Shown: positions 1 to 64,000 of the stretch, piece after piece | How positions within the stretch are numbered: position 1 is the stretch's first letter | Layout of the letters: each line of letters opens with the position of its first letter | NCBI GenBank assembly: GCA_963729715.1 | Contig: CAVSPA010000006.1 | Span: forward strand, 128,001 to 192,000 | Length of the DNA: 64,000 nucleotides | Source of the DNA: an uncultured delta proteobacterium | GTDB taxonomy: Bacteria; Desulfobacterota; Syntrophia; Syntrophales; UBA2185 | Reading direction: 5' to 3' | Program-made: the position numbers and the translations under genes | Notes under the pieces: generated by a model | The model's input: only the letters and a program-made list of their open reading frames with translations | Databases searched by the model: none | Told to the model about the DNA's origin: nothing

Positions 1-181
1 CTTCTTTAAGCAAGCGGACGCATCCAAGCTCCAGGTAGCGATGGTATAGATACTGAACGATTTGGGCTTCCTTGGCATTGATCAGCAGTTTACGATTCTT
101 GACGTCATAGCCGAGGGGGACGAATCCGCCCATCCACATCCCCTTCTTCTTGGAGGCAACAATTTTATCTCTGATACGCTT
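1..181 (-). pseudogene. Internal fragment of a large serine recombinase
   Basis: Minus strand reads RIRDKIVASKKKGMWMGGFVPLGYDVKNRKLLINAKEAQIVQYIY, then after a frameshift HRYLELGCVR. This is the typical helix-E/recombinase-domain junction. No N-terminal catalytic domain is present. Confidence 0.8.
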
Positions 182-234
182 TACGGCACGATTGGCAACC
201 CCGGTCGTCTTTCCGCCACGCCTGCCGGCCCTAA

Positions 235-315
235 TCATAATGCGCCACAATGACATACTTTATTACTTGCTTCTTGTTTTTGGTGGCACACCGGACACTC
301 TGCCAAAATCGCCAT
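235..315 (-). pseudogene. N-terminal remnant of a probable tyrosine integrase (Cys-rich N-terminus)
   Basis: MAILAECPVCHQKQEASNKVCHCGAL*. Resembles, from memory, the CPxC...CxCG N-terminus of deltaproteobacterial integrases. Stops after 26 codons. Confidence 0.55.
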
Positions 316-552
316 AATGAAAGTTCTTCTTTCATAGAAAATTAAAACCCCTGAGATTTCTCCCGGACCACGGGACCCGCTCCCAGCCTCGCGGCTGAAA
401 GAATCTCAAGGGCTTTTAGCTGCACGTTCGTTTTCATGTTCCTATGGTCTTGGAGAATATGTATCTATCTATCTATACATCTATCCATATGCGTCTGTCA
501 AGTATTTTTCGTTTGCGGTTGAAACATCTGTAAATACATGATAAAAAGGTTC

Positions 553-711
553 ATGGAAAAGAAAGAACGTAAAAACTATAATACCAAACTCGATGTAGCT
601 TTAATTAAGAAACTAAAATTCCTTTCTGTTGAAACTGATGCTCGCCAAAACGATCTCTTAGAAGAAGCCATTAAAGACCTGTTGAAAAAGTACGAAAAAA
701 AGAAAACGTGA
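553..711 (+). CDS. Ribbon-helix-helix DNA-binding protein (52 aa, below ORF track cutoff)
   Basis: MEKKERKNYNTKLDVALIKKLKFLSVETDARQNDLLEEAIKDLLKKYEKKKT; RHH pattern; AAGGT upstream. Confidence 0.8.
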   Translation: MEKKERKNYNTKLDVALIKKLKFLSVETDARQNDLLEEAIKDLLKKYEKKKT

Positions 712-762
712 AAATATTGTTTACCTGTTTTTTAGTTTTCATTTATATGCCTGATTGACGAT

Positions 763-1020
763 ATGCTTATGCCCGAGTATGCAATATGGACATTGATTGT
801 CAGCTTAACCGGCCTTGCGCTTGGGTTGTTTCTTAAGTGTAGGGATCTTTCCTCTAGGTTGAAGAACTCTGAGAATGAGCAAAATAGTCTTCAGTCTGAA
901 CTTTATACTTTGAAAGAGGCTCAGAATAAGGAAATATCTGACATTAAGAAAGACCACAAAAAAGAGACGGATGAACTCAGAAACAAGATTCGCAAGCTTA
1001 GTCATATTGAGCCGCAGTAG
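763..1020 (+). CDS. Small protein, N-terminal TM helix plus coiled coil
   Basis: Hydrophobic residues ~7-24 followed by a charged heptad-like region. Confidence 0.55.
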   Translation: MLMPEYAIWTLIVSLTGLALGLFLKCRDLSSRLKNSENEQNSLQSELYTLKEAQNKEISDIKKDHKKETDELRNKIRKLSHIEPQ

Positions 1021-1089
1021 ATAGAGGCAAGTTCTTAAACAAACACCCCTCCGCAAAATTCCACCGATAGACAAAGATCGTCGATACAA

Positions 1090-2322
1090 ATGTTTAGAAT
1101 CGGTCCGACAGCAAGGGGAAGCTCCACAGGAAAGCGCTACATCGGGGGAAGTATAAAATTATACCAAGGGGAATGCGTCATAGAAAGCAAACCATATTCT
1201 AAGGGACTCGAAGGTGTAGTAGCTGACGAAACTCGCATTTGCAAAATCGATGGCATCAGTGGGAAACTATACTACCGGGGTTACTCCATCGAGGATCTTG
1301 CTGCCTATTCAAACTATGAGGAAGTCTGCTATCTGCTTCTCTATGAGCAACTTCCAACTATTGCTGAACTGAAGAACTTTTCGCAACGGATGCGGCAAAG
1401 CCGTCACCTCGTCCAGCCGGTTCTGGATATGATAAAATCTTTTCCCGCCTCCGCCCATCCCATGGAATTATTGCAATCATCTGTCTCCTACTTGAGCGGA
1501 TATGTGAAACATCGCATTGAACATTCTGCCACCTGTAACTGTCGAGACACGCTTTATCAGATTTCACAGCTTGCCAGCGTTGTTGCCATGTACGGTCGCT
1601 ATCGGGAAAAAAAGGAATATGTAACGCCACGAATGGACCTCTCGCATGGGGCCAATTTTCTGTATATGCTAAATGGAACCGAGCCGGATAGCCTCGAAGG
1701 CGAAATAATGGATAAGTGCCTGCTAATACACGCTGAACATGATTTTAACGCATCCACATTTGCGGCGCGGGTTGTCGCTTCAACCCTTTCAACCTGCTAC
1801 TGCAGCATATCAAGCGCAATAGGTGCGCTCTATGGATCGCTTCATGGAGGGGCAAACCAGCGAGTTATAGAAATGGTCGAGGAAATCGGAGATAAGAATA
1901 ATGTGGCCGTTTGGATGGACAGAGCTTTTGCCCAAAAGAGGAAAGTAATGGGGATGGGGCACCGTGAGTATAAAGCGAAAGATCCACGGGCAAACATCAT
2001 ACAAGAATTTCTTATACAACTTTCCGAAAAGAAGAAAGACTTTCGGTACTATGAGATTTTGCAGGAAGTTGAAAAGGTATTCCGCAGTAAAATGGAAACT
2101 GTGGGTAAACCCATTTATCCCAATGTTGACTTTTACTCCGGCACCGTCTACCGCCTTCTGGGTATTCCATCCATCCTCTTTACTCCGATTTTTGCCATGG
2201 GGAGAGTTGCCGGATGGCTTGCTCATATTCTGGAACAAAGGAGCGACAATCGCATCTATCGTCCGGAAAGCCTTTGGGCAGGTCCTGAACCCCGCAGCTA
2301 TACTCCCATTGAGAAACGATAA
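1090..2322 (+). CDS. gltA: Citrate (Si)-synthase family protein; true start probably ~25-30 codons downstream
   Basis: SKGLEGV, LYYRGY, HAEHDFNASTF, LHGGAN, MGMGHR and YPNVDFYSG motifs. Confidence 0.92.
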   Translation: MFRIGPTARGSSTGKRYIGGSIKLYQGECVIESKPYSKGLEGVVADETRICKIDGISGKLYYRGYSIEDLAAYSNYEEVCYLLLYEQLPTIAELKNFSQRMRQSRHLVQPVLDMIKSFPASAHPMELLQSSVSYLSGYVKHRIEHSATCNCRDTLYQISQLASVVAMYGRYREKKEYVTPRMDLSHGANFLYMLNGTEPDSLEGEIMDKCLLIHAEHDFNASTFAARVVASTLSTCYCSISSAIGALYGSLHGGANQRVIEMVEEIGDKNNVAVWMDRAFAQKRKVMGMGHREYKAKDPRANIIQEFLIQLSEKKKDFRYYEILQEVEKVFRSKMETVGKPIYPNVDFYSGTVYRLLGIPSILFTPIFAMGRVAGWLAHILEQRSDNRIYRPESLWAGPEPRSYTPIEKR

Positions 2323-2515
2323 AGTTCGATGGTAAAAAGTCAGTAAACAACGCATCTACCTGTTAGGATCATCAATCTTGATAAAGAGGTAATTTAAATT
2401 TTTTCTATCCCCTCTGCTGAAAAAGTTTAAGAGAATCTGATCGAGGCCCTAACCTTGCGACCGCCAGGATATTGTGATAATCTGCAAAAATAGGAAAGAA
2501 GAAGGACGGAAGACT

Positions 2516-3199
2516 ATGGATAAGGCGGCATTCCATAAACTCAGTTACGGTCTGTACGTCGTAAGTTCGAGGAAAGATGATCTATTCAATGGCCAGATCG
2601 CCAATACGCATTTTCAAGTAACATCAGAACCGCCGACTGTTGCAGTCGGTATTAATAAACAGAATCTCACCCATGAGTATATTCAGGCAAGTGGGAAATT
2701 TGCCGTATCCGTCTTATCGAAGTTGGTGCCTATGCAATTCATCGGTCTCTTAGGCTTTAAATGTGGGAGGGATATCAACAAATTTGAAAATTTAAATATC
2801 AGGCTTGGAAAAACTGGTGTTCCCGTTGTGTTGGATCACTCCATAGCCTACATTGAGGCCGAGGTGATAAATGAAATGAACTGCGGCAGCCATACGATAT
2901 TCGTAGGTCAGGTGCGGGATTGTGGCATCCTCAATAGTAATGATGAATCTATGACCTATGCCTATTATCACGAAGTGAAAGGCGGCAAGTCCCCGAAGAC
3001 GGCACCGACCTATCAGGCGCCTGACAACGTCGAAAATGGAGACAGATATCCATGCTCAGTATGTGGATACGTTTATGATCCGGAGAAAGGAGATCCCGAT
3101 TCCGGCGTCAAACCGGGAACAAAATTCGCAGATCTCCCCGGAGACTGGATGTGTCCTATCTGTGGAGCCGATAAATCAAAGTTTGAAAAAGGAGAATGA
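2516..3199 (+). CDS. Flavin reductase-rubredoxin fusion (high-molecular-weight rubredoxin)
   Basis: Flavin_Reduct domain (LSYGLYVV...GSHTIFVG...TYAYYH) plus [10 protein letters not shown]...CPICGA rubredoxin. Confidence 0.9.
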
Positions 3200-3570
3200 C
3201 GCCAGCTCTCACAATAAGTATGTCATTTCGAAGGAACTAATTAACGAAGAAATCCTGATGGCCATAGGTACGGAGCGTTGGTCATCTTTAATTAATAATA
3301 TCTATATCCTCGCTTCCATCGCGACGGCTCCATGCGGGTTGTCGGCAATTACGGTAGCACCACTCTCTTTCGATGTGGTCTTCAATTGTGACAACTGCTC
3401 ACTTCTGAAAATTTGTGGCATCAAAACTTGCAAGCATGCCAGTTGTGCATTTATTTTACGAATTGATCCTGCTATTATTTTTATGACCAGTCGTCCTAAC
3501 TAAATCAATTAAAAGGGGTAGTGCAATCTAAGCACCACCCCTCACAAAAAATTACTGCCTTTATGAACTC

Positions 3571-4368
3571 TTAAAGAATACCCAATTCTTTTCCGAGTTC
3601 TTTGAACTGCTTGGGAAATTCCGGCTGGAAGTTAAGATAAACAGGCACAGGATACTGAGCGCCGACTTTTTTACCCGCCTCTTGTAAGGCTTGATGTATA
3701 TCCGTGAGGTATTTGCCTGGCAGTGAGAAAACGATTTCATCATCCTGAGTCATGGAGAAGGCGCGGTCTCCTGTTCCGGGCATGGCAACGTGCGGCGCCA
3801 TGTCTTTAAACGGCGCGAGCAGATATTCGGTGCATTCAATTTTACCCCCGAAGTTACCCTTAACGCGTTGGCCTTGTCGATAAGTCCATGCGTGTACCAT
3901 GCGCATAAGCTGAGCCGGATTTCCGTAAAAGGCAACTATGTCCGGTTCGAAGGTTGCCCTGTGCAGGGGTGCAAACAAAATGGCCCCATACTCATCCTTA
4001 CGCAACCGTGTGATTGAGGCAGCTTCCTTCCGCCCTACTTCCTCACTCATCGAATAGCTTCCTTCACAGAAGAGCCTTCCGAGAGAGGCGGCAGAATCCG
4101 TTGACTCACTGAAACCGAAGGCAATGGCTGCAGGAACACAGACGATGTCGTCTTTTGTCAAGCCTACCGTCCATCCATAAACCCGAGCCATGGTGACGGC
4201 CTGGCAAATGGTTATCTTTTTCCCGAGGGCTACGGATGGCTGACGGGTTTTTTCAGGAAAATCTTTTTTATCCTTTAAGAATTTAACCGCGACAGGGAAA
4301 GTCTTTAGCCTCACGTTGTTTCTTATGAAATCAGCCACTTCCTTTAAATTTTGTTCTCCCATAATCAT
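3571..4368 (-). CDS. DUF169 family protein
   Basis: PVAVKF, CQAVTMAR, PDIV, NPAQLMR and PGTGDR motifs. Confidence 0.8.
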   Translation of the reverse strand: MIMGEQNLKEVADFIRNNVRLKTFPVAVKFLKDKKDFPEKTRQPSVALGKKITICQAVTMARVYGWTVGLTKDDIVCVPAAIAFGFSESTDSAASLGRLFCEGSYSMSEEVGRKEAASITRLRKDEYGAILFAPLHRATFEPDIVAFYGNPAQLMRMVHAWTYRQGQRVKGNFGGKIECTEYLLAPFKDMAPHVAMPGTGDRAFSMTQDDEIVFSLPGKYLTDIHQALQEAGKKVGAQYPVPVYLNFQPEFPKQFKELGKELGIL

Positions 4369-4524
4369 ATCCTCCCATCATTCTAAGACTACAGAGAAAA
4401 GACGCTCCGTTTTCTTTTCAAGATCTATATGTGTAGTATAAACAGGTTTTATCTTAGATTACAAATGGAAATCATTATTTCTTCTGTTAATAATAAACCT
4501 ACAGTGCGGAGAGCTTCAATTGTC

Positions 4525-4554
4525 TTGACACACAAGAATACCTTTCACTATACT
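4525..4554 (+). promoter_or_regulatory. Sigma70-type promoter
   Basis: TTGACA-N18-TATACT upstream of the hydrolase RBS AAGGAGG. Confidence 0.55.
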
Positions 4555-4602
4555 TTTCAGTAAATGAAGTAAGTTCGCAGCAAACTAATCAAGGAGGTCA
4601 GT

Positions 4603-5550
4603 ATGAGAAATAAGATATTTGTTGCCCTAATTGGCGCGTGCCTGGTCCTTGCCATGACCGGTCCCGCTGCGTCTCAAACTATAACCGGGGCTGAGCACCG
4701 GGTGGACAACGGGAATATTCGGTTGTATGTCTGGGAAAAATACACTGGAAGCCCGGCAGGCAAGCCGATTGTCGTTTTGTGTCACGGCTCTGCTACGGCA
4801 GGAAAGGAAAGCTTTGATCTCCAAGTTCGCGGACAGGCTACATACAGCCTGATGGATGTGCTTGCCAGGGCAGGTTTCGATGTCTTTGCTCCGGATGTTC
4901 GTGGATTCGGCCGCTCGACTCATCCGGCGGGCCACATGACAACGATGGAGGCCAGCCAGGATCTGAACGCGGTGGTGGACTACATTCTCAAAAAGAGAGG
5001 GGCCACGAAGGTGAATCTTCTCGGATGGTCGTGGGGCACCCAGTACGGCGGGATGTTCGTGATGGCGCAGCCCGGAAAAGTAGAGAGGTACATCTCGTAT
5101 GCACAGATGCACGTGAACAGTCCTGACATCGCTAAGAGACGGCCACGTGTGGATGCGTTCCGCAAAAATCCGTACGTCACCATCCCGGAGGCCGGGTGGA
5201 AACCGCGCTTCTACTCCATGACGCCGGCTGAGGCCAATGATCCCGAAGTAGTTGATGCCTATGCTAAGGCGGCGGCGCAGGTCGAGGTGAAGTCACCCAC
5301 CGGCCCGCAGCTTGATATGGTAACGATTATGCCGATGATCAATGCCCGACTGATGCCTGTTCCTACGATGATCATCCACGGCCAGTATGATGATGTGGCG
5401 GACATGAATGGATTGTTACCCTTCTTCAGCGAACTTCCGAGTCCCGCCAAGGATTATGTTATCGTTCCCAATGCGGGTCATATGATGCATCTCCAGAAGG
5501 GGCATCGAATTTTCCAGCACCACGTGATCGGCTTTTTCAGCGCGCCGTGA
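4603..5550 (+). CDS. Exported alpha/beta hydrolase
   Basis: Signal peptide; HG oxyanion motif, DVRGFGRS, GWSWG nucleophile elbow, catalytic D and GH. Confidence 0.88.
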   Translation: MRNKIFVALIGACLVLAMTGPAASQTITGAEHRVDNGNIRLYVWEKYTGSPAGKPIVVLCHGSATAGKESFDLQVRGQATYSLMDVLARAGFDVFAPDVRGFGRSTHPAGHMTTMEASQDLNAVVDYILKKRGATKVNLLGWSWGTQYGGMFVMAQPGKVERYISYAQMHVNSPDIAKRRPRVDAFRKNPYVTIPEAGWKPRFYSMTPAEANDPEVVDAYAKAAAQVEVKSPTGPQLDMVTIMPMINARLMPVPTMIIHGQYDDVADMNGLLPFFSELPSPAKDYVIVPNAGHMMHLQKGHRIFQHHVIGFFSAP

Positions 5551-5596
5551 CCCACCATCGAAATGAAGGGGTTAACCAATCACGGTTAGCTCCTTC

Positions 5597-8521
5597 TTAT
5601 TTCCGTGTGAGAAATGTTTTCTCCTGAGTTGCTGCTCGGAAGACGGCTTCAATGGCAATTGCTGTTACGGCAGCTCCATAGTCAAGGTCAATGTTGGCCA
5701 TCGTATCACGGCTATCATGATATCCGTGACGGCTGATATCATAATTCTCCATGAAAAGAACTACCGGTATGCCTGCATCAGTGAATATCTGGGCATCTGT
5801 ATTATAAAGCGTACTCTTGGGATCACGGGGCAGACGGATTTCACCATCAAGTTTCGGGTGTAACGCAATTTCCGGGACCGTCTTTTCATTGGAACTTCGC
5901 TTTCCCTGAGCACATCTGCTGCGGGACGGGCTCATATTCCAAATATCGGTAGAGGCGTTCCACATCTCATTGGCCATATGGGCCTGATAAGCCAACCATA
6001 ACGATTCCTCTCCAATGCCCGGAGATACTTGAAATTTGTCACGTTCACTCTCACTGTTATGTGCAACCATATCAAGAATAAACGCGCCCTGAATTTGTAC
6101 ATCCGAAAGGTCTTTTTCTCTATCATTTGATAAGCGCAATTTCAGTGTGCCCTCTATAAGATGTTGGCAGAGATTGCGTGCTCCGAGACAGTCTGAGGGG
6201 AATTCCTCGCCGGTGAGATGAATAAGCCAGATGTCGCAACCGAGCTTTCCCTCCTTGCTGAGTCCGCAAAAAATCGGAGCGGCGCGCATCAGCGCAGCGG
6301 TTGCGGAGTGGTTATCATCTGCCCCGGCCGACGCGAGACGCGCGCCGGAGCCGCCTTGCTCCTTATAATAAATATCTTCCATGTATGCCGTGTCGTAATG
6401 ATCGGCCATGATAACCGCCCGACGGCGATCACGTCCGGGAATCATGACCAGGAGATTTCGCTCCTCAAGTCGCCCCAACTGGTCATTAGCCCAACCTCCC
6501 CACCAGTCAAAGTCAAAATCAGTTTTCCATCGGAAAGGCAGGTCGCCGACCAGTGCCTTTCCCTGCATTCCGCATTCAGCGAGGACCCGCCTGTAGTAGG
6601 CAAGCAAGTAATTTCCAAGCCCTTCCAGATCTCGATGATGATGCTTCAGCATCCTTTGAGTCACGGCGTCTAGGATGCAGTCGGAATTGGCTTTGTTCCG
6701 ATATTTGCCGGTCGATAGATGAAGGATATCCTGCCAATACCGCACTTCAAAAGAACGAACAGCAGTGCGGCCAAAAGTCAGCGAGGCCGACAGTCCTTTC
6801 TTTCCCGAAACTGGCACAATCGGCTTTTTGTGTTCGATCTGATCCTGTAATCGATCGGCGAGCACTTGACCTTTTTCTCTGTCGCCCGCGATTTCCGGCA
6901 AAGATGCGAGCCATGCATCAAGAGTCCTACTTTCCGGCAGCATCAATATCTGTCTTGCAAAAGTGCGAGGAAGCTTTCTATTGCCGGTGAGTTTGTGCGC
7001 TTCCAGCAGATTCAGCGCTCTCGTAATTGTTTTTTGCTCATGTTTTTTATCTTTGAGAAGTTCGATGACGGCCATATGCGCGTTTCGTTTGTAAGGGCTC
7101 GGCCAGAGTTCGATTGGACGATCCGAATCAATATGCCGCTTTGCATTATAGGCAGTAAGATATCCCATAAGGGTATCATGAAGCACAGTCTGCTTATCCG
7201 CATTGTGCGGCACGCACGCTACGAGAGGGCGATGCCAGTAGACTTGGTATGAGCCTATGCACATCGGTGGATATTGAAATCTGTATCCAAACATACCGCC
7301 CTGATTGATTGACTTTATGGCGGCATCGATTTCGGCTCTTGCCGCGGTTGGGCCGTTGAGCAATAGTTGGTAGTCCTGAGTCCATATCTGGCTGTTGCGT
7401 GCCATGGGTTTGCCATACAGATCCAGGTCTTTGGGATTCGTACTGAAAAGCACGTTGGCGATATGATCCTGACGTCCTGGAGTCGCGAGCTCATCTTCGT
7501 AACGGTGCACCTTTGCCCAGCGATGGGTCCGCCGGAAGGTACTTCTAATCGGTCCGAAGTCTTCATTGGGTAAGGGATGGTTTTGCCGTGGTATGTGCAT
7601 CCAGCCGGACTGAGGCACACGCAGTCCATAAGGAGACTCATGACGCTCCACAAGACCCAGCAAGGGAATCTGGTTGGCCATCGTTAATTCACTTTGCATT
7701 TTGATATAACCGGGGACGCCCCAAAAAAGCAAGCTACCCGGGAAAGGCAGCAAGTTTAGTTCACCCGCTAAATATGCTCTTTTCAAATCGGCAGGAAGTC
7801 CCTTGAATGGTTCAAAGTTCAAAAGATATTTAACACCTTTCAATGACATTCCCCGATGCCAGGTCAAGGGCGATGCCCAAACCGGCCGCAGATTATCGTG
7901 TGGATCATCCTCCTCAAAAATGCGAAAGCCGGAACCATGGAGATCAGATAATTTCTCAAAGGGTTCGCCGTAGGCGGCATGGAGAAGTGTTCTAATAAAA
8001 TCCATTCCTCTTTCTGATGGTAGCTCACTGCCCTCAGAGGTGAAAAAACTCTTCCAAAAAGGACGGGCGGGCCCCTGCTCACTGCCGCCAAAGAATGTCC
8101 ACCGTCTCCTGCCCTTGTCGTCATGGGTGAGAGAAAGAGCAAGCGGCAGAAGCAAAACGAAGCGTTCATGATTTAACTTTCCCGCCTGCTTGGCAAGTTC
8201 CGGCGGCCAGTAAGGGTTATTGACCAATTTGCTCTTGGCAATGTGTTTAGCGGGTTCCCCGCGAGCCAGATGAACCAAAGACTCCAGAACCTGGCGGGCG
8301 ATATTTTCCAGCCCCGGACGCAATTCGTAATATTCTTCAAACTCTGTGACCGGGAAACCATAAGGGTTCTCTTCAGAGAAGAAGCCGTGTATCCTCCCGC
8401 CGTAAGGGCTGCAGCCTAAATGGATCGGCGGCATGAACTCAGAATAAGCCGCTATCGGGTGTTGCCCCCGTTCACCTGACGAACAACTTTTTATCAGACT
8501 CTTCCAACCCATGAGTGGCAT
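5597..8521 (-). CDS. Large protein with C-terminal M28 metallopeptidase domain
   Basis: ADHYDT, GADDNHS, TGEE, LDM and YHDSRDT zinc-ligand motifs in the last ~300 aa; N-terminal region not recognised. Confidence 0.82.
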   Translation of the reverse strand: MPLMGWKSLIKSCSSGERGQHPIAAYSEFMPPIHLGCSPYGGRIHGFFSEENPYGFPVTEFEEYYELRPGLENIARQVLESLVHLARGEPAKHIAKSKLVNNPYWPPELAKQAGKLNHERFVLLLPLALSLTHDDKGRRRWTFFGGSEQGPARPFWKSFFTSEGSELPSERGMDFIRTLLHAAYGEPFEKLSDLHGSGFRIFEEDDPHDNLRPVWASPLTWHRGMSLKGVKYLLNFEPFKGLPADLKRAYLAGELNLLPFPGSLLFWGVPGYIKMQSELTMANQIPLLGLVERHESPYGLRVPQSGWMHIPRQNHPLPNEDFGPIRSTFRRTHRWAKVHRYEDELATPGRQDHIANVLFSTNPKDLDLYGKPMARNSQIWTQDYQLLLNGPTAARAEIDAAIKSINQGGMFGYRFQYPPMCIGSYQVYWHRPLVACVPHNADKQTVLHDTLMGYLTAYNAKRHIDSDRPIELWPSPYKRNAHMAVIELLKDKKHEQKTITRALNLLEAHKLTGNRKLPRTFARQILMLPESRTLDAWLASLPEIAGDREKGQVLADRLQDQIEHKKPIVPVSGKKGLSASLTFGRTAVRSFEVRYWQDILHLSTGKYRNKANSDCILDAVTQRMLKHHHRDLEGLGNYLLAYYRRVLAECGMQGKALVGDLPFRWKTDFDFDWWGGWANDQLGRLEERNLLVMIPGRDRRRAVIMADHYDTAYMEDIYYKEQGGSGARLASAGADDNHSATAALMRAAPIFCGLSKEGKLGCDIWLIHLTGEEFPSDCLGARNLCQHLIEGTLKLRLSNDREKDLSDVQIQGAFILDMVAHNSESERDKFQVSPGIGEESLWLAYQAHMANEMWNASTDIWNMSPSRSRCAQGKRSSNEKTVPEIALHPKLDGEIRLPRDPKSTLYNTDAQIFTDAGIPVVLFMENYDISRHGYHDSRDTMANIDLDYGAAVTAIAIEAVFRAATQEKTFLTRK

Positions 8522-8738
8522 TTTATTTTTCTCACTTGTCCCGCGAAGTTTGCCACAGTTGTAACAGATTTTTCCTGATGTTGCATCTTGATTATTGCCA
8601 TGAGAATTTCCGTATGCTCACTGTAAGATCGGCCTTAACAGTTTCAGCTTTCCATAAGGAAGAGGGGTGAGGACATGGTACTCTCGATCTGTTAAAGTTG
8701 AATATCACAAACAACAAAAGCAGAAAGGAGAAGTGACC

Positions 8739-9051
8739 ATGTCCGAGAGAGATTATAACAGGCAGGCAGCCAGGCGTCAAAGGATCAGTAAAGCGGGTAG
8801 TCGGGGTGGATGTCGGCAAGGCATTCAATGCAGTGGGATTTATGAACAAGGACGGCAATGTATTGGGCAGCTATGCGAAGCTGTATAACAACCGGGAAGG
8901 GTTTGAGCAGTTTGTAAAGATGATTGAAGGGCTCAAAGCGAAGCATCGTCTCAGAGACGTCCTTATCGGGATGGAGCCGACGGGGCATTACTGGAGGAAG
9001 CTTGCCTATTTCGCGAAAGAGCATGGCTATAAGGAAGCCGCCATTATTTAA
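8739..9051 (+). pseudogene. IS110-family transposase N-terminal fragment, frameshifted and truncated
   Basis: RBS AAGGAG and ATG at 8739; frameshift near 8795 into VVGVDVGK...IGMEPTGHYWRKL (DEDD domain start); stops at 9051. Confidence 0.85.
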
Positions 9052-9306
9052 ATGAATCTTCCCGATTTCTCCACCCTTGCAGTCAACAATCGTTGAGAAA
9101 GTAAAAGGTAGAGCCAGTCTTGACTCTGCCTTCGCATCCGATTTTTCTTGACTTTGCGACGCAACTGCCTTAGGCTACGCGCACAGGAAGCGCCGCCTAG
9201 TAGGCTGCTTAATGATCAACGCAGACATTTTGAAGTGCGAGAAATAGCCGCCATGCTCTTCGGAATTTTGGCGGCTATTTTATGTCTGTATTAAAAGGAG
9301 ATCCTG

Positions 9307-9954
9307 TTGCTGAAAAAATATCGATATATGCTGACTGGTAAGATTGAAGGTTCTTTTTATCACCTCATCCGCGCCTACAGCTGGACATTTCGACTACACA
9401 TCGAAAACGAGAAGCCCTGGCAGGAGTATCTGCAGAATGGCGGCCGGGTTCTCTTGTGCTGCTGGCACCAAATCTTCTTCTCTGCCATACGCCACTTCAA
9501 GACCTATGCCTCGTATCATCCCGCGCTGATGATCAGCCAGAGCAAAGACGGCGACATCGTCGCCGGTATCGCCGAGAAATCCGGCTGGCATGCAGTGCGG
9601 GGATCATCCTCACGAGATGGGGGCCGCGCCCTGAAAGAAATGATTGCTCACCTGAGATTATCGGGTCTTGCCGCTCACGTCGTGGACGGTCCGAAGGGGC
9701 CGGCCGGGGTCATCAAGGCCGGGGTGGTCAGCCTGGCGCGAGCCACCGGCGCCGTTGTTGTTCCAATCTACGCGACATCCGACCGTGCCTGGTATTTTAA
9801 CAGCTGGGATCACTTCATGCTGCCGAAGCCTTTTGCGAGAGTGAACCTGCGCTTTGGCGAGATGCTGGATCTCACCTCCGGGGCGAGCGACAAGGATTTT
9901 GAACTCCAACGCGTCCGACTCCAGGAGATCATGCAACCCGGCCTACTCACTTGA
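9307..9954 (+). CDS. DUF374 / lysophospholipid acyltransferase family protein
   Basis: CWH, ISQSKDGD, VRGSSSR, VDGPKGP, SWDHFMLPKPF. Confidence 0.85.
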   Translation: MLKKYRYMLTGKIEGSFYHLIRAYSWTFRLHIENEKPWQEYLQNGGRVLLCCWHQIFFSAIRHFKTYASYHPALMISQSKDGDIVAGIAEKSGWHAVRGSSSRDGGRALKEMIAHLRLSGLAAHVVDGPKGPAGVIKAGVVSLARATGAVVVPIYATSDRAWYFNSWDHFMLPKPFARVNLRFGEMLDLTSGASDKDFELQRVRLQEIMQPGLLT

Positions 9955-10060
9955 TCCGTGCCTTGCCCTTAAATTCTTGTAATCTTCACAACCCGATTTT
10001 ACACCTTCATTATAGATTTTAAATGGTATTCATGGTAGCTTGTGTTTACAAAAGGAAAAT

Positions 10061-11410
10061 CGTACTGTCAATTTGATTGTGTGAATTTTTCATAGGCCAC
10101 TTCTTGAAAGAAGGGCAGGTTCTTTTGCACTTTTCCTACGGGGTTTGATCTCCAATGCAGTTCCATTTTTAAAGAGATAAAGGCCAGAAGACGATAGCAG
10201 GCAGACTCTCCGGCCAATATCTCCATGGACTTTGTTCTCCGTTTAAATTCCTTGTTCAGCCGTTCAATGATATTTGTGGTTCTCAATGAAATCCACTCTT
10301 CCTTGGGGAAGTTGAAAAAAGATAAACATGCGTCAATGGATCTTTCTAAACAACTTACGGCAGAAGGGATATCCTTCTCCCATTTTCTTTTGAAGATTTC
10401 AAAAAATTCCAGCGCCGTCTCCTTCGAAGAGGCATAGAAAATGGTTCTTACATCATTCGCCACAGCCTGTTTCAGTTTCTTAGGCACCTTCACCAGAACA
10501 TTCCGGGCAACATGGACCTGGCAGCGTTGGACCTTGGCCTTGGGAAATTCTTCTTCAAAGACAGATTCCAGTCCTGATAAACCATCCATGATCCCCAAGA
10601 CGACTCTCTGGCCATCCAATCCACGAACTTTCAAATCCTTGAAGAATTCCCTCCAGGAGGAAGCAGACTCTTTGTCCCCGGCCTGCAAACCCACAACCAG
10701 CTTGTTACCTCCTTCTGTAACACCAATGGCCACCAGAACAGGTATTAACTCAATGCTTCTTCCCACACGCATACGGAAATTCACACCATCCACAAAGAGA
10801 TATTTGATGGGTTCCTGGGATAGATCTCTCATCCTCCACTTCTCAACGGCCTCTGTCAGATCAGTATTTGCGTGGCTGATCTCTGTATGGGAAATACGCC
10901 GCCCGATCAATCTACGGGAGATCATGGAAAGACTCCGGGTACTGATTCCCGTTAAAAACATCAGGCTTAAATCCCGGCTTATCTCTTCCTCGTACTGCTT
11001 GCTCCGGGGAATAACATTGGTCTTAAAATCACCCTCCCGGTCTCGGGGAATTTTGACCTGTACCTCCCCAATGTCTTTTAATGTGAAGCTACGATCATAG
11101 GTGCCATTGCGATGATTTACCTCGCCCTTACCACGTTCATAGGGTTCTCTCCCCAGAAAATGGGTGAGCTCCGCATTCATCAGCGCTGTCAGATATTGCC
11201 CAACGGTCTTTTTGATGTCCAATCGCACCATCTCAAAAAGTTGCTCCGGCTGCTCCTGAATCTCCTTGAAAATCTCCTTAACTTCGGTTACTGTAATTTC
11301 CAGTTTCATGGCGCTTTCTCCTTTCTCTCAGGTTTTGGGATAAACCCTTGTAAAGGAAAAGCGCCTTTTTTTCTACCCTTTGAAATTCACACAAATTATT
11401 TTACACTGCC
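10061..11410 (-). mobile_element. Intact IS256-family insertion sequence (1350 bp)
   Basis: Imperfect 28-bp terminal inverted repeats (CGTACTGTCAATTTGATTGTGTGAATTT / rc GGCAGTGTAAAATAATTTGTGTGAATTT). Flanking direct repeat GGAAAAT at 10054-10060 and 11411-11417. Confidence 0.9.
10068..11309 (-). CDS. IS256-family (mutator-type DDE) transposase
   Basis: RNG, PRDR, LFVDG, MDGLSGL, QRCQVH and RTTNIIERLNKE motifs. Confidence 0.95.
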   Translation of the reverse strand: MKLEITVTEVKEIFKEIQEQPEQLFEMVRLDIKKTVGQYLTALMNAELTHFLGREPYERGKGEVNHRNGTYDRSFTLKDIGEVQVKIPRDREGDFKTNVIPRSKQYEEEISRDLSLMFLTGISTRSLSMISRRLIGRRISHTEISHANTDLTEAVEKWRMRDLSQEPIKYLFVDGVNFRMRVGRSIELIPVLVAIGVTEGGNKLVVGLQAGDKESASSWREFFKDLKVRGLDGQRVVLGIMDGLSGLESVFEEEFPKAKVQRCQVHVARNVLVKVPKKLKQAVANDVRTIFYASSKETALEFFEIFKRKWEKDIPSAVSCLERSIDACLSFFNFPKEEWISLRTTNIIERLNKEFKRRTKSMEILAGESACYRLLAFISLKMELHWRSNPVGKVQKNLPFFQEVAYEKFTQSN

Positions 11411-11549
11411 GGAAAATATAAGATGACTTGGTCACTTCCCCTCCAATGCTTATCATAAACTTCTATCGCTTATTCTAACCAACCTCTTTTCTCAAAAGAG
11501 ATGAGCAATCTTCTTTTCCGAACGCTATTCAACTTCTTGAGGGTTTAAT

Positions 11550-14500
11550 ATGGAAGACAAGAATAAAACTAAAGAACAACTAATCGAAGAACTCAATGAA
11601 CTGCGTCAATGCGTGGCTGAATTGAAAGGTTCTGCAGAGGAAATTAAGCGAGCAAGAGTTAATCAAGAGAAGTTCACAGAAGCTTTTCTGCAGAATTCAA
11701 TTCCCGTGGGCATCACTACATTAAAGGAAGGCAGATTTGTCGATGTCAGCAATGCTTTCCTTAAACTCATGGGACGTAAACGGGAAGAAGTGGTCGGATA
11801 TACATCGATAGATATCGGATTTATTACCGAAGAGCAGAGAGTTACATTTTTCGATGAATTAAATAAGAAAGGTCGAGTCGAAAACCTCGAAATGAAAGTC
11901 GGAACAGAAGGCGGAGCGTTGAGAGATGGATTATTCAATGCCGTCACGATGAATCTTCATGATGAAGGGTATTTGCTGACTGTCATGACAGACATCTCCG
12001 AGCGGAAGCGTATGGAGGAAACGTTAATAGAGAGCGAAGGGCGGCTTATGCAGGCACAGGCTATCGCTCATCTCGGAAGCTGGGAGATTGATCTGACAAA
12101 TCAGACGATGTGGGCATCGGAAGAAGCCTTCCGTATCTATGGCATAGAATACACCGGGCCTGCATCTGCCTACATGCCCCTGGCAGAAGCTCAAGAAGTC
12201 GTTCATCCGGAAGACCGTCCGAGAATGGACAACGCGTTAAAGGCGCTATTGCAGGAAAATAGGATATATGATCAGGAATTTCGGATATTCCGGGCCAACG
12301 ATGGCGAATTGAGGGTGATCCATTCACGGGCAGATCTATTATTTTCAGAAGAAAGACTTCCAGTGAAGGTATTCGGAACAATACAAGATATTACCGACCG
12401 CAAGCAGGCAGAGGAAAAGTTACGGGAGAGCGAGGAGAGATACAGGCATCTTGTCAAGCATGCGCCTGCTGGTATCTACGAGGTCGATTTTACAACGCTG
12501 AAGCTGTTGAGCGTAAACGATGCAATGTGTCGGTACACAGGCTATACCAGAGAAGAATTTCTGTCGATGGACCCCATGCAATTGCACACCGAGGAAAGTC
12601 TGAAATCCCTTATACAAAGGCATGCCAACATTCTTGCAGGAGAGCCGGTCCCGGACAGTATCGAATATCAGCTGAAGCGCAAGGATGGCAGTGAGTTCTG
12701 GGCTCTTCTCAATAACCGCTTCTCCTACGGACCGAACAATCGGATCACTTCGACGGTCATCGTGCATGACATCACTGAGAGCAAGAGGGCGCAGGACGCA
12801 CAGATAGAGCAGCTCAACTTTCTGCAAGTGCTCATGGATACCATTCCGATTCCAGTATTCTTCAAGGACACCAAGGGTATTTACCTGGGATGCAATCGGG
12901 CTTGTGAGACCTTCTTTGGCCCAAGAGATCAATTGGTCGGGAAGACTGTATATGATGTCTCGCCAAAAGATATTGCAGACGTCTATTACCGAGCCGACCT
13001 CGAATTATTTAACAATCCCGGTATTCAAATTTATGAGACTGTCGCCACCGACAAGACAGGAGCAAGGCACAATGTCATTTTTGACAAAGCCACATATCAG
13101 GATAAGAATGGAAATCTGGCTGGGTTGATCGGAGCAATAGTCGACATTACCGACCGCAAGCGGGCGGAGGATGCCCTGCAGGCGAGTGAGGAAAAATACC
13201 GGGCCATCATCGAAAATATGCAAGAGGGCTACCATGAAGTAGACCTCAATGGTAACTTTACGTTCGTCAACGAGTCGACGTGCAGGATGTTGGGCTATGA
13301 GAGAGAAGAGTTGTTGGGGATGAATTACCGCCAATATGCGGATGAAGAAGATAACCGCAAGGTCTATCAAGTTTACAACCGGGTTTACCAAACCGGCGAA
13401 CCGGTAGAGAACTTTGAGTGGCAGATTATTAGGAAGGACGGAGATCGCAGAGACATCGAAGTTTCCATTTCACTCATCAGAGACATGGATGATAATCCGA
13501 CCGGATTCCGGGGCATCGTACGCGACACCACCGACCGCAAGCGGGCGGAACAGGAACTAGAAAAAGCGGAAAAAAGATACCGTAGCATCTTCGAAAACGC
13601 CATGGAAGGAATTTACCAGAGCACACCAGGTGGACGTTTTCTCCAGGTGAATCCTGCAATGGCGAGAATCTATGGCTACGACTCCCCTGATGATATGGAG
13701 CACAGCGTCACGGACATTGCCAAACAGGTGTACGTGAATCCGGATGATAGGAAGTATCTGAAAGAAATACTTGAAAAGAATGACCACATTGAAAAGAATG
13801 AATATCAGGTACGCAGAAAAAATGGAGATGAAATCTGGGTTTCCAATAATGCCCGCGCGGTGCGTGATAACGACGAGAATATCCTGTATTTCGAAGGACT
13901 TGTACAAGATATTACCGAGCGCAAGCAGACGGAGGAGGCACTCAGGAAAAGTGAAGCAAATTTTCAGCGTATTTTTGATGAATCACCCATCGGGGCTGCC
14001 ATAGTTGCGCCTGATTACCGCTTCACCCGCGTGAACGAAGCCATGTGTCGCATGATGGGATATTCGCAGGAGGAATTCGCATCGCTGAGATTCCACGATA
14101 TCACTCACCCGGACCACCTGGGCAGTGATGCAGAACAGGTCCGGCGTCTGGCGTCAGGAGAGACAGAGAGGTACGAGACGGAAAAAAGGTATATCCGCAA
14201 AGACGGGAATATCATCTGGGGGAAGCTGTCGGTACAGGCGATAAGAGACGCAAGAGAACAGATTCTTTATTTTCTGCCGATGGTAGTGGATATCACCATA
14301 CGTAAAAAAATGGAAGAAACGCTAAAGGCAGAACGCGAACGCCTCGCCTCGATCCTCGATGGGATTCCCGTTCCAACATTAGTTATTGACCGCAAGCGTC
14401 ATGTTCTCCTATGGAACAGCAACAACGAAATATATACCGGTATTGCAAAGGAAGAAGTGTTGGGGAAGCCCTTGGATCTGAGTTCTATCTTTCGGGATAA

Positions 14501-15899
14501 AGTCTCTCCCACAGTGGCAGAATTAATAATGGAAATGGGAGACGAGGAATTGATCGCCAGATTCGGGATGCGTGGTTTGCGTAAAAGTGAAGTTCAACCG
14601 CACGCTTTCGAAAGTACAGGACGGATTTGGATTAGAGGAGAAGAAAAGGTCATCATCGTACAGGCAGCGAGGATTTTTGATACCAATGGAAAAGTAGTCG
14701 GTGCCATTCAAACAGCGCAGGACATTACGGATCGCACCCGGCTTGAGGCGCAATTGCGTCAGGCCCAGAAGATGGAAGCCATCGGGACACTTGCCGGCGG
14801 AATTGCCCACGACTTTAACAATATTCTCAGCGCAGTTTTAGGCTATACGGAAATGGCCCTTGGGGAACCCAAGCTGGACAGCCATCTCCGGCGTTATCTT
14901 GATCAGGTATTCAAGGCTGGAGAGCGGGCAAGAGACCTGGTGAAACAGATACTCTCCTTCAGCCGCCAGAGCGACGAAAGACCGCGCCCCCTGAGGGTCA
15001 GCCCCATCGTAAAAGAAGTAATGAAGCTCCTCAGGGCATCCCTGCCATCGACAATAAGGATACGCCAGGATGTCCAATCCGAACCGGACACAGTGCTGGC
15101 GGATCCCGCTCAGATCCATCAAATACTGATGAATCTCTGTACCAACGCAGCATACGCCATGCGAGGGAGACAAGGCGAATTGAAAATGAGTCTCATCCCG
15201 ATGAATGTCGAACCGCCAGACGATCTGATTATTCATCATGACCTATTCCCTGGCAGGTATCTCAAATTGACCGTAGGCGATACGGGGGTCGGTATAGATA
15301 AAGAGATCATGGGCCGGATATTTGATCCCTTTTTTACAACCAAAAAACTAGGTGAGGGAACCGGCCTGGGGCTTTCCGTAGTCTATGGCATCGTAAAAAG
15401 CTATGGAGGCGCAATTACCGTGCAAAGCGAGATGGGAAAAGGGACCGAATTCAACGTATACCTCCCCTTGCTGACTGAAATTGAGAGTAAACAGGAAGCG
15501 AAGGTCGAGGTGCCTATTCCTGGAGGGAAAGAGCGCATCCTTTTTGTGGATGATGAGGCAGCCCTGGTTCAGCTTGCAACGGACATATTGAGCGCTCTGG
15601 GGTATGAAGTTACAGGCAGGACAAGCAGCTTGGATGCCTTGGAACTCTTTCGGACCCGCCCTGACAGTTTTGACCTTGTGATCACTGATATGACCATGCC
15701 GAACATGACGGGAAGTGAACTTGCCCAGCAGCTCATGCGCATCCGTCCCGATATCCCCGTCATCCTCTGCACTGGATTCAGTGAAGCAGTGACACTGGAA
15801 AAGGCACGGGCGATCGGTGTGAAGGAGTTTATCATGAAACCCATTGTTCAGCGTCAGATAGCTGAAGCCATAAGGCGCGTGCTAGATAAGAAGGAATAG
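11550..15899 (+). CDS. Cytoplasmic hybrid sensor histidine kinase with eight PAS/PAC domains and a receiver domain
   Basis: Eight PAS units ending in DIT/DIS/DTT; GIAHDFNN H-box; FDPFFTTK and GTGLGL; C-terminal receiver (VDDE, TDMTMP, KP). Confidence 0.95.
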   Translation: MEDKNKTKEQLIEELNELRQCVAELKGSAEEIKRARVNQEKFTEAFLQNSIPVGITTLKEGRFVDVSNAFLKLMGRKREEVVGYTSIDIGFITEEQRVTFFDELNKKGRVENLEMKVGTEGGALRDGLFNAVTMNLHDEGYLLTVMTDISERKRMEETLIESEGRLMQAQAIAHLGSWEIDLTNQTMWASEEAFRIYGIEYTGPASAYMPLAEAQEVVHPEDRPRMDNALKALLQENRIYDQEFRIFRANDGELRVIHSRADLLFSEERLPVKVFGTIQDITDRKQAEEKLRESEERYRHLVKHAPAGIYEVDFTTLKLLSVNDAMCRYTGYTREEFLSMDPMQLHTEESLKSLIQRHANILAGEPVPDSIEYQLKRKDGSEFWALLNNRFSYGPNNRITSTVIVHDITESKRAQDAQIEQLNFLQVLMDTIPIPVFFKDTKGIYLGCNRACETFFGPRDQLVGKTVYDVSPKDIADVYYRADLELFNNPGIQIYETVATDKTGARHNVIFDKATYQDKNGNLAGLIGAIVDITDRKRAEDALQASEEKYRAIIENMQEGYHEVDLNGNFTFVNESTCRMLGYEREELLGMNYRQYADEEDNRKVYQVYNRVYQTGEPVENFEWQIIRKDGDRRDIEVSISLIRDMDDNPTGFRGIVRDTTDRKRAEQELEKAEKRYRSIFENAMEGIYQSTPGGRFLQVNPAMARIYGYDSPDDMEHSVTDIAKQVYVNPDDRKYLKEILEKNDHIEKNEYQVRRKNGDEIWVSNNARAVRDNDENILYFEGLVQDITERKQTEEALRKSEANFQRIFDESPIGAAIVAPDYRFTRVNEAMCRMMGYSQEEFASLRFHDITHPDHLGSDAEQVRRLASGETERYETEKRYIRKDGNIIWGKLSVQAIRDAREQILYFLPMVVDITIRKKMEETLKAERERLASILDGIPVPTLVIDRKRHVLLWNSNNEIYTGIAKEEVLGKPLDLSSIFRDKVSPTVAELIMEMGDEELIARFGMRGLRKSEVQPHAFESTGRIWIRGEEKVIIVQAARIFDTNGKVVGAIQTAQDITDRTRLEAQLRQAQKMEAIGTLAGGIAHDFNNILSAVLGYTEMALGEPKLDSHLRRYLDQVFKAGERARDLVKQILSFSRQSDERPRPLRVSPIVKEVMKLLRASLPSTIRIRQDVQSEPDTVLADPAQIHQILMNLCTNAAYAMRGRQGELKMSLIPMNVEPPDDLIIHHDLFPGRYLKLTVGDTGVGIDKEIMGRIFDPFFTTKKLGEGTGLGLSVVYGIVKSYGGAITVQSEMGKGTEFNVYLPLLTEIESKQEAKVEVPIPGGKERILFVDDEAALVQLATDILSALGYEVTGRTSSLDALELFRTRPDSFDLVITDMTMPNMTGSELAQQLMRIRPDIPVILCTGFSEAVTLEKARAIGVKEFIMKPIVQRQIAEAIRRVLDKKE

Positions 15900-15946
15900 C
15901 TGCAGGCAGAGTAGTGCCGCCCCGCAAGTTTTATGCGATTCAAACT

Positions 15947-15981
15947 AAAAAAGGCAGAGCCATTTCTGGCGCTGCCTTTTT
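15947..15981. terminator. Bidirectional intrinsic terminator-like hairpin
   Basis: AAAAAAGGCAG...CTGCCTTTTT between convergent genes. Confidence 0.6.
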
Positions 15982-16028
15982 GTCGATAAGATTAGAAGAT
16001 GCAGTGAAGCAAATTACCTTCACCCCTC

Positions 16029-16358
16029 TTAGTATCTGCGACCACCTCCACCGAATCCGCCTCTTGATCCTCCACCACCTCGGCCGGAATCTCTTCTCGG
16101 ACCTCCCTCTCTCTTGGGTTTGGCCTCATTCACAACAATTACATTGCCGTCAAGCTTTCCACCGTTGAACATTTCAATGGCTTTACGCGCGCCTTCCTCG
16201 GTTTCCATTTCCACGAATCCGAATCCCTTGGACTGCTTCGTGTAATTGTCTTTGATAACATTCACTGTAGTTACTGTTCCCGCCGTAGCGAAATTTTCCT
16301 TTAGGACATCTTCGGTAGCATTCGCCGTAAGATTGCCTACATATAAATTCTTATTCAT
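16029..16358 (-). CDS. RRM RNA-binding protein with Gly/Arg-rich tail
   Basis: LYVGNL (RNP2), KGFGFVEM (RNP1), VNEAKP. Confidence 0.93.
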   Translation of the reverse strand: MNKNLYVGNLTANATEDVLKENFATAGTVTTVNVIKDNYTKQSKGFGFVEMETEEGARKAIEMFNGGKLDGNVIVVNEAKPKREGGPRRDSGRGGGGSRGGFGGGGRRY

Positions 16359-16499
16359 TTATTTTTCCTCTCATTTTAATTGTTAATGGTTCTTATGAAC
16401 CCCGCGTCAACGATCACCGGTACGCAGGATCATTGGCAAAAACAAAAAGGCACTCACACTATTATATTTCGGAGTGCCTCTTGTTTGGTTCCCGTGAGC

Positions 16500-16700
16500 T
16501 TATAACGCTTTCACATTCTCTGCTGCCGGGCCTTTCTTGCCCTGGACAACATCAAAGCTGACGCGCTGACCTTCATTTAAAGTCTTGAAGCCCTCGGCTT
16601 GAATGGCGCTGTGATGAACAAACAAATCGCCGCCTTCATCGTTTTCGATGAAACCAAAGCCTTTATGTTCATTAAACCACTTTACTTTACCTTCTGACAT
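16500..16700 (-). CDS. Cold-shock protein
   Basis: [21 protein letters not shown]. Confidence 0.96.
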
Positions 16701-16843
16701 AGCTTTAATCCTCCTTTCTCAAATATTCTCTTAAGTCGGATTTTCACTATGACAGAAAGTAAAAAACCGCCGATACTCTAAAAAGCATGGCGGCCATCCT
16801 TTGCAATTCAAAATGTCGAAATCCAAACTTACTTAGTAGTCAT

Positions 16844-16872
16844 AGTATAGGCAGCCTATCCTCAGAAGTCAA
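16844..16872 (-). promoter_or_regulatory. Sigma70-type promoter of the csp gene, giving a long 5' UTR
   Basis: TTGACT-N17-TATACT on the minus strand, about 140 nt before the start codon. Confidence 0.6.
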
Positions 16873-17090
16873 GGATTAATATTTAATTCTTTCAATCATG
16901 TGTTTTATCTCTCAAGTCGTTGCAAATGAACAACATCTTCCCGAAGTTTTGTTTTTCCAATTTTGCACGTCTGTGCAAAATTTTAACCCGTTATCGCGGC
17001 AAAATAGAAGGTAGAACCAATTTAACTCTGCCTGGAATAAAGAAAGAATAAACATTTGGCGGTTAATTTAGACGCACGGTATTGTTTTGC

Positions 17091-17237
17091 TCAGGCGTCG
17101 CCAAGTTCCTCCATACGTTTCCGTTCGGCCTGCTTCTTTTCACGGATCAGCCTATCGCGTTCTTGCATGCACTGACGGCAGAACCGGGTATATCCGCACT
17201 GTCCTTTACAGTTCTCCCAGTCGCCAATGGAATCCAT
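17091..17237 (-). CDS. Putative small Cys-rich protein (48 aa)
   Basis: MDSIGDWENCKGQCGYTRFCRQCMQERDRLIREKKQAERKRMEELGDA; weak RBS. Confidence 0.35.
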   Translation of the reverse strand: MDSIGDWENCKGQCGYTRFCRQCMQERDRLIREKKQAERKRMEELGDA

Positions 17238-17354
17238 CGTTTTTTTTCAGTCAACTTTTCTTCCGCCGGATCAAGTTCGTTAACGTTAGCGGATATGGTA
17301 GCAAATCTTTTTGCCCATTTCAACCGGCGAGCCCAGCACGATCAAGGAGTAAGA

Positions 17355-18047
17355 CTAAGGTATATATATTGTGAAGGCGCCTCCCCCCAATGCGCCGCCG
17401 TTAAGTATGGAGATATAACCTTCCCTGTTCTCGTTCGTGTGAGATTTCGCCACGAGCATGGAAAAATAGAGGCCGAGTCCCGTGCTGCCTGTATCGAAAT
17501 CGATTGTTCTCTTGTAGGATAATTCTTCCTTGTCATCGACAAGCATACATTCCGGATAACCGCGACCGTTGTCCTCGATCCTCAGCAGGAGATATTCGTC
17601 CTCTTTATCGGCGCTGACCCTTACCTTGTCTTTTGTATAGCGATAAGAATTATTCAGCACGTTTTCCAAAACTCCGGATACCAAGCCGCGGTCAAAGGTC
17701 CAGAACAGCCCCTCGGGGCAGTACGTTTCGATTTCTATTCCCTTCGAACTGAGGAGCGGCTTGTTTTGAATCACGATGTCGTCGATGATTTCGTCAACGG
17801 GGTGGTAATCCACGTTGATCGCAAACTGGGATTTCTCTTTCTTGTACAAAGACAATAGGCGGATCATGCTGTGGTTCAAGCGTTTGATTTCATACTGCAG
17901 CGTGAAAAATCTTCCGTACGAGGAGCATTCTTTTTCTTTGCACTGTTCGATTGACTCTTCCAGCGTGTTAAAAAGTATCCCGAGAGAATTCTTCATATCG
18001 TGAAGAGAGGATGCGAGTATATCGAGAAAGTCTATTTTAGCTTCCAT
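17355..18047 (-). CDS. Sensor-less histidine kinase
   Basis: HDMKNSL H-box at the N-terminus, NVLNNSYRY, EDNGRG, STGLGLYF. Confidence 0.88.
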   Translation of the reverse strand: MEAKIDFLDILASSLHDMKNSLGILFNTLEESIEQCKEKECSSYGRFFTLQYEIKRLNHSMIRLLSLYKKEKSQFAINVDYHPVDEIIDDIVIQNKPLLSSKGIEIETYCPEGLFWTFDRGLVSGVLENVLNNSYRYTKDKVRVSADKEDEYLLLRIEDNGRGYPECMLVDDKEELSYKRTIDFDTGSTGLGLYFSMLVAKSHTNENREGYISILNGGALGGGAFTIYIP

Positions 18048-19708
18048 GACACGATGCCTCCGGGATCAGCTCTTTGTGCATGGTTGTCAGGATATCAAGA
18101 TTCTTGTAAAGCGGATCAATGCTCCTTACGCGATCGATATATAACGTGGCTTTTTCAAGCAGGCGTGGCTGGCTGCCGTGTTTCTGCATGTACACCATGA
18201 GTGCATGTGCTGCGTTGGCGTTAATTGTCTTGTTGTCCGGCAGTCTGTCCACTGCCTGTTCAAAGAAGTTAATGGCTCTGCTCAGATTGCCTTCCTGGAA
18301 AAGCCTGATGCCGTCGTTATTGAGTTTGATGACTTCGCTGCGCGCCGTGGAGATAATCTCCCGTCCTTTATCTTCGATGTTTAGATCCTTAAAAATGGCC
18401 TGGACATTGCCGATCAATTCCTGGTTGTCGTGATTGCTTTGCACAACGTGCCGGACTATCTTCTCGCCGCTTTTTTCGTCGCCCGTCAGGAATAGAGCTC
18501 TTGCAAGCTCAAGCTCGATATCGATGGGCAGTCTGCCGGGGAGAGTGGCCACCAGTTTATATGCCTTTTGCACTGCCTTGCCGGCATCCTCTGCGCGGTT
18601 CAGCTTTTTGAAAGCCAGGCTCTCCGCCACGGAGATCTGTATAGATGCTTCGGGATTATCGGAGAATTCGCTGCCGGCATCTCTTAAAACGTCAAGGCTT
18701 TCCATCGGAGAACCCTTGTCAACAAGCACCTTGGCCAGGCATGTATAATCGGAAGGACTCTTGAGAAAAGAATGTTTGCCCTGTTTCACTGCCTCTTTAA
18801 AGGAATATTCGGCTGTCAAATGATCTTTATTCTTATGTGCAATGTTTCCGAGGGTTCTCTGACGAAGTAATGCTTTGGGAGATATGCGGACAGCGTCCTG
18901 CAGAACCCGCTGCGCTTCTAAGTCATTCCCCATTTTCTCATGTGTCTTGGCCAGCCAATCATACGCGGCAACAATCTTGTTGTTCTTTGCGATGATCTTT
19001 TCAAAAGCACCCTTTGCTCCGTTATAATCGCCGGTGATGAATTTAACCTTCCCCAGACCGAACATCGCCCAAGGCAGATTACCCATGGCGAGGACCTTTT
19101 CATAAAATGCCGCCGCCTCGGCATAGGCCTGTTTCTTGATGAGAATTTCGCCTTTCAGTTTGAGCAAGTCGGACAGGCTTTTTGTGTGGCTGCTAATTTG
19201 CTCGTCACAAAGCGCGATTACACTTGTATAATCTTTTTTCTCGACAGCCTTTTCGATAGCTTTCAGGCTCTCTTTCTTTGCCGACAGGTTCCTTAATTTC
19301 TTTTCGAGAGCCTCTTTGGAAAAGGGCTTTATCAAATAATCATCGGGCTGATATTCAAGGGCGCCCATGATCATCTCCATGGTGTTCTCTGCTGTCACCA
19401 TGATAAATACAGTGGAATGGTCCATGTACTCACGGCATCTTGCTTCTTCAAGAACCTGCTGGCCGTCCTTTCCGGGCCCAAGATTATAGTCACACAGGAT
19501 GATGTCATATTTGCTTGAGGACATTTTTCTGGACGGCTTCCTCACCGCTTGCGGCGTCATCGATGTATGAGATACCAAACGACTTCAACATGGTCCTTAA
19601 GGTCAGGCGGAAATTGAGAAAATCCTCCACGACAAGGACCTTTTTCTTCTTCAAATCGTCTGTAGAAGAGGATTGGGAAGAAAGAATATTTTCCTGAGTT
19701 GTTACCAT
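18037..19708 (-). pseudogene. Response regulator-TPR protein split by a +1 frameshift
   Basis: Receiver start (VLVVEDF) in ORF 19505-19708 continues as YDIILCDYNLG in ORF 18037-19578. One extra A in the A5 run at 19524-19528 explains the shift. Confidence 0.8.
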
Positions 19709-19892
19709 CGTTATCCTCGACCGACTAAATCATATAAAATCGCCGGGCTGATAATTGCTGCTTCACATGGGCGGCTCCGACCTGCACCTGTCGGCGAATC
19801 TGATACGCCTTGCCTATCACTTATATACATCGGCAGATCATTAAGAATCTTTAGAGGGATAACATCTTGAAGATCGTCTTTCCTGTCTTTCC

Positions 19893-19921
19893 TTGACACA
19901 TAGGTGCTCTACCCGTATACT
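19893..19921 (+). promoter_or_regulatory. Sigma70-type promoter of mop
   Basis: TTGACA-N17-TATACT. Confidence 0.65.
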
Positions 19922-19963
19922 TTTATTATGCTCAATCAAATCCTTATCTAAAAGGAGGTCACT

Positions 19964-20173
19964 ATGAATATAAGCGCGCGTAATGTACTGAAGGGGAAAA
20001 TAATCAAAGTTACAAGGGGTGCTGTGAATACAGAAGTAGTTTTGGAACTTCCATGCGGAGATCAGGTGGTTTCCATGATTTCCAAACAATCCGCAACGAA
20101 GCTCGGCTTGAAATCCGGTAAAAAAGCATATGCGGTCATAAAAGCCTCAAACGTAATGATAGCTGTCGATTAA
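19964..20173 (+). CDS. mop: Molbindin / Mop (single TOBE domain)
   Basis: ISARNVLKG...AVIKASNV; RBS AGGAGG. Confidence 0.92.
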   Translation: MNISARNVLKGKIIKVTRGAVNTEVVLELPCGDQVVSMISKQSATKLGLKSGKKAYAVIKASNVMIAVD

Positions 20174-20539
20174 ACCTTTCGTTTCAAACGTAATGGAAAA
20201 AGGGTAAACAGTTCTTTGAAAGAACTCAATAGCTCTTATGGAGATGTGAGTTCTGTTACGATCAATAATAATTATGAACAGAGGAGCTACGACAAAGAAG
20301 GAATTAACTTTATGATAAACAAAGGCTCTGGGAAGGTTGAAACTATAACGATCGTGCCAAAGACTGATAAGTCAAATCATCGAAAGCATGCAAGGGTTAT
20401 GATTAATAATCAAATCGGTATTATACCCCGAGAATTTCGGGCACTATCGGTGCCTGCCACTCGTCGTGACACTTTCTCCGACGATTTAGCGCCGGTCCTT
20501 ATCGGTGCGCCAATACCACGGGCCGCGAAAGGACTACAG

Positions 20540-21466
20540 TTACGCAATGTTATTCCATATATGTGTAGCATATAAGGTCGGAACGTGATCAACGAAATCG
20601 TCCGGGATAAAGTTTATAAACCCGCGCAGCATCTTACCCCGTGAATTGGCAATGTATGGCACTTCGCCGCTAATTGAGTCGGTTATCTTTTCCCGGCGGC
20701 TTGAGTTCCCATGAACCATCCCACTGCTGTCTATGTACTTCAGATCGCCAACATGCTTATATCGTATGGGGGGCGGCACTTTCGCAACGATGTCATTGTT
20801 ATTGACGAACCGGAAGGCGCTGATGTGGAAGTCATCCGCGAAATCGACATCCCCCACGCGGGGTGAGCCGAACGTATACAGGCCCTGGGCCTTCCCATAT
20901 CTGTTGGCGGCGAGAGTGGCAAGGGCGGCGCCAAGGCTGTGACCAGTAAACCAGATGGTCCGGTTCGAGATATCTTTACTCTTAATACATTTGAGGAGAC
21001 CTTTCTTCTCCCACACCTCGTCGAGTGCGTGGTTAAATCCCCGATGGACCTTCCCGCCCTGGCCCGACTCCGTGAGGATGATGTCGGCGTCTGTTTTCAG
21101 ATCGGCAATGATATTGCCGAAATCTAATCTCCCCTCGCGTCTGCGGATCTCAGTCCCCCTGAATACGATCATGGCGAAATTGTCGTTATTGGCGACAAAG
21201 CACTGCGTACCGTTTCCCGTAAAGAATTTCACTTCCGTGAGACCCGCGTCTTGAAACCGCGGGCGGACAAAATCTTCCTCAGAATAGGCAAGCGTTGATG
21301 CTTCGATAAGCCACCATGCATTTATCATATCAAACGCTGTTGCGCTGTGCCGGAACGGGTAGTCATCTCCACCCTTAAAATAAGGATAATGTGGATAAGG
21401 GGGAGCGATAGCATCCAAGGTTATCTTCGGGAGAATTTCTGCGGGATCTCGTTGTGGGTTTGCCAT
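20540..21466 (-). CDS. Class 3 lipase family protein
   Basis: FRGTE, VHRGF, TGHSLG, TFGSPRVG, DIVAKVP. Confidence 0.9.
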   Translation of the reverse strand: MANPQRDPAEILPKITLDAIAPPYPHYPYFKGGDDYPFRHSATAFDMINAWWLIEASTLAYSEEDFVRPRFQDAGLTEVKFFTGNGTQCFVANNDNFAMIVFRGTEIRRREGRLDFGNIIADLKTDADIILTESGQGGKVHRGFNHALDEVWEKKGLLKCIKSKDISNRTIWFTGHSLGAALATLAANRYGKAQGLYTFGSPRVGDVDFADDFHISAFRFVNNNDIVAKVPPPIRYKHVGDLKYIDSSGMVHGNSSRREKITDSISGEVPYIANSRGKMLRGFINFIPDDFVDHVPTLYATHIWNNIA

Positions 21467-21785
21467 ACTCACTCCTCTCACAGCGCTCAAAATTGAATTC
21501 GGTAGCGAGCAAATGCCTAACGATACTGTTCCATTTAAGAATTCACGAAACCTCGCATGCTTTGCGACAGACTGTATTGTCGCTCTTAGTACCGATAATA
21601 TATTGCAGTTGCAATGCTGAAATATATGCTGAAAAATACGGGGTAAAAACTAATAGTAATAAAAAATTTACCCAATATTCGATAAGTTAAGGAAAACGGT
21701 GAATCTTCCTTAATTTTCGGTTGAGGGTTGCTTGCACTGTCCCTTTTTACCTCTAATTGTCGGGAAAAGAAATCATTTATCTGCA

Positions 21786-21814
21786 TTGACATAAGCAGTT
21801 CAATCATATATGAT
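21786..21814 (+). promoter_or_regulatory. Sigma70-type promoter of the bS22-like gene
   Basis: TTGACA-N17-TATGAT. Confidence 0.6.
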
Positions 21815-21901
21815 ACGGCTGCTTTGGCAGCAGGCAGGTACTGAAAGATCTCCTCGGTTTACGCAAGGAATATAATTCATTAGATATATTTGAGGTAAGT
21901 A

Positions 21902-21991
21902 ATGGGAAGTGTCGTAAAAAAGAGAAAGAAGAAGATAAGTAAACACAAATACAAGAAGCGCTTGAAATCCAACAGGCATAAGAACAAATAA
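21902..21991 (+). CDS. bS22-like (AURKAIP1/COX24 domain) small ribosomal protein, 29 aa
   Basis: MGSVVKKRKKKISKHKYKKRLKSNRHKNK; RBS GAGGT; matches the actinobacterial bS22 pattern MGSVIKKRRKRMSKKKHRK. Confidence 0.85.
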   Translation: MGSVVKKRKKKISKHKYKKRLKSNRHKNK

Positions 21992-22228
21992 GGGACATGA
22001 TCAGATGTGCTGTAGAGATCCGATTGTTAAAGGGGGTCTATGGTACCGCTTCCCCTTCCTATAAAAAATCGGGGGGAATAATGTTCGTTTCTATGTGACG
22101 CACGCGACAAGAAGAAGGGGGTTGGTCGGTTAGGCTGGCCTTTTTTTTTGCCTGTATGGAAAGGCTTAATCTTCTTTAGTGAAGATGAAATGCAGATGCT
22201 CAATGTAATTTTTTGTGAGGACAGATAG

Positions 22229-23323
22229 ATGAGCAAAGTCCGTAAAATGATGGACAATAATAAGAAGAGATTTGCACTTTTTTTAGTCTTTGCTCTTATG
22301 ATTGTCTGTGTGGCAGGCGTTTTTTATTACCGCGAGTACAGAACGAGGTATGTTAGCACAGATGACGCATATGTTACGGGCAGGATTCATGTGATCGCAT
22401 CGAAGGTTCCCGGTACGGTGAGGACAGTTTATGTTGAGGACAATCAGTTTGTAAAGAAGGATGATGTCCTCCTCGAGATCGACGACAGAGACTATGATGT
22501 CAGGGTCAAAGAAGCTGAATCCGCGCGGAATGCGGAGCATGCAAAACTCGAAGAGGTTTCGACGAAGGTGGATGTGACAAAGAAGCAGTTGTTGGAATTG
22601 CAATTCACCGTGAAGTCGGCGCGGGCAAATCTGAATCTCCAGGAGGCAAATCTCAAGCAGGCGGATCTGGATTTCAAGAGGGCTCAGAAGCTTCGCGCGA
22701 AAGAGGTTGTGCCGGAAGAAAGGCTGGAAAAGGCCAAGACGAATTATGACGTTACTGCTGCGCAGGTTGAAGCATCGAGAGAACACTTAAAGCAGGTTGA
22801 GGCTGCCCTCGAAACACAGAAGGCACTGATACAGCAGACAGAGTCGGCCTTTGAATCACAGAACTCCGTGGTGAAACAGAGGGAAGAAACGCGTAAAGCG
22901 GAGGATTTGAAGAAGAGTTATACGAAGATTTATGCGCCCGCGGATGGATACATCACAAAGAAGTCCGTGGAGAACGGCAACCAGATCCAGCCAGGGCAGC
23001 CACTGATGGCCGTTGTTCCCCTCGATGATATCTGGGTAATTGCAAATTATAAGGAAACGCAGATCGAGAATGTGAAGCCCGGTCAAAAGGCGAAGATCAA
23101 AGTGGATACGTATCCGGACCGTGATTTTGAGGGGACGGTGCAGAGCATCATGGCTGGAACCGGCTCTATCTTTTCCCTGTTTCCTCCTGAGAATGCAACG
23201 GGAAATTATGTGAAAGTTGTCCAGCGGGTGCCGATAAAGATTGTCCTCAAGGAAGGGACGGATCCCAACCATATTCTCAGGGTCGGCATGTCTGTTGAAC
23301 CGACAATCATCACGAAGGAATAG
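22229..23323 (+). CDS. emrA: EmrA/HlyD-family periplasmic adaptor
   Basis: STDDAYV, ANYKETQI, FPPENATGNYVKVVQRVP. Confidence 0.9.
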   Translation: MSKVRKMMDNNKKRFALFLVFALMIVCVAGVFYYREYRTRYVSTDDAYVTGRIHVIASKVPGTVRTVYVEDNQFVKKDDVLLEIDDRDYDVRVKEAESARNAEHAKLEEVSTKVDVTKKQLLELQFTVKSARANLNLQEANLKQADLDFKRAQKLRAKEVVPEERLEKAKTNYDVTAAQVEASREHLKQVEAALETQKALIQQTESAFESQNSVVKQREETRKAEDLKKSYTKIYAPADGYITKKSVENGNQIQPGQPLMAVVPLDDIWVIANYKETQIENVKPGQKAKIKVDTYPDRDFEGTVQSIMAGTGSIFSLFPPENATGNYVKVVQRVPIKIVLKEGTDPNHILRVGMSVEPTIITKE

Positions 23324-23330
23324 CTTCCTG

Positions 23331-24875
23331 GTGGATTCACATGTAAACAAGTGGATGGTTGCCATAACCGTGATGCTTCCGACGCTCATGGTTATTATGG
23401 ATACGTCGGTTGTCAATGTCTCTCTGGATCACATTCGCGGCAGCCTTTCCGCCGGCATCGATGAATCCACGTGGTCCATCACATCTTATCTTGCGGCCAA
23501 CGCCATTGTCATCCCCATAACCGGATGGCTGAGCAGGCTCTTAGGCAGGAGACGCCTTCTCATCGTTTCCGTTTCACTTTTTACCGTGAGTTCGCTTTTG
23601 TGCGGTCTTGCCTGGAGCATACAAAGTCTCGTGGTTTTCCGGATTCTCCAGGGCCTTTCCGGCGGCTCCCTTCAACCTATATCCCAGTCCATACTTCTCG
23701 AGACTTTTCCGCCGTCGCAGCACGGTACGGCGATGGCCATTTTCGGAATAGGGATCATGTTCGGACCGATCATCGGGCCTTTTCTGGGAGGGTGGATTAC
23801 CGACAACTGGTCGTGGAACTGGATTTTCTTCATAAATATTCCCGCGGGCATCATCTCCGTCCTGATGACTGCACTCTTTATCGTGGACCCGGCATACATA
23901 CGGGATATAAAGATGAAGATCGATTACTGGGGCCTCATATTTCTCAGCGTCGGCATTGGCTGCCTGCAGATCATGCTGGACAAGGGGCAGAGGGAGGATT
24001 GGTTTTCTTCAGACTTCATTATCTGGCTCTCTGTTGCGTCCGTAATGTCGCTCGTCATTTTTGTAATTGTGGAACTGTTTGTCAAGCATCCCATTGTTAA
24101 TCTGAGGATATTGAGAAACTTTTCCTTCAGTCTCGGAAATATCATCATATTTTTCGTTTTTGTTAATCTCTTTGGCAGTATTGTTCTTTTGCCCATGTAT
24201 CTGCAGAGTCTGATGGGCTATACGTCAACCCTCGCCGGCCTTGTGCTCGCGCCCGGAGGCGTTGCGACGCTTATGGTCATGCCCATTGTCGGACTGCTTA
24301 TAACCAGGATAAATTCGAAGGGTATTGTTGTTGCCGGTATCGTTGTGACTGCCTACTCGACATATTTGATGTCCGCGTTCAACAGGCTGGCGGATTTCAA
24401 CACGGTTGTGTGGCCAAGGATTATTATGGGTATTGGCGTGGGGTTGATAATAATCCCGCTTACTACCCTCACCCTTTCCCGCATGAAAAAAGAGCAAATG
24501 GGAAATGCCACATCAATCTTTAATCTCGTGAGAAATATCGGGGGGAGCTTCGGTGTTGCCATTTCCACAACGATCCTGACACGGAGGGCCCAATTCCATC
24601 AGGCGCATCTTATCGACCATCTCACACCGTTTGATATGACATATGCCTTGGGCAGCAGTCGGGCCTCAGAGGCCCTGCAACAGAGAGGCCTGGAACCGGC
24701 CATTTCCGGTCAGGGAGGGCTTGCCGCCATATATGATCAGGTTGTCAGGGAAGCATCCATGATGTCTTTTAACGACGTCTTCTATCTCTTGTCTGTCATG
24801 CTGGTCTTGACTGTGCCCCTGGTCTTCTTCATGCGACGGATTTACCATGACGCAGCGGATGATAAAAATCATTAA
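23331..24875 (+). CDS. emrB: EmrB/DHA2 MFS efflux transporter
   Basis: MDTSVVNVSL, W-x-ITSYL, WIFFINIP; about 14 TM segments; GTG start inferred. Confidence 0.9.
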   Translation: MDSHVNKWMVAITVMLPTLMVIMDTSVVNVSLDHIRGSLSAGIDESTWSITSYLAANAIVIPITGWLSRLLGRRRLLIVSVSLFTVSSLLCGLAWSIQSLVVFRILQGLSGGSLQPISQSILLETFPPSQHGTAMAIFGIGIMFGPIIGPFLGGWITDNWSWNWIFFINIPAGIISVLMTALFIVDPAYIRDIKMKIDYWGLIFLSVGIGCLQIMLDKGQREDWFSSDFIIWLSVASVMSLVIFVIVELFVKHPIVNLRILRNFSFSLGNIIIFFVFVNLFGSIVLLPMYLQSLMGYTSTLAGLVLAPGGVATLMVMPIVGLLITRINSKGIVVAGIVVTAYSTYLMSAFNRLADFNTVVWPRIIMGIGVGLIIIPLTTLTLSRMKKEQMGNATSIFNLVRNIGGSFGVAISTTILTRRAQFHQAHLIDHLTPFDMTYALGSSRASEALQQRGLEPAISGQGGLAAIYDQVVREASMMSFNDVFYLLSVMLVLTVPLVFFMRRIYHDAADDKNH

Positions 24876-24952
24876 AGGCAGTACATGTTCTTGACGAAGG
24901 TATAATAGCAACGTTAGCTGTATGATCTAACCTATTACCAGGGAGCGAACAG

Positions 24953-25408
24953 ATGAGTTCATTGAAAATCTTAAAGGAATTTCTTGCAAAGATAAAATCT
25001 CGAAAACAAGACAGAGACATTATGCAGATTGCCGATATCATCGGGCCGATGATAGAAAAAGCGGTCTGGGATATCTTCGTCAGTTACAGGGTGGAATTGT
25101 TGTCTGAAGAGATTATCTTTGTTATCCCAGCGATTTGGGGCGCCAAGAAGGACGGTGAACTCACTGCGACGCAAAAGGCGATTGGCGAACAGATTGCTCC
25201 TGTGATTAAGAGAATTTTCGAGCTCCTTGATATAAGGGATCTGGACTCCACCCAGGAATTTGCCCTCAATTATCTAGTTCGGGGGCTTATCGTATCAAAA
25301 ATCACTTACATGATTGAGGCATTCCGGAGCAAGCTGAAGGACAGGTCACTAGATGAGCAAGGACTTAAGGATGCCCTCTTGCGCTTCAAGCCGCAGGGCA
25401 ACGCTTAA
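24953..25408 (+). CDS. Hypothetical protein
   Basis: 151-aa ORF with GGGAG upstream. Confidence 0.6.
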   Translation: MSSLKILKEFLAKIKSRKQDRDIMQIADIIGPMIEKAVWDIFVSYRVELLSEEIIFVIPAIWGAKKDGELTATQKAIGEQIAPVIKRIFELLDIRDLDSTQEFALNYLVRGLIVSKITYMIEAFRSKLKDRSLDEQGLKDALLRFKPQGNA

Positions 25409-25422
25409 ATCAGGAATCGTTG

Positions 25423-26520
25423 CTAAAGACTCGTACCGAAGGCAAGGGATTGCTTATCGAAACTGAAGCGCATATTAGCATGGACGAGCTCATTGCGGCT
25501 CTCGATGAAAGGATGATAAACGAGGAGACATTCATCGAGGGCAATGCGAATTTGGGGAAGGAGAGGAAGAACTCTCCGCTTATCTGTAACGATATCGGCA
25601 ATGGCAATCGCGATGCTTTCCGCCACTGCGCTCGGCGGGAGAGTAACAGGGTGGAGCGGCGCATTAGGAAGCGAGTCATTTGCTTTTTCTGCCGGCTGTG
25701 AAATGGTCATCTGCCGTACCTACCTGAGAAACAGTGCAGGGTTAATTTTGAATGCAGGACTCCAGAAATAAAGGGGCGTCTGCTCGAAAGCTGGAGTAAT
25801 TGCCTTCGGGAGGTTTCCCATGCGGATGAGGCCTGCATACGTATCGAGTTTGATGCCTTCTATCCGGGCTTTCATTCTCCAGAACGGCAGGTAGTGTGAT
25901 ACGTCACCCGCACCTTCCATTACAGCGAAATCCACCTTTCTAAATTCTTTTCCTTCGCATCGCCAGGCAGTGCTGCAATTTTTGCATATGAGAACCAAGG
26001 CTTCTTTCTCAACTTGGAGATCCCATCCGCACTGCGGACACAGAGTGGATATAAATGATATGCGCCAACTCTGGGGCTTGCTTGCAGCGAGCATGCGATC
26101 CACACCTTCAGTCTTCATCACGCACACGGGTCGCTTGAGAAGAGCGTCACAGAGGTTATTGTTCTCCATGTACACGGGTGAATAAATCAAACTGGTCGTT
26201 TCTCCGACAAAGATGTTGTGAACATTAGCAGGAGCGGGCGGCTCCGCAATGCCGAATTGCTTTTCCAATATCTGTGAGACGGATACGGCGGTGTTCTTCA
26301 GAACATCCTGAACCGGCATCTCTGGATCAAGGAACCAGCCCTCGATTTCCGGAGAGACAAATTTCAATTTTAATACCTGCGGCCTGAGTCCTAAAGACGG
26401 AGGGATGCCCCACGATTTCAGGGCCAGAATATTGGTGTCAACAAAGCGCTGAGTGAGCCCGCTTTCCTGCATGGCATAAGAGAGTCCTTTCATACGCCAG
26501 TAAGGGACAAAAAATACTTG
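25423..26520 (-). pseudogene. 5'-truncated zinc-ribbon protein gene with internal in-frame TAG
   Basis: FFVPYWRMKG...CPQCG...CKNC...YLPFWRMK...NPALFLR-TAG(25720-25722)-VRQMTISQP, continuing in the same frame to 25423. Confidence 0.65.
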
Positions 26521-26847
26521 ACAATCATTATGCTTATCGTTAACTATCTAAGAGCAAAAGGTTTATTTTACACTACCGAATACTGTCAAGCCTCCCTGAC
26601 CCGATAGAGGTCTCTTGTTTGTAATGTGCGGAGGTTTCTCGTCTCAAATCTTTATCATTGCAGCCATCCTCGCGGATGGTCAGTCTGTCTGACATTTTTT
26701 TCTTTCACATGAGAACATGAAGGTGGTGGGAGAAATGTCAACCTGGAGAACGTTTATCAAGATACACAAAAAATCATTTGAGCACCTTTTTATTCGAAGG
26801 GAGGTTTCCTTGCCCCTGAAAGTTCGCCGCAATGAGAGGCATAAGAA

Positions 26848-28506
26848 ATGAAGTGTCCTAAATGCCAGTTTGAAAATAGAGATGGGGCGAAATTCTGCAA
26901 AGATTGCGGTCACAAATTGGAGGCCCTATGTTCCCAGTGCGGAGCTATAAATCTGCCCGACAGTAAATTTTGCGATAGTTGCGGACGGAGATTAGATGAA
27001 ACTGGACAAAAAGAAAAGGCAATTCCCGCACCTGAGGGCGAGCGCAAGCACGTCACAGTATTGTTTTCCGATGTGTCCGGCTATACGACTATGTCTGCGA
27101 GACTTGATCCTGAAGAAGTGAAGGAGATCATGGGGCAGATCATAGGTGGCGTAAACAGGGTCATTAAGCAGTATGGGGGATTCATGGAGAAGTATGTCGG
27201 TGATGCCGTCATGGCTCTCTTCGGTGCTCCTTTTGCCCAGGAAGATGATCCGGTAAGGGCGATAAAAGCCGCCGGAGATATCCATGGCGTCGTTAAATCC
27301 CTGAGTCAGCGGTACGAAGAGAAGATCGGGAAACCGCTGGCAATGCATACGGGCATCTGTACCGGCTTAGTCGTAACAGGTAACGTCAATTTAGAAAAAG
27401 GGACCCACGGAGTATTGGGAGATACGATCAACGTGGCTTTCCGGCTCTCTGCCCTGGCAAAGCCAGGCGAAATCATTGTGGACACTGGCACTTATCGCCG
27501 AGCGGCGGGACATTTCAATTTTGATACTCTCGAGCCGGCCACTGTGAATGGCAAGACAGAACCCGTAAGGATTTTCAGGGTTATATCACCCGAGGAAAAA
27601 CCCACCAAGACTCACCGCCTGTCCGGCATGAGGGCGGAACTTATAGGGCGTAAGGTGGAGATGGCTCAATTACAAGGAAGCCATATACAATTTGAAACAG
27701 GGGGCCGTGTTCTCCATCGTGGGCGATGCCGGCACAGGGAAAAGCAGGCTCATCGAAGAGTTCACGGCTGCATTGGACATCAAGGAGATTCGGTGAAGGG
27801 GGGGGACATTGTTATCCCTACAGCCAGAACATCCCCTACTTTCCCCTCATCAATCTCCTGAGCCGGGCATGGCAGATTCGCGAGGGTGACTCGGCCGATA
27901 TGGTAAGACAAAAGGTCGAAGCCGGGGCGAAAAATCTGATCGGAGACAGGAAAGACCGTATACCCTATGTGGGAAGCCTTTATTCCCTCAACTACGCGGA
28001 GATCGAAAGCGTCAGCCCCCATTTTTGGAAGGCTCGTCTTCATGAGACGGTAAGGAAGATTTTTTCGGCGGCCCTTCCACGCATAGGTCCGACGGTCATC
28101 TGCGTTGAGGATCTGCATTGGGCAGATCCGTCCTTTGTAGAACTATTGCGTCACGTCCTTGCTGATTTCAGGTTTCCGGCGATCGTCCTGTGTACCTACA
28201 GACCTTCGTTTAGTCTCTTCACAGTCCATCAGGTGAACGGTCTGGGTAAGTTGTACCAGGAGATCAGACTCTATGATCTCTCAAAGGGCGGAGGAGAGTT
28301 TCCAAAAGGCCATAGAGGTAGCAAGAGAGATCGGGGCTAAGGGCGTGCTCGGTCAATGTTATCTCGACTTGGGGCAACTATACAAGGTCAAGAAGAAAAC
28401 CGATCAGGCGAGGAAATGCATTGCCGACGCCGTGGAGACTTTTAAAGAGTGCGAGGCGGATGTCTTCCTGCAACAGGCCAGAGAGTCTTTAGAAGCTTTG
28501 ATTTAA
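26848..28506 (+). pseudogene. Double-zinc-ribbon adenylate/guanylate cyclase-AAA-TPR protein, frameshifted and internally deleted
   Basis: CPKC...FCKDCG; ERKHVTVLFSD and GDAVMALFG; Walker A (GDAGTGKS) and EDLHWAD in other frames; jump to the terminal TPR near 28283. Confidence 0.85.
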
Positions 28507-28586
28507 ATATTTGAAGAAAAGTTATTGATTGAAGTTTTAATGATATAGCAATAATCTAAAAATCATAAATAAGTGGGCTATTTTTC

Positions 28587-28956
28587 ATGACGAGGGATGA
28601 GAAGGTCAAGTACTGGACAGAATCCGCAAAAAATGACTGGGTAGTTGCAGATCATTTTTTTGAAAAGATGAGACTATCCGTATGCCCTTTTCTTTGGCCA
28701 TTTAACTGTCGAGAAACCGTTAGAAGCACTCTTTGTAAAAAAGTTTAACGAATCACCACTGTTTACACACAGCCTCACTTATCTGGCTGAGAAGGTGGGT
28801 TTAACACCAACCGCTGAACAACTGGAGTTATTAGAAATAATAACAGATTTCAATTTTGAGGTTCGATACCCGGACGAGAAATTTTCATTCCATGATAAAT
28901 GTACAAATCATTTTTCTAAAACTTTCGTGCAAAAAATTGAGGAAATGCCAAGCTGA
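28587..28956 (+). pseudogene. HEPN-domain protein (HEPN/MNT type), frameshifted
   Basis: MTRDEKVKYW...DHFFEK, frameshift near 28670, then DYPYALFFGHLTVEK...THSLTYLA...RYPD. Confidence 0.75.
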
Positions 28957-29268
28957 GAATCACGACACAAGAAAATTCTTCCGGGAATGCGGTGCTGACG
29001 GTTGGGTTACGAGAACGGAAAAAACTCTTGCCGAGATTTCATGAGAAATCGACCGCTACTTTTCGTGATCTTCAAACTTCAATATTGTGAACGCGTGAGG
29101 ATAAGTAGATGAACGAAACAGACGACCTCTCTTGCTGCCTTCCTGAAACATCGTGAACCTACTTATGGTTCTCCGTTGAAACTTTCAGTTAAGAATAGCC
29201 ATCATGTAATTGCGATTTTCTGATGGTTGATGCATGAAACAGCATGAATTCGTTAAGGGGGGAAATCA

Positions 29269-29751
29269 ATGAGAGCATTACTCATAAGAATCATACTTGT
29301 TACTTTTCTATTTGTCTTCTTCGTTTCAGGACAATTACAGTCACAAGAGGAGAGCGATGGTCGATTTATTGCAAAAGGCAACGGGACGGTATTGGATACC
29401 AAGACCGGCCTGATATGGGCGGCGCGGGACAACGGAAGCGATATCAGATGGCCTAAGGCCAAGTCGTATTGTGAGAACTACCGCGGTGGCGGGTATACGG
29501 ACTGGCGGATGCCGACACGTGACGAACTGGCGGGGTTGTATGATGCGAACAAATCCCAAAAAGTAGAATGCGGCGGTCTCCCCATCCATGTTGCTACAGA
29601 CTTAATTCGTCTTACTTGCTTGTGGGCGTGGGCCTCTGAGAGGCGCGGTTCCTACGCTGCTGACTTCGATTTCATGGATGGCAAGTGGGGCTGGTATCAC
29701 CGATTAATCCACTACAAGTGCCGGGCGCTCCCGGTGCGCTTTAGCAAATAG
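29269..29751 (+). CDS. Exported DUF1566 (Lcl C-terminal domain) protein
   Basis: Signal peptide; GNGTVLDTKTGLIW, DWRMPTRDEL, terminal LPVR. Confidence 0.85.
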   Translation: MRALLIRIILVTFLFVFFVSGQLQSQEESDGRFIAKGNGTVLDTKTGLIWAARDNGSDIRWPKAKSYCENYRGGGYTDWRMPTRDELAGLYDANKSQKVECGGLPIHVATDLIRLTCLWAWASERRGSYAADFDFMDGKWGWYHRLIHYKCRALPVRFSK

Positions 29752-30386
29752 GTTATTTGGTTTTTTGATCATTTTCTTTTGGATATGGATCGCATCCATA
29801 CACCTTTCTTTTGTTAATCTGTAATTCAATTAGTAATAGGTCACTGTTTGTTAGTAGGCGGAGGATGCAAGAATAATCAGCTAGTGACTATAGAAAAATT
29901 ATTTTAGAGCTGTTCCCGCGGTGTACTTCCTTGTTATCCACAATTTAGAGGTAATAAAAATTATTCACGAGCTTTCTCTTCGTAATTAATAGCTCTATGG
30001 AGATTCCGACTACTCCTGGGATGCCTACATTCAGTAATAACGCCTCATTTATGATGAGCGTGCGGCAGAGATCTGTCTGAATTGTGCATAAATTGTGATC
30101 AAAAATGCATTTATGATGGGCCAATCGACTAAAAGTGATTTCATTTATCAAAATGACACCCGCTCTTACATCCCTTTCATAATCACCAGAATCACACCTC
30201 ACATTTTATGGTCATTTTTTCATTGACACATAAGACCGTTTTTCTTAAACTTTCTCCACGAAAAAGGAAGTTCTTATCAAAAAACAAAATCAAATTTTCA
30301 TTCGAAGAGCAATCCAATATATCATTTTGACGTTATCTTAAACTCGAAATCGGGTGGATCGAAACAATAAGACTAAGGAGGAAAGT

Positions 30387-30860
30387 ATGAGAAAGATAGC
30401 AACATGGATTGCAGTAGTTACAGCGACTTTAATGTTGAATATGATGTTTGCGCTACCATCATTTGCTCAAAAATCACAGGCGGCAGGGTCTAGCGTATCA
30501 ATGGGTGCCTGGACTTTTGGCATTCCAGCACTTGATGCCGAAACATCATTTACTGGAACGGAAGCAATAGTGGCCAAACCGGGTACGGTGAAGAAAATTG
30601 AGCCGATGACCGGTGTGAAAGGCGGCCTACAAATGAGATTCGTGCCGGATCAAGGTAATGCATGCAAAGTCTATATGGGGCCCAAGTGGTTCATTGAAAA
30701 TCAGAAGGTCAAATTTATCGCCGGCGACAAGGTCGAAGTAAGGGGTAAGAAGTATGGTAACGCGATCATTGCCACGGAAATAAGCAAGGGCGATTTGACC
30801 ATGAAACTTCGCAACGAGGAAGATGGTATGCCAATCTGGGAAAGTAGCTTCCGCCGGTAA
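30387..30860 (+). CDS. Exported OB-fold-like protein (MamS/MamX-like pattern)
   Basis: RBS AAGGAGG; signal peptide; MGPKWF...GDKVEVRG...LRNEEDGMPIW pattern. Family recalled from memory. Confidence 0.6.
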   Translation: MRKIATWIAVVTATLMLNMMFALPSFAQKSQAAGSSVSMGAWTFGIPALDAETSFTGTEAIVAKPGTVKKIEPMTGVKGGLQMRFVPDQGNACKVYMGPKWFIENQKVKFIAGDKVEVRGKKYGNAIIATEISKGDLTMKLRNEEDGMPIWESSFRR

Positions 30861-31182
30861 GTAAAAAGGTAATAATAAACAAGCGATCCACGACCCACCC
30901 AATTTTTGAGCCGGCTCAATGCATTATAATAAAGTTTTGATCTCGACTTGCTAGTCAGTGAGTTTTAGACACAGCAATTAACAACATTTTACCCCGGAAG
31001 AAGGAGATAAAGATGGTGATGAGATGGTTACTGAAGGGTCTGTTTCTTTCTCTGCTCTTTGTTGACATATTTAGTGAGAAAATTAGCTTGACATAGAAGA
31101 AAAATCACTCTTATACTTTGCCAACAAAAAAAGGACTTCTTATCAATTATAATCTAACCCAAAAATAGTGAGCAGAATACCC

Positions 31183-31494
31183 ATGAAGCGGAGGAAACAT
31201 TCCCTTATCGTCTGTCTTTTGAGTGTGATGCTCCTGCTCGTCACGTTACAACCCCTTTTTGCTGCCGAAAGAATTATCAAAATGGTGGTTCCCGGATGCG
31301 AGTGACAGGACACGGCTAACAGGGTACGTGATGCCCTGAAGGAAATCCCGGGCGTGCTGGAGTATGATGCGGATCAATTTACTCACGAAGTAATGGTAAA
31401 ATTCGACGACACAAAAACCAGTATCAATAAGATTGTAGAGGGTCTGGCCAAGCAAGAATTCCCGATCGAAGGGCAGCCGAAGATCACCCAGTAA
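31183..31494 (+). CDS. Exported HMA-like (MerP/CopZ fold) selenoprotein, 103 aa, Sec at TGA 31303-31305
   Basis: Signal peptide, then AERIIKMVVPGCE-U-QDTANRVRDALKEIPGV...VMVKFDDTKTSINKIVEGL; hairpin 15 nt after the TGA. Confidence 0.82.
31320..31338 (+). promoter_or_regulatory. Candidate bacterial SECIS element
   Basis: CAGGGTA-CGTGA-TGCCCTG; 7-bp stem with one G-U pair; loop G at +23 from the TGA. Confidence 0.7.
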
Positions 31495-31692
31495 GCTTGA
31501 AGAGATGCGGGGTGATTAATACACGCTCAAGACTATCTGACAAGTGGTTATCATAATGTGAACGAGGGACTATATTATGAAAAGCCGACAGTTTACATGG
31601 ATATGGTTGTTTCTCGGCTTTTTTGTCTCTTTTACGCTGGCCCAAACAATAGTAGCCAATAAAGAGACTACGACTCTCATAAGGAGGAATAA

Positions 31693-32118
31693 GTGAGAAA
31701 AACAGTATTTTTTTTGGTCATTGTGGTGCTTGCGGTGTGTTTTGCGGGAACGGCTGCTTTCGCCGCGACGGAGCTCACCCTCGAGAGCGTACAGAAGATA
31801 TCTGTTGACGGGTTGAAAGCGCAGCTTGGGAATCCCGATGTCATCGTTATCGATGTGCGGACGGCCCACGACTGGGAGGGCAGCAAGACCAAGATCAGGG
31901 GGGCTGTTCGCGAGGACACCCACAATATTGCCTCCTGGATCAACAAGTATCCAAAAGAGAAAACACTCGTTTTTTATTGCAAGTGACTGAATGAAGCGAC
32001 CAGTGCCAGTGTGGCACTGCAGTTCATGGCGAAAGGATACAAGAAAGTATACGCAGTGAAAGGTGGATGGAGGGCCTGGGAGGTAGCGAAGTACCCAGTC
32101 GAACCCAAGGGGGAATAA
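31693..32118 (+). CDS. Exported rhodanese-like selenoprotein, 141 aa, Sec at TGA 31984-31986
   Basis: IDVR...LVFYCK-U-LNEATSASVA...VYAVKGGWRAW...YPVE. The rhodanese domain is complete only with read-through. Confidence 0.9.
32001..32019 (+). promoter_or_regulatory. Candidate bacterial SECIS element
   Basis: CAGTGCCA-GTG-TGGCACTG; perfect 8-bp stem; loop G at +23 from the TGA. Confidence 0.78.
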
Positions 32119-32149
32119 ATAGCTGCTTCCGAGATGCCGACCTCTGGAC

Positions 32150-32515
32150 TTATTGGATCTTCTTGAAGGTCATCTCTTTGGAGCCTGGGAGGGTCATCCG
32201 AATGGTGTCCTTCTCTATCTTTCCCACAATCACTCCCCCTGCTCTGGTGTTCACCCGCAACTCCCCCTGCTTGATGTACCACATAAAGGGGATCTCTATG
32301 AAGGTGCCCGCTACCTCATCAGAGGGCACTCTCCACAGACCATCTCCATTCGCCTTCAATTCCAGGACGCTCTCACCCTGCTTCACCGACTCTTTCCCCG
32401 CCGCTTTGTATACCCCCACGTATTTATCTTTGGACTCGCATGACAGCAGAAGCATCAGAAGCACGCAAAGACCAACCATCAATACATATCCATGATATCT
32501 TGACGTGTGCATCAT
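32150..32515 (-). CDS. Putative lipoprotein
   Basis: Hydrophobic leader ending LLLSC; beta-rich mature region. Confidence 0.7.
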   Translation of the reverse strand: MMHTSRYHGYVLMVGLCVLLMLLLSCESKDKYVGVYKAAGKESVKQGESVLELKANGDGLWRVPSDEVAGTFIEIPFMWYIKQGELRVNTRAGGVIVGKIEKDTIRMTLPGSKEMTFKKIQ

Positions 32516-32523
32516 AGGCCACC

Positions 32524-33027
32524 TTATCGCGATCCTGTAAGAGCAGCGACCCTGCCCTTCATGCTGGGCAGTAAGCCCCCCCTGCGGAAGATGAACAACC
32601 TGTCACAGAAGTAAATCTGTATCGTGAAGAGGAGCAGCACTACGTCCTCACTGACTTTCTTCCACCCAATGGGCTCCCCCACCGTATCATAACATCCACA
32701 GGTAATTGACGCTCCCCAGTACATGTTGGTCAGGACCATCGCGGTAAACATGATCAACATCAAACCGATGAGGGTCGCTGCCGCCCTCGTCCTCAGCCCG
32801 ATGATTAGAAACAGCCCGCTTACAAACTCGATCCACGGCAATAGTACAGCCCCCACATTAAGAAACCAGTACGGGATCAGTTGATAGGCTGCCACCGCTT
32901 CCGCAAACTGTGCAGGGTGAGGTATCTTGCTCACGCTCGCGTACAGAAAGAAATAGCCCACGTAAACCCTTAGAATGAGCGCCAGATACGGACTCCTCAC
33001 AATCCGCTTTAGAAATGTCCGGATCAT
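32524..33027 (-). CDS. MauE/DoxX-family redox-associated membrane protein
   Basis: LRVYVG...SKIPHP..FA...LPWIE...G..L..G and CGCY motif. Confidence 0.88.
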
Positions 33028-33950
33028 TCCTTCCCTTTCTCCTCCTCGACCGGATAGCCCTTTTTCTCCCAGGCCACCATCCCCCCCTCCAACACCTTCA
33101 CATCCTTATGCCCACGAAGAAGGAGCTTGTCTGCCAGCTCCCAATCGTAGAGTTTGCTGAATGTTCCTCCATACACAATCACCTTTTTCCCCTTCTCATC
33201 CTCTCCGTAGGCCATCATGTACACGATATCAAAAAGAGAGAGCGGTATGCTGATCGCCCCCTGGATATGCTTCTTTTCATAGAAGGCTTCAGGACCCGCA
33301 TCCACGATGAGCGCTTCCCCCTTCTTCGCCTCTTCCATCGCCTGAGTAGCGCTGATCTCGGAAATCGCTTTCCTGTCAGGAAACTTCGGAAACAGGGGTA
33401 TCCCGTTCGGGTTGGACTTATTGAATACGAGGGCAAGAATTACGCTCACCCCGATCAGTAGCAGAAAATCAAACCAGGATATCCGATGTGCCTTGTAAAG
33501 TTGCTGCGCTTCCTTCTCAATGATCTCCTCATCCCTCAGAAGCCATCCCGACATCTGCTTCACAAAGGCTAGGGAAATATGGGGAAAGTCCTTCAGAATA
33601 TGCTCAAACTGCACTTTAGAAAGCACCATCAGACAAGTCTCTTCCACCGCCTCCACGTTCGCTGATCTCACCTCCCCTGTAAGCAGGGCCATCTCGCCAA
33701 AGCTTTCCCCCGCTCCCAGCACAGATAGGTCCGTCTCCAATCCTTCAGCGTCCTTCCTGAACACCCTCACTTTTCCTGAATGAATAATGTAAAACTTGTC
33801 CCCTGGATCCCCCTGCCTGAAGATGATCGTACGCCGTGATACCACCTGCTTCTCCATAGCCCGAGTGAGCTCACCCCACTTCTCTTTGGGCAATTGCTCG
33901 AAAAGGCTGCTTCCCGTAAGTCCCTCTTTCCCGCTCTCGTTCTCGCTCAT
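33024..33950 (-). CDS. cNMP-binding domain - TM helix - rhodanese-like domain fusion
   Basis: FGEMALL..RSA cNMP motif; one [11 protein letters not shown] and LEGG..AW...GYP; active-site loop VYGG has no Cys. Confidence 0.85.
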
Positions 33951-33956
33951 GGCATT

Positions 33957-34243
33957 CTACTGCTTCTTATGGATTTCCCTTACTTCCTTCACGTGTCCAT
34001 CAATATCAAAGGTCACCTTCGTTGTCTGGTCGACGGGTTGACATCCACAGACTTCACGCCCATCATTCTCGAGAGGATAATCCTTATGGACATGAAGGAG
34101 TGACTTTAGACGCACCCCCGGAGAGCTCAACACCACTCTTCTCTCGACAACCGTCACCACTTGGCTCGTCGCAAACAGCGCAACCAATAGCGATCAGCAC
34201 GCCGAGCATCACAATCCATTTCCCTCTTGCGCCTATAAGACAT
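33957..34243 (-). pseudogene. Degenerate paralog of the HMA-like protein
   Basis: Across frameshifts: KWIVMLGVLIAIG / ERRVVLSSPG / CV-TAA-SHSFMSIRIILSRMMGVKSVDVNP / VDQTTKVTFD. Confidence 0.55.
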
Positions 34244-34492
34244 CGTTTTTTGGAATGTTTATCGTATGGCGCAGATAGTTCTGGATGTCAAACAAATTCG
34301 GTGGCTCATTGTATGTTTCGAAGACCTCAAATGGCATCACGTTCCTCTGCGGAGTCCTGGACTACTTTAGGAGTGGAACAAATCTGGAATGGCAGCTTGA
34401 CCCCCGCTACGGTAATCATTTCTCGCCATGCAGAGCTGTCCTTACCCCAAAAGATGCTTCTTCACCAAAAGATGAGAGACTGAAAGTGTCGG

Positions 34493-35617
34493 TTATATTC
34501 GTTCCCCGCACTGATTGCAGAACATGGATTTTGGCAGATTTTCGGTGCCGCACTTTGGGCACTTGAGTGACTCGGGTTTCTCTTCTACAGGGTGGCCGCA
34601 CTGCACGCAAAATTTCGCATTGGGTGGAAGATTCTTGCCGCACTGAGAACATTGCTGAAAGACAACGATCTGGTGCCCGCAATGGGGGCAGAACTTGGCT
34701 TCTTTAGATACATTTTGCTGGCAGTCGGGACAGCTGAAAATTTCCGGTGTCGAGGTCTGCTGGGTCGGTGAGCTCTTAAATGCCTCGGCGAACATGGCGG
34801 GCATCATGAAGCCCATTCCCATGCCCAGTCCGGCTCCCGCCTGTCCCTGTGACTGGGCTGCTGTCTCCATGGCCATGGCCGCCTTCATCTTCAAGAGTTT
34901 ATTGAGGTCATCAAAAATCCCGAGGCGGCTCTTATCGTCTATGGCCTTCTGAACTTCCGGCGGCGGCGTGATGGAATTGATATACAGCTGGGAGAGGCCC
35001 AAACCAAAGTGAGAAAAATCTTCTTCGAGGGCCTTTTTCAGACCGAGAGCGAGCTCATCGTATTTTGCGGGAAGGTTAAAGATGGTATCGATATGCTTTC
35101 CCATGAAATCGTTAAAGCGGGAAACGATTACACGGTTCAGGTATTCTTCAATGGCATCAGCAGTAAATACGCCCTGGGTTCCGACAAGACTGTTTATCAG
35201 GAGAATGGGCTGAAGAACCTGGATGTTAAAAACCCCGAATGCCCTGAGACGGATGAGTCCCAATTCTGAATCTCTGAAGGCGACGGGATCGCGTGTTCCC
35301 CATTTCAGATTGGGAAAGACTTTCATATTGACGAAGTAAACTTCTGCCCGCAGCGGGCTGGTCATTCCCCAGGGCAGGCTGAATATTTTTGTCAAAATTG
35401 GAATATTGGCCGTTTGTAGTGTGTGCCTGCCGGGCCCGAATGCATCATAGGCCTTGCCGTTATAGAAAAAAACCGCGGCCTGACTTTCTCGAACCGTCAT
35501 CTGTGCGCCGAACTTGATTTCACCAGATCCATTTTCGGGGATTCTATGAACCAGCTCTTTCCCCTGCTCGTCAAACCATTCGATAACTTCCAGAAATATT
35601 AGGTTGTTGGTTCCCAT
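34493..35617 (-). CDS. SPFH-domain protein with C-terminal double zinc ribbons
   Basis: VRESQAAVF, PGRHTLQTANIPIL, KWGT; three CxxC...FCxxCG repeats. Confidence 0.9.
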   Translation of the reverse strand: MGTNNLIFLEVIEWFDEQGKELVHRIPENGSGEIKFGAQMTVRESQAAVFFYNGKAYDAFGPGRHTLQTANIPILTKIFSLPWGMTSPLRAEVYFVNMKVFPNLKWGTRDPVAFRDSELGLIRLRAFGVFNIQVLQPILLINSLVGTQGVFTADAIEEYLNRVIVSRFNDFMGKHIDTIFNLPAKYDELALGLKKALEEDFSHFGLGLSQLYINSITPPPEVQKAIDDKSRLGIFDDLNKLLKMKAAMAMETAAQSQGQAGAGLGMGMGFMMPAMFAEAFKSSPTQQTSTPEIFSCPDCQQNVSKEAKFCPHCGHQIVVFQQCSQCGKNLPPNAKFCVQCGHPVEEKPESLKCPKCGTENLPKSMFCNQCGERI

Positions 35618-35980
35618 ATATGCGGTCTTTCAAGATCGTTTTTCTTATCGTCAGGGCATGTATAAAGCCTCTCATGACAAGCTGATGAGGCCGACTTTTA
35701 ACTCCAAGCATGATAGGCAAGCGCAGATACTATGTCAAGGAGAAAGCAGTACGTGTATTCAGGGTTTCCGGACCCTCCTTGACCTCTCCCGCTTTTGCCG
35801 CGATTGTTTTTCAGTCAGTAGAAAAAGCCACATCGATTATTCGGTTCGCATTTTTGCGATAGTTACAATTTTGTAATTTTTAAATTTAAATGAACAAAAT
35901 TGTTACAGATTATACCATCTAACATCAGAAACCTGATACAACAAATTAGTTAATACAGCTACTTACATAATATGACTCGG

Positions 35981-35997
35981 TTAGCATCAAAATTGCA
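35981..35997 (+). promoter_or_regulatory. Sigma54-like promoter variant upstream of amtB
   Basis: TTAGCATCAAAATTGCA versus consensus TTGGCAC-N5-TTGCA; one -24 G is replaced by A. Confidence 0.45.
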
Positions 35998-36043
35998 AAA
36001 CAATATCCTTGATATATCAAATAACCCGCGGGAGGTAAATTGT

Positions 36044-37276
36044 ATGAACTCAGGCGATACAGCATGGGTATTAGTATCGACAGCGCTGGTCTTTTTTATG
36101 GTTCCAGGATTGGCGCTTTTTTATGGGGGCATGACACGCAGGAAGAATGTCCTCTCCACCCTGATGCAATGCATCATCGTCGTGTGCCTGATAAGTGTCC
36201 AGTGGGTATTATTCGGTTACACGCTGGCGTTCGGACCCGATTCAGGCTTCGGAATACTTGGAAATCTCGACTTCATATGTCTGCGGAATGTGGGTTTCAA
36301 CCCTTTCAATGAATATTCAAAAACAATCCCCCATCTCGCGTTTATGATTTTTCAGTGCATGTTTGCCATTATTACACCCGCATTGGTCATTGGCGCATTT
36401 GCGGAGCGCATCAAATTTTCGTCTTTTTGCATTTTTTCCTTGCTGTGGGCTACTTTTGTCTACGACCCCATCGCACACTGGATTTGGGGAGCCGGTGGCT
36501 GGCTGAAAGAATTGGGAGGCCTTGATTTTGCCGGCGGTATGGTTGTTCATGGAAGCTCAGGTTTTGCCGCACTTGTCGTTTGTCTTCTGATTGGCCAGAG
36601 AGTCGGCTATCAAGAACAGCCTTTCCGGCCGCATAATCTTCCCTTTACCGTATTGGGGGCCGGCATGCTCTGGTTCGGGTGGTTCGGCTTCAACGCTGGG
36701 AGCGCTCTTGAAGCGAGCGGGTTGGCAGTTAATGCCTTTGTCAGCACCAATATTGCCGCTGCAGTTGCGGCTCTGACATGGGCAATCTGGGAGTGGCAGA
36801 AACACGGCGCACCGACCATGCTCGGTTTGGTTACCGGTATTATAGCCGGACTAGGGGCAATTACGCCGGCCTGTGGTTATGTAAGGCCTCTTGCGGCCAT
36901 ACCAATTGGAATTTTGGCAGGCGTTTTCTCTTTCCTCGCTGTAACAAAAATGAAAGCCAGACTGGGTTATGATGATTCGCTGGATGTTTTCGGCGTTCAT
37001 GGAATTTGCGGCGTATGGGGAACAATTGCAACAGGCCTCTTTGCGGAAAAAGCAATTAATGCCGCCGGAGAAAACGGCTTTCTTTTCGGCAACGCTAAAC
37101 TGCTACTCATACAGGGGCTTTATGTTGCTGTCACTATTTGTTACTCAGTCGCAGTAACCTGGATTCTGTATAAATTCGTTGATGCCTTTATGGGCATGAG
37201 GGTTGAGAAGAAGGATGAGATCATCGGCCTTGACCTGACCCAGCATCACGAATCCGCCTACACCGTTGTGGAATAA
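36044..37276 (+). CDS. amtB: Ammonium transporter
   Basis: GDTAW, PGLALFYGG, DFAGG..VH, WFGWFGFNAGS, DD..VFGVHG. Confidence 0.96.
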   Translation: MNSGDTAWVLVSTALVFFMVPGLALFYGGMTRRKNVLSTLMQCIIVVCLISVQWVLFGYTLAFGPDSGFGILGNLDFICLRNVGFNPFNEYSKTIPHLAFMIFQCMFAIITPALVIGAFAERIKFSSFCIFSLLWATFVYDPIAHWIWGAGGWLKELGGLDFAGGMVVHGSSGFAALVVCLLIGQRVGYQEQPFRPHNLPFTVLGAGMLWFGWFGFNAGSALEASGLAVNAFVSTNIAAAVAALTWAIWEWQKHGAPTMLGLVTGIIAGLGAITPACGYVRPLAAIPIGILAGVFSFLAVTKMKARLGYDDSLDVFGVHGICGVWGTIATGLFAEKAINAAGENGFLFGNAKLLLIQGLYVAVTICYSVAVTWILYKFVDAFMGMRVEKKDEIIGLDLTQHHESAYTVVE

Positions 37277-37291
37277 GGAGGGTAGTTAGCC

Positions 37292-37633
37292 ATGAAATAT
37301 ATAGTCGCGATAATACAGCCCCACAAACTGGACGAGGTGATGAAAAGCCTGGAGGATGTGGAGGTGAACTTGGTGACCGTATCGAATGTACTCGGACGCG
37401 GCAGGCAGAAGGGTTTGACGGAGATCTACCGGGGTGCGAAGGAGGTAGGGAGCCTGCTGAAGAAGATAAAGCTGGAGATAGCGTGCAACGAGGATTTTGT
37501 GGAGCCGACGGTACAGGCGATCATCAAGGGAGCACGGACGGGAGAGATCGGAGACGGGAAGATATTCGTGATTGACCTCTACGATGTTATCCGGATCCGC
37601 ACAGGCGAACGGGGCGGCAAGGCCATAGGATAA
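37292..37633 (+). CDS. glnK: P-II nitrogen regulator
   Basis: [28 protein letters not shown]; adjacent to amtB. Confidence 0.92.
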
Positions 37634-37651
37634 AGGAGAGGTGCGAGAGAT

Positions 37652-39067
37652 ATGAATCTTAAAGAGCTAATGAAGTATTCCAAGGACAAGCGTCTGGAGT
37701 TTATTGATCTGAAATTCACGGACATCCCAGGATTGTGGCAGCACATCACGATACCGATCCAGCAGTTGGACGAGGACCTGGTTATCCATGGTATCGGTTT
37801 CGATGGTTCGAGCATCCGGGGGTTCCAGCCGATCAACGAGAGTGACATGCTGATCAAGCCTGATCCTGAGACCGCATTCATCGATCCTTTCATGGCGGAT
37901 CCCACGCTGAGCATGATCTGCAACGTCAAGGATCCCCTGACGCAGATACCGTATTCGCGTGACCCGCGTAACGTAGGACAGAAGGCGGAGAGGTACCTAT
38001 CGGTCTGCGGGATAGCGGATCAGGTTTTTTTCGGTCCGGAGCCCGAGTTTTACGTCTTTGATGATGTACGTTTCGAACAGACTTACAACACGGGTTTTTA
38101 CCGTGTCGATTCGAAGGAGGGATTCTGGAATACGGCAAGGGACGAGGGGCCGAATCTCGGATACAAGCCGCGCTACAAAGAAGGCTACTTTCCTGTGCCT
38201 CCCACAGACAGCCTGCAGAATCTCCGGGCGAAAATGTGCAAGGTGATGACGGAAGTGGGGATTCCTGTGATTCTCCATCACCACGAGGTTGCCACGGCGG
38301 GCCAGTGCGAGATCGGTGTGCGTATCAATAACCTTGTGGACACGGGAGACATGTTGATGAAGTACAAGTATGTGGTAAAGAACGTCGCCCTGGCGCACGG
38401 GAAGACGGTGACGTTCATGCCGAAGCCGCTCTTCATGGATAACGGTTCGGGAATGCATGTGCACCAGAGCCTCTGGAAGAACGGCAGGAACCTATTTTAT
38501 GAGCCAGGCGGATACGGAGGAATCAGCAAGCTCTGCCGCAACTATATCGGGGGCCTGCTGCATCATGCTCCATCGCTTCTGGCCTTTACGTCACCCACGA
38601 CGAATTCATACAGGAGACTCGTTCCGGGGTATGAGGCTCCGATCAACCTGGTGTACTCGCAGCGGAACCGGAGCGCATGTGTGAGGATACCGATGTATTC
38701 ACCCTCCGAGAAGGCGAAGCGTATAGAGTTTCGTTGTCCCGACTGTTCCTGCAATCCGTACCTGGCGCTTGCGGCGATGCTCATGGCGGGTCTGGACGGC
38801 ATCGAGAACGAGATCGAGCCGCCGCCGCCCATCGATGAGGATATCTATGAGCTTTCGCATGAGGAGAAGAGCCATATCAAGGCGACGCCCGGCTCCCTTT
38901 CAGAGGTGCTGGATGCGCTGGAGAAGGAGCACTCCTATCTTCTTAAAGGTGATGTCTTTACGGAGGACCTGATCCAGACGTGGATCGAGTACAAACGAAA
39001 GAGGGAGGACGACCTGATCAGGCTTCGTCCCCATCCTTACGAGTTTGCGTTGTACTACGATATTTAA
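37652..39067 (+). CDS. glnA: Glutamine synthetase type I
   Basis: FDGSSI, HHHEVA, TFMPKP...[20 protein letters not shown]. Confidence 0.97.
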
Positions 39068-39111
39068 ATGACAGGAATAAAACGATCAATATAAATTAGG
39101 AGGTTAAGGAC

Positions 39112-40383
39112 ATGGATATAGGAATGGTGAGCATTTTTATTGGCGTGCTGGTCATCATGGCAGTCATTATTTATATCAAGGCGAACATGAAGATCTGTGA
39201 GCCCAATGAGGTAATGATTTTCTCCGGCAGGCAGTTTAAGGATAAGGACAAAAAGTCGGTGGGCTACCGTGTCATCAAGGGCGGCCGGGGTTTGAAGATC
39301 CCGCTTATCGAGACGGTGCGGACGATATCGTTAAACACGATGCCCATCGAGATGGATGTAACGGGTGCGCTCACGAGGGGGACGATCCCCGTGAATGTGA
39401 AGGCCATAGCGAATATCAAGATTGCCGGCACCATGGAGGATGGTCTGGGCAATGCCATCGAGAGGTTCCTGGGTAAGAGCGCGACGGCGATAGTGACGAC
39501 GGCAAGGGAAATCCTGGAAGGAACCCTGCGTGGCATCCTGGCGACGATGGAGCCTGAGGAGGCGAATGCGAACCGGATAGCGTTGGCGCAACAAGTTGCC
39601 AGAGAGGCAAGGGAAGATATGCAGCGGCTGGGTCTGGTTCTGGATACGTTCAAGATCCAGGAGATCAAGGATGACAAGGGGTATTTAGAGGCTATCGCAC
39701 GGAAGAAGAACGCCGAGGTCCACCGGGATGCGCGGATCGTGGAGGCCGAATCGAATGCGGAGGCGAGCAAGAAGGAGTCCGAGGGCAAGAAGATTGCGGA
39801 AATTGCGGAGATCCAGGCCCGGCGGTCCGTTGTAGAGACGGAGATGAATTTCAGGGTTCAGCAGGCACAATGGAAGGCTGACGCCAATCGTGCGGAGGAG
39901 AAGGCAAAGGTGGCAGGAGACATCTCGCGCATGGAGGAGACGAAGACCCTTGAGGCTCGGCGTGTGGAGACGAACAAGCTGAAGTATCAGGCGGATGTGA
40001 TAATTCCCGCGGCAGCGGAGAAGGAAGCATTACTGATGAAAGCTGCGGGAGCGGCGGCAAGCACGTTTGAGGAAGGGAAGGCGAAGGCGGAGGCGTTAAG
40101 GCTGCTACGTGAGCAGTGGGAACACCCGAACAGCAAGGACCTGTTCATGATCCAGCTCATGCCGGAACTTGTGGGTCATGTATCGAAGGTGATTGCCTCC
40201 AATCTCAGTGTGGAAAGGCTGACTGTAGTTGATGGGGGCGGAAGTGGCAGCGGCGGCGGTATCCCCCACCTGGTAGGGAACCTGGCCGGCTCGGTCAATT
40301 CCTTCTTCGAACAGATGAAGACTATGACAGGCCTGGACCTCGCCAGGTTGATAGAAGAACACTACCAGGCGTCGTCTAAATAA
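39112..40383 (+). CDS. Flotillin-family SPFH protein
   Basis: N-terminal TM, PNEV.IFSGR, AIERFLG, LEGTLRG, EA-rich coiled coil. Confidence 0.9.
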   Translation: MDIGMVSIFIGVLVIMAVIIYIKANMKICEPNEVMIFSGRQFKDKDKKSVGYRVIKGGRGLKIPLIETVRTISLNTMPIEMDVTGALTRGTIPVNVKAIANIKIAGTMEDGLGNAIERFLGKSATAIVTTAREILEGTLRGILATMEPEEANANRIALAQQVAREAREDMQRLGLVLDTFKIQEIKDDKGYLEAIARKKNAEVHRDARIVEAESNAEASKKESEGKKIAEIAEIQARRSVVETEMNFRVQQAQWKADANRAEEKAKVAGDISRMEETKTLEARRVETNKLKYQADVIIPAAAEKEALLMKAAGAAASTFEEGKAKAEALRLLREQWEHPNSKDLFMIQLMPELVGHVSKVIASNLSVERLTVVDGGGSGSGGGIPHLVGNLAGSVNSFFEQMKTMTGLDLARLIEEHYQASSK

Positions 40384-40505
40384 AAAAACATGTCGCAAAG
40401 GCAACTGCGGCATGTCTCACATTCCCGCGAAAATTCTCCTCCCCCCGCGGGAGGGGAATGACGGGAGGTAGCGATGAAAGGTGTTTTCACTCACCTCAAC
40501 ATCTC

Positions 40506-40553
40506 CCGCGATATATTGCGCAGTAAGACTCCACGGAATAATATATGTAGCAC
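40506..40553. promoter_or_regulatory. Tandem NrdR-box-like sites
   Basis: CCGCGATATATTGCGC (40506) and ATAATATATGTAGCAC (40538), 32 bp apart; consensus acaCwAtATaTwGtgt. Confidence 0.5.
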
Positions 40554-40702
40554 CTTCCATTTTATTTCTTCTGTCCATCTATTCTCATGCGGCGGGGCGG
40601 GGAGCCTGCGATAGGGTTTTTCCTTATTGTCCCCCTCCCGCTTTTCACCGATTAGTAAAACTGGGTTTGATATTTACGAGGGAATATTGTAAACCTTTGT
40701 CC

Positions 40703-42121
40703 ATGAGACGGAAGGACGCACAGTATGCAAAGGTTTATCGAGGGAAGGCGCTGATTGCCGATCCCATATACCAGTATGCCTCTTTTACTGTGCCGACAAC
40801 TGATTTTCCGGACGAGAAAACGGAAAAGGACCTGATCGATTCTCCCTGGGTTCAAAGATTGCGGAGAATTTACCAGCTCCAGAGTGCCCGCTGGGTGTAT
40901 CCGGCCGCAGAGCACAGTCGATTCCAGCATTCCCTCGGGACCATGCACGTGGCGGGCGAGTTCGGAAGATATCTTTATCCCAGCCTGAAAGAGGTGTGCA
41001 GGGATGCCCCTTCATTGAACTATGTTGAGGAGGTTCTCCGCGTTGCGGGACTTCTGCATGATGTGGGGCATGGCCCGTACGGGCATTTTTTCGATGACCA
41101 CTTTCTCAGCCAGTATGACATTACCCATGAGGATCTGGGAAAAGCGATTATCACGAAAAGGTTGGGGAAGATCATCCGTCAAATCCGAAGAAGCCCTAAC
41201 GGTCCCTTTGCCGGTGGTGAATGCCTCGACCCAAATCACGTGGCAATTCTGATTAAAATGCCGGAGGGGGATGAAACTGGGGTGCCGCGGTGGCTGCAGC
41301 TTCTGAGGCAGCTCTTTTCAGGCATTTACACCGTGGATAATCTCGACTATGTGCAGAGAGACGCCTACATGACGGGGTTCTCCCTCGATATTGTGGATAT
41401 TACGAGACTTCGCTTTTATACTTTCTTTACGAAAGACGGCTTCACCCTGCATCAGGCAGGCATCTCGGCCCTGAGTCGCTTCATAAATGCAAGATTGAAT
41501 CTCTATACAAATGTCTATTTCCATAGGACGACGAGAGCTCTTGATCTTCATCTGCAGGAGATATTCAGGGAAACGATGCGCATAATCTTTCCATGGAATC
41601 CATTGGAGGCGCTTGACGAGTATCTGAATTGCGATGAATGGCATTTGTACTATATAGTTTTGGGCTGGCTCGGGGAAAAGGACCGGAAGAAACAGAGACT
41701 GAGTCAGGAATGGACAAAGCTTTACAGCAGGGAAGTGAAATGGAAGATGTCTTTTTCAACAGAGATATCCATCGACCAGATTCAAAGGGGGACGAGATTC
41801 GCCCATGCAGGCGACTATGAAAAGCAACTCAGGAGTTTTCTTCCTGAAAAACTGAAAGGCATTCCATTTCGCGTCGATTTGGCAACACAGGACCCACGCC
41901 CCATAAACCCCATGGCAGAGACGGAAAAAAGGGTTAATATCTTCAACCCGACCACGGGTACAACGTCCCCGGAGCCATTGAGAGACATCTACCGCTTTAT
42001 ACCGGCGCGTGTCGTTCATCTGCGCGTCTTTGCACTTTCCCACGATAATGATGCAGCGATTTCCAAGGCCGCTGAAAAGATGCTTAGCGCCTTGGAGGGA
42101 ACTGCAAAGACTAATGTATGA
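40703..42121 (+). CDS. HD-superfamily dNTP triphosphohydrolase-like protein (COG1078 type)
   Basis: QRLRRIYQL...HSRFQHSLG, LHDVGHGPYGH, DNLDY, VYFH. Confidence 0.88.
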   Translation: MRRKDAQYAKVYRGKALIADPIYQYASFTVPTTDFPDEKTEKDLIDSPWVQRLRRIYQLQSARWVYPAAEHSRFQHSLGTMHVAGEFGRYLYPSLKEVCRDAPSLNYVEEVLRVAGLLHDVGHGPYGHFFDDHFLSQYDITHEDLGKAIITKRLGKIIRQIRRSPNGPFAGGECLDPNHVAILIKMPEGDETGVPRWLQLLRQLFSGIYTVDNLDYVQRDAYMTGFSLDIVDITRLRFYTFFTKDGFTLHQAGISALSRFINARLNLYTNVYFHRTTRALDLHLQEIFRETMRIIFPWNPLEALDEYLNCDEWHLYYIVLGWLGEKDRKKQRLSQEWTKLYSREVKWKMSFSTEISIDQIQRGTRFAHAGDYEKQLRSFLPEKLKGIPFRVDLATQDPRPINPMAETEKRVNIFNPTTGTTSPEPLRDIYRFIPARVVHLRVFALSHDNDAAISKAAEKMLSALEGTAKTNV

Positions 42122-42240
42122 CCCGATCATCGGAAATATTTTTTGTCTATAGTGTTGAACACTATATGTCTTTTATCCCCCTACGCATTGCTTAGGGAAA
42201 ACTCCGGGGAAAAATTATGACAAATTTAAGGTAATCGCGG

Positions 42241-44307
42241 ATGGCAAATGACGAGACCACAGATATAACCCTGTTCGTGAAGACATCCGGCGAGGATATT
42301 GCCAGATGGAACCGGCAGAAAATTGTTGATGCCCTGATCCGTGAAACGAACGTCAATGTAGATACGGCAGAGGCAATCAGCAGAGAAGTTGAAAAACAGA
42401 TCATTTCATCCGGTATCGGTGTACTGACTACGCCCCTCATCAGGGAACTGGTGGACGCAAAACTAATCGAGAGGGGCCTTGAACAGGCAAGAAAGATGCA
42501 CGCCCTGCTGGGATTTCCCATTTATGATGTACGGCAGTTGATCCTTCTTCAGAATAAGGAAAACGCCAACATACCTCACAGTCCGGAAGGCACGAATCTG
42601 ATACTTGCGGAAGGAATAAAGAAAGAATACTCACTCTATGAGGTCTTTTCTCGGGAAGTCGCAGATGCGCATGTTATGGGCGATATCCACCTTCATTCTC
42701 TGGGATACATAGACAGGCCGTACAGTTCATTTCAGTCTCTTGAATATATAAAGAAATTCGGTTTGAACCTTCCCCACTCCCTAACAGTTGCCAAACCGGC
42801 CAAACATGCGGAGGTACTCCTCGCCCATATGGTCAGATTCGGCGCCATTCTGCAGGGGCATTTTGCCGGAGTCATCGGCTGGGATGCCGTTAATTTCTCT
42901 TTTGCACCCTATCTGGCAGAGATGAGCGAAAAGGAAGTCAGGCAATTCGCCCAGATGCTCATTTATGAATTCTCCCAATTGACATCGGCTAGGGGCGGGC
43001 AGGCCATGTTTACTGACATTCACCTCTACTGGGATGTTCCGGAACATCTTCGGGATGTTCCGATTATCGGCCCGGGAGGAGAATTGACGGGGAGTAATTA
43101 CGAAGATTTCGCCGCTGATGCAAGGAGATTTGCTTGGGCCATTTTCGAAGTCTTTATAAAAGGGGACGGTACGGGCAAGCCTTTCATATTTCCCAGGCCA
43201 CTCGTTCATATTACCGGGAATTTTTTTCAAACGCCGGGTCATGAAGACTTTCTCAATCTCATCTGCCGCGTTGCCGTTGACAAGGGAAATACATGCTTCC
43301 TTTTCGATCGCGAGGAGATGATTAAGGCTTATTCGTGCGGTTTTCCGGCCACCGCTGAAAAGGGTAATGTGTCTGCCGAGGCGAAGATGCCCTGGCGGAT
43401 GAGATGTCCGGTCTTACAGAACGTGACACTGAACCTTCCCAGGCTGGGTTACAAAGTCGAGGGGGATGAGAAAAGATTATTGTCTATGCTCTCCGATCTT
43501 ATGGAAGTGGCAGCAAAAGCCCACGTAGAGAAGAAGGATTTTATTGAGAAGCTACTCTCCCACGGTGACGAAGGACCGCTGTCCGTGCTCGCGATGAAGA
43601 GAGATGGCTATCCGTATCTGAGGATGGATCATGCATGCTTCCTCATCGGCACTGTGGGACTCAACGAACTTGTCCGGATTCATACGGGAAGCCAGTTGCA
43701 TGAATCGGAAGATGCCCTGATGTTTGGTTTGAAACTGATCGCCCATATGAAGGATGAGACCGAAAAACTGAGCCGGAAATATGGCTTGAATTTTATCTTG
43801 GAACAGACGCCTGCGGAAACCACAGCCTACCGTTTTGCACGGCTCGATCTGCGATACTATTCTCCGAAGGCGGGTCATTTTGTGCAGGGTGATATTTCGA
43901 AGGGAGAGGTCTACTATACAAATTCAACCCATCTTAGCCCATCAGCCACTGTGGATCCAATAGAACGTGTAAGACAGGAAGGCCGCTTTCATCCTTTGAC
44001 AAAGGGAGGAGGCGTTACCCAGGTGTGGCTCGGCGATGTTCGACCTTCGAGTGAGGAAATCGTCGGGTTTATCACCAAGGCATTTACGGATACTGAGAAC
44101 GATCAGCTTCTGTTCTGTCCTGAATTTACCACCTGTAGAGAATGCGGCCAGACATTCAGGCGCCTAAAAGATGAGTGTCAATTCTGCGGCTCGAAGGATG
44201 TGGAAGGGATAGCGAGGATTACCCAGTATTTCAGCAGGATATCCGGCTGGAATAGAGGTAAACTGGCTGAACTCAGGGACAGGAAGAGATACGAGGAAAT
44301 CAGTTGA
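42241..44307 (+). CDS. nrdD: Anaerobic (class III) ribonucleotide reductase NrdD homolog with atypical catalytic residues
   Basis: ATP cone, GDIHLH, TLNLPR, EQTPAETTAYRFA, YYTNSTH, CxxC...CxxC; RITQY where RITGY is expected. Confidence 0.85.
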   Translation: MANDETTDITLFVKTSGEDIARWNRQKIVDALIRETNVNVDTAEAISREVEKQIISSGIGVLTTPLIRELVDAKLIERGLEQARKMHALLGFPIYDVRQLILLQNKENANIPHSPEGTNLILAEGIKKEYSLYEVFSREVADAHVMGDIHLHSLGYIDRPYSSFQSLEYIKKFGLNLPHSLTVAKPAKHAEVLLAHMVRFGAILQGHFAGVIGWDAVNFSFAPYLAEMSEKEVRQFAQMLIYEFSQLTSARGGQAMFTDIHLYWDVPEHLRDVPIIGPGGELTGSNYEDFAADARRFAWAIFEVFIKGDGTGKPFIFPRPLVHITGNFFQTPGHEDFLNLICRVAVDKGNTCFLFDREEMIKAYSCGFPATAEKGNVSAEAKMPWRMRCPVLQNVTLNLPRLGYKVEGDEKRLLSMLSDLMEVAAKAHVEKKDFIEKLLSHGDEGPLSVLAMKRDGYPYLRMDHACFLIGTVGLNELVRIHTGSQLHESEDALMFGLKLIAHMKDETEKLSRKYGLNFILEQTPAETTAYRFARLDLRYYSPKAGHFVQGDISKGEVYYTNSTHLSPSATVDPIERVRQEGRFHPLTKGGGVTQVWLGDVRPSSEEIVGFITKAFTDTENDQLLFCPEFTTCRECGQTFRRLKDECQFCGSKDVEGIARITQYFSRISGWNRGKLAELRDRKRYEEIS

Positions 44308-44508
44308 CTCCGCATACGTCTAAGTATGCCTCATACCGTATGATTTGCACACCCTAGAACTCGCGTTTTCTACGCGGCCGTCTGTTTGTCAATCCTGCAA
44401 AAGATTTTTTTCGTATATCATTAATGCCCTGCCCTTGACATGGGATAGGCCGATAAATATATTACGCACAGAATTTGGCCATTTTAAACGCAAGACCGCA
44501 TAGTTGAC

Positions 44509-45093
44509 ATGGAAGATCATATAGTAAAGATATTCAAGGAAAGCAGTAATCTGACGGATGTTTTCGTCGCAGAAAATCTTGATGGTATTGTCAGTGTCAT
44601 TGAGGCAATTACGGCGGCATTGAAAGCAGGAAACAAAATACTGCTGTTTGGGAACGGTGGCTCCGCCGCTGATGCCCAGCATCTGGCAGCAGAATTTGTG
44701 AACCGCTTCGTTATAGAACGTCCGCCGCTTCCGGCAATTGCCTTGAGCACCGATACATCCGTGATTACGAGCATCGCTAACGATTATGACTTCTCTGAGA
44801 TATTCAGCAAGCAGATCAGGGCGATAGGCCAGACAGGCGACGTGGCGTGGGGCATAAGCACCAGCGGTGCCTCTCCAAACATCATAAAAGCCATTGAAGC
44901 AGCAAAGAAGATAGGGATGATCACAGTAGGCATGACGGGGAAGGACGGGGGCGACATAGCCAAGATGGTGGACTATTCACTCAATGTTTCCTCTAACAGC
45001 ACACCGCGCGTGCAGGAGGTCCACATTACCGTGGGCCATGTGATATGCGAGATGATTGACTATAAGCTCTTTCAGAGGCCGGATGCGAAATAA
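44509..45093 (+). CDS. gmhA: Phosphoheptose isomerase
   Basis: GNGGSAADAQH, ISTSG, RVQEVH. Confidence 0.95.
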   Translation: MEDHIVKIFKESSNLTDVFVAENLDGIVSVIEAITAALKAGNKILLFGNGGSAADAQHLAAEFVNRFVIERPPLPAIALSTDTSVITSIANDYDFSEIFSKQIRAIGQTGDVAWGISTSGASPNIIKAIEAAKKIGMITVGMTGKDGGDIAKMVDYSLNVSSNSTPRVQEVHITVGHVICEMIDYKLFQRPDAK

Positions 45094-45130
45094 AGGCGGC
45101 GACGCCGCCTCGGGCATAAGACGATCTGAA

Positions 45131-45721
45131 ATGATGAATCGACACCATATGAGCCATAAAATAAAAAAGGAAGTTACAAAAGAAACACCGGATGTTCTGG
45201 AAAAAGAAGGGGAAGAGCAACAAATCTCCGGTGATGAGGATATAATGTTAAAGCTTCAGGAAAAGGAAAAGGAGGCAGCCGACAACTACGACAAATATGT
45301 GCGTGCGGTTGCGGAACTTGAAAATTACAGAAAACGCGCAGCAAGGGAGAAGGCTGATTCGATTAAATATGGCAATGAAAATATCATTAAGGATATCTTG
45401 CCCCTGGTAGACAGCATGGACAGGGCATTACAGCATGCTGACAGCTATGGCTATTCCGATTCATTTAAGAAGGGATTAAAGCTCCTCCAGGATCAGCTCC
45501 TGGGTTGCCTCGGAAAACACGGCGTGCAGCAAATCGAGTGTGTTGATAAAACTTTTGATCCAAACATCCATGAAGCCGTATTTCAAGTTGATACCGGCAC
45601 CCATGAGGATAACAAAGTCGTTGAGGAACTGGAAAAGGGGTATCGTCTGCATGAGAGGCTGTTGAGGCCGGCCAAAGTGTCTATTTTTAAACTACCGAAG
45701 AAAGAAGATAGCAAGGAATAA
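45131..45721 (+). CDS. grpE: Nucleotide exchange factor GrpE (start uncertain)
   Basis: AELENYRKR, FDPNIHEA, KGY.L.ERLLRPAKV. Confidence 0.95.
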   Translation: MMNRHHMSHKIKKEVTKETPDVLEKEGEEQQISGDEDIMLKLQEKEKEAADNYDKYVRAVAELENYRKRAAREKADSIKYGNENIIKDILPLVDSMDRALQHADSYGYSDSFKKGLKLLQDQLLGCLGKHGVQQIECVDKTFDPNIHEAVFQVDTGTHEDNKVVEELEKGYRLHERLLRPAKVSIFKLPKKEDSKE

Positions 45722-45760
45722 ATAAAAGGGGAAACCAGATATTAAGGAGGATTGTTAGAG

Positions 45761-47686
45761 ATGGGTAAGATTATAGGGATTGATTTAGGGACGACAAATT
45801 CATGTGTAGCAATTATGGAAGGAGGAGATCCCGTTGTAATAGCAAATCAGGAAGGAAGCAGGACCACGCCTTCCATGGTGGCGTTTACAGATAGTGGTGA
45901 GAGGCTGGTCGGTCAAGTTGCCAAGCGACAGGCCGTAACCAATCCGGAAAATACCGTTTATGCCATAAAGAGGCTCATAGGGAGGAAGTTTTCCTCCAAA
46001 GAGGTTCAGTACGATAAATCGGTATGTCCTTACAGGATTACGGAGGCGCCCAACGGTGATGCCCAAGTGACCATAAAAGGACGGAATTACAGCCCGGCGG
46101 AAATATCAGCTTTTATTCTTATGAAGATGAAACAGACAGCGGAGGATTACCTTGGAGAGAAAGTAACCGATGCGGTTATTACGGTGCCCGCGTACTTCAA
46201 TGACTCTCAGAGGCAGGCTACGAAAGATGCAGGAAGAGTTGCCGGATTGAATGTGCTCAGAATCATCAATGAACCGACGGCAGCAGCCCTTGCATACGGT
46301 CTTGATAAGAAAAAAGATGAAAAGATTGCCGTGTTCGACCTTGGCGGCGGGACGTTTGATATTTCCATCCTCGAGCTAGGAGACGGCGTTTTTGAAGTCA
46401 AGTCGACGAACGGAGATACCCATTTAGGTGGTGAAGACTTTGACCAGCGACTAATGGAATATATTGCCGTGGAATTCAAGAATGATTACGGTATTGATCT
46501 GCGTAATGACAGGATGGCCCTCCAGAGGATTAAGGAGGCGGCAGAAAAGGCGAAAATGGAACTTTCCACCGTTATGGAAACAGATATAAACCTTCCATTT
46601 ATAACTGCCGATGCGTCAGGGCCTAAACATTTGACGATGAAATTGACGAGAGCCAAGCTGGAATCTCTGATTGAGGACCTGATCGAAAAAACAGTAGGAC
46701 CCTGCAGAACCGCGCTTAAGGACGCAAACCTGACGGCAAAAGACATCAATGAGGTTATTCTCGTTGGCGGTATGACCCGTATGCCCAGGGTTCAGCAGAA
46801 GGTTAAAGAGATATTTGAGAAGGAACCCCACAAAGGGGTGAACCCTGATGAAGTGGTGGCAGTCGGCGCTGCTATCCAGGCGGGCGTCCTGGCAGGTGAT
46901 GTTAAAGATGTCCTCCTTTTGGATGTGACACCCCTGTCTCTCGGAATTGAGACCCTCGGTGGCGTGATGACGAGGCTGATCGAGAAGAATACCACCATTC
47001 CAACCCGGAAGAGCCAGATCTTTTCTACAGCTGCGGATAATCAGCCTGCCGTTAGCATTCACGTCCTGCAAGGTGAGAGGTCCATGGCGGCTGACAGCAG
47101 AACCCTGGGAAGATTTGAACTGGTAGGAATACCGCCCGCGCCGAGAGGTATGCCTCAGATTGAGGTGACCTTCGATATCGACGCCAACGGGATAGTTCAT
47201 GTATCGGCAAAAGACCTTGGGACAGGCAAAGAGCAGAGCATCAAGATTACTGCATCGAGCGGTTTGACTGAAGCAGAGATACAGAAACTGGTGAGAGAAG
47301 CGGAGGCTCATGGAGAGGAAGATAAGAAAAAGAAGGAGCTTATCGAGGCCAGAAATCAGGCGGATTCCATGGCATACAGCGCAGAGAAGAATGTCAAAGA
47401 ATTCGGGGATAAGATTGATGCCACAGAAAAGGCACGTATCGAAGATGCCATTGCCAGAGTAAGGAAGGTCATCGAAGGGGATGACATTAACGCCATCAAG
47501 AGCGCCCAGGAAGAACTGACGAACGCATCACATAAGCTTGCTGAGGCCATGTATGCAAAGGCTTCAGCCTCACAGGCAGGCGCTGGCGCAGGTCCAGGGG
47601 CGCACGGAGGGCCCGCCGGTGAACAGCCGGGCGCGAGCAAGAAGGATGAGGATGTGGTTGACGCTGACTTTGAAGACGTGAAATAA
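45761..47686 (+). CDS. dnaK: Chaperone DnaK
   Basis: [26 protein letters not shown]. Confidence 0.98.
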
Positions 47687-47701
47687 TTACTGTGGTTCTC
47701 C

Positions 47702-47742
47702 ATGCCCGGGATTCATCACTGTGGATTCCCGGGCATTTTTTT
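47702..47742 (+). terminator. Intrinsic terminator after dnaK
   Basis: ATGCCCGGGA...TCCCGGGCAT followed by a T run. Confidence 0.8.
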
Positions 47743-47831
47743 GTGCATTTTTTTGTCGACGGACGATCTCCTTTCATATAAAATATACTGAGCGAGCGGA
47801 TACTTGAGCCTCAAATTCTCGTGGTGACTAT

Positions 47832-49055
47832 ATGGGAGAAAAAAAACATTTTAAAAGATGGTTGATTTTGTCTCTCGTCCTGATGCCCTTTCTTTGGGAT
47901 GTCCTCGCAGTGTTTCCCGCAGGGGCAGGAGCAAAGGGTTCTGTTGTTTCTATACCGGTTGACCGTTACGCGATCGGCTGTGTCCTGCCGCTATCGGGGC
48001 GAAACGCGGCCGCCGGGAACAGGGCTCTGGATGCCATTGTTCTAGCATCCGGTCTATTCGATCCCATAGCCAAGACACCGATCAAGCTTATCATAGAAGA
48101 TTCGCAAAGTCAGCCGGAAACAGCTAGGGCCGCCGTAGCAAAACTGGCTATCCAGGAAGGCGTGATCTGTATTCTCGGTCCCCTCGGCGCTGATGAGTCT
48201 CTGTATGCCGCCAGAGAGGCTCAGAGGTTGAAAGTCCCTATAATAACCCTCACCCTGAGAGAGGGGATTATCGATGCAGGAAATTACGTCTTCCGTTCGT
48301 ATCTAACTAATCGCGTGCAGATCGTTTCACTGGTTCAATATGCAATCCAGAAAATGGGCTTGGCCAGATTTGCGGTGCTTTACCCGGAAGATGATTACGG
48401 CCGCGAGATGGAAAAACTGTTCCGGGAAGAGATTCTGCGGAGGAAAGGAGAAATCCTGAAGGTCACTTCTTACCAGACGACCGAGACGGATTTTGCAGAC
48501 GAGATCAAATCAATAAGCGATTTAAATAAGAACCCGCCGGCTGCTAAAGAAGGCGAAGGCCCAAGAGACGGGAACAAGCCTGACCTCGGTTTTGACGCTC
48601 TTTTTATTCCAGATTCCCCTGGTCGGATAAGCATGATCGTTCCCCAATTGGCTTTTCATGATGTCAAGGGCATTAGACTGCTTGGCACAAGTGACTGGGA
48701 TGCGCCGGAAATTTTGAAGGCAGGCAGCGAATTACTGGAAGGAGCCATTTTCGTAAACGCCTTTTCTCCAAACAGCTTTTATCCCGAGGTGAATGACTTC
48801 ACCGACATTTACTATACCAACTACAGCCGGGAACCGGACGCTTTGGAGGCGCTCGCCTACGATGCGGCCGGCATCATCGTAAAAATTCTCAGGGAGGACG
48901 GCGTCAAGACGAGAGATCAATTCAGAAAGAGCCTGCTCGATGTGAGGGATTACCGTGGCGTGACGGGTAGAACGTCATTTTCAGGGATGCGAGACGCCCG
49001 GAAAGAAGTTTTTGTCTTGACGATAAAGGATGGTCAGATCGTCCAGATCAAATAG
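47832..49055 (+). CDS. LppC/LpoA-like periplasmic binding-fold protein
   Basis: IGCVLPLSG, ILGPLG, FDALFIPD, ALAYDAA, GVTGRTSF. Confidence 0.75.
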   Translation: MGEKKHFKRWLILSLVLMPFLWDVLAVFPAGAGAKGSVVSIPVDRYAIGCVLPLSGRNAAAGNRALDAIVLASGLFDPIAKTPIKLIIEDSQSQPETARAAVAKLAIQEGVICILGPLGADESLYAAREAQRLKVPIITLTLREGIIDAGNYVFRSYLTNRVQIVSLVQYAIQKMGLARFAVLYPEDDYGREMEKLFREEILRRKGEILKVTSYQTTETDFADEIKSISDLNKNPPAAKEGEGPRDGNKPDLGFDALFIPDSPGRISMIVPQLAFHDVKGIRLLGTSDWDAPEILKAGSELLEGAIFVNAFSPNSFYPEVNDFTDIYYTNYSREPDALEALAYDAAGIIVKILREDGVKTRDQFRKSLLDVRDYRGVTGRTSFSGMRDARKEVFVLTIKDGQIVQIK

Positions 49056-49071
49056 GTGTGGGAGAAGTTTT

Positions 49072-49836
49072 ATGAGGTTTCTTCTTACAAATGATGACGG
49101 CATATATGCAAGGGGACTGGGCGCCCTCTATCAGGAGCTCTCCAAGGACGCAGATTGTCTCATCGTCGCGCCGGAGGTTGAACAGAGCGCGGTGGGACAT
49201 GCGATCACGCTTTTCCGGCCCCTCATGGTACGGGCCGTAAAAAAAGAAGGAAGCTTTGTCGGATACGCCGTGAAAGGGACGCCGGCGGATTGTGTCAAGA
49301 TCGGGATTAGGGAATTATCAGACAAACCAGTTGACCTAGTCGTGTCGGGGATCAATTTGGGCGCTAATGTGGGGACCAATGTGATCTATTCGGGGACCGT
49401 TTCAGCGGCGACCGAGGGGATCATCATGGGAATTCCGTCCATGGCGATTTCTTTGGACACTCATAGAAATGCCGATTTTTCATTCGCCGCCCGATTTGCC
49501 CGAAAGATTGCGGCATTCATGCTGAAAGACAATCCCATAAAAGACTTCGCCATGAACATAAATATCCCGGCTGTTCCCGAAGAGGAGATCAAAGGGGTTA
49601 TTGTGGCAAAGCAGGGCAGGGCACGGCTCATAGAGAGTTTTGAAAAAAGGATGGATCCAAGAGACAACATCTATTACTGGCTTGCCGGGGAAACCAAGCT
49701 CTCCGATGGAGAGGAAGTGGACTCCGATGCCTGCGCACTTCGCCACCACATGATTTCCATAACACCTATCTATTATGATTTGACCCGGCACGACGTCCTG
49801 GCTGAGCTGAGCGAGAAAATCAGACAGAAGTTTTGA
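49072..49836 (+). CDS. surE: 5'/3'-nucleotidase SurE
   Basis: LLTNDDG, GTPADCV, SGINLGAN, YSGTVSAA. Confidence 0.96.
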   Translation: MRFLLTNDDGIYARGLGALYQELSKDADCLIVAPEVEQSAVGHAITLFRPLMVRAVKKEGSFVGYAVKGTPADCVKIGIRELSDKPVDLVVSGINLGANVGTNVIYSGTVSAATEGIIMGIPSMAISLDTHRNADFSFAARFARKIAAFMLKDNPIKDFAMNINIPAVPEEEIKGVIVAKQGRARLIESFEKRMDPRDNIYYWLAGETKLSDGEEVDSDACALRHHMISITPIYYDLTRHDVLAELSEKIRQKF

Positions 49837-49887
49837 TTGTCAGAACGCATGTGAGATGCATTAGCGTCGCCGCAAAACGCTTGCCGG

Positions 49888-50730
49888 TTATCGCGTGAGC
49901 AAGACGGGGATTGTGCTCTTGCGGATGACAGTTGAAGTGGTGCTGCCGAGAATCAGTTCCCTCAGCATGTTGTGGCCGTAGGCCCCCATGACCATTAATT
50001 CAACGGAACCTTCCTTGATGAACTTGATAATTTCACGGTCTTCCTTGCCTCTGAGAATGACGATGGCGCTGTCAATCTTCAAAGGTTCGAGAAAGTCCTC
50101 TACTTTTTTTGAAAGGCTTGCCCCCAGCTCATGATTATCCGTGATGATAATGACAGTGAGAGGCCAGGCGGTCTGCTCGGATAATTCTGCCGCAAGCTTT
50201 AAGGCCTTGTCTGCCGGCGCGCTACTGTCGTATGCGAGCCCCACGCTCTCGATTTCCTGGAAGACTGCGGGTGTCACCATGACCGGCTTTCCTGAATTTC
50301 GCACGACTGATTCCGCAACAGAGCCCAGTATGCTGCCTCCGCTCGAATGGAAATGTTCGCCTCTCTGGGATATGAGTATCCAGTCGGCGTTACCGCCCTC
50401 TTCAATAATCATTTGATCGATGACGCCCATGGCTTTCTTTATCTCAGGATGCAATCCTGCCTGTTCACACCTTGTTTTGAAGGCCTGCAAAACAATTTCC
50501 GCCCTTTCATCAAAACCGCCCTGCAATACCGGAAGAAATTCCTGGTAAGGCGGAAGGCCGACAGAACCTGAAATATCTGTAAATACCGGCCCCTGCAGCA
50601 ACCTGATATCAACCACATGGAGACCGATCAATTGCGCATTAAGGCGCGTGGCTATATATATGCCGTATTCGATGGCGGTCTTGCCGTAATCGGAACCATC
50701 AGTCGGGATCAGGATCTTTTTTGCGATCAT
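49888..50730 (-). CDS. Tandem-domain universal stress protein
   Basis: ILIPTDGS, LGSVAESVVR, MGAYGH...LGSTT. Confidence 0.9.
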   Translation of the reverse strand: MIAKKILIPTDGSDYGKTAIEYGIYIATRLNAQLIGLHVVDIRLLQGPVFTDISGSVGLPPYQEFLPVLQGGFDERAEIVLQAFKTRCEQAGLHPEIKKAMGVIDQMIIEEGGNADWILISQRGEHFHSSGGSILGSVAESVVRNSGKPVMVTPAVFQEIESVGLAYDSSAPADKALKLAAELSEQTAWPLTVIIITDNHELGASLSKKVEDFLEPLKIDSAIVILRGKEDREIIKFIKEGSVELMVMGAYGHNMLRELILGSTTSTVIRKSTIPVLLTR

Positions 50731-51422
50731 TTACCCTTCTGCTCCTTTTCGAAGTTTGCCAGGTTCCTGAAGAGATCATCGACCATCTTTCCCTTCTCTC
50801 TCAAGTTGTCCTCTTCCGCGAATGTAGATGGTTCTTTTTCCTGGCCGTTTTCCCGATTTACCGGATCGTCTATGTCGAAAGACAGAAACTTTCCTTCCAG
50901 CTTCCCGTTCCTGAATGTTGACTTCTCCTTAGTCCTGCCGTTTTTATAGTAGGCTATATACGCCCCGTCCCGTTTGTCGTTTACAAAGCTGCCCTTTTCT
51001 TTGACCTGACCATTCTTGTAATAACATATGTAATCGCCGTCCAGCTTGCCGTCTTTAAAATTTTCTATTTCTCGCGTCTGGCCTGTTGTAAAAAAAAGTG
51101 TATATCTTCCGTCCAGCTTGCCGTCTTTGTAGTTCTCCCTCTCTCTTACCTGGCCGTTCTCATGATAAGAGACATATTCTCCATGCAGCTTATCATTCTT
51201 GAATGTACATTTTTCCCTGATCTGACCATCCCTGTGATAGGAAACAGCATCCCCATCTCTTCTGCCGTTACGAAAGTACAGATGGGCCATGACCTTCCCG
51301 TTGCCATAATAGGAGGTGTACTCACCTTCCAATTTTCCATTGAGGGTGAACGTCTTCTCCCTTATCTGGCCTTTTTCATCGGAGGATACTTCTTCCTTGA
51401 TTTCATCCTTGGAAGACAACAT
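50727..51422 (-). CDS. MORN-variant (YwqK-like) repeat protein
   Basis: About seven 24-aa repeats of Y..NGQ.....FK.GK..G. Confidence 0.85.
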   Translation of the reverse strand: MLSSKDEIKEEVSSDEKGQIREKTFTLNGKLEGEYTSYYGNGKVMAHLYFRNGRRDGDAVSYHRDGQIREKCTFKNDKLHGEYVSYHENGQVRERENYKDGKLDGRYTLFFTTGQTREIENFKDGKLDGDYICYYKNGQVKEKGSFVNDKRDGAYIAYYKNGRTKEKSTFRNGKLEGKFLSFDIDDPVNRENGQEKEPSTFAEEDNLREKGKMVDDLFRNLANFEKEQKGK

Positions 51423-51559
51423 GTGCAGTCCTTATGTGAGAGAATAGTTATCTTCTCTTGCAGTTCTGATGCTGTTATCTGCTACCTTAATGTCTTGACG
51501 GTCTTTCTGTCAAGGACACTTATGTCCGCGTCCCTTATTTTTCCCTCGTGTCAGATATC

Positions 51560-52255
51560 TCATAGTTTTCTCCCTTTTGTGGCGATGTCCTCCAGGATTG
51601 TGCGATCCAGTATCCTCATGCGTGAACCGTCCGATCTAATTACTCCCTGCCTGCCCATTTTGCCGAGGATACGGGACAGCGTTTCCGGGATTGTACCTAA
51701 GATAGAGGCCAACTGCCCTTTGGAGATATCGAGATCGAATTCGTCTTTATTGGAAGACCTCTTGCTTGCATAGAGAAGATAAGCTGCCAGGCGCCCGGGT
51801 ACCTCCTTCAAGGAAAGGTCCTCGATCAGCGCCGCAAATCTTCGGAGACGCCACGACAGTAGTGCCAGCATGTTGAGAGACAGTGAAGGGTCTTTTTTGA
51901 CAAGCTCGATAAATGAGTTTCCGGGAAAGTATACGAGGGAGGAATTGATATTGGCCTCCGCGTGCGCCGGATATTCCTGGCCGGTAAAAACAGGCACCTC
52001 GCCAAATATCTCTCCGGTTCCCATCATGTGGAGGATCTGTTCTTTCCCTTCCGGTGAGAGTTTAAATATCTTCACCCTGCCGGAAATGATCGCATAAAAG
52101 CCCACGCCTTCATCACCTTCGGAGAAGATTGTCTGGCCTTTTTTGTAAGAGCGGTTTACCGCGATTCTGGCCAGAGCCTCATGCTGCCCTCGTGACAGTC
52201 CTTCGAAAAGAGGGATGGTGACAATGTGATCGAGCAGCTTCATGGGAATCCTCAT
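51560..52255 (-). CDS. Crp/Fnr-family regulator (HcpR-like)
   Basis: cNMP-like domain plus HTH with PETLSR. Confidence 0.88.
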   Translation of the reverse strand: MRIPMKLLDHIVTIPLFEGLSRGQHEALARIAVNRSYKKGQTIFSEGDEGVGFYAIISGRVKIFKLSPEGKEQILHMMGTGEIFGEVPVFTGQEYPAHAEANINSSLVYFPGNSFIELVKKDPSLSLNMLALLSWRLRRFAALIEDLSLKEVPGRLAAYLLYASKRSSNKDEFDLDISKGQLASILGTIPETLSRILGKMGRQGVIRSDGSRMRILDRTILEDIATKGRKL

Positions 52256-52362
52256 TGTAAACCTATCGGTCCTTTTTGTTTGCGACTCTTTTTTGACTTG
52301 GGGTCATTATAATGCAATAAATTGTTGCCCAAAAGGAAAAAATAGAAAATAAAGTTAAAAAA

Positions 52363-52378
52363 ATTGACTTTTGTCAAT
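52363..52378. promoter_or_regulatory. Crp/Fnr (HcpR-type) operator
   Basis: Perfect palindrome ATTGAC-TTTT-GTCAAT between the regulator and the divergent Fe-S gene. Confidence 0.75.
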
Positions 52379-52470
52379 GCGTGAAGAAATGAAGACGAGT
52401 ATATTAAAGGAAATTTCGCAAGAACTGAAGACGACGTTCAGCGGGAATTTCGGAAGATAGGGGGGAATTT

Positions 52471-53226
52471 ATGAGGAAGCACAGAAAGATCATTAAGATT
52501 GACGAGAAGAAATGTGACGGCTGCGGTTTATGTGTTCCTGCCTGCGCCGAGGGCGCTATCCAGATAAGGGATGGCAAGGCTAAATTAGTGGCGGAGATAT
52601 ATTGCGATGGCTTGGGGGCCTGTCTGGGTGAGTGTCCCAGGGGCGCCCTCAAAATTATTGAACGTGAGGCGGATGACTTTGACGAGGCGGCCGTGGAGGA
52701 GCGCCTGAAATCCCAAGAAACAGGGCCGGTACCCGAAGCGCCGACCATGGCTTGCGGATGCCCGTCTTCGCAAATCATCAGTTTTGCATCGCTACAGCCG
52801 AACGGGAAAGCAAGTAAGACCGTCGCACAGGAAGGTATCGCTTCGGCCCTCTCGCACTGGCCGGTTCAGATCCGGCTCGTACCGCCGACTGCCCCGTTTC
52901 TAAAGAAAGCAGACCTTCTGGTTGTGGCGGATTGTACGCCTGTTGCCTATCCGCGGCTGCACGAGGACTTCATGAAAGGCAGGGTAGTCCTTATGGGCTG
53001 TCCGAAATTCGATGAAACGGATATGTACGTTCATAGATTTGCGCAGGTATTCAAGGAGGCGGATATCAGGAGCATAACTGTGCTTGTCATGGAAGTGCCG
53101 TGCTGCCAAGGACTTCCCGAAATCATACGCAAAGGGATGAATATGGCCGGCAAAAATATCTCCTTGGAAAAAGTGGTTATCGGTAGAACAGGAGAGGTCT
53201 TGAAAAGGGAATCTCTCAAAGGATGA
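52471..53226 (+). CDS. 4Fe-4S ferredoxin-domain protein (FrdX-like)
   Basis: CDGCGLCVPAC, CDGLGACLGECP, WPVQI, GCPK, MEVPCC. Confidence 0.88.
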   Translation: MRKHRKIIKIDEKKCDGCGLCVPACAEGAIQIRDGKAKLVAEIYCDGLGACLGECPRGALKIIEREADDFDEAAVEERLKSQETGPVPEAPTMACGCPSSQIISFASLQPNGKASKTVAQEGIASALSHWPVQIRLVPPTAPFLKKADLLVVADCTPVAYPRLHEDFMKGRVVLMGCPKFDETDMYVHRFAQVFKEADIRSITVLVMEVPCCQGLPEIIRKGMNMAGKNISLEKVVIGRTGEVLKRESLKG

Positions 53227-53235
53227 TATCTTTTA

Positions 53236-53772
53236 TCACTTTTTCTCCTTTTCATCCCGTAATCTTTTAAAAGCAAAGACCATCTTGCGGAAATCTCTTC
53301 TCAAGGCGGGGTCGCCAAGCTGTTCATCATCTATTACTGGTATCAGAGAAAAGTGTTTGATGAAGGCTCCCCCAAATATACCGGGTACTGTACTGCACTT
53401 TTCGCCGGATGTTGAAAAAATTGTAACGCCCCGTATCGCCGAGCTCGGTGATTTGCTTTTAAAAATAAATCCGCAGAGGTCCTCTTTTTCGAGTTTCGCA
53501 AGTTTCTTTTCTGTCCATTTCATCATTCCGTCGGTGTGGTCGATACCCGTAGAAATCGTTACGAGGCGCGGCTTTTCCGGGTCGCCAACTAGGTGCATGG
53601 GTTCTCGCGGTATTCCGAGTCCGTATTCAACCTCCGGGCAGACAGGCATCCATGCAAAATATTTTCCCAAGGAATCTGTTATGTAGCGATTGTGCCGGTG
53701 TCCCCCATCGTATCTTACTTTCTTTCCCAGGAGGCAGGGGCTTATTCCTACACGTGGTTTTTTCACAGTCAT
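53236..53772 (-). CDS. DUF523 (2-thiouracil desulfurase-like) protein
   Basis: SPCLLG..VRYDG, VCPEVE.GLGIPRE, KSKSPSS. Confidence 0.85.
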   Translation of the reverse strand: MTVKKPRVGISPCLLGKKVRYDGGHRHNRYITDSLGKYFAWMPVCPEVEYGLGIPREPMHLVGDPEKPRLVTISTGIDHTDGMMKWTEKKLAKLEKEDLCGFIFKSKSPSSAIRGVTIFSTSGEKCSTVPGIFGGAFIKHFSLIPVIDDEQLGDPALRRDFRKMVFAFKRLRDEKEKK

Positions 53773-53968
53773 AATAAGGCGCTCTCTGAAGAAAGATTAG
53801 AGTCGATAGGCATTTGACTTTCATGTCATATTTTTTGACTGAGCAATTATCAAAGAGTAACTGCACCCTGTCAATATGAAAATCATTGTAACTTTCATCG
53901 ATGTTGACAAAGAGATCAACTTTTTTATAAGATATATTCTATTGTAATTGAACTTAGGAGGCGCAACA

Positions 53969-54703
53969 ATGTTGATTAAAAGAGCCGTCGGTATTATTTT
54001 AGTGGTTACTGCCTTTGCCATCGTTCTCGGATGTGCAAGCTACGAATCGAAGGTAGTGCCCTTCAAAATGCCCGCAGCCTACCCCAATGCAAAGGAAGTT
54101 GCAGGGGCAACCATCGCCGCCCAGGCCTATAGCGACAAGAAAGAAGCAGAGGACGCTTTTGGATTTGATATCATCGGTGCGGGTTTGATGCCTGTGAGGA
54201 TCATTTTTGATAACAAGGGGAAGCACCCGATTGATATAGTGGCCAATCAAACGTACCTGGTCGATGCAGATAATAACCTCTGGCCCGTGCTCGAGGATAG
54301 GATGGCATACGATCGCATACAGAAGAAAACGGAGTTCGGAAAGGTGGCCCCGGAAGCAGGAAAATACGGGGTGCTGGGCGGCATTGCCGGCGGCGTCATC
54401 GGCGCGGCAATAGGCATTGTATCCGGCCATAATGTCGCTGATGCGGCAATGAAAGGGGCGGCCTTGGGCGCGGCCGCTGGGATCACGGGCGGTGGCTTAA
54501 AGGGAATGAGCGATACCGATGTTCAGTCACAAATCAGATCGGACCTCGAAAAAAGGTCCCTCGAACGCCGTTCCGTCATGCCCGGAGAAATTGCGCAGGG
54601 GTTCATATTCTTCCCGGGCGAATCGAAAAAGGCTGTCGAGCTGCGGCTGCAGATCAAAGAGGCTGATACGGGGAAAAGCTATCCGCTCGTCATGAAATTT
54701 TAG
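53969..54703 (+). CDS. Lipoprotein with glycine-zipper region
   Basis: Lipobox VLGC; GGIAGGVIGAAIG; RBS AGGAGG. Confidence 0.8.
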   Translation: MLIKRAVGIILVVTAFAIVLGCASYESKVVPFKMPAAYPNAKEVAGATIAAQAYSDKKEAEDAFGFDIIGAGLMPVRIIFDNKGKHPIDIVANQTYLVDADNNLWPVLEDRMAYDRIQKKTEFGKVAPEAGKYGVLGGIAGGVIGAAIGIVSGHNVADAAMKGAALGAAAGITGGGLKGMSDTDVQSQIRSDLEKRSLERRSVMPGEIAQGFIFFPGESKKAVELRLQIKEADTGKSYPLVMKF

Positions 54704-56233
54704 ATTGTTCAATGACGCATTCATGAGAATCCTCCCCTCTATGCGGGGGGAGATGGGAGAATGCTTTTCGAGATAGGAAACGAGAACATCTCTCAGAGCC
54801 GTGCCGTACGTAAAATTCTTCCCTTCCTTGAAGGGCGAAAATGCATCTCCGCCGGCGGCAAGGTAATCGATTGTCGTTACCGTATAGATCTTTTCAGGAG
54901 CTAAGGATCGTCTTCCTATATGTACTTCCCGAACCCGGGAGCCCGCCGGTTCAGATAGATCGTACCTTATTTCCATGCCCGAAACCTGCAGGATGCCATG
55001 CTCCAGCTTCGCGTTCTGCTCGAGGATTTCCAGGATTTGCTTTCCTGTAAGTTTCATAGTGACAAGGCTGTTATCGAACGGCAAAAGCGTGAAGACCTGC
55101 TCCATCGTAATTCTCCCTTTTGGGATATTGTTCCTGATAGCGCCACTGTTGATGAAGGCCATATCCGCGCCTGTCCTCTTCCGCATGACGTCGCATATAA
55201 GATTTCCTATGTTGGATTCTCGCTGGTGATACCTTACCAGAGGAACGGAAGTCTCACCGACAACTTTGCCGTATTCTTTCTCTATCCGGCCATAATAGGC
55301 TTGAACGATTTTTGCCAACTCCTTATCATATGGCCTGTCCCTGCCTGCCATAACTTTTTCGAGCTCTTTCTCTTCCGTATGGCTGATGATCTTCCCGGTA
55401 TCGGGATCTATCTTGAGTTTTAAGACGCCGAGATATAATCCGTAGGCGCCCGCCTGGACGATTATTGTGTTCCCAGCCGCCACGGGATTCTCCAATGCCG
55501 TGTGACTGTGTCCGCCCACAATGATATGGATGCCGGAAGTTCGCTGAGCCAAGTCTTTGTCGGCGTCTAATCCGAGGTGGGAAAGGACGATGATGATTAC
55601 GGCCCCTTCGTCCTTTGCCTTTTCTATGAACCGGGGAAGAACGTCTTCGGGCCTATCAACGGTCATGTGTTTAAGGCGGCCAGGTGCCGTGATGCGCGGA
55701 ACTTCGGGCGTGGTCATGCCTATAATCGCGATTTTCACTTTCTTTCTTTCGACTATAATGTATGGCTTAACACCTGGGAGATATCTGCCTCTTTCATCCT
55801 TTATATTTGCGGAGAGATAGGGAAATCTGGACCAAGAGACAAGCTGCCGGAGAGTATCCATTCCCCAATCGAATTCGTGATTCCCGATGGCCATCGCATC
55901 GAACTTCAGAAAGTTCATCACATCTGCCACGGATCGGCCCTTGAAGAGGTTGGAGACGGGCGTTCCTTGGAACATGTCCCCAGCGGAAAGCAGCAAAATG
56001 CCGTCAGGATTTTTTGACCGCTCTTCCTCGATCATACGGGCGAGATAGGCGGCGCCTCCGACCATTTGCCTTTCACCTGAAGTTTCTTCAATATAAGGCA
56101 GAATGCGGCCGTGCGTATCGTTTATATGGAGGATCGTTAAATCGACAGGCACAGCTTCCTTCGCGAGAAGGGCCGGTGGAAAGGAAAAAATGAGAAGCGA
56201 AAGAAGGATAATTATCCTCGCCATCCTTTTCAT
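54527..56233 (-). CDS. Exported 5'-nucleotidase / UDP-sugar hydrolase
   Basis: HINDTHG, AGD, GNHEFD, SHLG, GGHSH, LPFDN, GGD. Confidence 0.9.
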   Translation of the reverse strand: MKRMARIIILLSLLIFSFPPALLAKEAVPVDLTILHINDTHGRILPYIEETSGERQMVGGAAYLARMIEEERSKNPDGILLLSAGDMFQGTPVSNLFKGRSVADVMNFLKFDAMAIGNHEFDWGMDTLRQLVSWSRFPYLSANIKDERGRYLPGVKPYIIVERKKVKIAIIGMTTPEVPRITAPGRLKHMTVDRPEDVLPRFIEKAKDEGAVIIIVLSHLGLDADKDLAQRTSGIHIIVGGHSHTALENPVAAGNTIIVQAGAYGLYLGVLKLKIDPDTGKIISHTEEKELEKVMAGRDRPYDKELAKIVQAYYGRIEKEYGKVVGETSVPLVRYHQRESNIGNLICDVMRKRTGADMAFINSGAIRNNIPKGRITMEQVFTLLPFDNSLVTMKLTGKQILEILEQNAKLEHGILQVSGMEIRYDLSEPAGSRVREVHIGRRSLAPEKIYTVTTIDYLAAGGDAFSPFKEGKNFTYGTALRDVLVSYLEKHSPISPRIEGRILMNASLNNLKFHDERIAFPRISLFDLQPQLDSLFRFAREEYEPLRNFSGHDGTAFEGPFFEVRSDL

Positions 56234-56709
56234 AAGGAAACCTCTGAAATCTTTTGAGTCCGTCTTCGCCCGTATCATGTGTAGATCCTTATCTAAGAAA
56301 TAAAGAAATGTTATCCAACATATCCAGCCCATCGCGATGTTGCAAGCCCTAAAGTAACAGCTTTTTACGAAGTTATTAGTTATATAATCCTGAAAAATGA
56401 AGGTAATAATAAGTAATAATTTGTAACTTTTTGTATTGCAATGTTGCTCTCATTGTGTATAATGTCATGCCACAAGGATATGAAGAACGAAGTCCATGTT
56501 CATTCTGGGCGGGAAAAGCACGAAATCTTCAATGAAGAATCCTGGGGAAGCACCTTCTGTGCTTTTCTTTCATAACGCAAGAGAGTTTAACAAAACCGTA
56601 TTAATGCTGTCATGAAGCTGTAAGACTCTGAGAGTATATTGACCGCAAAGGAATGATCGTTCCACAAATTATGCCCGGGAAAGATCATTAAATAATAGGA
56701 AGGGAGGAG

Positions 56710-58065
56710 ATGATGAGAAAGGTCTGTATTTTTTTGCTGTCGATTGGTCTGGTCATGGCGTTCGTCTTGCCCGTATCTGCGGCGGATGTAAAGTTCAGCG
56801 GGTCGTATGTGGCACAGGGCTACTACGACAACAACCGCGCGTTATTGCAAAATGGCGGTGCGTCCGTATCCAATGTGTGGCAGAGGCTGAGGATTCAGAC
56901 AGACTTCAGGGTTCAGGAAGGCCTGATGCTGACGACTCGGTTCGATGCCCTGGAAAAGATATGGGGCGCAGCCCGTTCTACAACAGCGACTTCAGTTAGT
57001 ATCGCTGGCAATGACCAGGAAAGTGAGAACATCAAGTTTGAGTATGCGTTTGCGACGTTTAATATTCCCGGCAATGTTGGCACTTTAAAAGTGGGTTACC
57101 AGCAGCAGGGCACATGGGGTACGGCATTTGGCGACACCGGCGAACAGGACTATGGAATGAGGGTCAAGTGGGATTGGGTAACCGGTTCTTTCTTCTGGGG
57201 AGCCCGTTGGGACAAGGTGGAAGGAAAGAAGGAATACAGTAGTCTCGGTCCTGCCGGCAATGTCAACGTATCCACTTATGCTGTGGACCACGACTCGGAA
57301 AAGTATTCTGTCCTCGGCGGGTACACCTGGAGCAAGGGTGATGCCGGTCTGCAAATCACATATTATATCGATACCAGCACTGCCGATAATCCTATCACCG
57401 GATATAAAGCAAGGTACATCCTGTGGTATCCGTATGCTAGGGCGACGTTCGGTCCTGTTTATGTCGAGACAGAGTGGGGTTGGTACACGGGTAAAAGACA
57501 AGAGTACCTTAATGCCGCAACCCACGTGGACCAAGATTATACAGGCTGGCGCGGTTATATCATGGCCAGTCTTGACCTTGCACCGGCCTATGTAGGCGCT
57601 TTGGCATTCTATTCGTCGGGTACTGATATAAATTCACAAAATACGTATTCAGGTGGAGCCAAGATCGGCACCGACTTTCAGCCTTGCCTGATTCTCTGGA
57701 ACTACGATCTCGGCAGGTGGAACGGCGTATTGGGTGGCCAGAATGGCGTTACAACTGCAGGTGCTTACAATTCGGACAATGTTGTGGCATGGCAGATCTT
57801 CGCCGGCGTCAAGCCCGTACCAAAACTGGATGTGAAGGCGAGCTTCACCGGCGCCAGTCTGGACCAGAATGTAGTAAACAATCAGATATCCAAGAACATG
57901 GGCAACGAATTTGATCTCAGCGCAACCTACAAGATCTATGACAATCTGTCATACATGGTTGGCTATGCCTACCTTTGGGCAGGCGATGCCTTTATGGGCA
58001 GCAATTCCAATGCCCAACTCAGTAACGACTATCTTGTGACGCACAAGCTGACGCTTAGTTTCTAA
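56710..58065 (+). CDS. Outer-membrane porin-like beta-barrel
   Basis: Signal peptide, aromatic-rich alternating strands, C-terminal Phe. Confidence 0.8.
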   Translation: MMRKVCIFLLSIGLVMAFVLPVSAADVKFSGSYVAQGYYDNNRALLQNGGASVSNVWQRLRIQTDFRVQEGLMLTTRFDALEKIWGAARSTTATSVSIAGNDQESENIKFEYAFATFNIPGNVGTLKVGYQQQGTWGTAFGDTGEQDYGMRVKWDWVTGSFFWGARWDKVEGKKEYSSLGPAGNVNVSTYAVDHDSEKYSVLGGYTWSKGDAGLQITYYIDTSTADNPITGYKARYILWYPYARATFGPVYVETEWGWYTGKRQEYLNAATHVDQDYTGWRGYIMASLDLAPAYVGALAFYSSGTDINSQNTYSGGAKIGTDFQPCLILWNYDLGRWNGVLGGQNGVTTAGAYNSDNVVAWQIFAGVKPVPKLDVKASFTGASLDQNVVNNQISKNMGNEFDLSATYKIYDNLSYMVGYAYLWAGDAFMGSNSNAQLSNDYLVTHKLTLSF

Positions 58066-58095
58066 TCTAGCTGCATAAGTTCCATTACACTGAAA

Positions 58096-58130
58096 AGAGC
58101 CCCGGTTTACTGACGGGGCTCTCTGTTGTT
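58096..58130 (+). terminator. Terminator-like hairpin after the porin gene
   Basis: AGAGCCCCG...CGGGGCTCT followed by a T-rich tract. Confidence 0.6.
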
Positions 58131-58282
58131 ACCTGAGATTCTTCTATCTTTTGCTGTTGGCTTAATTCGGTAGCGAGCACAAACACCCTCGGCTGCTGTG
58201 GGGTAAGCGAGCAAATACCGAACGACATCTTTCCTTAAGAATCGAAGATTCTCCGCGGCAAACCGCGGTGAGCTTCAATTAG

Positions 58283-58818
58283 TGTCCCTTTCGGGGATGG
58301 TGGAAACCCCTCGCCTTTAGGCGAAGAAAAGTTTATATACTGTCGTTATGCGACGTTATCAACTAGGAGCACATAGAACGAGTGACCTCAAGGTTCACTT
58401 AATCTGGATACCGAAATACCGTAAAAAAGTATTGGTAGGGCCAGTGGCGGTTCGCGCGCGAGATGTCTTGCGCCAAATTGCCTTGGAACATGAACTTGAT
58501 ATAATTACCGGCAAAGTAGCGAGCGATCATGTTCATATGTTCATTTCATATAGACCGAGCCATGATGTTAGCAAAACCGTTCAATGGTTAAAAGGGATAA
58601 GCTCGCGAATTTTGCTATCTGAATTTTCCCATTTAAAAAAGCAATTTTGGGGCAGACATCTCTGGGCGCGAGGGTATCTGGCCGTAAGTTCCGGCAACAT
58701 AACGGATGAAATGATCCAGCACTATATTCAAGAGCAAGAAGTGGAGCCGGTGACTGATGGCAGTCGATTTGAAATCGCCCCCTCTTAAACCCCTCGACTT
58801 ATAGTCGAGGGTAATTCA
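58283..58818 (+). mobile_element. IS200-type element (tnpA only)
   Basis: Subterminal hairpins TCGCCT-TT-AGGCGA (58311-58324) and CCCTCGACT-TAT-AGTCGAGGG (58791-58811); right end TTCA; left boundary approximate. Confidence 0.8.
58348..58788 (+). CDS. tnpA: IS200/IS605 Y1 transposase
   Basis: PKYR, DHVH (HUH), KGISSR, LWARGY, YIQEQ. Confidence 0.95.
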   Translation: MRRYQLGAHRTSDLKVHLIWIPKYRKKVLVGPVAVRARDVLRQIALEHELDIITGKVASDHVHMFISYRPSHDVSKTVQWLKGISSRILLSEFSHLKKQFWGRHLWARGYLAVSSGNITDEMIQHYIQEQEVEPVTDGSRFEIAPS

Positions 58819-58859
58819 GTTTTACGTATGATGCTCAATTTTTTTATCACGGGGGAGCT

Positions 58860-59777
58860 ATGTCAGAGGAGGTGATGAACACCAAGGAGGTGGCCCGCCA
58901 CCTCGATATTCATGAGAAACAGGTGTACATCCTGATTAAGTCCGGAAGGATTCCCGCTACCAAGGTCACGGGGAAGTGGATCTTCCCCAAGAAATTAATT
59001 GATGAATGGATTGAAACGAATGCGAAGCAGGGGCTCAAAGAAGCAAGACAGAAGAGCAGGCAGATAGAAGGGGGACTCCTTGCATCGGGAAGCAACGATC
59101 CTATCCTCGACATGCTGCAAACTTATATAAAAAAGCGTCACCCCGATTTCTATATCTTTTCTGCAAATACAGGGAGCACAGAAGGACTCAAGGCCCTCAA
59201 TAAGGGTCTTACCGATATCGCCTGGTCACACTTGCTTGATGCAAAAAGCGGCCAGTACAATATTCCTTATCTGTCTACCTACCTGCCTGATATAAAAGCT
59301 GTAGTGGTAAATTTCTTCCAAAGGGAATTGGGATTGATCGTGGCTCATGGCAATCCTTTGCATATTAGCGGCTTCGCCGATCTCGCGGAAAAAGGGGTGA
59401 AGATTGTGAACCGGCAGAAGGGTTCCGGAACACGGGTCCTTCTTGATTACCATATGGACAACTTAGGCATTCCGACCCGTGATATCTCCGGCTATGATAC
59501 GGAGGTCTTTACGCATTTCGAAGTGGGACTTGCTGTTCTGTCAAAGGAAGCGGACATAGGCGTAGCCACGGCTGCAGTGGCTAAACTCCTCGGTCTTTCT
59601 TTCGTTCCCGTCACGCGCGAGAACTTCGATATGATCCTTGATCAGTCAACCTTTTTCACCAAAGGGGTTCAAGCCCTCATCGAAGTTCTCAAGTCGAGTG
59701 ATTTTAGGAAGCGTGTTGAAAAACTTGGCGGGTACGATTTTAAAGATTCAGGAAAGGTTCTGTATTCGACGACATGA
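58860..59777 (+). CDS. Excisionase-type HTH plus periplasmic-binding-like domain regulator (molybdate/tungstate associated)
   Basis: MNTKEVA..L.IHEKQVY...GKWIFP; GSND, GSTEGL, VNRQKGSGTR. Confidence 0.88.
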   Translation: MSEEVMNTKEVARHLDIHEKQVYILIKSGRIPATKVTGKWIFPKKLIDEWIETNAKQGLKEARQKSRQIEGGLLASGSNDPILDMLQTYIKKRHPDFYIFSANTGSTEGLKALNKGLTDIAWSHLLDAKSGQYNIPYLSTYLPDIKAVVVNFFQRELGLIVAHGNPLHISGFADLAEKGVKIVNRQKGSGTRVLLDYHMDNLGIPTRDISGYDTEVFTHFEVGLAVLSKEADIGVATAAVAKLLGLSFVPVTRENFDMILDQSTFFTKGVQALIEVLKSSDFRKRVEKLGGYDFKDSGKVLYSTT

Positions 59778-59796
59778 TTGAAAGAGAAACCTATCC

Positions 59797-60669
<873 letters not shown>

Positions 60670-60713
60670 CTGCAAAATTCATATCAAGATAACGCCCTTT
60701 ATCAGGAGGTAAA

Positions 60714-61583
60714 ATGATGAAAAGACTTAATCGTACTTGCTCGATCGCACTGATCATATCCGTCATGTCCGTCCTATTCTGCGTGCTACCCGCAATTGCC
60801 GCGCCGCCTCAGCAGAAAAATATTATTCTTGCAACGACCACGAGCACACAGGACTCTGGTCTTCTTGATGTCCTCTTGCCTGTCTTTGAAAAGACAACGG
60901 GCTATTTTGTTAAGACGATCGCCGTAGGTTCCGGCCAGGCCATGGCCATGGGCCAAAAGGGAGAGGCGGATGTGCTCTTAGTCCATTCACCGGATGCGGA
61001 GAAGAAGTTCATGGCGGGAGGTTATGGCATCAATAGAAGGCTCGTTATGCATAATGATTTTATTATTGTGGGACCGAAGACAGACCGGGCGGGAATCAAG
61101 GGATTAAGGTCTTCTCTTGAGGCCTTCAGGAAGATTGCTTCCACAAATGCCGTTTTTATGTCGCGAGGAGATAACTCGGGAACCGATGCCAAAGAGAAGT
61201 CCATATGGAAGGCTGCCGGGATAAATCCGGAGGGACAAAAGTGGTACCAGCAGACAGGCCTCGGGATGGGACAGACACTGAATGTCGCTGCCGAGAAAAA
61301 AACGTATACCCTTGCCGACCGGGGAACATATCTGGCTTTGAAGAAAAATCTCGGCCTCGATATCCTGGCGGAAGGGGATGCCGTCCTTCTCAATATCTAC
61401 CATGTCATCGATGTTAATCCTGCCAAGTGGCCCAAGGTGAATAGTGGCGGTGCGAAGGCGTTTGCCAACTTCATGGTGTCCAGGCAGGCTCAGGACATTA
61501 TCAAAAAATTCGGCGTGGAGAAATACGGCTCGCCGTTGTTCTTCCCCGATGCTGGAAAAAAGGAAGAAGCGCTTGGCAAATGA
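60714..61583 (+). CDS. tupA: Tungstate ABC transporter substrate-binding protein
   Basis: TTTS signature, SRGDNSGT, GMGQTL. Confidence 0.9.
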   Translation: MMKRLNRTCSIALIISVMSVLFCVLPAIAAPPQQKNIILATTTSTQDSGLLDVLLPVFEKTTGYFVKTIAVGSGQAMAMGQKGEADVLLVHSPDAEKKFMAGGYGINRRLVMHNDFIIVGPKTDRAGIKGLRSSLEAFRKIASTNAVFMSRGDNSGTDAKEKSIWKAAGINPEGQKWYQQTGLGMGQTLNVAAEKKTYTLADRGTYLALKKNLGLDILAEGDAVLLNIYHVIDVNPAKWPKVNSGGAKAFANFMVSRQAQDIIKKFGVEKYGSPLFFPDAGKKEEALGK

Positions 61584-61628
61584 TAATGCATTTTTCATGA
61601 CGTGAGTCTTCTCTATAGGCAATAGTTC

Positions 61629-62327
61629 ATGGACATAATTATCGAAGGAATAAAGCAGGCCTTTATTCTTCTCTTCACTCTCGATCCTGAAGTCATAGGC
61701 ATCACCTGGCTTTCCCTCAAGGTGTCCGGGATAGCGACGTTTATCAGTCTGCTAATCGGGGTGTCCGTGGGAACCTTAGTTGCCCTGACGCAATTCCCCG
61801 GGCGCAGGATCGTCGTCAGCCTGATCAATACAGGAATGGGACTGCCTCCGGTGGTGGTGGGTCTCTTTGTTAGTATTTTCCTCTGGCGGAACGGTCCCCT
61901 CGGTTTTCTGGAGATTCTTTACACGCCAACAGCCATCATCATTGCACAGGCCATTATTGCCACACCCATAGTCATGGGCATCAGCCTCGCTGCCATACAG
62001 CAGCTTCCCGCAAATCTCAGATTGCAGATCCTGGCCCTTGGTGCTACCCGCCTTCAGATGGTGTGGATTCTCGTCAAGGAGGCGCGGCTGCCGCTCCTGG
62101 CGGCCATCATGGCGGGGTTCGGCGGTGTTATCTCCGAAGTAGGGGCGTCCATAATGGTCGGTGGAAATATCAAAGGATACACACGCGTCCTGACGACGGC
62201 AACGGTAATGGAAACGAGCAAAGGCAATTTCGATATCGCCATGGCCCTCAGTATTATTCTGCTGCTTCTCGCCTTCTTCATCAATGCCGTCCTGACACAT
62301 GTCCAGCAGAGAGAAAGGCCGCGATGA
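61629..62327 (+). CDS. tupB: Tungstate ABC transporter permease
   Basis: GLPPVVVGL, ISEVGA...VGGNIKGYTRVLTT. Confidence 0.92.
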   Translation: MDIIIEGIKQAFILLFTLDPEVIGITWLSLKVSGIATFISLLIGVSVGTLVALTQFPGRRIVVSLINTGMGLPPVVVGLFVSIFLWRNGPLGFLEILYTPTAIIIAQAIIATPIVMGISLAAIQQLPANLRLQILALGATRLQMVWILVKEARLPLLAAIMAGFGGVISEVGASIMVGGNIKGYTRVLTTATVMETSKGNFDIAMALSIILLLLAFFINAVLTHVQQRERPR

Positions 62328-63439
62328 ACTCTGAGAAATATATACTCGAGGCGAAAAATCTCCAAGTCAAAAGGGGCGGAGTATCTGTTCTGGACATCTC
62401 CTATCTCGGCGTCCCGGAGGGCAAAGTCCTTTGCCTAATCGGGCCGAACGGCGCAGGAAAGTCATCGTTGCTTTTGGCATTGTCGTGTCTCTTGAAATCG
62501 TCTCAGGGTGAGATTATCTTCAGAGGGAAAAGGATAGGATCAAATTATTCTGTATTCGATTATCGAAGGCATCTTGCCATGGTATTTCAGGAACCCCTTC
62601 TGTTTGATACGACGGTTTTTGAAAATGTGGCAGCGGGTTTGAAAATTCGCAGCGTGACGCAGGAGGAAGTGAAACGCGTCGTGGAGGAATACCTGGAACG
62701 TTTCGGCATTGGCCATCTTGCCAAGCGTTCCGCCCGGAAGCTCTCCGGCGGGGAAGCGCAGCGGACGAGCCTTGCGCGGGCCTTTGCCATAAGGCCTGAA
62801 ATCATTCTCCTTGACGAGCCTTTTTCGTCCCTCGACCCGCCGACCCGTGAATCCCTGATGGGAGACCTGGAGCTGATTCTTCGTGAGACAAGGACAACAG
62901 GTATAATGGCAACCCATGACCAGATGGAAGCCCTGAGGCTGTCGGATCAGATCGCTGTGATGAGTGAGGGAAGGATTATGCAGATAGGGCCTCCCGCGGA
63001 ACTCATGAACCATCCCGCGGATGAATTCGTTGCTTCTTTTGTCGGGACGGAGACGATTCTGACGGGGAAAGTTATAAGAAGGAATGCAGGAACCTTTTCA
63101 GTTTCCGTTGCAAGCAGGGAGATTGAAGCTGTGGGCGATGCAAGCCTCGGGGAGTCTGTAATTCTCTGCATCCGCCCGGAGAATGTTACTGTGTTGACGG
63201 GTGCCTCGAAGGAAATTACCAGCGCCCGAAATGTATTCTCGAGTGTGGTAAAGAGGATTATCCCCTCCGGCGCCTTCTATAAAGTAGAGCTTGATTGTGG
63301 TTTTCCCCTGATTACCTACGTGACAAATAATGCCCGCGAAGACCTGTCTATGCACGAGGGCATGGATCTTACGGCGTCCTTCAAGGCGACAGCCATTCAC
63401 GTCATAAGAAAAAAATTATTGCCAAGCTCAGGCGAGTGA
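62324..63439 (+). CDS. tupC: Tungstate ABC transporter ATPase with TOBE domain
   Basis: GPNGAGKS, LSGGE, LLDEP, TSARN...FKATA; ATGA overlap with tupB. Confidence 0.9.
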   Translation: MNSEKYILEAKNLQVKRGGVSVLDISYLGVPEGKVLCLIGPNGAGKSSLLLALSCLLKSSQGEIIFRGKRIGSNYSVFDYRRHLAMVFQEPLLFDTTVFENVAAGLKIRSVTQEEVKRVVEEYLERFGIGHLAKRSARKLSGGEAQRTSLARAFAIRPEIILLDEPFSSLDPPTRESLMGDLELILRETRTTGIMATHDQMEALRLSDQIAVMSEGRIMQIGPPAELMNHPADEFVASFVGTETILTGKVIRRNAGTFSVSVASREIEAVGDASLGESVILCIRPENVTVLTGASKEITSARNVFSSVVKRIIPSGAFYKVELDCGFPLITYVTNNAREDLSMHEGMDLTASFKATAIHVIRKKLLPSSGE

Positions 63440-63476
63440 TGCAGGACGTAAGCCGCATATGCGAAAGAAGGCTATC

Positions 63477-64000
63477 ATGGAATTCCGTGAACTCTTGAAG
63501 AATAGAAGGTCCATTCGTGATTATGAGGAGAAAGAGGTTTCACTGGTTACAGTCGCGGACATCATCAGAAGAGAATCATGTCTCGCCCCGAGTTCGGGCA
63601 ATGGTCAGTCCTGGCAGTTTGTCGTTATCAACCGGAAGGAGACCATGAAAAGGCTATCTGATGAGAGCAAGAAAACCCTCCTTTCTGATATTGCCCAAAA
63701 TCCCGACTCTCCCGCGAAGAAGTACGAAGATATTTTGCGAAACGAAGAATTTAACGTCTTCTACAATGCCCATGCCTGGTTTACATCATCGGTCCCCGTG
63801 ACTACCTGTCGCTCGATGTGAACTGCTCCCTCTTTGCCTGCTACTTCATACTCACTGCCGCAGCGCGTGGTTTGCGAACCTGCTGGATAGGTCTTGCAAC
63901 AAACGTGAGGAGTCCAGAACTCATGCGGGAAATAGGCATACCTAAGGGCTGCAGGATAGTGGCTCCCATCATCATCGGCTACCCAAAGAGCATACCGGAG
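63477..64000 (+). pseudogene. Nitroreductase, frameshifted near 63770, runs off the window
   Basis: RRSIRDY, APSSGN.Q.W; FYNA continues in another frame as PCLVYII...CWIG...IIIGYP. Confidence 0.75.

Follow-up and report, generated by a model that had tools for sequence, protein, structure and literature searches.

A predicted exported HMA-fold selenoprotein with a remodelled Cys-x-Sec loop and a possible redox role beside other exported selenoproteins

The stretch of DNA analysed here (the window, 64,000 nucleotides) carries at 31183..31494 on the forward strand a gene for a predicted exported selenoprotein of 103 amino acids with an HMA/MerP fold, identified through its translation, its match to the HMA family and its homologs. 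The translation begins with ATG and a basic, hydrophobic N-terminus, runs through VVPGCE-TGA-QDTANRVRDALKEIPGV...VKFDDTKTSINKIV and ends at a TAA stop; the TGA falls at codon 41 (31303-31305), with an open stretch of exactly 62 codons behind it. The table 11 list of open reading frames holds no forward-strand frame of at least 60 amino acids at this place, and the gene is missing from the ORF track. Residues 1-27 (31183..31263) form a predicted Sec-type signal peptide with cleavage near LFA/AE, judging from the sequence, the hydropathy and the layout of the homologs, which is the same; the n-region is basic, the h-region is hydrophobic, and the Kyte-Doolittle profile peaks at 3.2. A putative sigma-70-like promoter, TTGACA-18-TATACT, lies upstream on the same strand at 31088..31117, where it was recognised by its consensus match (11/12); close homologs carry an identical -35 box.

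The next gene, both here and in close relatives, encodes an exported rhodanese selenoprotein with a YCKU motif (31693..32119, forward strand; TGA at 31984-31986), which scores 169.3 bits against the known family NF041203 (cut-off 115), has an 8-bp hairpin at about 32001-32019 and is a candidate partner of the HMA protein. Beyond it, on the opposite strand, follow a small lipoprotein-like gene and genes for a DoxX/MauE protein and a cNMP-rhodanese protein. Just upstream of the promoter, about 1.4 kb of the related locus L062, including an intact gene for a YCTU rhodanese selenoprotein, is deleted in the window; the first ~17 codons of this second rhodanese gene remain at 31013..31065 (forward strand) and were recognised from the intact copies in L007 and L062. 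No mer genes (merT, merA or merR) were found in the neighbourhood. Farther out on the forward strand, and recognised from sequence, are an adenylate/guanylate cyclase-like gene that is apparently split into several overlapping ORFs (26848-28506) and an amtB-glnK-glnA-like nitrogen assimilation run (35972-39067).

The mature part of the protein (31264..31491, forward strand) is predicted by AlphaFold2 and Foldseek to be a ferredoxin-like HMA domain of beta-alpha-beta-beta-alpha-beta topology. When the TGA is read through, the protein reaches 36.3 bits against Pfam HMA (PF00403, cut-off 24.8); a search of NCBIfam with the same read-through protein gave no family at its cut-off. The AlphaFold2 model, built from a 41-row alignment, has a pLDDT of 96.4, and its top match in Foldseek is MerP (1osd, TM 0.86).

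Several observations bear on how the in-frame TGA is decoded. In the host genome, selA, selB and selD all score above cut-off and a tRNA-Sec(TCA) is present, while the tRNA-Trp is solely of the CCA type; the selD gene carries an in-frame TGA of its own, and the TGA is kept in all three paralogs of the HMA family in this genome. A metagenome scan that allowed any TGN codon at the Sec site gave 31 matches, every one with TGA and none with TGG; 30 of these are family members and one is a chance match, so that TGA is found in 30/30 close metagenomic homologs. Homologs with Trp, Arg or Gly at this site, and a TGA unique to this strain, would count against selenocysteine, as the initial annotation pointed out, and the protein database, where Trp stands at the Sec site in 12/12 homologs, appeared to be such a case; however, five of the 12 could be traced to their DNA, and all five have TGA. 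The Trp in the database homologs is thus most likely an artefact of gene callers, to judge from these traced codons. Database entries P0003-P0014, P0018, P0020, P0021, P0026, P0028 and others either have Trp at the TGA or are fragments that begin past it.

A related-locus search on genome contigs gave two loci, while a genome search yielded far more, with matches to the HMA family in 212 of the 301 genomes that represent the class; a chance match (L061) and a frameshifted copy (L020) were dropped before all counts, and duplicates were merged. The dropped copy (1495-1800 of L020, in G281) is a CEU gene that still has a Sec-peroxiredoxin gene downstream of it. Beyond the class the family is rare: 301 genomes sampled from the phylum contributed eight more once seven canonical HMA matches were excluded. 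Among the matches listed for the class, 139 of 150 have one TGA (counted by eye), and the frame downstream of it is conserved across the class; the other 11 are stop-free, two being CxC, six CxxC and three without a Cys in the loop. Cys homologs, which the initial annotation had named as a check, place their Cys opposite the TGA and exist in both CxC (L018, L069, P0024) and CxxC (L073-L078, L136) forms. Members L070-L072 have no loop Cys (PAIxSL/IDT), and L070 lies near selB and fdhD. Two selA-negative genomes (G005 and G204) have the Cys form, but two others, G215 (88% complete) and G243 (69%), have the TGA form, which counts against the Sec reading although both genomes are incomplete, and selA-positive genomes account for six Cys forms; the correlation between selA and TGA is weak for these reasons.

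A SECIS-like hairpin was identified by folding and conservation at 31320..31338 on the forward strand. Bacterial SECIS elements consist of a hairpin just 3' of the UGA with a G early in the loop, and the element here has a 7-bp stem (31320-31326/31332-31338) and a 5-nt loop, CGUGA, which begins 21 nt past the UGA and has G at its second position. Its folding energy is no better than chance when compared with shuffled sequences (z = -0.9 to +0.1), so that the case for the hairpin comes from conservation and covariation and not from single-sequence stability. In a fixed register, 47 of the 56 distinct Sec members form the whole 6-bp core stem, as opposed to 0/8 Cys members, and G at loop position 2 is present in 56/56 and 4/8, respectively; these counts leave out L020, L061, L097 and L098 (the last two have no anchor), and members that are kin are not independent. 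The mean number of stem pairs is 5.6 in the CxU register and 6.0 in the CxxU register, compared to ~4 expected from synonymous recoding, whereas in Cys members it is 3.25 against 2.9 expected. Compensatory changes are seen at stem position 4 (G-C/A-U) and position 6 (A-U/C-G).

Taken together, we consider it very likely that this is a real and well-supported selenoprotein gene whose product is an exported protein with the predicted MerP/HMA shape. SelB would read the hairpin and insert Sec41, and the protein would then be exported. Much of the initial annotation is in accordance with these data: the in-frame TGA followed by 62 open codons, the absence of the gene from the ORF track, the HMA fold and the hairpin are all borne out, the export signal is supported by the hydropathy of the N-terminus, and Sec decoding is backed by the machinery in the genome (selA, selB, selD and tRNA-Sec), by conservation of the TGA and the SECIS-like hairpin, and by the Cys homologs.

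The loop itself is different from what had been assumed. The initial annotation described it as a shortened CxU version of the HMA metal-binding loop, but HMMER aligns residues 30-94 with MerP 3-67 without gaps; the loop is as long as that of MerP and has been remodelled, not shortened, and the shortened-loop reading is rejected. In this register Cys39 (31297..31299, forward strand; placed by the MerP alignment and the homologs) takes the position of Met in GMxCxxC, Sec41 that of the first Cys of the CxxC, a placement to which translation, homolog DNA and the MerP alignment all contribute, and Thr44 that of the second Cys. The motif is thus GCxUxxT, and with GCEUQDT the protein lacks the two-thiol GMxCxxC metal site of PF00403. 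Cys39 is invariant in the 41-row alignment, the rows of which were chosen by the presence of Cys39.

Three Sec forms with loops of equal length are found in the family: CxU, as in the window gene; CxxU, with Sec one residue further on, which is the form of most other class members examined and of the paralog on contig C18 of the host genome; and VVU, without Cys. The last is a divergent PGVVUG subfamily (L102, L103, L106 and L107) from other classes of the phylum, which keeps Sec without a loop Cys and has a weaker hairpin when examined in the family register. The hairpin is anchored to the R-V/I-x-x-x-L helix, with a spacer of 21 nt in CxU genes and 18 nt in CxxU genes. In a quick tree (77 rows, 78 columns; rows picked with the family profile) the family stands apart from canonical GMxCxxC domains with an SH-aLRT of 98, the Cys forms are nested within Sec clades, and the CxxU forms group together with a support of 82. 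An order of events in which loss of the second Cys was followed by the change of Met to Cys and then by the Sec shift is compatible with the quick tree but not fixed by it.

How does this protein compare with known systems? Like MerP (TIGR02052; PDB 1afi, 1osd), it has a (predicted) signal peptide and a single HMA domain, with 65 residues aligned gaplessly; unlike MerP, its loop is GCEUQDT instead of GMTCAAC and no mer operon was found, and its score against the TIGR02052 HMM is 42.8 bits, below the cut-off of 92.55. With the UxxU metal-binding (seleno)protein NF041115 it shares the small HMA fold and a Sec at the first-Cys position, but it has one Sec and not two, an extra Cys at the Met site and the motif CxUxxT; the score here is 18.9 bits, far from the cut-off of 95. 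The MerT/CopZ fusion-like selenoprotein NF045683 and the UxxC HMA domains of P-type ATPases likewise tie Sec to HMA/MerT metal handling, whereas the window protein is single-domain and has neither a MerT nor an ATPase part. NF045683 gives weak matches in 14/41 family members (best E 2.4e-9) and no match to the window protein (cut-off 375), and no member above cut-off was found in 151 genomes. The CxU redox selenoproteins, such as the rhodanese NF041203 (given as CxU in Table 1 of PMC13188914) and eukaryotic SELENOF, also have a Cys two residues before the Sec, an arrangement that suits a resolving selenenylsulfide, but their folds are different and the resemblance is one of motif only.

The initial annotation implied too high a degree of novelty, as exported HMA selenoproteins have already been catalogued. 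NF041115 corresponds to the 'putative mercuric reductase' of selenoprotein catalogues and has a representative in the deep-Sep supplement (PMC12013277), whose file 1 includes two exported single-domain HMA selenoproteins under that name. One of these two entries has a PGITU loop without a second Cys; by eye its register matches that of P0100, a protein placed with the HMA family in the tree. The PGITU protein looks by eye like a relative of the family, so that the kind is already on record. The HMA/Mer-type selenoproteins given in PMC13188914 are NF041115 (UxxU), the MerT type (C/SxxU) and P-type ATPases (UxxC); in its Table 1 (119 entries), a scope that does not extend to Haft and Tolstoy 2025 or BSepDB, the CxU and shifted CxxU HMA forms are absent. 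We likewise found no description of the CxU HMA form in the passages searched of PMC9312934, PMC1976440, PMC13326102, PMC12013277, PMC13745706 and bioRxiv 2022.07.06.499078, and a literature search for MerP loop residues turned up nothing pertinent. What is new here is the true register of the loop, the shift of the Sec site while the SECIS stays in place, and the association with exported Sec-peroxiredoxins, rhodaneses and thioredoxin-like domains as partners.

This association becomes apparent in the neighbourhoods of the relatives. At the other CEU loci, the next gene usually encodes an exported Sec-peroxiredoxin with a TxxU motif. We found this enzyme at 20 loci in 16/301 class genomes, in families f1 and f9 only, and 16 of the 20 loci adjoin a member of the HMA family, in both gene orders and in three HMA subclades; since the loci are kin, this count inflates the number of independent events, which comes down to about three arrangements. 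For the remaining four, two lie at a contig edge, one has the HMA gene at 8 kb, and one has none within ~3 kb. The Sec-peroxiredoxin gives nothing above cut-off in NCBIfam. No copy examined has a Cys after the TxxU motif, so the enzyme would require a resolving partner from outside. Examples are the genes at 1989-2540 (forward strand) of L005 and 761-1312 (reverse strand) of L006 and those of L135-L140, which have the motif FFPAAFTPxU and a Cys-free mature part. As the Sec-peroxiredoxin occurs in 16 genomes and the HMA family in 212 of the 301, it is excluded that the family has one obligatory partner.

At six f9 loci (L025, L027, L029, L032, L034, L087) the CxU HMA domain is fused to a thioredoxin-like domain, and these fusion genes adjoin lipocalin and QueF genes. 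The thioredoxin-like domain has a Cys (WCKD) in four of the six and is Cys-less (WSxD) in two, and the Cys-less pair weighs against a redox relay. The other copies in the host genome lie in a run of cytochrome bd, disulfide reductase and Prx genes and near a KatG-like peroxidase gene, respectively, and further family members are found near genes for peroxidase, rubrerythrin or OsmC. The large CxxU clade is mostly situated among housekeeping genes, which weighs against a redox-only reading.

In our view there is about an even chance that the Cys-Glu-Sec loop serves as an extracytoplasmic selenol redox or S/Se relay for the neighbouring exported selenoenzymes, and not as a mercury chaperone. A redox role is favoured because the second Cys is absent, because Sec-rhodanese and Sec-peroxiredoxin genes are neighbours, because the domain occurs fused to a thioredoxin-like one, and because no MerT was found. 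In such a relay, the exposed selenolate of Sec41 would attack the partner's Sec in its oxidised or S/Se-loaded state; this partner would be the 1-Sec peroxiredoxin at paralogous loci and the rhodanese at the window locus. Cys39 would resolve the mixed bond to give a Cys39-Sec41 selenenylsulfide, and a membrane electron carrier, for which the DoxX/MauE protein encoded two genes on is a candidate, would re-reduce it; we infer all of these steps past Sec insertion. The Met equivalent to Cys39 is buried in HMA domains, and this weighs against a Cys39-Sec41 relay. The initial annotation had left the choice between a soft-metal chaperone and an S/Se carrier; the genomic context favours a redox or S/Se carrier over a MerP-type chaperone.

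More tentatively, we propose that the HMA fold was remade as an extracytoplasmic 'selenoredoxin': the second Cys would have been lost, Sec placed at the first Cys, a new Cys gained at the Met site, and the Sec then slid by one residue (CxU to CxxU) with the SECIS held fixed in the coding helix. Such a protein might be the missing resolving partner of the Cys-free exported peroxiredoxin and of the exported Sec-rhodaneses in anaerobic, syntroph-type bacteria.

The strongest competing view, which we regard as a serious but less than even possibility, is that the protein is a periplasmic chelator of soft metals or metalloids (Hg, Cu(I), Ag, As), which would bind them through Cys39 and Sec41 and act as a sink or chaperone in the manner of MerP or CueP. 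MerP is the closest solved structure and shares the fold, and Sec occupies the metal-binding first-Cys position; the second cysteine of the CxxC, however, is gone. Some loci fit a metal role: the Cys forms L069 and L076 adjoin genes for an ArsP permease and a DUF2703 protein, the CEU member L008 has CueP ~4.5 kb away, and the host genome has an HgcA above cut-off (G000:C5:493625-494614), making the organism a possible mercury methylator. Catalogued HMA selenoproteins are, moreover, described in PMC13188914 as implicated in metal resistance. Against this, no MerT Pfam match or mer/cop annotation was found among 117 neighbour ORFs scanned (of 173 picked at 33 loci), and in the host genome (completeness 100%, contamination 6.5%) MerT was not found and MerA-like matches stayed below cut-off. 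Two further points speak against a chelator: the promoter has an 18-nt spacer and inspection by eye showed no dyad, and the CxU clade most often has thiol/selenol redox enzymes as its neighbours.

It is unlikely, in our opinion, that the protein is a stand-alone antioxidant or Se store, with a Sec that would react with oxidants or small molecules directly, and that its neighbours merely reflect joint regulation of genes for selenium and oxygen stress. Family members are widespread in the class and have no fixed neighbours, the VVU relatives retain Sec without Cys39, and selenoprotein genes often cluster, all of which speak for a stand-alone protein; the recurrent adjacency to the Cys-free peroxiredoxin, seen with either gene order and across three subclades, and the existence of the thioredoxin-like fusion argue otherwise. 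Finally, that the TGA is a genuine stop in a pseudogene, or is read as Trp, is most improbable, since the Trp in 12/12 database proteins and the non-significant hairpin energy are set against five traced codons that are all TGA, 31 matches without a TGG, homologs in which Cys, not Trp, is the substitute, a downstream frame conserved class-wide and a tRNA set with tRNA-Sec(TCA) and a CCA-type tRNA-Trp alone, and the traced codons and tRNA set largely refute it.

Irrespective of function, the gene represents an unlisted and widespread selenoprotein form that gene callers cut short or mistranslate with Trp. With Sec at two positions of one loop and a SECIS that is held by codon choice, the family provides a clean example from nature of a drifting Sec site. 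Should the Cys-Glu-Sec loop indeed act as a selenol redox or S/Se relay, the HMA fold would have a job that does not involve metal, and strict anaerobes would own an all-selenium periplasmic relay for peroxide or sulfur.

Follow-up and report, generated by a model that had tools for sequence, protein, structure and literature searches.

The gene at positions 42241–44307 (+) of the window, the whole 64,000-nucleotide stretch of DNA analysed here from an uncultured delta proteobacterium of the order Syntrophales, encodes a homologue of the class III ribonucleotide reductase (RNR) NrdD that is almost certainly dead as an RNR, judging from the residues it has lost. Since the radical residues are lost and the nucleotide-binding sites are kept, the product is probably a nucleotide sensor, and we favour with moderate confidence a role as a non-catalytic (d)NTP-binding sensor or scaffold. 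The relevant features of the window are as follows.

40703..42121, + strand: homologue of the SAMHD1/EF1143-like HD-domain dNTP triphosphohydrolases, 472 aa, single copy
42241..44307, + strand: putative NrdD pseudoenzyme gene, 688 aa, descended from the double-Cys (ECCR), Glu-bearing class III RNR lineage
42256..42540, + strand: divergent ATP cone, residues 6–100 (Pfam match, dN/dS of 0.042, conservation)
42562..42696, + strand: NxN flap (Asn108–Asn110) and triphosphate-binding HxH (His150, His152), with the next Asp lost (Ser153)
42724..42726, + strand: Ser162 in place of the βA redox Cys (Cys125 in the aligned T. maritima NrdD)
42781..43026, + strand: helices αA/αB and loop 2, comprising the dimer face, effector site, and substrate-base residues (dN/dS of 0.021, alignment)
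43312..43392, + strand: decayed finger loop, residues 358–384, with SCGF in place of ECCR (identity, dN/dS)
44134..44187, + strand: retained zinc site, Cys632, Cys635, Cys646, and Cys649 (each in 166/166 non-Gly copies)
44224..44226, + strand: Gln662 replacing the Gly of the glycyl radical (alignment to T. maritima NrdD, relatives' loci)
44509..47686, + strand: gmhA-like SIS gene and two genes that we take to be grpE and dnaK (conserved downstream synteny)

The reading frame is uninterrupted over its 688 codons, and the motifs named in a preliminary description of the window are found as described: the radical loop reads RITQYF with CAG at codon 662 (44224), PYC is replaced by PYS with AGT at codon 162 (42724), the finger loop reads YSCGF (residues 364–368), and the C-terminal CxxC...CxxC is formed by Cys632, Cys635, Cys646, and Cys649. 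A single base error had been considered unlikely from the codon itself; both CAG and CAA are used at codon 662 among relatives, so the motif cannot stem from an error in base calling. The protein belongs to the class III RNRs by its 10-stranded α/β barrel and by its match to the NCBIfam NrdD profile TIGR02487 (355 bits; cut-off, 326 bits), and class III RNR structures are the best structural matches to its AlphaFold2 model (pLDDT, 80.9, with low values in the finger and radical loops). Because the degenerate copy passes this naming cut-off, genomes of the order are mis-annotated.

For comparison, 240 sequences (five fragments left out) were sorted into 50 canonical copies, defined by Cys162, CCR, and Gly662, 166 non-Gly copies, defined by residue 662, and 24 others with Gly, among which two (L214 and L215) proved to be intact. 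The counted sequences are relatives of one another rather than independent samples, and counts at the defining residues are circular because the group definitions use them, whereas the remaining counts are not. The degenerate copy lacks the radical Gly of the C-terminal loop (Gln662), the βA Cys (Ser162), and the thiyl-Cys GCR/CCR motif of the finger loop, where SCGF leaves Cys366 as the sole Cys and the Arg is gone. Position 162 is occupied by Ser in 147, Ala in 8, and Asn in 6 non-Gly copies (161 of the 166 in all). The finger loop has a mean identity of 21% in the non-Gly copies versus 81% in the active relatives (the canonical group), and Cys366 is retained in 102/166. Both Cys366 and Cys367 are present in seven of eight sequences of the genus, with Gly367 in the copy studied here, and about half of the non-Gly clade has a Cys at position 164, where this copy has Phe. 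Residue 662 itself varies among the degenerate copies, with Gln, His, Leu, Arg, and Lys all seen; at the relatives' loci it is Gln in 25 of 29, and Leu, Lys, and Gly in one each, with one unreadable.

In marked contrast to the lost radical residues, the nucleotide-binding and structural residues are well conserved: His150, His152, Arg199, Gln238, Gln246, Gln254, Glu526, Tyr663, and the four zinc-binding Cys are invariant in the 166 non-Gly copies, and Asn110 (165), Arg251 (163), and Phe257 (160) are nearly so. The zinc site, the NxN flap, the HxH, and the effector residues of class III RNRs are all in place, although the Asp of HxHD is lost. In an alignment read by hand, the effector residues Arg199, Gln238, and Gln246 correspond to T. 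maritima Gln161, Gln210, and Gln218, the substrate-base residues Arg251, Gln254, and Phe257 to Arg221, Gln224, and Tyr227, and the triphosphate-binding His150/His152 to Tyr112/His114; the roles of the T. maritima residues in effector, substrate, and triphosphate binding are taken from the available text of PMC4493059, and those of the flap, Glu, and Tyr of NrdD from that of PMC11226230. Changes fixed across the degenerate clade are K199R, QA247–248LT, N261H, K319R, and Y352C.

The ATP cone reported as retained is indeed present, but divergent, with a Pfam score (24.1 bits) below the cut-off (25.8 bits). Its motif is common to the active relatives and highly conserved, and the cone is the sole region more conserved in the degenerate than in the active copies (mean pairwise identity, 78% versus 71%); overall identity runs in the opposite direction, with the degenerate clade being more diverged (66% versus 77%). 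Its divergent type corresponds to the inner of the two cones in two-cone relatives. According to the accessible part of PMC9669993, such inner cones are prone to functional drift, so that the cone of the degenerate copy may not bind ATP.

The gene is found in 105 of 111 Syntrophales genomes (an even draw, with the motifs read in subsets), as full-length open frames in ~18 families at 51–92% identity. The dN/dS values between the degenerate copy and 17 relatives are 0.08–0.13 (Nei–Gojobori), i.e., about 0.10, indicating purifying selection, and those of the active relatives are 0.03–0.07; dS reaches 2.2 with a dN of 0.19 in the comparison of relatives. By region, eight sequences of the genus give 0.042 for the cone, 0.037 for the flap and HxH, 0.021 for the helices and loop 2, and 0.275 for the finger loop. 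The finger loop likewise gives 0.28–0.47 in three other degenerate groups versus 0.013–0.047 in three active groups, the value of a fourth active group being saturated. This regional contrast indicates that the radical loop has been released from selection, whereas the binding parts have not; the purifying selection on the protein is strong and centres on the ATP cone, the dimer/effector helices, loop 2, and the substrate-binding residues. The proposal of a maintained non-catalytic paralog is thereby substantiated, with Gln in most relatives' loci, purifying selection, and loss of the catalytic residues together with their gene context; the opposite case of close relatives with Gly and relaxed selection on this copy does not hold. 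A record titled Syntrophus aciditrophicus (L065) also carries a degenerate copy.

In a quick IQ-TREE tree with the trait columns removed, the Syntrophales copies are united in a single clade (SH-aLRT, 98), within which the non-Gly copies likewise make up a single clade (SH-aLRT, 97). A degenerate copy from family f39, outside the order, stands as sister in this tree (support, 99), whereas FastTree grouped it with the canonical copies and left the base open; both trees have long branches, and the placement of P0137, P0149, P0152, and P0178 is unsure. In the side groups that keep the Gly, one or the other Cys is mostly gone. Two copies of the Syntrophales type (L085 and L117) keep Cys162, CCR, and Gly with no nrdG alongside, and are possibly still-active or early-stage forms; neither a second nrdD nor an HD match was found in the genome of L085. 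The intact relatives (PYC, ECCR, RITGY) are ~60% identical to the degenerate copy, and the available text of PMC9669993 describes the ECCR, Glu-bearing type as thioredoxin-dependent. NrdD3 was considered as the parent lineage and rejected, as it is QCCR without the Glu in the same part of that paper, whereas the parents are ECCR with the Glu.

The intact relatives and the degenerate copies also differ in gene context. At intact CCR/RITGY loci, a gene for a thioredoxin- or glutaredoxin-like protein follows in 22/22 and nrdG in 21/22, and both accompany nrdD in 13/13 further intact loci; neither nrdG nor a thioredoxin-like gene was seen at any of 78 loci of the Syntrophales type (a few being the same gene fetched twice). 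Scored on six positions from the accessible part of PMC13584703, a single NrdR box occurs upstream in 48/50 canonical versus 2/92 degenerate regions, and a box pair in 31/50 versus 0/92, with shuffled sequences giving 5–10% for single boxes and under 1% for pairs. A scan with a different box consensus gave the same split between canonical and degenerate regions. The locus of the degenerate copy is without a cognate NrdG activase and without NrdR control. Upstream of the HD gene, a single box and a pair were each found in 1/65 regions; an NrdR-like box at 40506 was accordingly discarded as a control site of the HD gene, not being conserved (1/65). A short inverted repeat lies at 42144–42169, between the HD gene and the degenerate nrdD, and no conserved counterpart of it was seen in the few upstream regions of relatives inspected.

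The genome carries a second nrdD on contig C4, which is 28% identical to the degenerate copy and has the βA Cys, MCCR, and RVVGY. Directly behind it lies nrdG, the genome's only NrdG2 match above the cut-off, in keeping with the earlier statement that no activase gene adjoins the degenerate copy, and the only strict tandem pair of NrdR boxes in the genome precedes this intact nrdD. No large subunit of a class I or II RNR was found in the genome, in which the intact nrdD–nrdG pair supplies the dNTPs. The expectation that RITQY would always occur beside a second canonical nrdD and nrdG was borne out in part: both nrdD genes are present in most genomes of the order, but in five with a degenerate copy (G039, G210, G230, G241, and G059), a class I/II large subunit was the only other RNR found, with no second nrdD. 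Because these five are draft genomes, the absence is not proven. Each of five near-closed genomes has a single nrdG, which adjoins the other nrdD in all four for which its place is listed.

Directly upstream of the degenerate nrdD lies the HD gene, whose conserved part (472 aa) begins with the ATG at 40703 rather than the GTG at 40481. Residues of its metal site and flanks (Arg73, His76, His119, Asp120, His123, His128, and Asp212) are invariant (60/60), and by these residues the product is a SAMHD1/EF1143-like dNTPase homologue. Among 96 genomes with both genes, the gap, measured between aligned ends, is within 60 bp in 53 and 61–300 bp in 23; in the others, the genes lie within 10 kb (10 genomes) or elsewhere (10 genomes). 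Nine of the 105 genomes with a degenerate copy have no HD match, including all six of family f91 (RITRY), and four of the nine are single-contig; three of the 111 have the HD gene without the degenerate copy and three have neither. In two genomes outside the order, the genes are on separate contigs, and in another 22 genomes of the phylum, no nrdD lies within 1.5 kb of the HD homologue. The suggested partnership with the HD enzyme is therefore plausible, with a gap of ≤300 bp in 76/96, but not obligate. Synteny with the downstream gmhA–grpE–dnaK genes is conserved too, so that the adjacency of the HD gene and the degenerate nrdD may be a matter of history. These downstream genes probably form a separate transcript, to judge from an 11/12 sigma-70-like match at 44435–44463 (a pattern match only). 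Complex prediction with the degenerate NrdD (residues 6–684) and the last 321 residues of the HD protein, the chain of which was cut to fit, scored 0.00 in two runs with no controls, and speaks neither for nor against the partnership.

Several further observations were made on these neighbours. The HD protein family has a conserved C-terminal TN[VIL] tail, outside the order as well. An apparent HD–NrdD fusion, a 1203-codon open frame in L095, was rejected, being another frame over the HD gene. At L196 (genome G002), genes for a 1940-aa repeat-like secreted protein and a 667-aa partner, presumably resembling two-partner secretion, lie between the HD gene and the degenerate nrdD. Two SPFH/Band 7 genes, at 34493–35617 (−) and 39112–40383 (+), flank a block just upstream in the window that we take to be amtB–glnK–glnA-like.

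Three roles had been suggested for the product, and among them that of a nucleotide-sensing regulator fits best, as we infer from the conservation of the sites. In this role, the degenerate NrdD would stay a zinc-bound homodimer, with dNTPs binding at the effector site and a (d)NTP at the old active site, and its nucleotide preference would have been fixed and retuned by K199R and the loop 2 change of QA to LT. A partner that acts in dNTP homeostasis might then receive this bound state by way of the flap and the cone. The upstream dNTPase is the leading client, though only tentatively so, and the degenerate NrdD would be its non-obligate tuner. It is conceivable, but rather doubtful, that class III RNRs several times became dNTP gauges in which the entire allosteric apparatus (cone, effector site, loop 2, and substrate pocket) is retained, and that the one in Syntrophales controls a SAMHD1-like dNTPase; if true, dNTP breakdown in bacteria has a regulatory subunit not described before.

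The conserved nucleotide sites would also fit a new non-radical enzyme, in which the emptied barrel has been rebuilt as an active site for a nucleotide, although we consider this unlikely. The substrate-binding residues are retained, and His261 (165/166 non-Gly copies; Asn in 50/50 canonical ones), Arg319 (164/166; Lys in canonical), Cys352 (141/166; Tyr), Thr248 (162/166; Ala in canonical), and Gln662 (149/166) are nearly or largely fixed, several of the clade-fixed residues being on or at predicted strands of the barrel. However, the clade-fixed residues are absent from the Gly-keeping sister groups, position 662 tolerates five different residues, and the fixed changes may do no more than occupy the volume vacated by the finger loop.

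The higher conservation of the cone in the degenerate than in the active copies would also fit a co-regulator of nrd transcription that acts cone to cone with NrdR or another DNA-binding protein, a role to which we assign a low probability. The genome does have nrdR, and 5 of 25 degenerate two-cone loci described below have this gene immediately upstream. But the degenerate copy has no DNA-binding domain, nrdR is on another contig, and, because intact two-cone nrdD genes are preceded by nrdR as well, the linkage can be inherited.

A role as heterodimer partner or regulatory subunit for the intact NrdD of the genome would be consistent with the presence of both genes in most genomes of the order, and constraint on the protein is highest in the dimer helices. 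Against this, the intact enzyme is of the MCCR type and shares only 28% identity, and no second nrdD was found in the five draft genomes. The heterodimer proposed earlier is thus unlikely as a general role, and we hold such an association to be very improbable in this genome.

An aminoacyl (here glutaminyl) radical enzyme, analogous to those with Ala, Ser, or Thr radicals, is highly improbable. Non-Gly α-carbon radicals do exist, as reported in the available text of PMC11528403, and the radical domain, the zinc site, and Tyr663 are retained; the paired Cys at 366–367 are present in seven of eight sequences of the genus, and Cys164 in about half of the clade. The known enzymes, however, all keep the catalytic Cys and have an adjacent activase in that text, whereas the degenerate copy has lost the Arg of CCR and the βA Cys, has Gly367 and Phe164, and belongs to a clade with a variable residue 662, and the single nrdG of the five near-closed genomes lies beside the other nrdD in the four with a listed place. 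A decaying pseudogene or an assembly error, to which the relaxed finger loop, the overall dN/dS (0.10–0.13) above that of active relatives (0.03–0.07), and the lack of the gene in 6/111 genomes might point, has a negligible probability and is refuted by the dN/dS values and the spread of full-length frames over ~18 families, by dS of up to 2.2 with dN of 0.19, and by the invariant binding residues.

Among known systems, the degenerate copy most resembles the double-Cys, Glu-bearing, Met-less NrdD (T. maritima, PDB IDs 4COI/4COJ/4U3E; N. bacilliformis), with which it has in common the fold, the effector and substrate residues, the Glu equivalent (Glu521), and the zinc-binding C-terminal domain, but it differs from the T. 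maritima type in having no radical Gly, CCR, or βA Cys, and no adjacent nrdG, thioredoxin-like gene, or NrdR boxes. The aminoacyl radical enzymes (Fu et al. 2024, PMC11528403, in its accessible part) likewise belong to the glycyl-radical family with another residue in place of Gly; theirs is Ala, Ser, or Thr, with the Cys kept and a cognate activase, none of which is found in the degenerate copy or beside it. The R1 homologues of β-herpesviruses (HCMV UL45 and MCMV M45) are also RNR large subunits without catalytic residues, and are put to a binding role according to the available text of PMC5469499, but they are class I, viral, and involved in host signalling, whereas the present protein is class III and bacterial, and keeps its nucleotide sites. 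NrdR, a repressor composed of a zinc ribbon and an ATP cone, is similarly cone-bearing, non-catalytic, and linked to the nucleotide pool (available text of PMC13584703 and PMC12051234); it is ~150 aa long and binds DNA, whereas the degenerate copy has a whole barrel.

In the available part of the 2024 survey, only Gly-bearing class III RNRs are reported (PMC11528403), the accessible portions of PMC9531940 and PMC9176816 hold nothing on degenerate NrdD copies, and no description of a bacterial or class III RNR pseudoenzyme was found in the open-access literature, to which the search was confined. RNR pseudoenzymes are known from herpesviruses, and an order-wide, apparently dead class III copy is new to the literature searched. 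It would represent a natural separation of RNR allostery from RNR chemistry, by which a role of the RNR scaffold outside catalysis, long supposed, becomes directly testable.

Degenerate NrdDs also occur far from Syntrophales. A profile search gave, among its top 150 representatives, 27 two-cone proteins of 740–773 aa (P0162, P0189, P0209, and 24 more; loci L240–L286) that lack both the βA Cys and the entire radical domain, as well as several single-cone non-Gly proteins. For the two-cone group, 80 metagenome loci were retrieved, of which 25 hold degenerate copies; nrdR is upstream in 5 of the 25, and also before many intact two-cone nrdD genes. The HD gene was seen at 0/80 of these loci and was rejected as a general partner of degenerate NrdDs. 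Taken together, the distant lineages and their varied neighbours indicate that dead NrdDs recur, with different neighbours. Further distant non-Gly NrdD-like proteins are P0143, P0151, P0149, P0152, P0178, and P0257. In family f39, the degenerate copy (L182/L191 in G059 and L183 in G098) is unlinked to the HD gene; that of G059 reads RITNY, and both genomes carry a class I/II RNR.
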